This document shows positions 1 to 64,000 of a stretch of 64,000 nucleotides of DNA, in pieces. Origin of the DNA: Squalus acanthias (taxonomy: Eukaryota); assembly GCA_030390025.1 (NCBI GenBank), contig CM059439.1, positions 82,460,001-82,524,000 on the forward strand, in the 5' to 3' direction. Each line of letters opens with the position of its first letter. Positions within the stretch are counted from its first letter, which is position 1. The notes beneath the pieces are model-generated. The model had not been told where the DNA came from, did no database searches, and saw only the letters and a list, made by a program, of their open reading frames with translations. Position numbers and translations under genes: made by a program.

Positions 1-585
1 AACTTTTTGCTTGTTTCTACACTATTTACTGTGCCACCTAACTTAGTTTCGTCAGCAAACTTGGATATACGACTCTCTATTCCTTAACCCAAATCATTTA
101 TAAATACAGGAAACTTTCGTTTATCCGGCACCCAAATATCCGGAATTCTCGCTTAACCGGCAAAAATCATCCTCCGAAAACTCCTCTCAAATAACCGGCA
201 ATGTTGCCGAGTCGCAGTCGAGTCTCCGCGAACGCCGAGTGCTCCGAAAAATCCTCTCAAATAACCGGCAATGTTGCCGATCCCGAGTCCGCGAACGCCG
301 ATTTAGTCAGTAGGGGTACTTTTCAAAAGTGCCACTACTCGGCCTCCTGGCGCTGTCGCAAGTCCGAAACATTGCAGTAGCTTGAATAGATTCTCCCGTG
401 CTGCTTGGAGTCTCTTTGTTAAAAATAGCCTCAGTAGATATAACTCTCTGTTATCTGGTACTTTCGATAAACCGGCACCACGCCGGTCCCGTCGATGCCG
501 GATAAACGAAAGTTTCCTGTATAGTGAAAAGATGAGGCCCCCAGTCCAGATCCCTGTGGGACACCGCTGGTCACACCCAGCCATC
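1..585 (-). mobile_element. CR1-type LINE RT fragment, interrupted by a MITE at 107-519
   Basis: Minus strand encodes FADETKL-like RT motif (40-62); sequence resumes at 522 with similarity to CR1 at 13160-13235. Confidence 0.8.
107..519. mobile_element. Tc1/mariner-superfamily (pogo/Tigger-like) MITE
   Basis: Perfect 24-bp TIRs caggaaactttcgtttatccggca (107-130 / 496-519), TA target duplication (105-106, 520-521), internal ~70-bp tandem duplication. Confidence 0.9.
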
Positions 586-1069
586 CCGTCATAGCAAGGT
601 GAGGGGGAAGAAAGCGAGAGCAAGATATAATTTTAACAAAGTGACCATATGCTGGGACATGTTGAGGGTTCAGTACTAAAGGACTCTTCAAGGAAGTCCC
701 AGGAACTGCCGGAAATCTGTCAGTAGTCGGGGAGGTGCAACATTTCAGCTTTAACATTCCTACAGAACGGCTCCAGGAGACATTCGCATTGGCTAGTTTG
801 GCTTCTAATAACATTTCAGGATATATGGATGCCTTGTTCGGAGAAAATTGGGGGAAACAGTTAATTAGATGCAAAGTAGGGACATTGGTCATCTGATCAG
901 AGGAACAAAACAGGTTTTTAATCACATCCAGCTTGCTCTGTGCTGACCCTTGTTCATTATTTCTGATCTTAAGTTCAGATTCCTGCACTCCTTGCTGATT
1001 CTTTTGATGCTTTCTTTCGTTCCAAAGCAGCATGCACAAAGGCACAGATACTCAAAAGAAAAAAAGTCT

Positions 1070-2313
1070 CCCATTTTGTTTTTGCACAATATTTTATTTT
1101 CTTTGTCCCATTGCAACAGTTCTCATCAAAAGTGAGTCGATGGTTTGGGATTAAACCCACACTCTTCACACCTTCAATAAACAAAAACAACAGCGGCAGA
1201 CGCTGGAAATCTGTCAGCAGTTGGAGGGAGGGGAGGGGCAACGTTTCAGCTTCAACATTCCTACAAAACAGCTCCAGGAGACATTCCAATTGGTTAGTTA
1301 GGTACGAATTTGGCAAAACGTTATTCTAATAAAGTTATAAGACGCGTTGAGTTAAAACAGTTAAAGGGATTCATGCAGAAAATGAATGGGTTTAAGAAAG
1401 AAAAGCGTGCTTGGAGCTCGTGCTCTGCATTACTACTGTTCCCTTTGTCCAGTTTGGCAGCGTCATTTCCCAAGGGTCACTTGCTTTTTCCAGGAAACCT
1501 TTTTTGTACAACCACAGAAACTGGTCATCTTTCTCTCTGTGTCTCTCACACACACGGCAGCTTCTTACTATGTACAGTAAACTAGTTTGTTAAAACAACA
1601 AAAAAAGTTTTTTGAAACATTTCCTCAAATGGTCATGTTGATGAACATTTTTCAACTTGATAAAAGTTTGATTTAAAAACAAAATAATTTCTAAGATGTT
1701 GTGGTTTATAGCTTGTTTTTGTTCATGTCAGATTTTTCAGCCACATAAAACCTCACTTGTAAAATATCTTTGGCTGGGCACTCATTTAACACAGGATGTA
1801 TTACCCTGAAAGTAACCAACCCGCAATACAACAATCCAAGTCCCAGTCTCTTTAGATACTCCTACCATTTACACAGACTACCTCCATTCTATGTGCTTCT
1901 CAGTTAGATATATACACCCTCTAGCCAGAGAATTTAAACTCTAAATTACACAACACTTGAAAATTCCACTTCTTGTAAAATAATTGTTCCATTCTCTACT
2001 CTTTCTTACAACATCTTCGAGAGCAGGAATTCTAACAGAAATAATTAAAAAAGTCACTTTAAATTCTACAAGTAATTATTTACCCCATTACAATCTTACA
2101 GTTAATTTCTGTACAGGTTTCATACAGTTCTCCACAGCGGAGTAAGACTTTTGCAGAGTGCACAATGATGATATTAGGCATTGTCCCATGAATAATATCT
2201 CATGATCCGAAGCATGAAAAAACAGTCCTAGCAGCACCTGTGAACAACTCCTCAAGAGTGAATTCAGAAAGCTCAGTCCATGTGCGTCTGGTCAGAAACA
2301 TCTGGATTCCCTC
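1070..2313 (-). other. RASAL2: Probable RASAL2 3'UTR (5' boundary on + strand approximate)
   Basis: AT-rich, largely repeat-free sequence between the stop codon and a polyadenylation signal. Confidence 0.6.
1093..1098 (-). terminator. Candidate polyadenylation signal AATAAA
   Basis: Minus strand AATAAA followed by CA-A-rich sequence and a U/GU-rich element (tttttttcttttgagtatctgtgcctttgtg). Confidence 0.55.
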
Positions 2314-2478
2314 TCAACAGCTGCTGTTCTTGAACTCCCCGTTCTCCGTTATTGACAGCTTGGTGGGGTTGGTGGGAGAGATCCCGTTCCGAGTTTGCAT
2401 GCTGTAACGTTCCTTGACCTGCGTTAGAGCATTCATCAGCCGAGAGTTGGCAGAGTCCAGGGAGACGATTCGTTTCTC
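2314..2478 (-). CDS. RASAL2: RASAL2 last coding exon (EKRIVSLDSANSRL...SITENGEFKNSSC*)
   Basis: Translated by hand. Acceptor tctcag|GAG; TGA at 2316-2314; 165 nt. Confidence 0.96.
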   Translation of the reverse strand, partial: EKRIVSLDSANSRLMNALTQVKERYSMQTRNGISPTNPTKLSITENGEFKNSSC

Positions 2479-3756
2479 CTGAGAGAAAAGCAAAGCAAGT
2501 CAGGTAAGGGGGGGCTGGGGAATGGGGATGAATTTCTCTGACAACAGTGTGCATGGATGGTTTTTAATAGTACAAAAATAAAACAAATAGCCAAACCATT
2601 GTTTGAGATTACCAGCAGGGCGAGGACACAACACACTGAGAAAGGAGGAGGGAAGCGGCCAAAGCTGGAGTCTAACAAAGGCCTGAAAAAATCCTCTGGT
2701 CCAACTCCATCCCAACTGCGGACTGTTGCAATGGATCAGGTTTATTTTTTTGCACTGGTCAAGTTTCATTCTTACAAGCAGAAGCACAGCAGACTCCAGT
2801 ATAAACACTCTAAATGTACGTGGCTCCCTTACCAACAGAAAGCCCACATCGAACACTCCTCCTTCATAATGTGCTGTTTTTGAATAACTCCCAAAGACAG
2901 CAAATGTAAGGACTGTTTTCTTACACTCCGCGTTAATGTGGCTGCATTAACACTGCATTTTATTTGCACAGCAGCATAATGGAAAACTATACTTTCACTA
3001 TTGGGAGACGTTGGATTGGTTTGGTAGAGGTTACAGCTTTACAAGCACACTACTGACGGGGGGAGGCAGGGGAAGAGGTGATGCAAATTTAGAAGACAGG
3101 ACACTTAATTGGGGGCGAGGAGAATGAAGCAACAGTTATCAATGACCAAAGGAGATCCGTTTTCTCATGAGTGGAAAGGACCCCTCTGGGTATAATGAAG
3201 TGCTATTGGTTCAGTATTCCCTTTGTACTATGTGTTCAGCTTTCTTTTATTAGACTAGAAAAGAACAGCTGTTCATAGTTGGATCAGACCAGACTACCTT
3301 CCAAGCACATCATATACGATGAGCATCTCAACACCTTTGGGGAAAAAAAGTGCAGCTTTTCAAAGGCTATTAAGTTCATTAAAAAAAACCTAAAATTCCT
3401 TATAAAAGTTGTGCATTTGGCAGAAAGTGAAATTGTATTTATAAACTTGAATAATCTTTATTCATCCCCATGGCTATTATTCAAACAGTCAATGTTGGCA
3501 AGCTATTTGACTGCAGGGGACATCACAGCCAACTATTTCCAGCAGGTGTCACTGGATCACCAGTGGGAGCAGGAACTCTGGCTGATTTTACCATCCCCAA
3601 AGTAAGGGTGCTGAGGAGAACATGGTGCTTTTACTGTCACCCTGGCTGACATCAGCTGACTCAACACAAACTTGGAGTTGAACCTAGGGGCTTCCCGAGT
3701 GAAAAGCCTTTGAAAGATTAGAAACAAAACAGCGGGGGGGGGGGGGGGGGATCATC

Positions 3757-3860
3757 ACAGTCTCTGTTAAGGTGCGCACGCATGCGCAAAACTTTGAATG
3801 GGCTGCGCATTGGGGGAGGCAGGCAGCGCAGGAGGCAGTGCAGCTTATGGGGGACATAGG
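3757..3860 (+). mobile_element. Degenerate copy of the small hAT-like MITE seen at 34616-34768
   Basis: Shares ttgaatgggc(t/c)gcgca core and a decayed gggaca end. Confidence 0.4.
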
Positions 3861-4039
3861 CCATCATACATTAGCGCACCACCAATTTCATCCAGAGGAA
3901 ACTAAATGCAGGTGAAAGTTAATTCAACTGCAAACAATTGGAATCTTGAATGCTCTGCTAAACCCATAGAGAGTTTGAATTTTTTCCATTAGATTAGTGG
4001 GACTCCCTGATTAGTGTTGTGGGCAAATGATGGGGAACT

Positions 4040-4310
4040 GAGATATATAGGCCAGGAGGGTCCTGGGTTTGATGCTCTGTGCTGAGTTACCTGATCTCAC
4101 CCATGGCCCCCATTCCTCATGGCTATCCAGGGACTCTACTGGAAAGAGCATGTGTGCATATCAGTTGAGGATAGAATTAGGCTTGGCTGTCCTGTCCTCC
4201 CAAGATTGAACTGCACGCTGCCAGTCACTGAGCTCCTGTATGGCAAATGGCCACTTACTGGAGGTATTGCCAGCACCCAGGGAACATCACTGTAGCACGA
4301 GCCATTGCTT
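4040..4310 (+). repeat. Old SINE-like interspersed repeat (unclassified family, many copies in window)
   Basis: Shares gctgagtt..ctgatctca, ctggaaag..tgtgtg and ggcttggctgt blocks with 48020-48330 and 60500-60790. Confidence 0.6.
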
Positions 4311-4880
4311 TCTGACGACAGAGAAAGACAAAGAGAAAACTGACAGGAGAAGAGAAAGGAAAACTGTGATGTGTTTCTTTAGAAATTTGCTGTGGGTATA
4401 GCAGACCCCCGAAGATCTGCCTTTTCAGTTATAGAGCTGTACAGAGTGATGCAATGCTTGGTGCTCGTGATCCAACCAGCTACTCATGCAGTGTTGCTTC
4501 ATTTTGCACCTTTGAAATTTCACTGTTCTGTTCATTATGTTCTTTTTTAAAATAAGTAATGTTGATAGATGCAGTGGGGGGAAAAAAATCACGCAGTCAG
4601 AACGTGCAACAACAAGCCCGCACAATGCTAGCTGGAGAGAGGGGGAGGGACCAGTGGGTTTTTCTCATCTCTATGAACTGCTTTGCTAGGAAACGGAATC
4701 TTACTTGCCTGTTATGCTCATCCCATCCTCACAATTGACCTGTAACCAATACAGTGAACATGTCACGGGCAATATTCGGCAACCTTAGCTGCTTTCTGAA
4801 GAGACAGTGTTTCTTTTGTGATAAATACACAATTGAGGGAATAAAGCACATCTTCATCCATTATTACACAAATGGCTACC

Positions 4881-6404
4881 AAAGAGGTGGCTATAGAGAT
4901 AGTGGATGCATTGGTTGTCATCTTCCAAAATTCCATAGTTTCTAGAACGGTTCCCGCGGATTGGAAGGTAGCAAATGTAACCCCACTATTTAAGAAAGGA
5001 GGGAGATAGAAAACAGGGAACTACAGACCAGTTAGCCTGACATCAATGCTAGAATCTATTATTAAGGACGTGGTAACAGAGCACTTAGAAAATAATAATA
5101 GGATTGGGCAGAGTCAACACGGATTTATGAAAGGGAAATCATGTTTGACGAATCTGTTCAGGTTTTTTGAGGTTGTAACGAGCAGAATAGATAAGGGGGA
5201 ACCAGTGGATGTGGTGTATTTGGATTTTCAGAAGGCATTCAATAAGGTGCCACACAAGAGGTTATTAAACAAAATTAGGGCTCATGGGACTGGGGGTAAT
5301 ATACTAGCATGGACTGAGGATTGGTTAACGGACAGAAAACAGAGAGTAGGAATAAACAGGTAATTTTCGGGTTGACAGGCTGTAACTAGTGGGGTAGCGC
5401 AAGGATCAGTGCTCGGGCCTCAGCTATTCACAATCTATATCAATGATTTAGATGAGGGGACCAAATGTAATATATCCATGTTTGCTGATGATACAAAGCT
5501 GGGTGGGAATGTAAGTTGTGAGGAGGATGCAAAGAGGCTTCAAGGAGATATAGACATGCTAAGTGAGTGGGCAAAAACATGGCAAATGGAATATAATGCA
5601 GAGAAATGTGAAGTTATCCACTTTGGTAGGAAAAATAGAAAAGCAGAGTATTTTTTAAATGGAGAGAGATTGGGAAATGTTGGTGTTCAGAGGGACCTGG
5701 GTGTCCTTGTACATGAATCACAAAGTTAACATGCAGGTACAGCAAGCAATTAGGAAAGCAAATGGTATGTTGGCCTTTATTACAAGGATTTGAGTATAAG
5801 AGTAAAGACGTCTTACTGCAATTATATAGGGCCCTGGTGAGACCACACCTGGAGTATTGTGTACAGTTTTGGTCTCCTTACCTAAGGAAGGATATACTTG
5901 CCACAGAGGGAGTGCAACGAAGGTTCACCAGACTGATTCCTGGGATGAGGGGATTGTCCTATGAGGAGAGATTGAGTAGACTAGGCCTATATTCTCTAGA
6001 GTTTAGAAGAATGAGAGGTGATCTCATTGAAACGTACAAAATTCTTAACAGGGCTTGACAGGGTAGTTGCAGGGAGGATGTTTCTCCTGGCTGGGCAGTC
6101 TAGAACCAGGGGTCACAGTATCAGAATAAGGGGTCGGCCATTTAGGACTGAGATGAGGAGAAATTTCTTCACTCAGAGGGTGGTGAATCTTGGGAATTCT
6201 CTACCCGAGGGCTGTGGAGGCTCAGTTATTGAGTATATTCAAGACAGAGATCAATAGGTTTTTGGATATTAAGTGAATCAAGGGATATGGGGATAGTGCA
6301 GGAAAGTGGAGTTGAGGTAGAAGATCAGCCATGATCTTATTGAATGGCGGAGCAGGTTCGAGGGGCCAAATGGCCTACTCCTGCTCCTATTTCTTATGTT
6401 CTTA
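4881..6404 (+). mobile_element. 5'-truncated CR1 LINE (RT, C-terminus, 3'UTR), disrupted
   Basis: ORFs with QHGF, YLDFQKAF, FADDTKL, RPHLEYCVQFW; tail tcttatgttctta. Confidence 0.95.
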
Positions 6405-7644
6405 AACAAAAAATGATGGTGGCCAACGGTAGCTATCATACATTCCAAAAATTAAACCAGAATGGATGTGGAAGTATTTCAACATTGGCTAAGTGAACAC
6501 CCAGCCAGAGCTCCTGGAGTTTAAATCTTAGGCTCACCTAAAGAGCCATGCCAGTTCTCAGCTGGCCCACTTAGGAAAGAAAAGAGATGGGGGAGAGATT
6601 GAGAGAAAGGAAATTAGAGGGAGGAGAAGAGAACAAGAGAGAAATCGAAGAGAAAATGGAAAGAGAAATCAGAGGGAGCAGGAAATGGGGTGGGATCAAA
6701 ATGAGAGAGAGAGAAGAGAGCAAGTGAGATAATCCAGAGGAAAGAGTATATAGAAAATCAGTGGTAGCAGGAGGGAGTTTTAAAAAGGGGGAGAAGAAAA
6801 CAGCACTAAGAAAGAAGCTTGTAGACCCGATTATTCAAGGATGACTACCCACTGACCAGGATTGTGGAAATTTCCACAGCCCAGACCAGCTTTCCCAGTA
6901 AAGGAAATGTTTGGCAATGACTAAAATTTTCTCCCCCTCCTCACCTGCCATGCCCCATCTTTGTATTCAGCTGCTCATTGATATTTTAGTAGACAGGTCA
7001 GACATTTCAGGCTTTGGTTCCTTCTAAGATTGTTTGACTCTCAAATACCTCTATTTAGTTAATCTGCACCTTGAATCATCTGAACTGCTAATAAAATGAT
7101 CATAGAAAGGAACACCCAGTCTAACTTGTTGATATGTTCCCTAATTGTCTATTTTTTCTGCAGTCCAGTTGAGGTTCTGTGCTCCTGGGCTGCAGTAGTC
7201 TGGTGTTCTTGTCACAACAATGAGGATGAAAGTAGTTGTTAAAAAAAAATTAACAGTCAACAAATATGAAAATGAAGACCAAGTTTCTCAAATGCCAACT
7301 AAAAATCAAGATGAATAGACAAGCCTAAAACTAAAACACTGGCTAGTCATCCAAGAAGTGAGACATTTATGAAACACAAAATTTCAACAATAAAAAGGCA
7401 ATAGTACAATTAAGAAAGCAAAAATCATTTTTTAAATTTTCTCAAAGACAAACTAAAACATAGGCTCAAAAGCCTGCACTAAAACTAGGACTAAACTTCT
7501 TCCACAGACTGCAATTAATATTTGAGAGAGACCAGACTGGCTGTGCGTTAGTTTACTTTCTTCCCTCATCTCCTCCAGACGGATTGCATCATTTCCTTAT
7601 TCAGTGATTTGGCTGAGAACTGCTGTCGCAGCTTCAGAGAGAGC

Positions 7645-7962
7645 TTATTATGGATTCAGTGCAGTCCTTCAAAAGGCAGCTGGACGAGTTCCTCAAAAAC
7701 AAGGACATCTCTGGATGTAGGAGGTAGACGGGTGGAAGGGTAGCTGTAATGATTGATACCAGCTGCTGCAGACGTGTGGAGCTTCCTTGATTGCCTCTCT
7801 GGGTCGGAGAGGAATCTGAGTTCTTTCCTAAATTAGCCTATGGTATTTTCGTCTCTCCTTGGAGATTGTATGACGGGGGTGGGGGGTGTTGACTGCACCA
7901 TATCTGGATGAAATAGCTGAATGGACCACTTGGTCTTCTCCTGTCCTTCTCTGTATGTTCAT
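7645..7962 (+). mobile_element. Old CR1-like 3' end fragment
   Basis: ttcaaaaggcagctggac... and gctgaatgg...tctcctgtcc...tatgttc resemble CR1 3' ends. Confidence 0.45.
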
Positions 7963-8280
7963 TCAAACATTTAAGTGCTTAAATCTTTCATGTTGCTTCC
8001 TTTTTAATGCAAGCTCCTTACTTTCATTTTGCACTGATTTATTTGATGTGGTGGAAGACCTCTCTTGCACTTCAAGAGCTGACCAGTAGATGGCATTTGT
8101 TCCTTTTTATAGTCTATGAAAGTTTTTTTTAAACCACAGCTCAATGCATCGTGTGGTTAAATTTCGAAATTTAAACAATGCATGTTCAGCATGTTCAATT
8201 TAATAATCTGAGCCTACTGGAATTGTACTGTTTCTTAATAAAACTGTGTGTCAGATGCAAATTTAGTTATTACATCTCGG

Positions 8281-9108
8281 TAAATATTGGGAAGACCAAA
8301 GCCACTGTTTTCGGTCCCCGCCACAAACTCCATTCCCTAGCCGACTCCATCCTTCTCCCTGGCAAATGTCTGAGGCTGAACCGGACTGTTCGTAACCTTA
8401 GTGTCGTATTTGACCCCGAGAGGAGCTACCGGCCACATATCCGTGCCAAAACTAAGACCGCCTACTTCCACCTCCGTAACATCGCCTGACTCCACCCCTG
8501 CCTCAGCTCATCTGCTGCTGAAACCCTCATCCATTCCTTTGTTACCTCTAGACTTGACTATTCCAGCGCACTCCTGGCCAGCCTCCCATCTTCCACCCTC
8601 CATAAACTTAAGCTCATCCAAAGCTCTGCAGCCCGTGTTCTAACACGCACCAAGTCCCATTCACCCATCACCCCTGTGCTCGCTGACCTACATTGGCTCC
8701 CAGTTGAGCAACGCCTCGATTTTAAAATTCTCATCCTAGTTTTCAAATCCCTGCCTAGCTTAGTCCCTCCCCATCTCTGTAACCTCCTCCAGCCCTACAA
8801 CCCCCAGCAATATCTGCGCTCCTCCAATTCTGGTCTCCTGCGCATCCCCGATTTTAATCGCTTCACCACTGGTGGCTGTGCCTTCAGCTGCCGAGGACCT
8901 AAGCTCTGGAATTCGCTCCCTAAACCTCTCTACCCTCCTTTAAGACACTCCTTAAAACCCACCTCTTTGACCAACTTTTTTGTCATCTGCTCCAATATCT
9001 CCTTTTGTGGCTCCTGTCAAATTTTGTTTGCTAACGCTCCTGTGAAGTGCCGTGGGACGTTTCACTATGTTAAAGACGCTATATAAATGCAAGTTGTTGT
9101 TGTTGTTG
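8281..9108 (+). mobile_element. 5'-truncated L2-clade LINE
   Basis: ORFs with VRNLSVVFD, AYFHLRNIA, SRLDYS, LHWLPVEQRLDFKIL; tail gctatataaatgcaa(gtt)n. Confidence 0.92.
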
Positions 9109-9239
9109 TGTTTAATGCTCATTTATCCTTAAGGTTGCTTTTCCACTCCAGCATAAATTCGGGATATTTACCCCGTCCAAATCCAATTTTCTCCCCTCTT
9201 TTTCTGACTCAATGGTCCCTCCAGAACCTCAAACAACAG

Positions 9240-9545
9240 GCCGTTCTACTCAGCAGGCTATTCATTTGTGGGAGGCACCAGAACTAAGCGAGGCTGATTC
9301 TGTTCCCATCTGCAACTGACGCACATCCTTCCCAGTGGAAGTCACCAAGAATGATTAGGAGTGGGAACCCTGGCTGACTTTTCCCCTCCCAACCATTGGG
9401 GCCACCGTGGCCAACTACAGCGTGCCCACCATCACCCTGGCTCTGACCGGCTAACTCAGTACTACCAGGGATCAAAACTGGGCACCTTCCTGGGTCCATA
9501 TGACCAAGCCACGACAACAGGCAACCCACCAAGCTAGCAGGGGAG
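9240..9545 (-). repeat. Old SINE-like repeat (same family as 4040-4310)
   Basis: Reverse-complement blocks of the family (gctaactcag..ccagggatcaaa, ctggctgacttttccc). Confidence 0.55.
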
Positions 9546-9994
9546 CAGAGATTTGGAGTTTAGTTTCTTGTTGCAGTCGGTGATTCTGCTGACTTCACAG
9601 CAGCAGCCCCGACAGCTTCAGAGCTTGCGTCATGTTATCATGGGTTTCATAATGGTCCTCAGTAAATCATTTCTCCTTGTTGTTAACCTTTTTGACTCCT
9701 AGGATGCTCTCTGCACTACACACTACCACCTTCCAGAAACTAGCCTTTTTATTCAGTAATCATTTGTTTTCAAGAACAATTGTTTTAACTTTCCTTTGGA
9801 TTCCCCCCTACCCGCCACAACTGATATTTACATTTTGATAAGTACATTTTGTTGAAAATCTACCCGGAAGGGACTCCCTCGAACCAGAATTTACAAAATC
9901 TTTGTTTCTAATTTGATAATCCAACCAAAAATGAAATGAGAAAGTTGACATCTTCACAATCAAATCAGGAAGCTGAGCACTGACGCACACTCAC

Positions 9995-10082
9995 CTGGGC
10001 TTCAATAATCTTCTGTTTGGCATCAATCACTGCCTGCATTTCTGAGTGGTCTTTCTTCAGTTCTTCTTCCACTGCCATCAGT
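9995..10082 (-). CDS. RASAL2: RASAL2 coding exon, coiled coil ([29 protein letters not shown])
   Basis: Translated by hand. Acceptor tttgcag|A, donor CAG|gtgagt; 88 nt, phase 2 to 0. Confidence 0.95.
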
Positions 10083-10905
10083 CTGCAAACCAGAGAAGAG
10101 GAGTAAAGTGTCAGGACACAAATCCGAGAAGGCAGCTGCACATCACAGGAAGTGACAGCTACTTACAGCAGGGTATGTTTCACCAGTGGCGACGACAGTA
10201 TCTCTTTCAGTCCAAACCAGAGCTGATTTATTATTTGCCCCCAGGGTCCTTCAGAAACCTCGGTAATCCAGGTCCAGTGACTGAACACTGTCCACGTGAT
10301 CCCGACAAAGCTGCTCTGACCTGGCTATTGGAGGTGACCCCAGGGTCAGCTGTTGCTCCAATTCTTCCTCTCCTGTACAGTTACGGCTCTTGGCCTCCAC
10401 ACCCAGCATAGCGAAGATCAGTAACTCAGTTTCAACAGATAATGGAAGTGGTGCCCCCTACATGCTGGTGGGCGAAAATGCCAACTCCCGCCTCCAATTA
10501 CATTTGGGTTTGGCACCAGGCCCACCGAGGAGTCGCTGCTATGCTGGTCCTGATTCAGTCACAAGGCAGTCTAAAAGCACCAAATGGAAACTAGAATTGT
10601 CTCCCTCCCTGCAATAGGTGTCTGACATGCTCCTCACCCTTATAATTGCTGCATTCTTCTATTTATTTCTTACCATCATAAAAGTACAGAATTCTGGTGG
10701 CCAGTTTTCAATTTTTAGGGTTATGCTGTCTATTACACCTTTTTCTCACTGAAAGCAGAAACCCAATAGTCCCTGTACTAAAGCAAAATGTTTTGACTAC
10801 CTACCTATCAATCAGCCCTGACACATGGTGGTAAACCAGCAATACTAAGAAGTTAACCGGTCAGATTGGTGTATGTCACGATCAGCAGTCAGATCTGACA
10901 ACAGT

Positions 10906-11182
10906 GACAACAACTTGCATTTATATTGGCCCGGATTTTACTGGGGGTGGCGTGGCAGCGGGGGGGGGGGGGGGGGGGGAGGGTAGGTAATGCACAAGAG
11001 ACCAGTGTCAGAGGAACAAAGGGTTTCACAGGACGTGGAGGGAAGGGGTACTGTTGTGCTGGAGGAGGTTACAAAGACATGGAGAGATGAGGCCATGAAG
11101 GGGCTTAAACACAAGGATAAGAATTTTAACCTGGAGGTTTTGGGGGACCGGGAGCCAATGTAGGTCAGCAAAGTGATGGGCG
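10906..11182 (-). mobile_element. L2 LINE 3' fragment with internal poly-G
   Basis: caacaacttgcatttatat tail; remainder is reverse-similar to 8670-8850. Confidence 0.75.
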
Positions 11183-11633
11183 AGATTTCCTTCAGCTGCC
11201 AGAAATCTAAGGATACAGCCAAGTGATTATAACTTAGTACTTCGCTATTGTGATATGATTTGAGTGGAGTTCTGACTTCACCTGCACCAGTACGTCACCA
11301 GCAAAGTGTGAGAGACAGTAACGGATGCATCTCAGAATGAAGAGGTAGCATCCAATCAGGAACAGAGACATGATCTGAATATTAACGTCCTCAATTTTCA
11401 GAGGGTTTAGTTACTGTTTAACACAAATATTTTTCTTGGTGTTGTTCTGTTTTTATTTGAACATGACAACAGTGTTGTGTGCCCCAAGTCATACAGAAGA
11501 CTGATTTTTGACTTGACGCCTCAAGGTGTACTAGACTTGTTACACAGGACTTAGAGAATTAAGTTTTTTGAAGATGTTTTTGTTTTGAATTGGAGGAGGA
11601 CTCACTGCTCCCACAACCTGTAGTATGGCTGAC

Positions 11634-11836
11634 CTGCTGATGATCGTTTTCATCTGGCTGTCCTTCTCCTCCTGCTGCCTTCTCAGCCTCTCCTCACTGT
11701 CTTCCAACCTGGACTTGTACTCAAGCAGGAGCTTCTGCATCTGTTGCTCCTGGGCAAGCAGGCGCCGCTCGTATTCCTCCAGCCGCCGACTTGACACCTT
11801 CAGCCGATCCTTCAGCTTCGCAATCTCCTGCTCATA
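11634..11836 (-). CDS. RASAL2: RASAL2 coding exon, coiled coil ([25 protein letters not shown]...KTIIS)
   Basis: Acceptor gacag|TAT, donor CAG|gtcagc; 203 nt, phase 0 to 2. Confidence 0.95.
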
Positions 11837-12208
11837 CTGTCAGGGAAACCAGTGAGAAACATCACAGCACCAGACACCAAAGATGCAGTTTCTTTCATAC
11901 CATTTATCCGAGGGTCAAATCAAAGTACCAATATGAAATTGCATCAATGGTCTGTCACCATTTGCAAATCTCAAGATAATATAAGTATTACACAAAAAGG
12001 TTCCAACAGTTGAGAGCATTTTATATAAATGCCAGATGTCAAGAAATATTGCATGGCATGTGGAGAACTGAAGTGGAAGAGAAAGCAAAATGGAGCTCTT
12101 GAATTGGCCACTGTGTGGTGTGTGAAAGTGGCTGGAAGCAAACTGCTGTTTGATTTTACTGTTCCTCCCTTGGCAAATTCCCTTGCCTCAATTCTATATC
12201 TCATGTTG

Positions 12209-14557
12209 ACATAGAAACAGAAAAATAGGAGCAGGAGTAGGCCATTCGGCACTTCGAGCCTGATCCACCATTCAATATGATCATGGCTGATCCTCTATCT
12301 CAATACCATATTCCCGCTCTCTCCCCATACCCCTTGATGCCTTTTGTGTCTCGAAATCTATCTATCTCCTTCTTAAATATATTCAGTGACTGAGCCTCCA
12401 CAGCCTTCTGTGGCAGAGAATTCCACAGGTTCACCACCCTCAAGTGAAGAAATTTCTCCTCATCTCAGTCCTAAATGGCCGACCCCTTATTCTGAGACTG
12501 TGACCCCTCGTTCTAGACCCCCGAGTCAGGGGAAACATCCTCCCTGCATCCAGTCTGTCTAGTCCTGTCAGAATTTTATACGTTTCAATGATATCCCCTC
12601 TCATTCTTCTAAACTCTAGTGAATACAGGCCTAGTCGACCCAATCTCTCCTCATACGACAGTCCTGCCATCCCAGGAATCAGTCTGGTGAACCGTCGCTG
12701 CACTCCCTCTATGGCAAGTATATCCTTTCTTAGGTAAGGAGTCCAAAACTGCACACAGTACTCCAGGTGTGGTCTCACCAAGGCCCTGTATAACTGTAGT
12801 AAGACATCCTTGCTCCTGTACTCAAATCCTCTTGCAATGAAGGCCAACATACCATTTGCCTTCCTAACTGCTTGCTGCACCTGCATGTTTGCTTTCAGTG
12901 ATTGGTGTACAAGGAAACCGAAGGTCCCTTTGTACATCAACATTTCCCAATCTATCACCATTTAAATAATACTCTGCCTTTCTGTTTTTCCTACCGAAGT
13001 GGATAACTTCACATTTATCCACGTTATACTGCATCTGCCATGTATTTGCCCACTCACTCAACTTGTCTAAATCGCCTTGAAGCCTCTTTGCATCCTCCTC
13101 ACAATCCCACCTAGTTTTGTGTCGTCAGCAAACTTGGAAATATTACATTTGGTTCCCTCATCCAAATCATTGATATATATTGTGAAGAGCTGGGGCCCAA
13201 GCACTGATCTCTGTGGTACCCCACTAGTCACCGCCTGCTACCCCGAAAAAGACCCATTTATTCCTACTCTCTGTTTCCTGTCTGTTAACCAATTTTCAAT
13301 CCATGCCAGTATATTACCCCCAATCCCATGTGCTTTAATTTTGCACACTAACCTCTTATGTGGGACTTTATCAAAGGCCTTCTGAAAATCCAAATACACC
13401 ACATCCACTGGTTCTCCCTTATCTATTCTACCAGTTACATCCTCAAAAAACTCCAGTAGGTTTGTCAAACACGATTTCCCTTTCATAAATCCATGTTGAC
13501 TTTGTCTAATCCTGTTGATATTTTCTAAGTGTCCTGTAATCACATCCTTTATAACAGACTCTAGCATTTTCCCTACGACTGAGGTTAGGCTAACCGGTCT
13601 GTAGTTCCGGGTTTTCTCTCTCCCTCCTTTAAAAAAAAAAAATAGTAGGGTTACATTTGCCACCCTCCAATCTGCAGGAACTGTTCCATAATCTATAGAA
13701 TTTTGGAAGATGACAACCAATGCATCCACTATTTCTTTGGCTACCTCTATTAGTACTCTGGGATGCGGATTATCAGGCCCTGGGGATTTATCGGCTTTCA
13801 GTCCCATTAATTTCTCCAGCACTATTTTTTTTACTAATACTAATTTCCTTTAATTCCTCCTCCTCACTAGACCCTTGGTTCCCTAGCATTTCTGGGAAGT
13901 TATTTGCGTCCTCTTCCGTGAAGACAGAACCAAAGTATTTGTTTAATTGCTCAGCCATTTCCTTGTTCCCCATTATAAATTCTCCCGTTTCTGACTGCAA
14001 GTGACCTACATTTGTCTTCACTACACTTTTTGTTTTTACATACTTGTGGAAGCTTTTACAGTCCGCTTTTATGTTCCTTGCAAGTTTACTCTCATACTCT
14101 GTTTTCCCCTCTTAATCAATCTCTTGGTCCTTTTTTGCTGAACTCTAAACTGCTCCCAATCCTCAGGCTTGCTACTTTCTCTGGCAACTTTATATGACTC
14201 CTCTTTGGATCTAATACTATCCTTAATTTCTTTTGTTAGCCATGGTTGGGCCGCTTTTCCTTCTGTGTTTTTGCGCTAGAAAGGAATGTATAACTGTTGC
14301 AATTCATGCATTTGTTCCTTAAATGTTAGCCATTGCCTATCCACCAGTCATGCCTTTTAATGAAGCTCCCCAATCTATCATAGCCAACTCACTCCTCATA
14401 CCTTCGTAGTTTCCTTTGTTTAGATTTAGGACCCTAGTTTCGGATTGGACTTCTTCACTTTCCATCTCAATGAAGAATTCTATCATGTTATGGTCACTCT
14501 TCCCTAAAGGACCCCGCACAACAAGATTATTAATTAACCCCTTCTCATTACACAATA
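12209..14557 (-). mobile_element. 5'-truncated CR1 LINE (end of APE endonuclease, RT, 3'UTR), frameshifted
   Basis: ORFs with PLGKSDHN, KSPGPD, NYRPVSLTS, YLDFQKAFDKV, RPHLEYCVQFW. Confidence 0.96.
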
Positions 14558-14923
14558 CAGCAGGGCCAAAATGAGACGCTCACCATGAGATATTGGTACT
14601 GCAAAAGCACGTGCTAAAATTGAGTGAGACACCACATAGGAGCACCAGTGCCAACAGGCTGTCCTGATTAAGCTAACTTTATAGCACAAAGGTGTCCAAA
14701 CGTGATCTCTTAGTGAGCCAAGTTGCATTTACAGTATTGATTCAGAATTTGCCAATATCATGAGGCGTGTTGTGATCGCCGCAGCACTTAACATGTGAAG
14801 ATGTTACTAAAATAAACTTGTTTCTCAGAAAATAAATAATTCTACTTAAGATCAGACAACTAGTTGCTCAAGAACAGTGAAGTGTTTAATTGTTTTAAAT
14901 ATGCCGCTGTTATTCTAGAATGA

Positions 14924-15058
14924 GTTCTGACGAAGAGTTAGAAGCCTGAAACTTTACCTTCTTTTCCTTTTTCCTCAAATGCTGCCAGACCTGCTGCGTG
15001 TTTCCAGCATTTTTCTATTTTTGTTTCAGATTTCCAGCATCTACAGTATTTTATTTTT
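14924..15058 (+). mobile_element. Short Penelope-like terminal-repeat fragment with decayed hammerhead core
   Basis: ctgacga..gaaa followed by atgctgccagacctgctg..tttccagcatttt; reverse-similar to 19947-20049. Family assignment is from recall. Confidence 0.6.
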
Positions 15059-15086
15059 TGTTTACTTGTTTTAAGTTCTGCTATAG

Positions 15087-15508
15087 CAGGGGTGTCTAAA
15101 TTATGACCAGGGTTCAGAGCCAGCCTATATCCGTGGATGTACACATCATGATGGCACTCTTCTCTCTTTGCCTCCGAGTTCACCTGAATCAAATTTCATG
15201 CTGGCAACCTCATTACGCAGCTGCAGGTTCCTTCGCCATCCCAAGCACTACAGTTCACTCCTACCTCCTGCTGTTGTGATTGAAGACTGCCGTACATGGT
15301 GAGCAGGAATTCCTGATATTGTGAGAACTTTGCCCACAGAATGCAGCTGCATTCAACCACTTGGAGCAGCAGTGGCAGGAGGTAGGAATTAGCAGCAGCG
15401 CTGAGAGGGGAGGAACTGGGAGCTGCATCAAAGAGATTGAGTTATGAAACAATGCTATGTTCAGGCTGGACCTGAACCCTGGTCATAATTTAGACACCCT
15501 TTGACCTG
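15087..15508. mobile_element. hAT-like MITE at the apex of the foldback
   Basis: TIRs caggggtgtctaaattatgaccagggttcag / ctgaaccctggtcataatttagacaccc; tgctatag present at both junctions. Confidence 0.8.
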
Positions 15509-16708
15509 CTATAGCAGAACTTAAAACAATTAAATACTCTGCTGTTATTCTTAAACTAATTGTCTGACTTTCAGTTAAAAAATTTCCTGTAAAACAAAAG
15601 CCTTTTCTCAGTTAATCTTAAATAGCATCTCCATCTGATTTGAGTGCTGCAGCTTACACAACATACCCAGTGGTATTGGCAAATTTTGAATCAGTACTGT
15701 AAATGGAAACTGGTTCTGAATTCACCAGTCACACTGAAACACAATCATGCTTTTTGGGCAAGCTTGGACTTCAACCACGGTGTCGCAATTATTGGAATTT
15801 TGCGGGTTTTTTTTTTGCAAGAATAAAAAAGGCCTGAAACATCCTGCAGTATTTGTCTTGCAAGGAATGTTCTCCACTCACCAAGCGTGCACCACTTCAG
15901 TGCAGAACCAATCACTCTCCTCACTTGGCTCACCGCTGTTCACTCACAACCTGACTCAGACAGTTGTCAGTTAACAGTAACCATCTAAAACTGCGGTTTT
16001 GACTGTGGATATAACACAAAAGAGCAGTATCTGTCACGCAGACTCAAAATCTGCCAGAGCAGACCGTGGCGGCAACATATCCCTTCGATGCTGCAGAAGA
16101 GTGTGTGTCAGGTCGCATAAATGTCAATGCATTTCATTTTTATTTAGGGGATGTGAAAGAGAGAATAATTTCAGAAGCTAATCAGTATTGTCATCAGGAT
16201 TTTAGTAACTAATGGAGATGTGAAATTTTTATGTAGCTACACTTCTGGCAATTTTTTCCCACTCGGGATTTCAGAAAAACATAAATGATAAGTCTGTGAC
16301 ATTTTCATACTGTGCCACTTGAACGGTGAAAAACAACCAGCAATACAAATCCAAATTCTCTCCTTCCAAACTTGAGTTGCGTCTGGAGAGAGCATTTTGA
16401 TCTGTCCAACACTATGTGAAGGACTGGTGCTTACAGGTCTGTCATTGGTTGTGGATGCAATTTGTAGCAATAAATTAAAATCACACTGATATTTTAGAAC
16501 AGACCAGTCTAATTAGTAGACAGATTTATTACTAAAACTTCAATGATAAAAGTGAAGGGTGCATTCGTCAGAACCTACTTTTTAAATCTTTCTCATTGTG
16601 CGGTTTATTTCCCCCACCCCCAGATGCAAACTGCTCACTTTTGCCAAGTGAATAGTGTCCTTGCCCCTAAACTCTAATTGGGACAGAAATAAGCACTTTT
16701 TAACCTAC

Positions 16709-16840
16709 CCTTTCTGCGTGTTTACTCTCCTCACGAATTTGGTCTGTCTCGTCATCTTCCAAGTACTGTCCATTATTCAGAACCCAAGCAGCTGTTCTCT
16801 CAACTGGTGACATGGTGGCAGTCTCCACCGGCGACTGGAC
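16709..16840 (-). CDS. RASAL2: RASAL2 coding exon (VQSPVETATMSPVERTAAWVLNNGQY...SKHAER)
   Basis: Not in the ORF track; translated by hand. Acceptor atgcag|GTC, donor AGG|gtaggt; 132 nt, phase 0 to 0. Confidence 0.94.
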
Positions 16841-17379
16841 CTGCATTGATTAGAGTCAGACGACTAGCATAAACTTCTATACGTTGCCAGAGAGTCACCA
16901 CCACAAAAAACAGGAGCCAGCATCGGAGTGAGTGCAGTGTCTCTCTCTCTCTCACTGCGTCACTCTGTGTACACAGGGACTACACACCGATTGCAGATGA
17001 AGTAAATAATACCAAAGAAATGCAGCAACTGTGTGGCTAATTCCTCAGATCAGTGATGGCCAGCACGCTGATTACAAGGGCCTGTGCAACTGCAGCACAC
17101 TAAAAAAAACAGCAGCAGAATAGTCTAGTGGAAACTGCTAATGTGAGATAGATGCTCATCATTTTACAGCATGGGGGAAATTGCTGACAAAAGCAAAGTA
17201 ATATTCAAATGACAAGTCCAGTGTGCGGTTAGTATTATTAAGGTTTTATTCACTCAATATATTTGTGAACCCTGTGGTGGGGGAGGGGAAATGTTGTAGT
17301 CATCCAGTTGAAGGATGCCAGTACAGGAGGGATGCATTCGGGAGGAATAATCTCTCTTTTACATTCTCAGAACAAGTGC

Positions 17380-17680
17380 AGTGGGGGTTAAATACAGAAT
17401 AAAACTCCCTCCACTCAACCACAACTTCATTTTCAGATGAGCACCCCTACTGCACCAGTGTGACATTTCTGCTTCCCTGCGTCTGAGTCAAATTTGCAGA
17501 TTCGCTGTCAAGTTGTGGACGTACATCCATTATGAACAAGATGGAAACTGCCCCAGATTCACTGAAATAGGACCCTTGCAGCCAACCAAAAGCCAACTTT
17601 CACCCCATTAGTCTGGGATGGATTCAATTCCAGGTGCCTAAGTTGAAAGGCTGTGTTCCAAGCAACTATGTAACCCATTT
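17380..17680 (-). mobile_element. LF-SINE-like element
   Basis: Minus strand acacagcctttcaacttagg..gaatccatcccag..gaaagt..ggctg..cctat..gtccaca resembles the LF-SINE consensus as recalled. Confidence 0.5.
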
Positions 17681-18079
17681 CAGAGAGAGAGAGAGAGAGA
17701 AAGTGAGAGAGATAATGTGAGAGAGAAGGAGAGTGTGAGAGAGCGAGCATTGTGGAATGAAAACCATTAAGGTTCCCTCTTCTCATTGCTACGAAGTAAC
17801 TCCAATCACACCAACTGAGGACAGATACCAGCTGAGGGCAGTATCTGTCACTTGCTGTCAAATAGCTTGCCAACACTCACTGCTCAGCCCCACAATGAAG
17901 AATGGCCGTTTCAGTGAGGTATTGGAAGGCCACCAGCCTCTGCAGAGCTGCACTCCAACAGGAGCTGCCACTAGCTCCAAAAAGGAGGAGCTGGAGGTAG
18001 AGGGAACAAAAGAAACAGTCGCCTTATAATATGTTGTATAACTGCAGCACCGCATGATGGTCTGGAGAGGATTCCTCAC

Positions 18080-18956
18080 CTGCTGTGACTGCTGCTGTCT
18101 ATGTACTGCCCGGACTTTGGGCACAGGACTTTCCCCTTTTGATGAAGTTGATGGTTGCCGTGACCGGTTTTCATTTTGTGGTGGCTCAGGTGATGTGGAC
18201 GGTATTCCTGACATGCTACCCGTGCTTCTCTGCGATGCACAAAGTGGTAATGAATGTGGTGCTTTCACTCGGCTGCTGGCAGCAGACAGCTCTGTCCTGC
18301 GGAGCTGCGAATGCCCAATGCTATTCTGCCGAGGCAATGCCACTGGGAGATTGTTCCTGTCTGGCATGGTGTGTCGTTTGGAGTAATCGTCACTGTACGC
18401 ACTGCGTTTGGCAAAGTCCTCAATGCTGCTGTTACTGGGGCCACTCAGCTTGCTGATTAGCTCCTCACTGTTGGTGTGGCTCCGGGAGCTTGTGGAGCTC
18501 AGGTTCTCAGAACTGGAGTCCATGCCGGCTTTGCTGCTTCCTGCTGGTGGGTTGTTCAGCTGGTAAACAGGGTTTTGGAAAGACAGAGGTTGCAGGCTGT
18601 TCTGCTGGCTCAGAGCTGGGTGTAGAGGCCTGCGGATCTGAGGGGCACTCTGTGCTCCGCTCTGCACCTCTCTGAGCTGCTTGATGCTTGCCGTATGTGT
18701 AATTGAGGCCTGGCTGCCAGTGTGCCGTGCTGGCACGTTGGGAAGAACTGGAATGCTACTTGTCCCATGTGTCACCGCAGTGGTCTGCAGATCCACAAGT
18801 GATACACTCCTGCCATTATGTAGGATGGACTCTTCTTCATCCCTGTCGGAGTAAGTCATGCTCTGTGTTGAGGCCGGTTGACCCGGAAAGTGCTGCTTAC
18901 TGTGGAAAAATGCTTCAACGTTCTCTTGAGTTGGAGACTGCAGTTTCTGCACATCA
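18080..18956 (-). CDS. RASAL2: RASAL2 large exon, Ser/Pro/Gln-rich linker (DVQKLQSPTQ...PLSFQNPVY...QQQSQQ)
   Basis: Acceptor ttccag|T, donor CAG|gtgagg; 877 nt, phase 2 to 0; within ORF 17858..18988. Confidence 0.96.
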
Positions 18957-19245
18957 CTGGAAACAAACAAAAACATTTTTTTTCGCACACCACACTAATT
19001 AAAATCATCTATTTCCCCACCCTTACTTTTCATTTACAGCTCTATTCTCTCCCCCACTCAACTCCCTCAGGTGAGACACTGTTGGCTATTCTCTGGGTCA
19101 AGGTGGCAAGTAGTTGACCCATTTCCTGACCTTTACTGCCTTCACAACCAAGAGGGTAGGAGAGCTGCCTGTAATCTAGTCTCTGCCATTCAGAAGGTTA
19201 ATGGGAGCCGAGAGCGATGCCCTGACTGATTTAACTTTCCTAAGG

Positions 19246-19643
19246 CAGTGTTGTCCAATAGAAATTGCTGACGAGCCACAAATGTGGTGACTGCAACACT
19301 GTTTCAGCCATATGCACTAATTTTAGTAGAAAACGCCTCACATCCAACCACACAGTACAGGTAAATGTACTTCACATAAGTAATTCACATACTTAAACAC
19401 CTACCACCATTCAGTAGCCAAGGAAGTAAAGCACTCAAAATGATCAAAAAAACACACTCTGCTTTTTGTCTCATCATTTTACCAACAAACACACATCAAG
19501 ATTAAAGTACAAAGGCGTATGCCTTTCAAATGAGTATTGAGATCACATGCCCAATAACTGCATCTATTTATGAATCAAAAATGCAATCAGTCACATCTGG
19601 ATTCCCAATTAGCCACTAGTGGCTAATGTATTGGACAACACTG
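19246..19643. mobile_element. hAT (Charlie/MER3-like) MITE
   Basis: 15-bp TIRs cagtgttgtccaata / tattggacaacactg; 8-bp TSD tcctaagg / tcctatgg. Confidence 0.88.
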
Positions 19644-19946
19644 TCCTATGGGGAAGCACATGGACTCCACTTGGCTGCCCATACTACACACTGAGAATGA
19701 GGAAGTGACGTGGATGATGTCAGACGTGCTACACTCTATGGCTCTGCCTGTTAGTGGTCCAACACATTGTGTGGTTTGGCACCCATTCTTAAAGCATCTC
19801 AATGCCGCCCCCCCGCCCCTTCAGATTTTACTCTCTCTAGGTCAGAAATCAATTGTGGCTGAGAAGAGAAGCAGTCAACCCACTCCCACGCATTCACTGC
19901 CGTTCTGAATGAGCCACTGGGAAGTGAGCTCTATTGGAGTGAGCTC

Positions 19947-20049
19947 TAAAAACAGAAAATGCTGGAAACACTCAGCAGGTCAGGCAGCATCTGTGGAGAG
20001 AGAAACGCAGGGTTAACGTTTCAGGTTGATAAACTTTCGTCAGAACCTG
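19947..20049 (-). mobile_element. Penelope-like terminal-repeat fragment containing a minimal hammerhead ribozyme motif
   Basis: Minus strand caggtt CTGACGA aagtt tatc aacct GAAA cgtt aaccctg, then agatgctgcctgacctgctgag. Confidence 0.65.
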
Positions 20050-20562
20050 GGAGAATTGACAACAGGCACGTTGCCCACTGTCGGATTCCATCACCCAAAC
20101 ACTGAGCAGCTATTGCAGCAGGTATAGAGAAGCATGGTTCAGAAAGTAGACATAAGTAGTAATTTACATGCACAAACAACAGCCCAGCCTTGGTGGCGAG
20201 AGAGAAAAATTCTTAAAAGGGAAAAAATATCCGACATCTCGAATCTCTTTCTTTGAAGACAAAAGTAACTGACTTAAACAGAACTAATCCCAAACTGTTT
20301 TTGGTGTTCTAGAAATTGCATACTTTTATCTCTGCCTCCTCTTCCCATTGAACTCTGATACTGTCTGAAAGCTCGTTAGGATTAGGTGGCAGACAGAATT
20401 CTAGAGTCTCCGTCAATAAGAATCAATTTATTCGCAAACTTGCTCGAAGATAAGAGAATTTTCTGGGGATTACAAGCGAACCCTTCTCGACCAGGGCGGC
20501 TGCTACCACACACAGCATGGATGCTAATGGGGAAAGTGTGACAGCAAATGACCCATTCCTAC

Positions 20563-20765
20563 CTGTCGCTGGGGTCCTCGAATATCCGCTGCAGTCCAGA
20601 CGACACACTGCCACTCACATTTGGGGACGAGCTGACGTGGTCCCCAAATCGCCGGATCTGCTGCTGAATCGGTGTGGGGCTAGTTAGCGATTTGGTGATA
20701 TCGCTGAGGATGCGTGGGAGTGGACCGAGCTTCGCTACTGTCGCCTGTAGAAATGAATTTTCACC
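20563..20765 (-). CDS. RASAL2: RASAL2 coding exon ([18 protein letters not shown]...IFEDPSD); alternative in-frame acceptor at 20744
   Basis: Acceptor accag|GGT (or ctacag|GCG 21 nt inside), donor CAG|gtagga; 203 nt, phase 0 to 2. Confidence 0.93.
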
Positions 20766-20767
20766 CT

Positions 20768-20995
20768 GGTTGGACAATACCACGGAAACATCCACATTTT
20801 ATTGGGTGGAGGATGGCGATTGATGTGAGCGGACCAGAATGCAGCAATGCGGAACAACACAACCATGATGACCGTGGTGAAGAAGGGAGAATAAACGGTG
20901 CAGGAATGGGGTTGGGTTGGGGATGAATGGAAGGTTGGGGGGGGGGGGGGGGGGGTGGAGAGAGAAAGTGGATATAAAATAAATTAGAAACAAAA
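20768..20995 (-). promoter_or_regulatory. AG-exclusion zone with candidate distant branch point and pyrimidine tract
   Basis: No AG on the minus strand for 228 nt upstream of the acceptor; ttctaAt (A at 20984) followed by a pyrimidine/poly-C tract. Confidence 0.65.
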
Positions 20996-23609
20996 CTAAT
21001 GTAACTCAATGTGGTTTCAAACTGTTCCACAACATTCCAACACAAAACATACAAACCATGCAGAATAAACATCGAAATGATTTCTGAAAACAAAGCAACT
21101 GAAGAGAAGAGAAAGGTAGCATTCACCTGGAGTGAGGGTAGGATGATTGGGAAGGATTCACTGGCAAAGGAACAGAGACCGAAAAATGGTAGTAAAACTA
21201 ACCTCTTCATGCACGGAGAACCATTTTAACATCACATACCAGTTTAATGTTTCTAGTCTGAATTATCACTTTTAGTTGCATTGATAGAAAAAAGGTATAG
21301 TACTATAGTAGGATTCAGCCTATTACAGTTGACAAAAAGGAAATTATTCGTTTTGGACATTTAACAACAAATGCTGCTCTTAGTCAAACATCTTCATCCC
21401 ATGTTGTCCCTCACAGTAAAGTTCTGCACTTTCATAGGGAAGGCACCAAGGGAAAGCAGAATGGGCTGCGGCCGAGTCTTGGAAGCAACCAGGCAAAAGA
21501 ATAGGAGAATTTATTACCCACTCTTCTCACTAACTCATGCTGGACCATGATTCCGTAGGCTCTGGCAGCCCCCCTCTACTCTCCAGGTGACATTTAGGAG
21601 CAATCAATTATTCACTTCCCATCGCCCAGGGAGCCAGAGGTCAATTGCAGTGCTCCCCCACCATCCTAGAAGAAATTAGCCAACTGACCACAGACCAGGG
21701 ACTGAACTAGGGGGCCTTCCTGGTGCATATGATCAGTCCAACAACACACGGTGCATTTACTCACTTGAATCATCAGGAAAGCAAGAACTGATTTTTAAAT
21801 GCAGCCCAAAAAATAAATAAAAATAAATTTTTTTGGTCACAGGATAATCTTTGGAAAGTTTGGCTAAAATGAAAAAGATTAAAATCAAAACAAGTTTTAC
21901 ACCCTCATCCTTTCTGCTCTTCTGAAAGAAGTAAGCAGGTTGTGGAAATGAATTTCTTAATAGGGACATCAGAGAACAGACTGTGTCTGCCCCAGAACAA
22001 TTCCCCTCATCAGATTGCAGATCTTACTCGCTACCAGACCAACAGGCACGACTGTCCGTTTGTCGAGATTTTTGAAGAACCTTCTGCCTGCCAGTGGAGG
22101 GGAGAAAGGTTCTGTACAAGACTGATAACCGTGACACGCATTCCCCACGAAAAACATGTTCAGTAACAGTTCCTTCAAGAGTTTGCTGCACATACCCTGA
22201 ATTTTTAGCTGGTGATTCAATGCATTTCTTCTGGTTTTATTTCACCTATCACACACAGTGGAAAGTGTACTGGACCCTCTACACGGATTCCTAATAACGG
22301 GTACTGCTACTGGGGCTCTGGGCAGTGCAGCAGTGCCTCTCTCTGGCTCACAGTGAAAGCCTAATACTGTACAAAGAGACGCTGTTTTTTTGTGCCTCAG
22401 ACAAGCAGTCTCAGGACCTGCAGAATGTTGGTCCCTGATGCCAGTGGAATCATGGAGGTTCACGTGTTTATTTTACATTCTGCTGTTGCTGAAGATGGCA
22501 CACATCTGATTAATAGTGCCATATGAAGAATCATGGAATTCGTGGTATTACCGAACAATAAATAAAGCAAGTCACAAACGTCAAATCAAATCTCAATCAT
22601 CAGGCTCACAATTATTATTAAACCAACTAGTTCACCAGTGATGTACTGTTCTGTGCATTGCAATACCTGCCGTATGAGTTGGTTTCATAATTCTAATTGT
22701 GAAACATTTTAAAAAATGAACACAAATCGATTTGAACCAGGCGAAGGGGCAAATCTCCCGATGGCGAGATGTTGATGAGCACTGGCACCTTTTGAAGTCC
22801 ATGGACTGGGTGAGATACGTGTTTTCACAAACAACGTTCACAAGTGGTGAGCCCTTGATCTCGGCCCTGTGACCACGGGAAGCAGTGAGTAGGAGGGCAA
22901 GTGCTTTCTCACAGGAAAAGGAGGGGCAATTATAATTATTAAAAGAACAAGTCCACAGAGGGGCGAACTGCCAAAGCTCCTCTCTTGTACCCTCCTTGTA
23001 ACTGGATCTGCAACTGCACAGCCAGGCATCTTACAGCAAATTCCTATTATAATATTTCACTCTGCAATAACGGAGAAAAATGCATTCAGCAAAACCCAAG
23101 GGTCTCTGATTTCAAGTAACATGTTCTGATCAATTCCAGCCCCTCAACACGTTCTCAGTGACCATTGCTAATCAATAAGAATAGCATTTTAAATTTTTAT
23201 TCACGATGGGGTGACAAACCCCTCTATTTTGCTGATTCTGCTGAGATATGGAAGACTCTCCAGTTTCCGCTTCCCCTATGGGAAGTAGTCTTGTCTGTGC
23301 CTCTCTAAATCAGTGCAGCTCAGATCAGCCCCTCAGCATCCCTCCACCACCCCATGGAATATCCCACACAGTACTGCTCCATCATCTGGCAACATCATTG
23401 GAGAGTATTTTCCTGACATCCTGAAGTAATACAGTTCAACCTCAATACAACTTCAACATCAAGCATATAAGTGATGTTTTAAAATTCTACAATTAAAAAA
23501 CCGGGTAAAAAAATAAATCAAGTTATTAGAAAAATTAGATTTTAACAAATATTATATTTTGTCTCTTAACTACTGTACTTAAAGGTTTATAATTCAACCA
23601 CAAAGATAC

Positions 23610-23811
23610 CTTGTCAAGCTGTGACACCACCTCCCAGAGCAGCGAATGCAGGACAGAGAGCTCACGGCCCAGGTCAATATATCCTTCAAATCCTGGCGTG
23701 TTGGAAATGGTGTCTGGGTTTGAGATTTCTACCAGAAAACGTTTCATCCCACTCCACTCATGTTCCAGAAAATCATTCATAAATGCCATGTATTCCTCTT
23801 TGTTCCCAAAC
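23610..23811 (-). CDS. RASAL2: RASAL2 coding exon, RasGAP C-terminal part ([12 protein letters not shown]...SQLDK)
   Basis: Acceptor ccgtag|G, donor AAG|gtatct; 202 nt, phase 2 to 0. Confidence 0.96.
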
Positions 23812-24372
23812 CTACGGAAATCAACGGGAGAGATCAAAGGACAAACTGTTGTCTCTGTGGGGAATGACGGATGGGTTTCAAGTATTCATTATTGGTGTAG
23901 CCTGCAGAATAAAGTGAACATCCCCGAGAGCTAAAGCGAGGCACAAATCAGTTTCTTAACACAAACTTTCCACTGATCCAGTTGAATTACTGAACACTAA
24001 TGTACAATTAGATTTCACACCCCAGCATAAGACAAGGCGTCAACTGCATCCCCACATTCAGAAAATCATACCCGATGAAATCACCCACAAATTTAGTTTA
24101 GATACTTCTTCAATTTGGTATTGAAACAACCCTTCCAATATCCATTATTTTATACATAAACCATCTGTTATCCGCAATTAAATAACTCACTCTCAGATAT
24201 CCATTTAGATCCGAAGATTTATAAATACAAATTTGGGACAGTGCAGCTCTACAACTGGCTGTCATTTTAATATTGAGCCAGCAATCAACTACTACACACG
24301 TAAGCAAAAACAGACAAAAGGAAGTAATATGGTATGCTGTGGCATGGTGTAATGGGTAGAGAAATCACATAC

Positions 24373-24609
24373 TTGGTGAAATTGGCGAGATTCTGGATGA
24401 CTTTGGCGATGAGGGTGAGTGTGCGAGATGTTCGATCATCCGGGTACTCCTGCATCAGGCCAAAGAGGCTGGGCGACATAATGGCAGGGCAGAGGAAACG
24501 CAGGAAGAGTGAGGCACTGATCAGGCGCTCGCTGATATCGTGCTTCCCACGGTTTAAACACTGCTGTTTCCACGAGGCGAAGACTTCTTTTAGCTCCCGC
24601 GGAAACACA
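24373..24609 (-). CDS. RASAL2: RASAL2 coding exon, RasGAP FLR signature (VFPRELKEV...[13 protein letters not shown]...QNLANFT)
   Basis: Acceptor tttctag|T, donor CAA|gtatgt; 237 nt, phase 2 to 2. Confidence 0.97.
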
Positions 24610-25184
24610 CTAGAAAGAAAGCAGGAAAGAAAGATGCTCAAGAGTGGCAGACAAGCCAGTTTTTGATCCACACAGACCTTGACCTTGTAACTCTTGTAAT
24701 TCGTTCAATCCATGACATCCCCATCAGACCAAATTGGTGAATAAGTGGAGCTCAACTCGTCACAAGCATTCTTTTCTGTTTCTTCACATTTTGCCTGTAT
24801 TCCTCCTTTAGTCAGCAGCATGGATGTAGCTGACTTCAAATGGCTTTCTGCCTGAATGTGCCAGGTCTGAGGAAGTGTCTCTTCCAGAGAATTGACCAGT
24901 CTTCCTGCTTCAGATGCTCACTGACCTTTCGGTTTTTACTTTAGATTTGCAGTGTTTATATTTTCTCTTTCTGGGCCTGATCTGATCTGACTGGGATTAC
25001 CATCTAATAATCGCATCAAGTATCCAATATTCTCCATAAAATAATTAATTTTCACAAAACTCTTACTTTACAGTGGGAATGGGGAGGAAGATGGAAGGTA
25101 TTAACTGGAGGGAAAAAATGCAAATTCAACACTGACAGATGACAGGTACGCTAAATGCAGAAAATTACTTCAAAATAAACAAGA

Positions 25185-25432
25185 CAAGGGGACAGGTTCA
25201 AGCTGCTGAATAGAAAATTCAGGATTGAGATCAGGAAGTTTTTCTTCACACAAAAAGAGTGCCCAACATATGCAGTGGATTTCTGGATAGATAAAATTAT
25301 AAAATAAAAACCATGGACTCATTTAAGCACGAACTGCACACTGCAGTGGGGGTACTGGAGGGGTTTTCTACATGGATGAAAAAGGATGGGCTGAATGGCT
25401 TCCCTCATATGCTTCACTATCTTGTGATGTTG
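25185..25432 (+). mobile_element. Old CR1 3' fragment
   Basis: acaaggggacaggttcaagct..ttcttcacaca..gatgggctgaatggct. Confidence 0.55.
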
Positions 25433-25549
25433 TCAATACACCACCTGCATATCCACATGGTTAGGAAATCAGACCTGCTCTTTGAAAAGGTTACAATTAC
25501 TTTTTCAGCTGCAGTTTCCCTCAACCCCTCCCCAAAGATTGTCTCGTAC

Positions 25550-25694
25550 CAGTAGGAGTTGATGATCTTGCAGAACGCCAGTTCACAACACATCTTGAGG
25601 TTACTCTGATGTTCTGGTAGTTCACTGGATGAACACTTACTCTGGTCCACCTCGCAATTTTCATCTGATTCATAAAGCGCCTTTATGAACTCTC
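25550..25694 (-). CDS. RASAL2: RASAL2 coding exon, RasGAP domain ([15 protein letters not shown]...KIINSY)
   Basis: Acceptor cttcag|GA, donor CTG|gtacga; 145 nt, phase 1 to 2. Confidence 0.96.
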
Positions 25695-27111
25695 CTGAAG
25701 CAGGACACAAGCAGGATGAATTGGCAAGTTAATGATGGATAAGACACAAAATAGAATTCAGTTAGTTAAAGGGGAGCTGGCTGGTAACTTTGATGGTACG
25801 AACACTAGATTCTAAACCAAAGTACAGTGACACCCCCGTTTCCTCCTAGAGGATCAAACTCTTGCCTTGATGGACCTCTGCATTCACCAACCATCACTGG
25901 GCATCCCAGTGACTGATGTATCGCTGGGACATTAGCAGAAAAAGTGACAAAACTAACCCCACCCTGCAGCCAACACACCCTTGGCTAATTCAAGAGCCCA
26001 CAACCCAATAGTGCTGCTTTATGAGATGCAAGAGATGCAGCAAGAATCAAAATAATACTTGATATTTTTTAAATATCAAAGACAAAAGCATCTGTTAAAT
26101 CTGTCGTCCACTAGGTTAGAGTTGCATATTGCTGACCAATTGGCTACTTTTGTATCTCATGAGTAGAACTGCCAATGGTCATGTAGACAACAAAGCCACC
26201 ATGTATCATTTAAAACAAAAGTTTATACATCTTATGTTTTCTATGTCACATATTAATTATATTACATTGGACACCTTCTATTGGGTCGCCACAGGAACGC
26301 ACACACAGTGCGTGTCAGTGAGGGGTGGTTCTCTACAAGAGACACACGAACAATGCAGCAGTAAATCAGAGTTCATGGTGTATGAGCTTTGTAGCCAACA
26401 GATACTCCATCTGCTTGTACGAAGGGTTCATGAGGAAGTAAATCAGTTGAATTTATTGGGAAAGAAAAGATTAGGATTTGCATTCCAGGTTTGGGGAAGG
26501 TGGAAGAAAAGAGAGATGAATGTCAGTCCCTTCAATGCCTTGTTGAAAAGCTAATGCTGCAACTGTGCGCTTTGGATGTTTATTCCAACTCAAGTGCCTT
26601 GGTTGTTAATGGAATGTGTAACAAAGTCTGCAGAGCAGGTACACGGTACATCACTGTGAAGTGATACCAGCATCACAGCAACACAGAAGGTGCAGCATAA
26701 CAGCAGATAAACCTGCACGAGTTCAGACCACCTTGAGCAAGTTGTCTCAAGACGTGGGCTTCACATCAGCTGCAGTGGAATTGCAGCCAGTAGAAAGCAC
26801 ACCTCCAATTTTATAACAGTAAAAGGTTTCCAGACAATGCACGGTTGCCTTTACGTTATCAGTGTTCAAGAAGAATGGGCTGTCCTGTTTTCTCTTGACC
26901 AACATTAAGATGTCTTTGGGATTTGTACATTGGTAAACAGACACAGTTCTGCACACACGCTTGGGTACAGGTGTGCAATGCCTTTCTTTGCTCTGATTAA
27001 ACAGGGTGGAGCCAGCGGTATACCTCACACCACTCTATAAGAAGCCACTATTCTCTTACAGTAACTGCACTGCACCACAATCCAGCATACTCAGTCATTA
27101 TTGCATCTTAC

Positions 27112-27256
27112 CTAAGGCATCGTGGAGGTACTTCTGACCGACCAGCTTCAAATACTCCTCTATGGCTTTTGTTGCTAAGGTGTTTTCCCTGAAGAGGAGA
27201 ACATCATGTTCGCCACATCGATCCACCTCAGACATTACCAAGTCCGTAAGGAAATC
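27112..27256 (-). CDS. RASAL2: RASAL2 coding exon, RasGAP domain with arginine finger ([11 protein letters not shown]...[10 protein letters not shown]...HDAL)
   Basis: Acceptor ttcag|GAT, donor TAG|gtaaga; 145 nt, phase 0 to 1. Confidence 0.97.
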
Positions 27257-30193
27257 CTGAAAGGAGAAAGAATTAAAGAGTCTGAATGATGGGTAACAGC
27301 TGATGTTCTGCACTGTAATGAAAAAATGAAGTCTTCACTGACACGAGCATTCACACACAGTTTCAATTCCCAATGATTGTGGGCAATCTGTGGAAGCAAC
27401 TTGGCGCAGCATAATAACAGCCATTACAGTGACGGGAGCTTGTGCACCAAAACCAAATATTGCCACTGTGATCTTGGCAATTATCATACTGGAGAGCTTC
27501 TGATGATGTGACCCTCATATATGTAGTGTCCAACACTTAAAATTAGCCAACAATCTGATCAGTAATAAGAATTGAAGTCAAATGTATGTATTGTATATAT
27601 AACCCCGATATAAGCATATTCCCAGCATTGCCCTGACACTCCCGTTATTACATGGTCCAACCTTTGCTTGCTGCACTGGGTCATATTAAAACAAATGCTC
27701 ACTTTAATATTATGCACTGAGTGACCAGATGTCAGTCAGCAGATAGAAGAAGTTTACTCCATTCATTCAATCAGAAGAAGCAACGTGACAACACCCATCC
27801 TTGGATCCCCCCTTCATACCCAGCCGGACAGCTCCAACCAGACACCACACAGACTATGCTGAAACTTGTAAAAATATAATGAAGATGGAGTCTCAGCATC
27901 AGGAGCACCCTGGAAAAAATAATCAAACAGTTCCAAGGTATCATGACCAACATTAATCTTCCTTGTCTTTTGTGCTGTCTGTGTTGGTTAATGAGCTAGT
28001 GCGGACAATTTTATTGCAGGTACCAGCTTGAATGAGTTACTGAGGCTGACAGTGTGGTGCAGCCAAATTATCAGTAGAGATATAGTTAATAACCTGAGAA
28101 TGCTTCAGTATTAACTAAGTTAACATAGCTCAATCACAGTGCCAAGCAGACGAACATTTCCAACAGGCATCAGTTAAACAAGAAGACCAAATGACACCAA
28201 AGCAAAAAAGATGTTAACAAATGAGTTAGCAAAAGATTGATTAAAAAAAAATAAACAGAGGCAGCATGGTAGCACAATGCAGACAAGCACCAACACGCAG
28301 TGTCACAAAGTGGTGGGACGTCCCTTCCACACTGCTCAGTTGATGTGAGACAGCACCCAGCAGAAAGCTCGACGTGGGAGGGGCAACACTGGTCAGTTTC
28401 ATCATCTGGCTGTTCTGGCTCGCACCCACCTCCCAGCACTGAGCCCAGGAAGAGGCCTCAATGCAGCTCAACCATCTGCCCTTGGTGCCACAGGAATCCA
28501 ACTGATGAGATTTAACTGCAGGTTATTCATTCTTACCCTGTGTTTACATGCATTGTGATGGTGTTCATTTTCTGAGGCAACACGGTGGGACATCGGGCCC
28601 CCCCTCCCAGAGGTTCAGAAGTTCAAAAACAGGGAGTCACTGGAGAAATGTAAAGTTAACCCACGAGAACTACTGCAACGAGTTACTTCTGTCAGAAGTC
28701 ACAGGAGTGGTTTAGGAGGATTAAACTCCCAAATTCCCATTAACTTAATCCCTGCAAAGAGGACGAAGATATTTCACTTAAAGCAGTGTGCTCACAGCCT
28801 CAAATCTTTATGATGGATAACAGTTCCAGCCATTTGGCCTTTATGGGAGTTTTTTTTACTGCTCTTTATTCAGAGAACAGAACACATTGCAGTGCTGTTA
28901 AATGGAAACCAGCCAGGGGAAAAGATGAAGTGGCAGAGCATCTGGGACAACAGTGCCTCGCGGGTAATCTGCTGACGTGAGTCCATGTGTGCTTAATGTA
29001 CGACATAAAAGGTCACTAACGGCAGCAGCATTTGCAAACCTGAGCAGAGACCGTTACTTCCAGGCACCTTATTTTTAATTCTTTAAAGTCATTTAAAAAA
29101 ATAAATATCTGCCATATATTTAAGTTTGCAGCAATACATTCTGGTCATTATAGCACAATACAGAAACATACATTATAAAAGGATAAAGTAGAGGGTTACA
29201 CTAGGGTGCCACATATTGGTGCACAAGAGAATGTCAAAATGTGCTATTACTGACCAGAACACTATCTGGTGAGTCCTGCTGGAAATTGCACATGTGTGGA
29301 TACGTGGATGTCAGACGAGGTCAGGACATGGGCTCGGCTGTGATGGCTACTCACAGCTGAACAACACACTGACCTCAGCATTTCGGCTCACACGTGAAGA
29401 ACCACCACTTTGCTGAGGTACTGAGTGAAGTCGGCACCTATAGGACTAGATCCCAGGATCAGTCAGCGCAGGGTGGGGAGCACGACAAAGAGAAAATGTG
29501 GAGGAATTCCAAGATATCAAGTGTACTCCAAAGTCCATCAATCTCTATAACTCACCTCAACACAACATAACAACCATTACCTAACCTGCTGTGAAAGATC
29601 ATCTCCACAACCATAACTCCAAGCCGGGTAGTGGTTCAGGTGCAGTTGGCCCCACCCATGTCCTGCACTCCGCATATGTACAAGCACCTTGGTCATGTTA
29701 TTCAACACACAATTACGCAAACCTCCAAATTTTTGTGTGAAGTTTTAACCAAGTATAAAATTACACTACTTTATGGTAGTTTGTATCAAACTTTAAAAAT
29801 TCTAATTTACTGTACATCATTAAAAGTGAAATTGCAATATTCAACATCATAACAGGAGAGTTCTTCTTATTTGCCCAGATTTCTTCCCTCATTCTGCTTG
29901 GTCTCCTGAAGACATTCACTCTTGCTGGGGTTTGGCTGCCTCAAGTAGGAATTCTTCATGTGTGAACCTTGCTTTTAAGTATTGGCCAATCATTTGAAAG
30001 GGCAGGCATCACCACTGAGTCCGGGAATAGCCAAACACACAAATTCCAGCTGAAGTCCTTGGGATAGCAATCAGAAACAGGAAGCCTAACTCATTTTATC
30101 ATTTTACACCTCCCTCGCCCACTGGGGCTAACTGTAGCACTCAGAACAGACCAGGGTCAAACCTGCAATCCTTCAGGACTATAAAAAGAAAAA

Positions 30194-30350
30194 ATGGACT
30201 TGCATTTATATAGCGCCTTTCACGGCCTCAAGACATCCCAAAGTGCTTTACAGTCAATGAAGTATTTTTTGAAGTGTCGTCACTGTTGTAATGTAGGAAA
30301 CGCAGCAGCCGATTTGTGCACAGCAAGGTCCCACAAACAGCAATGTGATA
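30194..30350 (-). mobile_element. Deu-domain SINE (SacSINE1/AmnSINE1-like), 3' part, split by a CR1 insertion
   Basis: L2-like tail acttgcatttatatagcgcc; collinear with the copy at 47452-47865. Confidence 0.75.
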
Positions 30351-32707
30351 ATACAATCCTAGAACGGTTACAGCATAGGAGGAGGCCATTCAGCCCGTGC
30401 CGGCTCTCTGTAAGAGCACGTCAGCTAATCCCACTCCCCCACCCTTTCCCTGTAGCCCTGCAATTTTTTTTCCTTCAGGTACTTATCCAATTTCCTTTTG
30501 AAAGCCACGATTGAATCTGCCTCCACCACCCTTTCAGGCAGTGCATTCCAGATCCTAACCACTCACTGCGTAAAAAGTTTTTCCTCATGTCGCCTTTGGT
30601 TCTTCTGCCTTAAGTCTGTGTCCTCTGGTTCTCGACCCTTCTGCCAATGGGATCAGTTTCTCTCTATCTACTCTGTCTAGACCCCTTATGATTTTGAACA
30701 CCTCTATCAAATCTCCTCTCAACCTTCTCTGCTCTAAGGAGAACAACCCCAGCTTCTCCAGTCTATCCATGTAACTGAAGTCCCTCATCCCTGGAACCAT
30801 TCTTGTAAATCTTTTCTGCACCCTCTCCAAGGCCTTCACATCCTTCCTAAAGTGCGGTGCCCAGAATTGGACGCACTACTCCAGTTAAGGCCGAACCAGT
30901 GTTTTATAAAGGTTCATCATAACTTCCTTGCTTTTGTACTCTATGCCTCTATTTATGAAGCACAGGATCCCGTATGCTTTTTTAACCGCTTTCTCAACCT
31001 GGCCTGCCACCTTCAATGATTTGTGCACATATACCCCCGGGTCTCTCTGTTCATGCACAACCTTTAGAATTGTACCTTTTAGTTTATATTGCCTCTCCTC
31101 GTTGATCACTTCGCACTTTTCTGCGTTAAATTTCATCTGCCACGTGTCCGCCCATTCCACCAGCCTGTCTATGTCCCCTTGAAGTCTATCACTATCCTCC
31201 TCACTGTTCACTATACTTCCAAGTTTTGTGTCATCTGCAAATTTTGAAATTGTGCCCTATACACGCAAGCCCAAATCATTAATATATAGCAAGAAAAGCA
31301 GTGGTGCTTAGTACCGACCCCTGGGGAACACCATTGTATACCTTCCTCCAGTCCAAAAAACAACCGTTCACCACTACTCTCTGTTTCCTGTCACTTAGCC
31401 AATTTTGTATTCATGCTGCCACTGTCCCTTTTATTCCATGGGCTTCAACTTTGCTGGCAAGCCTATTATGTGGCACTTTAGCAAACGCCTTTTGGAAGTC
31501 CATGTACACCACATGAACTGCATTGCCCTCATCAACCCTTTCTGTTAGCTCATCAAAAAACTCGATCAAGTTAGTTAAACATAATTTGCCTTTAACAAAT
31601 CCATGCTGACTTTCCTTAATTAATCCACTCTTGTCCAAGTGACTGTTAATTTTGTCCCAGATTATAGTTTCTAAAAGCTTCCCCACTACCGAGGTTAAAG
31701 TGACTGGTCTGTAGTTGCTGGGTTTATCCTTACACCCTTTCTTGATCAAGGGTGTAACATTTGCAATTCTCCAGTCCTCTGGAACCACCCCCGTATCTAA
31801 GGAAGATTAGAAGATTATGGCCAATACCTCCGCAATTTCCACTTTTACTTCCCTCAACATCCAAGGATGCATCCCATCTGGTCCTGGTGACATATCTACT
31901 TAAAGTACAACCAGCCTTTCTAGTACCTCCTATATATGCCAATAGAAGACTTTTGGATTCCCTTTTATGTTAGCTGCCAATCTATTCTCTTATTCTCTCT
32001 TTGCCCCTCTTATTTTCTTTTTCACTTCCCCTCTGAACTTTCTATATTCAGCCTGGTTCTCACTTGTATTCTCAACCTGACATCTGTCATACGCCCCCTT
32101 TTTCTGCTTCATCTTACTCTCTATATCTTTCATCATCCAGGGAGCTCTGACTTTGGTTGCCCTACCTTTCCCCCTCATGGGAATGTACCTTGACTGTAAC
32201 CGAACCATCTCCTCTTTAAAGGCAGCCCATTGTTCAATCACAGTTTTGCCTGCCAATCTTTGATTCCAATTTATCCAGGCCAGATCCATTCTCAACCCAC
32301 TGAAATTGGCCTTCCTCCAATTAAGTATTTTGACTCTAGATTGCTCCCTGTCCTTTTCCATAGCTAATCTAAACCTTATGATCACTGTTCCCTAAATGTT
32401 CCCCTACTGACACTTGCTGTACTTGACCCACCTCATTCCCCAGAACCAGATCCAGCAATGCCTCCTTTCTTGTTGGGCCGGAAATGTACTGATCAAGAAA
32501 GTTCTCCTGAACACACCTCAGAAATTCTTGCCCCTCTCTGCCCTTTACACTATTACTATCCCAGTCTGTATTAGGATAGTTGACGTCCCCATTACCACTA
32601 CTTGCACCTCTCTCTAATTTCCCTGCAAATTTGCTCCTCTAAATCCTTCCCACAAGTTGGTGGCCTATAGAATACACCTAGTAGTGTAATGGTACCTCTA
32701 TTGTTTT
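30351..32707 (-). mobile_element. 5'-truncated CR1 LINE with internal deletions (second subfamily)
   Basis: ORFs with WRIANVTP, NYRPVTLTS, YMDFQKAF, LERVQKRFTRM. Confidence 0.94.
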
Positions 32708-32711
32708 TTTA

Positions 32712-32946
32712 AAATGACCAGATAATCTGGTTTAGTGATGTTGCTTGAGAGATAAATATTGGCCGGGACACCGGGGAGAATGCCCCATCTCTTCTAAATC
32801 GTGCCATGGTACTTTTACGTCCACCTGAAAGGGCAGATGGGGCCTCGGTTCAACATCTCATCTGAAAGACGGCACCTCCGACAGTACAGTACTCCCTCAG
32901 TACTGCACTGGAGTGTCAGCCTAGATTATGTGCTCAGGTCTCTGGA
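32712..32946 (-). mobile_element. Deu-domain SINE, 5' continuation
   Basis: ggggcctcggttcaacatctcatctgaaagacggcacctccgacagt matches the Deu core as recalled; continues 30194-30350. Confidence 0.75.
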
Positions 32947-34409
32947 AACAGTATCACACAGGATATGCATGTACCCACTGAGCCATTGCTGCAGACAGGA
33001 TGATTGCTCTCGCTGACCGGTTACCAAAGAGTCAGATATACAGTCTGAGTGCACACGGTCCGTCACTGCCACCTGACAGTTGCCTGACCTGGGGCTAGGC
33101 GCCGAAACACAGCTGCAATAGAGTTTCCATTGTAATTACTCATTCCACTTAATGATGAACACAGTAGCTGTGACCTTATTCTGGTAAAGGTTCTTTATCT
33201 TCTGGGTTTTAACAAGAATTTTCTCTTGCAGACAGGAGCAGCAACAATTGTTAATAATTAGCCTGTTCTTTTCCCATGGGGAAAGAGAACGAGAAGAGAT
33301 TTAAAACCTAGCAAGAATCACAAATCTCAAACTCTGCAACATATAAACCCAAGTTACAAATTAAACAATAAACAATTCTAAAAAAGGGAGCGGAGGAGAA
33401 AATACACTGGATTCCCGTGCCAGGAATCACTTCAATCGCTGTATTTTATGGGTACCACTAGTAAAGGTGGTCCATTGGGAACCAGCATTAATAACATGGA
33501 TTCTGCTGCAACTGGTCTTTGAAGTCAAAGGGAGTTTCATTCCTGATTTAAACAGCACCAGCAGGATCTCTTGAATCTGATGATTTTAGCTAAGTCAAGC
33601 TGTGCTCAACAGCAAGGGGTTCCAAAATAACTATTCGGATGGCTTTAAAAGCTTGTTTTTCTAAAAATTAAAAATAAACTTTTGTTCCGAACGAAGTGGA
33701 GAATGTCCATATTGAGCAATTGAAGCCTTTCTGCATTGGGCATCCTGCACCAGAATTAAACATTTCCAGGCATAACAAATATAGACTCTCCCTTCCCAAC
33801 AATCTGGTTCAACTGCAACCTAAGAGCAAGCCTGCTGCACTTGGAGACATTTTCCCCACCACTCTCCCCAGCTATTCTTTATCAGTGAGCCTTAATAGTA
33901 ATTATCAGCTGACTATTCAACCATGGTGGGCTCACCCAATGTCTATTATAAGTGAACTTTTTTCAGCAGGTTACAGGTCAGCAATCACTGGCTGATTTGT
34001 TTCCCCTCCCGAGCATAGTGATAGTAGGCCAATACTTTATCACATTGAAATGTTTCAGAAGTACTTTACACAATAAATTTACTATTAAAAAGTGTAGTGA
34101 CTGCTATTATGTAACCGGCATTGAAAAGGAGCAGCTCATGTATTTATTTTTTGCTGATTTGTTGGGGGAGGAAGGTTGACGAGGACATCAAAAGAAAGGC
34201 CTGCTCTTCTTTGAATAGTGCCATCGGATCGTTAACGTTCACTTCAAATCACAGAAATAAGCAACCCAAGACAGAAATTGAACATCTCATCTGAAGGATG
34301 GAAACTCTGACAATGGAGCATTCCCTCGGTATGGCACTGGAGGGCTGACCCGGACTTGAGTGGCATCAACTGAACCAAGCTGGCAATAGATTAGCTCATT
34401 AAGTACAGA

Positions 34410-34860
34410 CGAGCCTGCAATCTCAAATGGAGATGAAAAATCCCATGGCAATATTCGAAGAGGCGCGGCGTTCCCCCCGGTGTCCTGGCCAACATTTATC
34501 CCTCAACCAACATCACCAAAAACAGATTATCTGGTCATATATTTCATCGCTGTTTGTGGGACCTTGCTTTGCGCAGATTAGCTGCCGCATTTGCCAACAT
34601 TACAACAGTCACTATCAACGTTCCCGCTAAGCTGCAGCGGTCTGGAGGTCCCACGCAGGCTGTTCACCAGTATTTCAATGGAAATAATCGCACGTCTGCG
34701 AAAAATTGAATGGGCCGCGCAGCCAGTTAAAGGGCCTGCGCACCAAAATAAAACTACAGGGAACGTTGGTCACTACAGTTCAAAGGTCCTTCATTGGCTA
34801 TGATAGGTTATGGGATTTCTTGAGAATGTGAAAGGTACTATATAAATGCAAATTCTTGCT
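34410..34860 (+). mobile_element. Deu-domain SINE, partial, interrupted by a MITE
   Basis: Reverse-similar to 30194-30350 plus 32712-32820; tail tatataaatgcaa. Confidence 0.7.
34616..34768. mobile_element. Small hAT-like MITE
   Basis: TIRs caacgttccc / gggaacgttg; 8-bp TSD gtcactat / gtcactac. Confidence 0.85.
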
Positions 34861-34964
34861 TTTCTTTATCTGCCTGATCTGTGTAGCTCAGCACCACACC
34901 ATGTGGTGCACTTAGCCACTGAGGTTGGGTTTTACAGTGTTAAGAGTTTCTGCGTTATAAATGT

Positions 34965-35420
34965 TTTTTTTAAAATTCATTCTTGGGATGTGGGCGTCGC
35001 TAACAAGGCTGGTATTTACTGCCCATCCCCAGTTGCTCTGAGAAGGTGGTGGTGCAGTCCGTGTGGTGATTCCTTTTTTTCTTTGTATCAGTTTGATGCA
35101 ACTGAGTGGCTTGCTGGGCTACTTCAGAGGGCAGCTAACATGTTGGTGTGGGACTGGAGTCATAACAGGCCAAACCAGGTAAGGACGGCAGATTTCCTTC
35201 CCAAAAAGACAGCAGTGAACCAGCTGGGTTTTTGCAACAATCGGACAGCTTTCATGGTCACCTTTACTGATAGCAATTTTTTTTTTTTTTGCAGGTTCTT
35301 TTTAAACTGAATTCCAATTTTTAAACTGCCATTGTGGGATTTGAACTCACGATCTTTGGATAATTAGTGCAGACCTCTGGATAATTAGTCCAGGAACATA
35401 ACCACTAAACTTCCGTACCC
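34965..35420 (-). mobile_element. tRNA-headed SINE-like element
   Basis: Reverse-similar to 36275-36567 and 63238-63545; B-box-like gagttcaaatccc. Confidence 0.7.
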
Positions 35421-36274
35421 CAGATTACACTTCAATTTAAGTTACAACTGACTTGTGGATTCCATCACTTGGTGAAAGTGGACAAATCTTCCATTCCACA
35501 GCTGGGAATTTAATTATTTGCCTCAATAAACAATTAAATCAAAGAAAAAGATTGGACAGTACAGAAAATGATGAACTGCAGCAGTGCCCGAGAGGGCCTG
35601 TGTTCCAATTCCTATCAACTTTCACTTTTGGGCTTTCTCAGGATGCAGAGTTGCTTCAGGCTCAGGCACCAAGTGGAAGCAAAATGCTAAGCTAATAGAC
35701 AAAGGGGTTGAGAGGCATGAACCAGCATCTGTCGCACTTCAAGACAGAGACTGTGGAACTAGTGGTCAGCATTCACCTGACAGCTAGGATGTGTCCTTCA
35801 AGGCTACATTGGGAAAAGTTAAGATACATTAAAAAAAAATGAAGAAGTACAGGAGCACATCATATTTGAATCCAATAACAATATTCATCCATTTGAAAAT
35901 TTGTGACAGATTTACTTCAGAAAAACAGGAACGAATGCATGGTATATACAAATGAAGTAAATGGTTTCTAACATCCAAACTCAGGGTTTCAGCTGTCAGT
36001 TTGCAGACAGGGTAAGCATTGAACAGCCCCCTAGAAAGTGGCAATTTTTGCATGGACTTTAAACAGTCACCACATCCCTTTAAAGGACTCAACTACTTAA
36101 AGTAAAGCCAGTGGAATAAACATTAACACATTACAAAACAGCACAGAAGGATTTTACATTGGGTTTAAATTTGCTGATGAACTGTGTCAGTATTTTTTTT
36201 TTTAAATTGTAGCTCTTAAAAAATATATAAATACACAAGCAAGATAAAAATAAGATTACAACAGTGTGGGTATG

Positions 36275-36567
36275 GTAGATTTGCAGTTATGATACTGGAC
36301 TAGCAACCTAGAGCTCACGAGTTCAAATCCCATAATGGCAAGTTGTGAAGCTGCAAATAACCATGAAGCTGCTGAATGGATGTAAAGACCCAAGTGGTTT
36401 TTACTACTGTCCTTCAGGGAAGGGAGACTGTCCTTCCTACCCATTCTGGTCTGCACACGACTCCAGTCCAACACTACGTGGTTGACTCTTGGTGGCCTCC
36501 GCACAAACAGGGATGGGCAATAAATACGGCCTTGCCAGAGTCACCACATCCCGAGAGCAAGTTAAAG
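36275..36567 (+). mobile_element. tRNA-headed SINE-like element
   Basis: gagttcaaatcccataatggcaagttgtgaa..ttcagggaaggg..gggcaataaat..cacatccc. Confidence 0.7.
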
Positions 36568-36771
36568 ATATATTTGCACGGAGTAAATACCAGATTCACC
36601 AAACTTGGCGATCCTCAGCCAGCTGTATGCATGTGAAATGCAACATGCTTGGCAATATTCTTCAGATCTCAGCTCTTACACTTCAAACAGACACAGTAAT
36701 CACAGGTTTAGTTTACTATCACACAAAAATGACGTGAAGGTGGTCACCGCAGTGGCCATTTCTGTGCCTAC

Positions 36772-37326
36772 CTTTGCTCGACCAGTGCTCTGCAGTATGT
36801 GAACGAGTGCACACGCCATTTCTTCCTTGTTCTTCACACTGATGACCGGCTCCAGCACAGAGCACAACATGGTGTAGTTGTTGGTGACGAACTCTGCAAA
36901 CTCCTTGTACTGCTCCATAGGAAGGATGGCAATTGTCTGATAGCGGCACTTGATGCGGATGTAAGGGCCTCCACCTTTGCCCTTGTTGGGGTTCGGTGTG
37001 CTGACAGGGTACCATTTCTCTATAAACTGTCGTCCAGTGACGCTGGTGATCGGAATATTAACCAGTCCCACATAATTATTCTTATCTTTCTTTTTCTTCT
37101 TATCCATGTCCTTGTAAATATGCACTGTGATGTTCCTGACCATCGGCAGAGTGTAAAACTCAAAGTGCTCACCCCAGAACAGGTTATCTGCTTTCATTTT
37201 ACTGGTAGTTCGTGCATATAGCGTGTCATCTAGACACAGTTCACAAAAGTACCTTTTTTTAGGGGCTAAGTCTTTTGCTTCAATAATCCAGAGACGGAGT
37301 ACATTTTCTGCACGGCGACAATTATC
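36772..37326 (-). CDS. RASAL2: RASAL2 coding exon, C2 domain and start of GAP domain ([18 protein letters not shown]...QSTGRAK)
   Basis: Acceptor acag|GAT, donor AAG|gtaggc; 555 nt, phase 0 to 0; overlaps ORF 36700..37197. Confidence 0.97.
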
Positions 37327-40300
37327 CTGTGAATGTAAAACAGTGCATGCATCACTATTTCTCAGTCAGTTCACTTTTTGAGTTATTTTTCTTGTGTGCG
37401 AAAGACCCACCCAGATAACCTACTCCAAAGCCTCGCTGTTTTTTTAAACTGATTATGGTAGTGATGATGGGAGGAATCGAGAAGCAGGGCATGTGGCACC
37501 AGCCTGAGTTGCTTCGCCCTCCAACTTCTCCTATTTTTCTATGAGTGATTGCCTGGCACTTGCTTGGTGGCTCTCCTCGACAATAGAGCTAGATTCAGAC
37601 ACTGACCCAGGAGGCATCACAGGAGCCAACTTCCGCCCACCACTCCACGACAATTCATCAGAAAAATGTTATGGTCAAGTTTATCAGTACATTACACAGT
37701 TTTTCTTGAGTTAACAAATCATTCTAGCTTTGCATTAATACTGAATCTCGAGGAGTGGTTATTGAAGGCAGCAATCACACTCAAGAATTTAAGCGTCCTC
37801 TCTTCACAAGTGCTTACAACATCCAACACACGTTAAACAAGGATCTAACTGAAGAACTGGCCAGTTAATCATCAGCTCTCCCCTTGAAGATTAAAACTTG
37901 AAGATTAACATTCAAATCCAATCAAGGGCTTATGGACGAATGGTCACCCTCACAAGTGACCATTAAGCTTTGCAAAGAAATGGAGTTCCAATAATTACGT
38001 GTTGCAGTTGCAAGAGGGCTGGGTGGTGGGGGGGGGGGGGGTTAAGGTTAAAAACACCTTTTGCTGATTCACATGATTTCACGACTAATTTTTTTCCCCC
38101 ACAAGGGTACAGATTGTTTTAAATAATCCAATCTTAGTGATGGGACATGATAATAGATTTCTCTATAAACCATGGAGACAAAGGTGTTGTGTGGTTGAGC
38201 GTTAAAGTAGCCTTCCACAGGATGGTGAGGTGAAATCCGATTCCCTGCACTGCGGCGGTGATACAATCCCAGAAGCAGTGCTCTGGCTGGCACCGAGCTG
38301 AAGCTGCACACTTTGCCTAAGGAGGGTTAATTGGAGGACGTGTCAACCCTGGGCTGTTTGCATACATTTCCCAGCATCATCATCAGAGCAGGTTAACCAC
38401 TGTAGATACATGGTCTGATAAGTAGAGGATTTTGCACTCAGAAAAGTACTTCAGTAGGACTTCACAGGATGCCTGACTGAGAATAAGGCAGCATAGAGGA
38501 TGTACAACACAGACAGAGCCGTGGCAGCCTGTTATCAGAACTACTTGGGTTGCTTTGGTTCCAAGTCAGATGGAGGTTTTCCTACCAATGTCAATAATAT
38601 GTGGAACTGAATCCTTTTGAAAGGCTCAAGATAAAAACTAGAATGAATTATCATTTTTTTGGATGGGGTGGAATGGCGATAGAAGGAAAGGGAAAAGAAC
38701 ATTGATTAGTGTAAGGGTGTGCCATTAGAACAGGGGTCGGGGTGCTTAGCATGGCCTCCATGTGAAATCAATAATTTAGCCTGGCTTCAAACAATCAATA
38801 GATTCAAAAGGGAGAACATCCTATTCAACATTCAGAGAACTGAAGAGCTGTGCAATGTAAGCAGCCCATGTATAAATTAACATAGACTTCAAGATAACAG
38901 ATAAAGCTGCAGATGCGAGTCTAGAAAAATTAAAAACTACAGGTGTAAGACTGCAGTAATTAACCAACAATGATGGAAAACACAGAAATAACATGAGTGT
39001 AACAGTACTGTGTATATATACACACACAAGTAATACATTATCAATACCAGAAGGCAATTGGACCAGGCTGAGCAAGCCCCATTGATAGTACTAACACAAA
39101 TTCTGATTTGGTGAAAGTTTACAGCAGGTGCACGCCCAAGCAGCTGGCTAATGCAGTGAGGAGCCGTTTATTCAAAGGGTAAATTGAATGAAAAAATAAT
39201 TGCATTGGGTGGGTAACTTGTACCTGTTGCCACCAGTGACTTGTGGGCCCTGTAAGCCCTGAGGGAGCCAATTCAGTTTGCTCACATGGTCATACAAGAC
39301 TGACAGTATGAACGGGGTGGGGACAGAGTGATGCCATGTACACACAGACAGGCACACTGTAATATGCTGCAGCTCTGTAAAAGCCCCGCTGAAGTCAATG
39401 CAACGTTTGCCTCATGCAGTCCCACAACACCACACAAGCTGTACATCATATTGATATTTATTTGAAGAGCACACCAGCATGTTACTTGCTGGCAAGCAGC
39501 AATGAAAAGATCTGGAAGAAGAACAGAATGTGACGGTGAACTGCGCACAAAAATGAAAGCAAGGAGTCAGCCACAGATACGAACACTGCCAAAATCAGAG
39601 TACACCCACCGTTTCCAGGTCCTACAGTCCTTGGAGACAGAAGACAGAGTCCTAACAGCACTATATAAGGCTGAGAGGTGAATAATAACATTACTGTTAG
39701 GAGCGGAAAGCTGCAGATTAGATCAGCAAGACTGATGTGATTATTCAGACCTTTCGAGCATACACTTAATTACATTCTGCATCTTCCAACATCACAACAA
39801 ATATACGCAGTACTTTATAACATGGTTAATTGAAGTTATGAAAATTGCAGTCCAGGAACAGATTAATGAGTGCTCCCAGCCCCTTGCTTCTGTTCAGAAA
39901 GGTCAGTGTGGCACCAGCATGTCCTTCATACAAGTGAATCTGCCACAGCCTGCAGACATAACAGTATAAATATCAGTGCCCACAGCACTGGCCCCCCCCA
40001 CCCCACTAATACCCCAGGGGCAATCTTTGACTGCAGTCCCCTTTTACCGGTTCATAATTATAATATAAAACCTAAGGTAAGATCACCTATATCTGATCAC
40101 CTGGCTGCAGGTGACAGGTTAAAACTGACCCAATGAATCAATGGTGTTGAGAGTAGATTTTGAGTGATAATTCACAGTGAATTACTGGAAAAGAGTCAGC
40201 GTTACCTCAGTACTTTTCATGCACGGTATTGACACAACAGAAAAATCCTTCCATTTTGTTCCTGGACACCAGTGTCATGAAACAGCAATTGCTGATATGT

Positions 40301-41132
40301 ACGTATCTGGAATACATTTATTTAATGACTCTGCTTTGGATTAGCATTCAGGAATAGAACGGACACCGAGCTCTGCTGATTCAGTACAAGCACCAAACTT
40401 GTGGATGACATCAGCTGAGCACGACCAGGCCTCAGCCCAATCTGAAATCTCCCCTTGCTGTGGTGAGTTTCGTAGGATAGTGTACCATGATGGACCTAAA
40501 GGCTTGGCAGAATCATAAAACATAATGGAATAGTTAGCATATAATGTGAAGAAACAACGGGTTTGCATATAGAGCTGTACAGAGAAATAGAATCAGGAAG
40601 GCGGAGATAAAACAGAAGAAGAACAGTTAGTGTAAAGTGTAGTACAAATAATAGGTGTGCAATGACTCAGCAGACTTCAGGACAACTGTAGATATGCAAT
40701 GAAACCCCTTATCTCACTCAGTTTCATGCCGAAATCAGCCTGCTGAGTCAGGATGAGTGACAGTTGCAGACAAATAAGAGGTGTGTTTCAAAAAAGGTAT
40801 AAATGTGTGATGAAATACACTATCAGGTGAACTCAGGAACAACCTCGACTGGTGAGCTGCTGACCCCCGATGAGTCTCCTACGGATGAGTGTGTGGACGT
40901 GTAGCCTGCTTGTATTACTCGTGTGCTGGCCAATAGAATCTGTGTCAAGTTGATCAGACTCCTGGGTTTCAAACTTGTATTCCTGGAGTGTGGATCACTC
41001 CAATAGCAGGTTCTTACTCACTGCTAAGAGATTCTTGATAAACTTTATGGGTGAGATATAAAAGGGAACCACTTCACCACAGGACATCCTACCCCTTGAA
41101 TCAGTACCTCACTAAAACAGTATACCTTGAAA

Positions 41133-41673
41133 GATCCTGCAAATCCATTGGCAGGACAGGCGCACCAACGTCAGTGTTCTCGCTCAGGCCAACATCCCCA
41201 GCATCGAAGCTTTGACCACGCTCGATCAGCTCCGATGGACGGGTCACATTGTCCGCATGCCCGATACGAGACTCCCAAAACAAGCGCTCTACTCGGAGCT
41301 CCGGCACGGCAAGAGAGCCCCAGGTGGGCAGAGGAAACGCTTCAAGGACACCCTCAAAGCCTCCTTGAAAAAGTGTAACATCCCCACCGACACCTGGGAA
41401 TCCCTGGCCCAAGACCACACAAAGTGGAGGAGAAGCATCCGGGAAGGTGCCGAACACCTCAAGTCTCTTCGCCGGGAGCAAGCGGAAGCTAAGCGCAGGC
41501 AGCGCACGTTAACCCAAGCACCCCACCCACCTGCCCCTTCAACCACCGTCTGCCCCACCTGTGACAGAGACTGTAGGTCCCGCATTGGACTCATCAGTCA
41601 CCTGAGAACTCATTTTTAATGTGGAAGCAAGTCATCCTCGGTTCCGAGGGACTGCCTAAGAGAGAAGAAGAAG
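41133..41673 (+). mobile_element. 5'-truncated RTE-clade LINE with intact ORF end
   Basis: QLRWTGHIVRMPDTRLPKQALY..GGQRKRFKDTLK..CPTC..HLRTH; (gaa)n tail; 11-bp TSD ataccttgaaa (41122-41132, 41674-41684). Confidence 0.93.
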
Positions 41674-41913
41674 ATACCTTGAAAAGTGTCAAAATCACTT
41701 ACTGATAATAAAACCATGTAAATGCAAGACATCATGATGTTAACTTGCTCTTACTAGTAATAATCTTAACACTGCTTCCTATTGGCTTGGTTAAAATCCA
41801 AATTGTAAAAAGCTAGATTTGATAACGCAGTTACCAAGTTCCTTTAATAATTAAAAGGACATAAAACTGCTTTAATGCAGCTGGTTAATATGTTTTTGCC
41901 TAAATGTCGTTAC

Positions 41914-42012
41914 CTTGTTTGGTTGCACTGTTCTCCGAAGGTTCTCCATCCACTTATCTCTCTCTGCCACAGATGAACAGCTGAAGCATTTACTTCCTCC
42001 TGTGTATGTAAC
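41914..42012 (-). CDS. RASAL2: RASAL2 coding exon, end of PH domain ([12 protein letters not shown]...RTVQPNK)
   Basis: Acceptor ttgcag|GTT, donor AAG|gtaacg; 99 nt, phase 0 to 0. Confidence 0.96.
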
Positions 42013-44773
42013 CTGCAACACAAAATCAGCCAGGTTATGCCCGAGCATGCCAGAAGTGCAAGGAGAAAACCGAAACAGGGCTGTTTCAACATGTTGTGTA
42101 CAAGAACGAAAGAAGTTTAAAATAATACCAGTTCTGTGCGGACATGAAATCTTCCAGTGGACCATTGGATAGTGAATCCCAAAAAGCCAGGCTGAAGACA
42201 TTCCATGCATATACAAAGAATGTTGGAGAATCATGCGTTGTGTACTAAGGCAACGTTGTTCTATATAAATCAGGCAAGTAACCATAAGAGGATTAGGAGT
42301 TTGAGTTACATTTGCACTCTGCTGTTACCCAGAGCGAGAAGGAAAAGCATTAATCTGACTGACAAACCAGGGCACAGCAACTGAAGCCGAATCCAACTGA
42401 ATAAAAATCAGATTGACCAGCTCTCGATGCGATCCAAGTCCTGACCAAGTGAAGTAGGCATTTGTTTGTCTCTGTTCAGAATGGTACAGCTGTTATTTGC
42501 AAAAAATCCTGTTTAAACCCAGACGTATTGTTTATATCAGTTGCTTACTGATCAGTCAACATCCCTGAATTCATTGAACAAAATGGCATCCAGCATTATG
42601 AAATATCTCATTCCTTGTGTAATTTTTAACCAAAACTCAGTGGAGATGTAACTGATTACAACAAACTTGGAAGATAGTTGAAATCAGTTTCGTACTTGAA
42701 GTTTTTAACAAAAGCATTATTCTTGGAGATAGAAATGTAAACCTCATTCGCAATGGAAACAAAAGCTGAATCCAAATCCTTGCTATACTTCAATCAGTTT
42801 CATGAGATGCACCTTGGGTTATTCCTTTTAGTAAAATTCAAAGGAAGACCATAAAGCCTGAGCAGGAGTAGGAAAATGCACACACAAGCCATTCACCCCA
42901 CCCCTCTCCACGCCCTCCACCCAACCCTTCAGTTCCTTTTCTGACATATGCCAAAAGGAGCCCGCTTGAGCTGCAGCTGGGATAGATGCAGCAAGTTTGG
43001 AAACAAATTTTTTTCCAGCCCTCTCCCACCTACACGTGTTTCCACTGCTTGTTGATTAACTCTCTCTGCAGTGTAGTCAAGGTAGTTTCACAAACAGGAG
43101 TTACTGCCTTTGAATCATCTGAGCCAGCTTCTGATTAAATTGACAGACTGCGGTTATGTATTGCACAAATGCGGAGGGCCGGAGTTAAAATCAGGAGGGA
43201 GTGTTGATTATTGTGGCTGCTGTGCATGAATGTAACGAATGTGCATTGGAAAGGAGGCTGAATAACTGTACTGTGGCTTCAGGTCTGAGATGCAATGTGG
43301 GGAAGATGACAGAGCTGATTGGGGTTGTTGGTTGTCAGCTTGTGTGTAAATCAGCTCGCGTGCAGCAAGTTGCTAGTTAACATGCATGCTCATTCAAACT
43401 TTAAATAAGGGTTGTCACTGCTGGCCATTACTATTAAAAAAAATGCTCTTAAAACACAAGCCAATAATTGAATTCTGTTGTCTTTATATTGCAAACCACT
43501 TCTACTGGAAATTGTTCCGAATGTGTCAAGGCAGCTGGTGCTCGAAATTTATCACATTTACATTACAGTGTGAATTTCAGAGGAAGATTGCACATGTGTA
43601 ATTCCTTAAAAGGTGAGATTGCAATAGAGTTCCTCACCATGGAACTTCTCCAATGTCAGGTGAAAGTTCAAACAGCACAAAGATCACACGGCTCAGAGTT
43701 TGAACAGGCAGGAGAAAAGGACAGTATGCAGTAGCCAGTGGCACCTGTTTGATTACTGCAGGTAGCGTTACACCAGCAGCACAGGGGCAAACAATGTCTT
43801 TTGGTGTGTGGCGGGGGGGGGGCGGGGTGTACGTCTCCGTGCAGCTAGAGCCACAAGCGCCGTCTCCGTTAACAGCGGAGATGTAGTCATCCTCTGTGCT
43901 GGTGCCTAACTTAAATGAAGCATAATTGCCGGAGTCAGCAAAGTAGGTTTCCACATAAATAGCAATAAACTATTTAAGTGAATGATCATATGCTATTATT
44001 ATATTAAAACTTTGAACTGCAGCCCTCCACTGCCATTGGTATTGGGTAAATCTGGTATTGTTGAAGACAGAAAATCCAATTTAAAAAAAGGGCCAAATCC
44101 ATCATTTTTTCCCCCAGAGACTACACTGAAGGAGCAAGTTATTGACCTAAGATATTAACATCGTATATGTAAAATAAGCACGTCCTCAATAACATGCTAA
44201 ATACATTTTTTTTTTAAAAAAGAGACATCTCAAAAATCAGTGCGCTCTTATGCTGTTACTACCAAGTCACTGTCCAGGCCCTTTTTAAACATTACCATTC
44301 TTTCACACTAGGACGAATGACGAGCATCTGCCTCCAGCTCCCTGGCTGTCCTCGCACTGAATCAGATGGTGACACAACCATGGCACTCTGCTCAACCTTG
44401 AGCTAACGCATTGGCCCACACCCAGTCAGGTCACCTATATTGCAATTTTCCATTGTCTTCTTGTGCCCCTACCTCTCTCCCCAAGCTGCTTGATCTTCCC
44501 CAGGCATACGTCCCAGTCTACACCCTTCACTCCTCCAACTCTGCATGACTGCTCAGCCACCCCTCCGCCATCGCAGGTTATAGTTTCCGTCGCTACACCC
44601 AGTGACTTTAGAACTCAGACCCAAAACGAGACAGAACCACTGCTTCACTTCACTATCTAGCGAAATATCAGAACAATTTCCACTGTTCCTGTTCACTTTC
44701 CACATGTGGCAAAACATGGAATAGTATCAAGGAATCACAGGAAAAATTCCAGCAACAATTCAAGGAAAACTGC

Positions 44774-46490
44774 AACAACTTGCACTTATATAGTGCCTTT
44801 AGTATAGAAAATGCCCCAAAGTACTTTATTCGGGGGGGGGGGGCGCAGAGACTAGAAGAAATAGGACTAGATAAGGGAATGGGCACAAAGCAATGGTGGA
44901 GAGATTAGAAGGGACAAATGAAAACTTGGTCAAAAAAATTGATTTTGAGGTTTTTAGAAAAGGAGAGATGAGGAAAGACCAGTGTTTAGCGAGGGAATTC
45001 CAGAGAGTAAGGCTGTCTGAAGGCTCTGTCAAAATGATGGGCTGAAGGAGGGAGTGGGTGGAAAGTACAAAATGCCAGAGTCAGAGAACCAAAAGATGTG
45101 GGAGGGTGTAGAAGGCTGGAAGAGGTTGCAGAGATAAGGTGAGATGAGGCCATGGAGGGATTTGAAGATGACGACGGTAATTATAAATTTCATGTGCTGG
45201 GGCACTGAGAGCCAATTTAGGGCAGTGAGAAATGAGGTGAATGGCACACATGACATGGTGTGGAACAGGATGTGGGCAGCTGCACTTTGGACGAGTTGAA
45301 GTTTATGAAGGGTGAAGAACGAGAGGTCCTTGAGGAGGAACATAGGAACAGGAGTAGGCCATTCAGCCACTCAAACATGCTCCGCCATTCAATGAGATTA
45401 TGGCTGATCTGTATCCTAACTCCATCCCACCCACCTTGGCTCCACATCCCTTAACACCTTCGACTATCAAAAATCTATCGATCTCAGATTCATAATTATT
45501 AATTGAGCTAGCATCTACTGCTTTTTGTGGGAGAGTGTTCCACACTTCTACCACACTTTGTGTGAAGAAGTGTTTCCTAACTTTTCTCCTGAACAGCCGA
45601 GCTCTGATTTTGAGGTTATGTTCCCTTGTCCTAGACTCCACCACCAGCGGAAAAAGTTTCTCTCTATTTACCCGATCAATTCCCTTCAAAATCCAAAAAA
45701 CCACAATCAAATCACCCCTTAACCTTCTATATTCCAGGGAGTACAATCGCTCCTCGTAATCTAATCCTTGAAGCCCTGACAACATTCTGGTGAATCTGTG
45801 CTGCATTCCTTCCAAGGCCATATATCCTTTCTAAGGTGCGGTGCCCAGACTGTACACACGACTCTAGATGTGGTCTCACCAGGGCTTTGTACAGCTGTAC
45901 CAAAACTTCCTCCCCTTTATATTCTGGCCCTCTAGTTATAAAGGCTAACATTCCATTAGCCTTTTTGATTATTTTTTTGTACCTGACTACTACATTTCAT
46001 GTGTACATGGACCCCTAAATCTCTTTGGACCTCCACTGTTCCTAGTTGTTCGCCATTCTCTCACCTTGCTTAAGTAAAGGAGTTAAATTTGCAATTTCCC
46101 AATCTAAAAAGGGACAATTCCTGAATCGAGAGCTTTAGAAGATTATGGCTAAAGCATCTGCAATTTCCTCACTTACTTCTTTTAAAACCCTGGGTTGGAA
46201 AACATCAGTGGATTTGTCAGTCTTTAGAGTGCCATTATTTTTTCTAATATTGTTTTCTTGCTTACATTAACTTCAGTGTAATCCAGTTCTTGTTCATTAT
46301 TAGTTTCCCTGGAATGTCAAGTATATTATCCTCTTCCTCTACTGTGAAGACTGATGCAAAGTAATTATTCAACAAGTCTGTCATTTCCTTACTTTCAAAG
46401 AAATCGAGGCTAGAGGAGACTAGAGGATAAAAGTTTCAGCAGTGGAGGGTCTGAGGTGGGGTGAAGGTGGGCAATGCAGCGGCGAAGGTT
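44774..46490 (-). mobile_element. Old L2 LINE (44774-45337 and ~46400-46490) interrupted by CR1
   Basis: LHKLQLVQSAAAHIL..LNWLSVPQ; tail aacaacttgcacttatatag; L2 similarity resumes at ~46400. Confidence 0.75.
45338..46397 (-). mobile_element. CR1 LINE fragment with internal deletions
   Basis: ORFs LYKALVRPHLESCVQ and LEGMQHRFTRM; 3' tail ctcctgttcctatgttcc. Confidence 0.88.
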
Positions 46491-47451
46491 ATACTCATTC
46501 TTTAAATGATAGTACTGCTCAAAAACCACTCTGGCATTTAAAAACTGCAATCACCATCGGCTGTAATTAGCCATATCCATGTGTCAATTTATTTTCGGCC
46601 GCTGAAGAAACCAGTTTCTTCCATGGAACTTTCGGAGCTGCTGCTAGATTTGTCAGATTCTAATGGATAACGGGACTGTTGGGAAGTGCAAATGGGTGGT
46701 TACTCAAGTGTGGTTCTAGTGAAATTTGGTCTGAAATATAAACACTTAAGAATTTCTGAAGACGTTAGAAATCAGAGCACTGCGACAGAATCTTAATCTT
46801 CTGAAAGTTCATTATGCTAATCTAACAACCTTGCCTGATTTGACTTCAGGCCCAGCCAGAGTGCACCACAGATGTACTGACTGAATATGGTAATGTGGCT
46901 CGATCTCCAGTGGTTTCATGTCACTTACTGTCACTCATGGCATTCCCTGCAGACTGTCTATTAACGAGGGCATGAAAGTTCATTCAAGAAAGGGACTGCG
47001 CAAGTGCAATCGTTTCTGGGCTGAGGAGAATAATTAATCACTTATTTGTTCAAGGTCAGACGAGGGGACTCTGCGCAGTGCTGTGTGGATCTTGCGTACA
47101 TTGCAGCACCTTTCCCACATGGCTCGGAAACAGTATTTGCTCCGGAATTCATAACACAACAGCACTAGACTGGTGGCTCAGTTGGTGAAGACAGCCTCAA
47201 TGAGTATTTCAGCTCACATTCGACTACGTGGGCTCACTATGTGGTTTGCACATCACAAATGGCCACGTGAATGAGAGACTGAAAAGCAGCCAGCACTTGT
47301 GAAACCACAGCACAGCAGGAGTCAACAACTTCAGGAGAGATGAGGAGAAACTTGGCCAAAAATATCTCCTGAAATGACAAAGACTTCCTGATATTAATAC
47401 AATCTTTTGTTATCCGAGAGCACAAAAATAAGTCAATCACTAAAAAAAACT

Positions 47452-47865
47452 GCATTAATACAGCGCCTTTCATGTCCACAGGATATCCCAAAGCACCTTA
47501 CAGCCAGTTAACTACTTTTGAAGTGTAGCCACCGTTGTTATGTGGACAAACCTGGCAGCCAATTTGCTCACTGTAAGGTCCCACAAACAGACAACTCCCA
47601 TTCATATTTATTTTGTGGTGTTGGTTAGTGGGTAAATGTTGGCCAGAACAACTCCCTTGCTCTTCTTTGAACAGTACCATGGGACCTTTTACCTGGAGCC
47701 TCAGTTTAATGCCTCATCCAACAGATGGCAAATACAATATTGCAGCGGTCCTTCAGTACGACACTGAAATGCCGATCAGGATAAAGGTGCTCAAGTCATA
47801 CAGTGGGACTTGAACCCAGGAACTTCTGACTCAGAGGCAGGAGTTCTACTAATAAGCCAAGCTCA
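47452..47865 (-). mobile_element. Deu-domain SINE, near full length, decayed
   Basis: tRNA-like head (gggacttgaaccc..ttctgactcagaggc on + strand), Deu core, L2-like tail. Confidence 0.72.
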
Positions 47866-48019
47866 CATGAGGTGTAAAAGTAAAAAAAAAATCTCTCTTA
47901 AATAAGAAAGGCCCACATTAAAATATGCTCCGTAAAAATGAATAAAATGCATGCGCGTTCGTTGCCCCTGTGTAAATGCATTATCTGCTTTGGTACAGTC
48001 CTTGTACAGATGTGGAAGA

Positions 48020-48330
48020 CACCAGGCTCAATCCCCAGTCAGTATGAGTTTGTTGATTTCACCCAGGGTAGTTAGTGGAGGTACCAAAGCCGGCCCGAGA
48101 GTCCTGTGATCAGGGATATGTGGAAAATCATTCTCTACTTTCCAGTGACACCTTGCTGGAAAGTGAGCACATGTACATTAGGTGGCGATCGGATTCGATT
48201 CAACTGTGATGCTCTCTGCATTTAAACAGCCTTGACTCATTGTTTAGGGTCACATGTAAAGTGCAGAAATTTCAGTGAAGGGTGACTTGTACCCATGGAA
48301 CTGTACCCCAACAGGAGTCAATGTCTTGAA
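48020..48330 (+). repeat. Old SINE-like repeat (family of 4040-4310)
   Basis: Shared blocks tccagtgac..tgctggaaag, ctgtgatgc, acccatggaactgtaccc. Confidence 0.55.
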
Positions 48331-51300
48331 GTAAAAATGGAGAAAATAGGGGGAGAAAAAACAAAGATGTAGAGTTTCAGTGATGTTGCCAAGTGTAAAT
48401 TGGTTAAGAGTTTGAGTGCAGTTTGTGGTTCAGTTGATGCACGGACATGCTCGGTCATGGTCTCAAAAAATTGTTTATTTGCGCGCCCAATTTTCTATGT
48501 GGCAAACTCCTAACTTCTGTCCGGCCATAAGGGAGGGGGTTACAATCCAGTGAAGGGAATCAGGTTTTCTGTTTACAAAACATCTAAGGGAAATCCCACC
48601 AGAGGTTGAAAATGCACCCACACAGGGTCATCTAACGTGATGTGCCCGAGAATTGTAGAGCACCAAAATGGCACCTCCTACTGGTCGGTTAGAGTGATGA
48701 CACAGTTCTGGGAGCAGGTCACCTGCTGCTGCACTCTCTGGTACCTGACTGCATAACTGCAGTGACATATTGGGAGGGAGGACACAAATGGGAAAGGAAA
48801 AAATGGTTTGAGGTAAAACTGCTTCAGAATTTGCAAACTAATTAAATTATCTGCTGCAAAAACACAATGCATATGAATTTTGTATGCATCTCCTCACTCG
48901 CTCAATATATTTAATGGCTTGAAATGGATGATCTATAGTCTGGCAGATTGCAAATCCAGTCACCCTCGAGGCAGATATTACAATTAGCCTGTTAGTGAAT
49001 TTGTGAGATTACTTAGGTCTTAAAATTACAGTCACAGCAGTTTTCAAATAAAATCTCAGGAGTCACTCAGCTGGCCCAAATTCCCTTTGCTAAAGAGCAA
49101 ATAAGAAAGGCCCAAGAGGAACTCTCTCATGTTGTCTTAAAGCAATGTACCCAATATTCAGCCTTTTGAAATTTTAACACTTTGAGCATTAATATTAAAT
49201 TTTAGGATTGAACACACATTTATGGACAGTTTGGTGAAACGATAGCTGTATGATCATTGCCAGCTCCTAAAAGAAGGATGATTTAATGTCTGCCTCTGAG
49301 TATCCTGCAGCTGTTAGATCAGCTGAGATACCTCTGCCACTTTCCTTTTTACTTCCCTCTGCTTCATTGCTTTATTACTTTCTGTATCTCGTAGTCATTT
49401 GGCCTTTTGTTCGCTATTTCTCCATTTTCTTTCTTCTGTCTGTCTGCATTTGTTTGTATTCTTCTTTGTACTGTCCTGTCTGTGTAACTCTCTCATCCTC
49501 CCGTCCCCAGGGACAGTCTGCTTTCAGCTCCTTGATTGGTCGGGAGCACACCTTCTGTTCTCACACCAATCTTTTGAGTATTTTGAATCCAAGGAGTGAG
49601 ACAGGAAAGGTCAAGGCTTTAATCAGACCCTCTGGGGAAAAAAGGCAATGCAACCCAGCTTGCCTGCTCAGTTAACCAATACTGTACACAGTGCATTAAG
49701 AACCTACCATGCTATCTTTAAAAAGACACAAACAAACAATTATCAAAACAACTTTTCATTATAAGTGTGTCTGAAAATGTATAGGCTCCTGGCTGAAGAT
49801 CCGTTGAACATTACGTGTTCAACCCTCAGTTCTTATGAAGAACTTCCTTCTGGATTTAATGAGGTTACACAATATAGACTGCACAAACAGCTTGGATTTT
49901 TCAGTCCACAAGGGATATTTAAACTGGTTTTAAGCAGTAACCAAATCCGGTTTCCCAGCAAATCTAGCCTTTTCTTCCTTATGTTGTACTACTAGAAAAT
50001 TTCATCCAAATAAAGGAGATATTACAGTTGTGTCAACAAAATTTCATCCATGCAGTGGGGTACTATATCAGGACGGTTCTCAGTCTCAGTTACAGACGCA
50101 GATTGAGAAACTGGAGGAGTCAGCCCCTACCCACCTACAGCAAAGACATTTCTCTCATGATTTTTCCCATGACTGTTTTCTGATCCCATTCTTTTCAGCT
50201 GCGCTTGGTTAACCATGTTTGATTAGATGAGTCTTTTAGCAATCAATTCCAACTGGTTTTTAAAAAAAAACATTTCACGCTGTACATTTTCCAAACAGAA
50301 AGAAATAGCAGGGATTTGTTCTATTTGAAATAGCTTTGTGAAGAATATGTAATTGAATACCTCAGATGGACATTAACCACAAAAATGGAGAAGACCCAAA
50401 CCTTTGCTATCGGGTTTAATTTGTTCCAAAGGAACACTTATTTCCTGCTTGTCAGGTGATTTTTGTCTTTCAGTTGCCCTAGACAATCTATAAAGAAGGG
50501 GAAGTCATACTGCAAGTTAGAATAAAAGAAAATCTTCCATATGTTTCCTCAGTACAAATAATTCCCTCTGAAAATCCCAATCTTCAATTGAAGACCAAGT
50601 ACCAGATTTCCCCTCTCCTGTGAGGAAGTGCCTGTCCTTCGCTCCTGCGCCCTTTCTCCCTCCCGAAAACAGTGAATCCACAATCAGTAACACAGCATTT
50701 GGTGAGTCACCAGCACAAACTTGTGTCAGCCCATTTCACAATGCAGGCTGCTGAGGCACCAACACATGGTCAATTCAACAGAATTTCAAAACATCAAATC
50801 TTCCCGATGAAAGATTTATGACCAAGTCAGGGACATGGTGAAGATATCTGAATAAGTAGGTATGAGTCATATTCTTTAAATATCACTGTGACAGGCTATT
50901 TTGACATGAAGTAAAACCAGATAATAAAACTGACATGTTAATTATAACTTATCAAAAATAAGTGATAATTGCATCTGACAGTAGTTCGAGAGGGGGCCAG
51001 TGTTGCTTGGCACCCATCAGTTGCTTAAATACAGTTGCAAGTTACAATCTAGAGTGCAGCCCATATGTGCATCCAAATGGTGTGCCACAAGAGGGTACAA
51101 GATGGATTCCTGCTCGCAGAGTATGTTCTTGATATCTGTCAAGTTGAAGCCAGTGATGAGGGGGTGTGGGGGAAGAATAGTTATCGTAAGAAACTTAGCA
51201 GTGACCAGCTCATTGGCCAGGGTATGATTCAGAGATGGGAAACCAAAAACAGAAGAATGAGAAAGAGCAATATATAAAAAGCAGAGGAAGTGATTGTTGA

Positions 51301-51979
51301 GAGCATATTTCAGTATCACATTCTACAGTCCTTGCGCAGCTTAATGAGAATGAAAATCTCTAACTGCTATGAAACAACCATTGCTGTTGTGATACATATG
51401 CAAACTCCCAGTCAATGCCGGATTCCACTCAACATTTATCAACTATATATTTCATTTTAAGAGTACCCTTTTTCAGAAATGTCACTCTACGTCTGGTCTC
51501 TCCCCCCCCCTAAACATCTTCTGTGGCTACGTGCAAGATCTGCGCATGGCCTCTGCGGCTCAGAAAGTAGCCACCAGGAGGTAGGCAAGAGCAGGAGAAT
51601 AACTCCCCGGCCAATTATCCACTCCTCCATATCCCATCATCAATGGCACATTATACTGCAGCTCCTATAAGTAGATCCATTGCATCATCCCTTCTTAACA
51701 ATCTGTCTCACTGATCTTATCCTATAAAGCCTGATGTGATTTAAAACACCACATTCAGCTTTTACAGGATGCTCAGTGACCACTCGTGGATTACAAAATA
51801 AATGAAATTACTAACTATGGGGAATATAAATCACCAGTGCCTGCTGTGGCTATGCACCCATGACCCGAATAGATCTTCTACCTCTGCTGCACACACTCCT
51901 CAATTCTGCGTCATTAGGATAGCCCCGTAAAAAATGTCACTCTTTCTATCACAGTTCCAGTTAGGTGATGAAACAGTAC

Positions 51980-52133
51980 CTCAAAGCAGAAGTCCTGCCC
52001 CAGGATGCTACTGTGCAAAGGTTTAACGAAGACATCCTGCTCCATGCTTAATTCCAAAGCCTCAACCGCACTGCCAGGACTCAGCAGAGATTCATGGGAA
52101 CGAGATTCTTTCAATTTTGGTAAAGCACGAGAC
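51980..52133 (-). CDS. RASAL2: RASAL2 coding exon, PH domain region ([17 protein letters not shown]...QDFCFE)
   Basis: Acceptor tttgcag|G, donor GAG|gtactg; 154 nt, phase 2 to 0. Confidence 0.95.
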
Positions 52134-55100
52134 CTGCAAACAACAACAAAAAATAAATTATGGCAAAGTGCATCACCGAGAACATAAAAAAACACAAAGT
52201 TAAGGTACCAGAAACTTTCTGCAAAGCACAGAAGAAAATTACAATCAATATCAACAGAATTATGGATCATATTTGTGTTTGCACTGTACGTGAATGCATA
52301 CAGGGTCATTTAATGCACTGGCCCTTTGCAGTCTCTCTCTCTTTTAATGTTACCCATTTCCAAGCAAAGGTGAGGAGGAGAGCCGCACTTCAATCTTATC
52401 CTCTATAAACAACCAGAAGAGAGCTGCAAGGGTGGCAAGCGTTAAACTACCCCCAAATTTTACGTGCCCGGATAACCGTAAATACATGAATATGGAAATG
52501 GACAGGGGGTTAGGGAAAAGAAATAAAAACATACTTTTCTTCATATGGAAACTATGAAGGGTGGACCCTTGTAGGAAAATGAGTGAAGTAATCAGTCCTA
52601 TTATGCCTCTTTTCCCAGACCAATGTCCATGCATAGTTTATCAACATATCGTGGGGGCATCACACACAATAGCTGCAACCTTCAGGTGTGGAAATTCAAG
52701 CGCTTAAAGCAGCCAGATTTCAACGGGAAAGAATTGAGAGCTTTTTTGTTTTCTCTTGTTTTAGTTATGACTAGAATACAGGGTGCTCACCAGCCTTGCC
52801 TACAGGGTAATAGCAGTGGGGAGTGACAGAGAACTTGCATTTCTATCGCACCTCATGACCAATGCATTACATTTGTAGTGCAGTCACCATTTTTATGTAG
52901 GCCAATCCAGCAGCCAGTCTGCGCACAGTTTAGACAAGCGTTAAGCAGCAGAGTGATAACAGGAACTTGTTAAAGAAATCATGAAGCTCACTGTCCATCA
53001 GGACAAGGACGTCAATGACACCTCTCCCTTGTCACAACCTACCACAGTTGCTCATCTGTTCAGAGAAATGCTAACTAGTTCCCCCAATAAATTACTTAAA
53101 TGCAGAGAGTTTTACAAAATAGGAACGCAAATAGCAGCCATCTTTGCTCCTGTCCAGTTTTTCTTCCTCCTCTCTGAAGGCACTATCGCAAACTTGGCAC
53201 CAGCAGCCCTCCAGTGCTTCATCCCACTGGTCATTCTGTGCATCAGGCTAGACAACGAACGATGACTAGCTGTTCAACTACAGGGCAGGGACAGGAAAAT
53301 CACAGCCAACCCAAACCCGATCTCACTCAACATTCACCCACACGTGTTTTGTAGCAAATTTTGACCAGATTGCTATCAGCGGCAAGAACCGTGGCCAAAT
53401 CTTTCATGACTCAAATCAACTAATTCAGCACAAGAACAGAGATCAAACCTGGGGCCGCTCTGATCGCGATGGCTTAGCACCACACAATCTACTAACTTAT
53501 CGGAGGAATCATTGAGCATTTTTATGAACGGACAGGCAACTTTTGTAGGCCGTCACAAAAATATCATGTGGAATAACAAACTTATTCAGTGGTTGATAAC
53601 CTCAAACAGGCAGCATAAATATAGGACAGATGAAAGCTTAACATGGTGGCACTACAGAGTTAAAATTATTGCTCGACACAACTGAACTTTTTCCCCAGTA
53701 GATGGCCATTAAAAAAAAAATCACCTTCTACATTTTATATCCCCTCCCCAACTTTACTTAACTACTCACGCCCTGCAGTCACCGTGGCTGGTTTACTGCC
53801 TACTTCTCAGGCCACTGCTGATAGAGCTCAGAGCCAGCTGCTATGAAGGACCTATGAGAGGCAAAGGCCACTCTTTCTTGGATTTTTTTCTTCCCGGTGA
53901 GTGGAGAAGTGCTTGCACCCTGCCTGGCAACTCCCCACAGCAAGAAGACTGAGATCAGGAACTCAGCAGACTGAGGGAAATCAAGCCTGCTTCCCACCAC
54001 ACTATGCCCTGCAGCTAATATATCCATTCTTCACCTCTACGGACTCCCTTAAAATAAAATAATTGAAAATAAATCAAAGGTGTTTGGCTTTGTGACAATA
54101 TTCATTCCCTGTCCAGCTCCAAAATCTGCTCCACTGACAAACAGGGGAAAAACATCAAGTCTCCAACCCCCTAACCTTCAACCAGTGCTCCAGTGGAACA
54201 GATGCTGAGAACAGATTTGCAAACACATCCAAATCTCGGACAAGTGAGGTTTCACGAGTGCCATGGGCAATTCTTCAGTTCAGCCGGGAAACCGACACCT
54301 CAGCACATATGCAAAACAGCACATGAAACAGCAGCATGTGCCCAATGTCAGATACTGCAAAGCCGTTCTACAATTCTGCTCAAGCAGCCCATCACACATT
54401 GGGGATAGACAGCAGCACTGGACACAACACCCAGTGCTCAGAAATTTCCCTCAAATACAGAGAGCATATAAAAGCCCCCTCTGTGTAACAAGTCTCTCGC
54501 TGTAATATGCTTCTCTATGGATTCCAAAAATAGAATTGGCTCCGGGCGACAGTATTGAATACTGTTGTTCTGCTTCAGTGTTATTTTTATTCTGTAAAAC
54601 CTTCACAGCATATGGCTAAGGACAGCACAACAAGTAACAAGACACAGCTCACAAAACCTTTCAGGAGGAGGGCAATCTACGCCGGGTGCGCAGCAGTGCA
54701 CATAACTCACTCCTGTCGACAATGCTCCGGGGAATTTGATGGCTTTCTCGCTCACTAGAAAACCTCCCGACTTCACTGTGCTCTGTAAAATATCCTGCAG
54801 TCCCATTCTGTAAATCTTTAAAACCACATCGCTGCGAGAACATTAACGTCCGAAAGTATATGTTTGCAATTTAAATTCTTTGAAACAGCCTGGAGCTTTT
54901 TCTCTCCACAATTCAAAGGATCTGTGCATGCAGGTGGAAAACAATTGCCCGACTCATAAATTTCTTTAAATAAAAAGAATCTGGATTCCAAATAGAAAAA
55001 GGTACATTCATAAGATAATATAGTATCTTTATTAAATATACTAAATCTATGAAAAAAAATATTCCACAGATTCTGTGCGACAAGTTGGCCAATCCAGAAG

Positions 55101-55331
55101 TGGGGGCAGAGGCAGGGGAAAAGATGAAGGGTGCATAATTGATGCACTACTTCTGGTAAAATATAAGTAAAGCAATGCGAGGTGCAGGGACACCACTTCA
55201 ATCCCTACCCCACTGAGTTCCTCATCTCAGCAGCATTGCTCCAAGTGTTGCTCTTGTGCAGTTCCCTGCAGCCTGCCAAGCAGCAATGCACCTAGACCAC
55301 CCTCTGAGCCATGTGAGGGATATCTGTGGGG

Positions 55332-55364
<33 letters not shown>

Positions 55365-55525
55365 GAAAGAGAGAAAATCAGAAAAAGGACGTGGGATAAG
55401 GAGATATAGCATCACATAATATAATCAAATTTGATATACATGTGCACAGATAAAGTATACCTAAAAATCACTTCCAAATTGTCTCAATGCCAGTAATTTG
55501 TTTTCATCATGTAGCAAATCCTTCA

Positions 55526-55527
<2 letters not shown>

Positions 55528-55568
<41 letters not shown>
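55528..55568. repeat. (GT)n microsatellite
   Basis: About 20 GT units seen directly. Confidence 0.97.
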
Positions 55569-55572
<4 letters not shown>

Positions 55573-58500
55573 CGCGTATATATGATATGCATGCGTGCAT
55601 GTTTGTGACTGAAGCAACAACTTTTGATCTTTACATGTTTCCCACAGCTAGGATGTCACAGTTGCACATGTGAACCTCCATCTCTTCACCTTGTGGGCGT
55701 GCAGAAGGACATGTTCCTGTGATCAGCTGGGTCAGAGAGTGGCGGGTAGCAGAAAAATAATGAAACAAAAGTGAAAATTAACCCATGTTGTTCTCACACA
55801 TCATCTTGTGGTGGGTTTAAAAGGCATGATGACAGCTCACCGGTCCACACACCATCGGGTAACAAGAAATGTGACCAGGATGGACACAAGTGGACACAAG
55901 AAAACAACCTATGGAATTTTTTCTTTAAAAGTTGCATTGTCCATGTCAGAACACCAATGACATTACATCCACTCAGTATTTTCAAAACTCTGAGGTTTAG
56001 CTCAGAGGCTGCTTAATCAAATTGACACGACGCTATACTTACATTAGGCAGCTACGCAGCCATTTAACAGAACATCCCCAGATCATGATGGGCGCTACAG
56101 GTTAGGGGGAAAAAGGTGATTCCACCTTTTCTCCTTCTCCCAACAGTAAGGCCAATTCTTGCCACAATCTTCAAATCACACACTGAGAGCAGGATGTTTC
56201 TCTTCAGTCTTTTTACAGATCTCCGGTATCGCACAAATTTTAAGAGTACAACAGATAGTTCTGTTCCTGAAAGCCTTTTGTCTGTCAAACTGAGCTACTT
56301 TGCTGGTTTCCACATCACAGGGTTGCACACTCTAGAAACTCCACTCCACGTACAAAAGAATAAAAAAATCACCACCTTGGAACGGCCTCCAACTTCACCA
56401 ACTGAAGTATCCCACACACATGAATGGCAAGCTTCCTCTCAACTGCATGCTGGGTATCAGGCCAACTCCAATTATTGTTCCCTCTCTCACAAGATAAACC
56501 GGGCAATTTTCTTCATTTTAGTCACAGGCCTTGAACGTATTGATTTTACTCCCAAACGAGCAGGGGCCAGTCGTCCACCATGTTCTGATCACCTGAGGGC
56601 AGGACACTTCTCTTCCCCTCGTCTCAATTATATGGCTGAACAGGCCGATTATCTTCACCTGGTATCAATCCCTTGTTCAAAAAAAAAGACAAGTCTCTTC
56701 AAATTCTACCCATCACACGGATTTAAAAAGCCAGTTTGCTCGATCTCCTTTCAACCACACAGCTAGAACAGGTCAAACCGCTCCCATTTCTTCCTGGCAC
56801 ACAATGGAATTAGAATGATTCTCTTCACTTCCAGGCACAATAGGCGGCGACTCGCTTTCTCATACTTTAATAACGTGTACAACAGAGGGGAAGCGAATTG
56901 TTGAAAAGGACGAAAATGATTCCCCAATAAAGCTAACACTTCATCACCAGCTCTTAAACAACATAAACAGGGGCCTGACGCACAATGTTTTGTCCCACCT
57001 GGGGCTGTTGTTATGGCAATGCACCTATGAGAAGATTAGTGTCTGAAGGCAGCAGGGGCCATGAGCAGCAGAGTCACTTGCATGCTGCTTCTTTACCGCA
57101 GCACTCGTTGAACAGCACACCGATCTCAGCAGCAGAAATCAATGTGACCCTCAGAAAGAACAATAGTAATTTCACCTCGAGAAGGACTGTCCATCACATG
57201 ACATCTTCAGCGTCTCCGAGCACACTCCAGCTGAGCAGTGAGCTCGAGTGCAGCAGCCCACTGCGTAAAATGCTCTCATACAGATGCTTTCATCTGGATT
57301 CCGGCCAAGTCAAACTGTAGTGACAGGGATTAAATATAGAATGATGGATGGTCAGGAGCACAATTAAAGATATTCAACTGGCCAGAACTCAGCTTGGTAA
57401 CTGTACAAAGCCAAAAACAAGGGACCTGATGCACATCTTCATAATTTATCTTTCAACCATTTGGAGGAAAAAGATTTTAAAAAGCTTTAAGCCGATTTCT
57501 CTCATTAAAATAATGGTTGGCATTACAAAAGGACGAGTCGACTGCACAGGTAAGCACAGTTTTAATTAACTGCAACAGACCAGGAAGCTGAGCGATGAAA
57601 ACTATAGGAAGATGTCAGATTGAACAAAATAGATGCTAATTAGAACATCGGATGACAGATCAGTGTGTAAATGGCTGCGTGGAGGTATCTGTTCTAAGCA
57701 GCCTAAGATAGGAATGTGGCTTTCATCGATACCTCCTTGATATTTAGAGGGCATGAATTTATTGTGTCAAGATGTGTGAGATAATGTGCCATTTATAGTC
57801 TTTCTTGGGAGAGTAAAAGGAAGCTTTTTAAAAAAAAAATATGGACAGTTTAGTACAATAAAGTAAATGAGCACATTAATGAGAATTTTTTTTTTTTTTT
57901 TTGAAGTATTGCAAATTAAAAACAAAATACATTTCATCATCTTTGGTCCTGCTGCACATTGCAAGAAAAAAAAAATTGCTCATGGCATCTTGAGCCCAGA
58001 ATTGTAAGCAAACAGGGGAGCAGGTGGGGGGTGTGGGAAGAGAAAAAACAGAGGAGCAGCTCAGAATTAAAGGAATACATCCTCTCACTTCATAGTTGAG
58101 CCTCCACATTCAGATTGACCATGATCCAAATGGAGGAGGAAAACCAACAGACACTTAAATTAAATTCTCACAGCATCATGTGAGCTAGACTGTTTCCCTC
58201 ACCCCTGAAGCATACAAAAATTAAGCTCCAAGCGTTGAAGAGCAACACTGCTTCAGTCAGTATTTCACTGAAGTGTCAGCCTTGATTTTGTGCTCAAGTC
58301 CTGGAGTCGGTCTTGAACCTAGAACCTTCTGACACACAGGCGAGTGCTACAATGACACTTAATCTAAAATTCTTCCTTATTTGTGCAAACTTATGTCCAA
58401 GTGGTAAAAAAAACATCGGAGGTGGGAGCTCCACACAACCCGATTTTTGCTGAATGTTAGAAGAACAACAGCGCTCTTCAATTTGACAATAGTGACTTGG

Positions 58501-60499
58501 TCAAAGCAAGGAATTCATTCTGCATGAGTCTCAAGAGAGCGACTTAGGTGCTCGTCAACAAAGTAAAATGCAACCAGCTTGTCTCTAGGCAGGCTTCCAA
58601 AATTGAAAACTGCTATATCATGCATGCGCAGGTCACCTTCATTAGGAACCATAACCTTTGGAGCATTACGATTCGGTCAATGTTTTAAACTCAATGGCAC
58701 AAAACCAATATTACACTAAGCCCATTGTGCGAGCCATGTCATAAAATTTCAAATAAAACTGTTGGACTATAACCTGGTGTTGTGCGACTTCTCATAAAAT
58801 GATTGCACCAGGACATCCAGCTCAAAGTGCCAGTGGAAGGTTTGGAGAAGCAAGAAATACTGGGTCTCCCGATAACAGCTGGCTCAACATTTGATATTCC
58901 ACTGACTATGTGGGATCCATGTGTTGCCAGTCGCATTGTCACAATGTAGAGGCTCCTACAGCTGGCTTACAGATTGTGTAAAGCGACAATGGCACAAGAT
59001 ACAACAGAGATAACACAAGCCCCCCAAACCAATTCACCGATTTCTTCAGTTTTAGACTTGCTTAAGGTTTTGTTGCCAAAAGAAAGAAATAATTGCCCAG
59101 ACTGATGAAAGTCAATTCAGAGAAGTCAATGCAAGTGTCAGCTTGGTTCAGCACTCTCTCCTGAAACAGAACGTTGGGGTTTCAACTCCATGTCAAAATA
59201 ATTCAATACCCAAGCCAGAATAGCTGAATGTTGCACCCTGATGGATTCCAGTCATGATCTTGAGACCAACATACAATTTACAAACATGCACAAAACTGTA
59301 AACATGCCAGTTAGGTATCTACCACTGCAGGGAGAAAGCCCTGCATGGTTATGCTGGCCTTCTTCTGAGCCAAATAGTCAAATGGAACTCTGAGGAGCAC
59401 TGCTTCATATCTGGCTCTACTTCAACAACAGCTCCCATTCGAATGGGATTGACAATGAGAAGGTTGAAGAACTAAGGTTTCCCCTTGATCAGGGTTAGGA
59501 AAATTATGCTCATGTCCTTTGCTTGGATTTTATGACTGATTCCGGATACAAGAGAAAATGGAGCAACAGCACAGAAGAACTTCCCTTGCCAGACAGCGAG
59601 GGGTTATCTGAAGCTCCTGTTGATTTCCTAACTCTTGGCAAACAATCACAATAACTTCTCATTCGGAAATATTGTCCTGAGATATAATGTCCATTTCAGT
59701 TGCTGGAGTGTCTATCTGAGTTGGGATCTAATCACTGCTGAGGGTGTCCACAGTGATATACTGACCAGAAACAGTTGTGTGTTTTTGTCAGTGCCAAATC
59801 TTAATGGTATCATGACACAGATCAGGAATGTGTGCTGCTTTGCTTACTGCTCTCACAATTGCACTGTTTGTGGAAGGAAGAGCAACCAAACTGCTTCAAG
59901 CCTAAAGGTTTCTAGCTGAACCTGCCCGTCTTAAATACACGCTGTCTGAAGATGGGCATTCAATTCCTTGTAAGGGCAGACTGGTTACATGGGTGAGAGA
60001 GAGGGGTTGTGACACCATCAGCAGCATTCTACTCAATATAGCTTTCTCGGAGAACACGATCTGGTTGGTTTCTCTGCCCGGGACAACAGACAGTATCGTA
60101 GGAGGGTGGGGCAGATCTTGGGCAAGAAGGTTTGGCTGAAAATCTCAAAGTCCTGCATCTAATACTACAAGAACTGTCAATTCAGGATAAGCATTCAATC
60201 TACTTTGTTCTGAAAAGTAGTACAGTTGTAGTGAGACAATATGGAACAGGGCATGAAGACTTTTTTTGATTTACACACAAAAGTTCCTTAGTGTACAGAG
60301 GTCCTGCTACACAAATTTCTGTGCAATGAGCTGTGCACATGATTTCCAGTGAATCAATTACCTGGATATCGGGAGATAAATTGGTGCCTCAGTCTGATAA
60401 AGGGCGCCAAAAATCAGCTAACACCCTGGAAACACAAGAGTTGCTAATCTAAGGCCAAAGAGAAGAAACGCACATTGGTAGCGGACTATGGATTTCCCC

Positions 60500-60790
60500 C
60501 AGTGGCTAGCCCATTATGGAACGGAGACATACAGACCACGAAGGGTCCAGGCTTGTTCCCTGATCTGTGCCAAATTAGCTGGTCTTAGCCAGGATGGTGA
60601 CAAGAGGACTACAATTAACCTCCGCATCCATGGCCTGGGAGAATGAAAACAAAAATCAGCCTGCTTTGATGCTTTTGATTGTTATTCAGTGATACATGGT
60701 AGAAAGTGCATGCATGGGCATCAGGCGAGGACAGGATCAGGCACAGCCGTGAGAGTCCCACACGCAGAATGCTCACTTGGGTAAAGAACC
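60500..60790 (+). repeat. Old SINE-like repeat (family of 4040-4310)
   Basis: tRNA-like head then ctgtgc..ttagctggtcttagcc, aaaatcagcc, gaggacaggatcagg. Confidence 0.55.
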
Positions 60791-61739
60791 AGAGAACTAT
60801 CAGAATTATATCCAATCAGAAGCTTCAAACAGATACACTGGCCAATGATTCAATGACTTTCAGTGGTGAGTCTCTATGACGCAAGCCCCGAGAGTTCTTT
60901 AGTACAGAGATGGCCACTTGGACTCTTTGGGCCAGCATAACCATGCAAGGCTTTCTCCCTGAAGTGGTAGATACCTAACCTGCATTTTGTGCATGTTCAG
61001 CTTTTGCGTCAATGAAATGCTAAAAGGGACGTTTACAATGGTGGGGTAGGTATTAGAAACTGTAGGCATTTAATACTACAAAGGTGCCAGCTAAAATTAG
61101 TGCAGATGGCACACTGGTGTAAATGCGCCAATCTGGGTGCCCATGGTGCAAGGAAAATGGCACCAGAACACGAGTCAAGGACCACAGCTCATTAAAAACC
61201 CGCAATTATAGTGCCATACAAATTGGATTTTATGGCAGCTTTCCTCGGCAGCTTTCCTCTCCCCTCAATTCAATCAATTTCTTTAAACACCAATTACATT
61301 GCTCCTTTGTGCAGCCCCATGTTCATACATTGAGTGGAATGGACATAGCAGACTGACTGACAGCAGGTGGTGTTTGAAGGATTAACTCAATGAAGCAATG
61401 TCTCTGATGTTTATGCAGAATCAGCCAGCCTAAGTAACGAGGTAAATAAATGTGAATTAAATTTGATTGGCCAAATGTGGTGACAAGCAAAGTTGCCACC
61501 TGTAATTACGCTTGATAGAGGGGAGGGGAATTCAGAGGAGGTATACTGAGGAACTATCTATTTATTTGGTGATGAAATTCCACAGGACTCTTATTTTGTA
61601 TTAATCTGAACACATCCAACAATAGAAGCCCTAAGCAAATTGAAATAATACTTCCTACAACAGCATTATGCTGGAGCACTGACTTGAAAAATACAAGCTG
61701 AATGCAATAAAAAAAACAGAAGTAATTTTTTCCCCCAAT

Positions 61740-62165
61740 TTTCCTCTCCTGAAGGCCACTATTCATGCAAGAGTCAGGGTAGTCAGGGAGTGTCTGTTAG
61801 TGATTTATCTAAAGGGCATCACAGTCAAGCTCAATCAACTTGTCCACAACAAATACAGTTTCTAGCATGGGTTGGTAAATGGTGATCAGGAGGAGTCCTG
61901 ACAGATTGTTCCTTTTACTAACCCAGAGGCACCCAACTGCTTATCCACATTCACAAAAACACACTTTCCAGCGTGGGTCACTGAACAGCAATCAGGAGCA
62001 GGAAGCCTGCCTGAGTTTTCCCCTTACTAGCCATGGGATCACTTGCAACAGCCAACTGCAGCCCGATGGAGACCAGCTAACTCAGCTAAGGCCAGGAATC
62101 ACACCTGGGACCCTTCTGGTGTGTACAGCTCCATGTTCCACCGTGTCTTCACCCACTGGGGCACT
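61740..62165 (-). repeat. Old SINE-like repeat (family of 4040-4310), with internal duplication
   Basis: ggcatcacagtcaagc, actttccagc..gggtcactg, agctaactcagc..ccaggaatc. Confidence 0.55.
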
Positions 62166-63237
62166 GAGAAACCAAAACTTTTACGTTAAGGTAAATTGTC
62201 CACTCAAAAAAAGGTGGCTGGCTGCCCAATGTTCATGGTATCAATTCTAAGACTCGGCATGAAAACTTGACATTTCCTCATGACGCAGCCTCAGCTCCCG
62301 GTCTCACCGCAAGTAAATCACCTACGCTCGAGTTGAAAAGTGTTTTCTACACGTAGGATTGTAGTTTTCAGATCAACAATCAAGCATGGCCTTTTCTTGC
62401 AGTTCTTTTAAAAGCATTAACACTCCCTATGGGCTCTGCAGACTGCTGCACCCCCAACAACCCCACCCACCCCAGATGTACCCTCTCCCAACCCCAGCCA
62501 TCTGATATAACGAAAATGCAAGACAGCTTCCTACCTGCACAGAACTTCAAATAGTAGGAAATGAGATAAAGTCATTCAGCCCATTAAACCCACTCTCTCC
62601 ATAGACCATGTATTTAATTCACACAGTTGGTTTCAACTCAACTTATTTGATCCCCCCAAGGGAGGCGAATTAACTGCAAGGAGAACTTTCAAGAAGATCA
62701 AACTCTTGTTAAATTTCTCCAACTTCTGATTTTTTTTGTTGAGCCTACACCCCCCACCCCGCCCTTCTTTTTCTCTTCCTCTTGCCCAGTTTCTGTCCAA
62801 TTCTCCAGAAGGGATCAGCTCCACACTAGGATCCAGTTACACTGCGAAGCTGCCTTTTGGTGCCTCATCTCAAAGGCCATTCTGATTTATGAGCCTTGAC
62901 AGTGAACAGAGGCAGGCTTTTCAACTGCAACATGCATCACAGCCGAACCCAACCCAATCTTTGTCTTAAGTCTCAACATGTATACTCCCAGCAAATAACT
63001 CTGGATATCGATCATAATCGGAAAAGCTGATTAAATTTACCAACAGAGTCACTTTTTTTTTTAAAAAGGTGAATGACAGCATCTAGCTCGCCCAGGTTAG
63101 ATGCAGAGAAAAGCTTCGTCTGCTCTGCCCCATCAACAAGCTTCAATCGCCATTTAACCAGTATGATTTTTTTTTTAAATTCCCACACCTGTCATCCAAT
63201 TGAGCTCAAGTGAGATTGCAAATTTTATGCAAGCAGG

Positions 63238-63545
63238 TAGGTAACTGTAATGGTTATGGTCCTGGATTCGCAACTCAGAGATTGTGAGTTCAAATCCCAC
63301 TATAGCAAGTTGTAAAACTGAATTAAATAAACCTGGTAATTTCTGGGCTGGCACCAGAAACTGCAGTGAAACCTGACGGATTATCATAGAAATCCAACTG
63401 GTTCACTAATCCCTTTCGGGGAAGGAAACCCGCCACCCCTACCTGGTCTGGCCTAGATGACACTCCACTCCTCAGTACATGGTTGGCAGTTAGGGCAACT
63501 AGTGAAGGAAAGTAAGTATCGGCCACATCACAAGAATTAAAAAAA
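63238..63545 (+). mobile_element. tRNA-headed SINE-like element (family of 36275-36567)
   Basis: gagttcaaatcccactatagcaagttgtaaa..gggaaggaaacc..tctggcc..actcca. Confidence 0.68.
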
Positions 63546-64000
63546 TTATTAAAGCTAATTTTGAGCCTTATAAAGATTCAGTTCACTGTGTTCCATTGTC
63601 AACTACTGAGAAGCACGCAACAAATATCATAACTGTTACTTCTTCGAAGATGAACGTGACCGCCCAAAGATATGGCCCTCATTGGCTGAAGGCTATCAGA
63701 CGGAACATGAGTAAGCTAAACACATCAAAAACTGAAGATACAGATTATAAAAATATAGATCCTTATGTGATTTCAAGCCTTTAATCACCTTTCAGAGTTG
63801 AGATAACCAAATTAACCTTGCGATGTTTGATATAGTTGTTAATGATGCTCTGAAATCCATGAGATTAATGACTTGTAGTCACTTCAAGTACCCATTTTTC
63901 TACATATGAAAGGCTTCTATCATAGACGCTGTGTGGTCCTTTGAAACTGCAAGATTTCTTTCCTAACTGCAGCGTTATCTTGGAGTCACACACTCTGAAC

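Follow-up and report, generated by a model that had tools for sequence, protein, structure and literature searches.

The closest described system to the locus analysed here is the SynGAP-gamma isoform which, according to the available text of two reports, is the product of a short exon with its own stop (exon 19 in human, e20 in mouse) and ends in LLIR* (PMC7314543, PMC9064290). The available text of a preprint describes triple coding in RASAL2, with two of the frames conserved throughout jawed vertebrates, and dual coding in each of the three paralogues (10.64898/2026.05.28.727796). Family-wide dual coding was found in this one preprint, and no paper that we found joins a RASAL2 microexon to the SynGAP-gamma layout. 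A second point of comparison is offered by exons with distant branch points; the accessible part of the relevant study notes that long AG-free zones are often repeat-derived and unconserved (Gooding et al., PMC1431707). The accessible parts of PMC13102718 and 10.1101/2024.10.10.617460 have no bearing on the candidate exon discussed below.

A candidate stop exon in the last intron of RASAL2

The window is a stretch of 64,000 nt of the Squalus acanthias genome (contig CM059439.1, positions 82,460,001 to 82,524,000), and all coordinates are those of the window. The first-pass annotation had taken the gene on its minus strand to be RASAL2 (nGAP), an assignment borne out by the large exon 18955-18080, which is 95-96% identical to shark nGAP-named proteins. 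By analogy with SynGAP-gamma, it had further proposed a stop exon in the last intron, and the premise of that analogy, namely that the corresponding intron of SYNGAP1 contains a short stop exon, agrees with the text available to us (PMC7314543). The last intron runs on the minus strand from 9994 to 2479 (about 7.5 kb), between the penultimate constitutive coding exon (10082-9995), which ends ..IIEAQ in phase 0 at 9995, and the last exon, whose coding part (2478-2314) encodes EKRIV..NSSC* and has three reading frames, set by a microexon.

The candidate is a 24-nt piece at 6561-6538 that opens with a CAG acceptor and encodes LRTGMAL*; an AAG acceptor gives a 32-nt version at 6569-6538 that encodes WAS*. 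It is followed by the donor GTGAGC at 6537-6532 (context TAG/GTGAGC), a consensus match whose strength was judged by consensus only. Upstream lies a CT-rich, low-complexity tract at 6805-6572, 234 nt long, 84% C+T (with 26 A and 12 G) and free of AG. On neither strand of the window is there a longer AG-free run; the runner-up, at 20995-20768, is 228 nt long. TCTT (PTBP-type) motifs are numerous in the tract, and branch-point-like CTRAY motifs occur only at 200, 111 and 56 nt, the nearest being 56 nt above the CAG acceptor. Tandem Repeats Finder flagged just 36 nt of the tract (6635-6670), and a clean microsatellite was rejected on that basis. Inverted repeats near the candidate (71-76%) were taken as chance. 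A DNA search with 6420-6620 matched its own locus alone and revealed no dispersed repeat at that sensitivity. The first-pass description of the tract, both acceptors, the donor, the phase and the two peptides thus proved accurate in every element, position included. The candidate occupies a last-intron position after a phase-0 coiled-coil exon, with short in-frame coding, a stop and usable splice sites. The 50-nt rule of nonsense-mediated decay (NMD) lets a stop near the last junction escape, and the predicted escape would hold for a stop at the end of the candidate.

The AG-free tract and the donor compared with chance

We analysed whether the tract and donor are more than chance. When the letters of the tract were shuffled 20,000 times, 24% of the shuffles contained no AG (P=0.24). 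In the same test, 0.6% of the shuffles of the 228-nt tract before a real acceptor were AG-free. The absence of AG from 6805-6572 is thus not beyond chance, because base composition accounts for it. The comparison set was 399.5 kb of sequence, read on both strands, from 40 places elsewhere in the genome, of which 33 were arbitrary and 7 lay beside the three paralogues. They contain nine AG-free runs of at least 234 nt, five of them in one low-complexity stretch, and four windows of 234 nt with at least 80% pyrimidine, or about one per 100 kb. Not one of the 29 background AG-free runs of at least 150 nt has a GTRAG closer than 60 nt, and by expectation 0.9% of 40-nt stretches contain AGGTRAG, so the pairing of tract and donor is less common than the tract itself. 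The last intron of RASAL2 holds three AGGTRAG motifs (6946, 6539 and 5883).

The candidate was compared with two large contig sets from related organisms, F and G, which were taken as DNA because of their size and span 6420-6900; X9 and X13 cover this interval partly or not at all, and the comparison rests on F and G. The donor GT is AC in F and is kept in G. The tract is present in both, with indels in each; the AG that bounds it upstream is absent from both, and F has gained an AG inside it, at 6680. No substitution was seen in 6538-6582 in either relative. The exon and its acceptors (6538-6571) differ at 0 of 34 sites, whereas the flanks differ at 18 of 157 (Fisher P=0.047, a post hoc test; P=0.10 when the mean rate is used), and the tract also differs less than the flanks (11 of 234 sites, P=0.017). 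Two close relatives cannot settle whether the candidate is under constraint.

The tract resembles those of distant-branch-point exons in its AG-free zone of at least 150 nt and in the pyrimidines before the acceptor, as far as these exons are described in the accessible text (PMC1431707). Unlike them, its zone is explained by composition, an AG was gained in F, and the exon behind it is no more than a candidate; neither an AG depletion beyond composition (P=0.24) nor conservation of that depletion in relatives (AG at 6680 in F) was found. The 228-nt tract at 20995-20768 (minus strand) shows AG depletion beyond composition (P=0.006) and lies before a coding exon that has two acceptors, 20765 and 20744, separated by 21 nt; judged by these sequence features, it is the better distant-branch-point candidate. 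The seven residues between these acceptors, GENSFLQ, are present in 198, absent from 72 and unmatched in 86 of the 356 RASAL2-search proteins listed below.

The donor could also be read in another way, with TAG/GTGAG at 6538/6537 as a recursive (zero-length) splice site for removal of the intron in two steps. The YAG/GTRAG motif downstream of a long pyrimidine tract fits this reading; however, three other AGs lie between the tract and the site, the GT is lost in F, and the intron is just 7.5 kb long. Vertebrate recursive sites are mostly found in very long introns, and we regard recursive splicing here as extremely improbable.

RNA and protein evidence at the candidate

Four of nine near-identical runs (X1, X3, X6 and X7) were aligned, as contigs, to 2100-10300. 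None of the runs identified is recorded as RNA, but all four contain RNA, since a spliced GT-AG joint is present in each: the joint 9995-2478, which skips the intron and gives the usual EKRIV..NSSC* end. The first-pass annotation had pointed to joints from 9995 to 6561 or 6569 and from 6538 to 2478 as a check. No joint to 6561, 6569 or 6538 was found among the listed joints, mostly repeats, of the four runs, contigs being a form in which rare products are dropped. A single unspliced contig runs across the candidate in X1 (depth 3.5), and another does so in X6 (depth 2.9). These contigs explain the whole of the candidate bin, leaving less than 0.6 (X1) and less than 0.06 (X6) for inclusion, that is, no spare depth, and both acceptors are crossed unbroken at intronic depth. 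Since contigs drop rare forms and four of the nine runs were covered, these data limit inclusion of the candidate and leave room for rare use, which in any form we consider unlikely.

The C-termini of 356 vertebrate RASAL2-search proteins were then compared, comprising the best 120 of 361 matches and the listed members of 20 clusters (15 per large cluster). In this set 200 proteins have the usual tail and 127 an alternative one, VNxEDGMSxTG or VINGxxxQTG; eight have other tails, two stop at the anchor and 19 are without the anchor pattern. Not one of the 356 listed proteins, 104 of them chondrichthyan, ends in LRTG, GMAL or WAS.

These results bear directly on the proposal of a genuine but rarely included cassette stop exon of 24 or 32 nt, giving a gamma-type tail and escaping NMD. 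Its splice signals and phase are good, a donor near such a tract is uncommon in the background (0 of 29), the exon and acceptors are invariant in F and G, and the donor is kept in G. However, the donor is AC in F, the tail is absent from the 356 listed proteins, and there is neither a listed junction nor spare depth in X1 and X6, even though X6 is a likely includer of the 31-nt exon described below. Moreover, the piece occurs once in the genome, and scans of the DAB2IP and SYNGAP1 introns yielded nothing equivalent. We therefore think it most doubtful that the piece at 6561/6569-6538 is the cassette exon it was proposed to be. The check on conservation gave a divided answer, the exon and acceptors being unchanged in F and G while the donor is AC in F and the tail is missing from the vertebrate proteins.

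A 31/35-nt microexon at 4739-4709

The alternative tail has a source elsewhere in the same intron. A 31-nt microexon at 4739-4709 (minus strand), with a TTACAG acceptor and a GC donor at 4708 (GCAAGT), encodes VNCEDGMSIT plus G. It encodes the same peptide as the tails VINGDEIIQTG.. and VNxEDGMSxTG.. of annotated RASAL2/nGAP proteins, RefSeq-type models of 16 chondrichthyan species among them, and corresponds in position to the tetrapod RASAL2 exon. The exon is already annotated, and from the available text of the preprint we infer that it is the RASAL2 exon described there (10.64898/2026.05.28.727796). Tails from the 31/35-nt exon occur in 56 of the 104 chondrichthyan proteins (16 species), and the 127 carriers among the 356 include chimaera, sharks, rays, coelacanth, amphibians, turtles, birds and mammals; teleosts were not among the matches examined. 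The alternative tail is missing from every listed model of Narcine (9 of 9), Mobula, Hypanus and Pristiophorus (P0007, P0013 and some of P0169-P0196), which may reflect loss, or annotation without neural RNA.

The end of the microexon holds two overlapping donors and a stop, GCAA/GTAA at 4708-4701, with the main, non-canonical GC donor, a GT donor 4 nt further on (4704) and TAA at 4703-4701. Splicing from the GC donor puts the last exon in its third frame, with a tail of 78 residues. With the GT donor the exon is 35 nt long and leads into the alpha1-equivalent frame, which reads RNESSPWTLPTLG, with the same start and length as SynGAP-alpha1 RGSFPPWVQQTRV; this 13-residue frame ends in TLG, which is not a PDZ ligand. 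The rarer 35-nt form is annotated in two other sharks (P0122, P0002), so that it was picked up by the annotation in which no tail from the candidate appears among the listed proteins. Reading through both donors gives TGK*, a tail annotated in 5 of the 356 proteins, from three frogs and a bird (P0083, P0276, P0289, P0305, P0309).

RNA from X6 is consistent with use of the 31-nt form. In the bin of 4739-4709, intron contigs leave 2682 of 3918 depth units unaccounted for; an intron contig stops at 4737, the very position predicted for a junction from the GC donor; and the depth is 78.7 at the skip joint as compared with 160.5 in the last exon. The contig of the last exon begins with CAG, in keeping with the end of the 31-nt exon and not with the TTAG of the candidate, although this break alone could come from unspliced RNA. 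From these contig breaks and depths, the exon is likely to be included in X6. In X1, X3 and X7 there was no sign of a depth excess, a contig break or a half-depth skip joint. The alignment was thus able to expose an alternative exon of this intron, and in X6 it pointed to 4739 and not to 6561.

A TGCATG lies downstream of the microexon, at +219, and UGC motifs lie upstream; together with the general finding of the preprint, these motifs are suggestive of neural-specific inclusion. Between the tract and the microexon lies a high-copy retroelement block of 1.5 kb with reverse-transcriptase ORFs (4894-6404, plus strand), which we take to be CR1-like. The microexon is about 1.8 kb from the candidate, and with the retroelement removed it is 322 nt from the tract. 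A second pseudo-exon-like piece is present at 4311-4259 (minus strand; 53 or 49 nt), with a pyrimidine-rich acceptor and the donor CCA/GTAAGT; no protein tail matching it was seen.

Comparison with the paralogues

The genome holds three members of the family: RASAL2, a DAB2IP-like and a SYNGAP1-like gene. The last intron of the DAB2IP-like gene (2.9 kb) has no long AG-free tract, and no matching microexon was found in it. In its last exon (L004) the second frame closes after exactly 13 codons and the third is open for 56, as in RASAL2. When the last introns of the DAB2IP-like gene (2.9 kb) and the SYNGAP1-like gene (22 kb) were scanned, with a pyrimidine cut-off that also missed the real RASAL2 exon, neither showed an equivalent of the candidate or an LLIR exon, and nothing in them clearly matched the 31-nt exon. 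Among 38 chondrichthyan proteins of the SynGAP set, none has an LLIR-type tail.

The last intron of the SYNGAP1-like gene contains a 183-nt AG-free tract, 73% pyrimidine, whose AAG acceptor opens an alternative exon. This exon (L006 from 4476; G000:C26:27624775 on; plus strand) encodes 66 residues and ends GGGGQQLV*, a possible PDZ ligand. The QQLV* exon is annotated in four other chondrichthyans, and it may take the place of alpha1, since in this gene the last exon, when read in the alpha1-equivalent frame, ends in PTPG.

This exon gives some substance to another reading of the RASAL2 candidate, in which the piece would open an alternative last exon (WAS* or LRTGMAL*) polyadenylated within the intron, its donor being dispensable. 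Such an exon would account for the invariance of 6538-6571 despite the loss of the donor in F; the shark SYNGAP1 paralogue has this very layout, an AAG acceptor behind a 183-nt AG-free tract; and a peptide-supported cryptic last exon of Rasal2 has been reported, in a text that, as far as available, does not state the intron (10.64898/2026.01.30.702498). However, in X1 and X6 continuous contigs of intronic depth run across the two acceptors; the closest AATAAA lies within the retroelement, at 5781, and the next at 3462; a protein ending in WAS* or LRTGMAL* is absent from the 356 listed; and by eye the piece has no likeness to the SYNGAP1 exon. This reading stays alive because long AG-free tracts mark real acceptors twice in the gene family (in RASAL2 and SYNGAP1), but its probability is, in our view, very low.

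The annotated microexon bears a closer resemblance to the SynGAP-gamma exon. Both are short exons of the last intron that follow a phase-0 junction after ..DAQ or ..EAQ, as the available text on SYNGAP1 indicates (PMC7314543, PMC9064290). In both, reading on past the donor yields a single basic residue followed by a stop (TGK* from the 35-nt form of RASAL2, LLIR* in SynGAP-gamma), and splicing on leads to the alpha1-type frame (..KRNESSPW.. in P0122; ..IRRGSFPPW.. in P0559 and P0570). They differ in that the exon peptides have no sequence likeness and that the main product of RASAL2 is the long third-frame tail. The candidate, by contrast, has its stop internally and a length divisible by three, and lacks this layout. 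Judged from protein tails, the 35-nt and gamma exons appear to share one layout, and homology between them would seem as easy to accept as to doubt.

Discussion

Taken together, absence of the tail from the listed proteins, absence of a listed junction and loss of the donor in one relative disfavour the candidate. We consider it likely that the piece is a pseudo-exon, a chance donor beside a CT-rich tract, and that the switch of the RASAL2 tail works through the 31/35-nt exon at 4739-4709. In the mechanism that we propose, skipping of both exons (9995 to 2478), as seen in all four runs, gives the usual EKRIV..NSSC* end; inclusion of 4739-4709 through the GC donor would add 31 nt and place the last exon in its third frame; use of the GT donor, adding 35 nt, would open the 13-residue frame in the alpha1 position; and use of neither donor would lead to the read-through stop and a gamma-like TGK*. 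The CT-rich tract could possibly, though not probably, serve as a PTBP-type silencer of the microexon, or might be a mere decaying repeat.

A broader proposal would give the last intron of shark RASAL2 two stop exits, the 35-nt exon being the paralogue of the SynGAP-gamma exon and the candidate an acceptor-only counterpart of the SYNGAP1 exon, with a tail switch that predates the split of the three genes. We find this proposal unlikely as a whole.

The first-pass suggestion of a gamma-type end for RASAL2 is plausible in itself, TGK* being an annotated tail, but such an end belongs to the exon at 4739 and not to 6561/6569-6538. The candidate would have added a gamma-type isoform of RASAL2, and this exon probably does not exist. 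It is the annotated 31/35-nt exon that gives RASAL2 alpha2-like, alpha1-frame, gamma-like and third-frame tails; a stop forms part of its second donor, as inferred for SynGAP-gamma. If the homology with the gamma exon holds, for which the case is about evenly balanced, RASAL2 would provide a comparison for the poorly understood gamma isoform.
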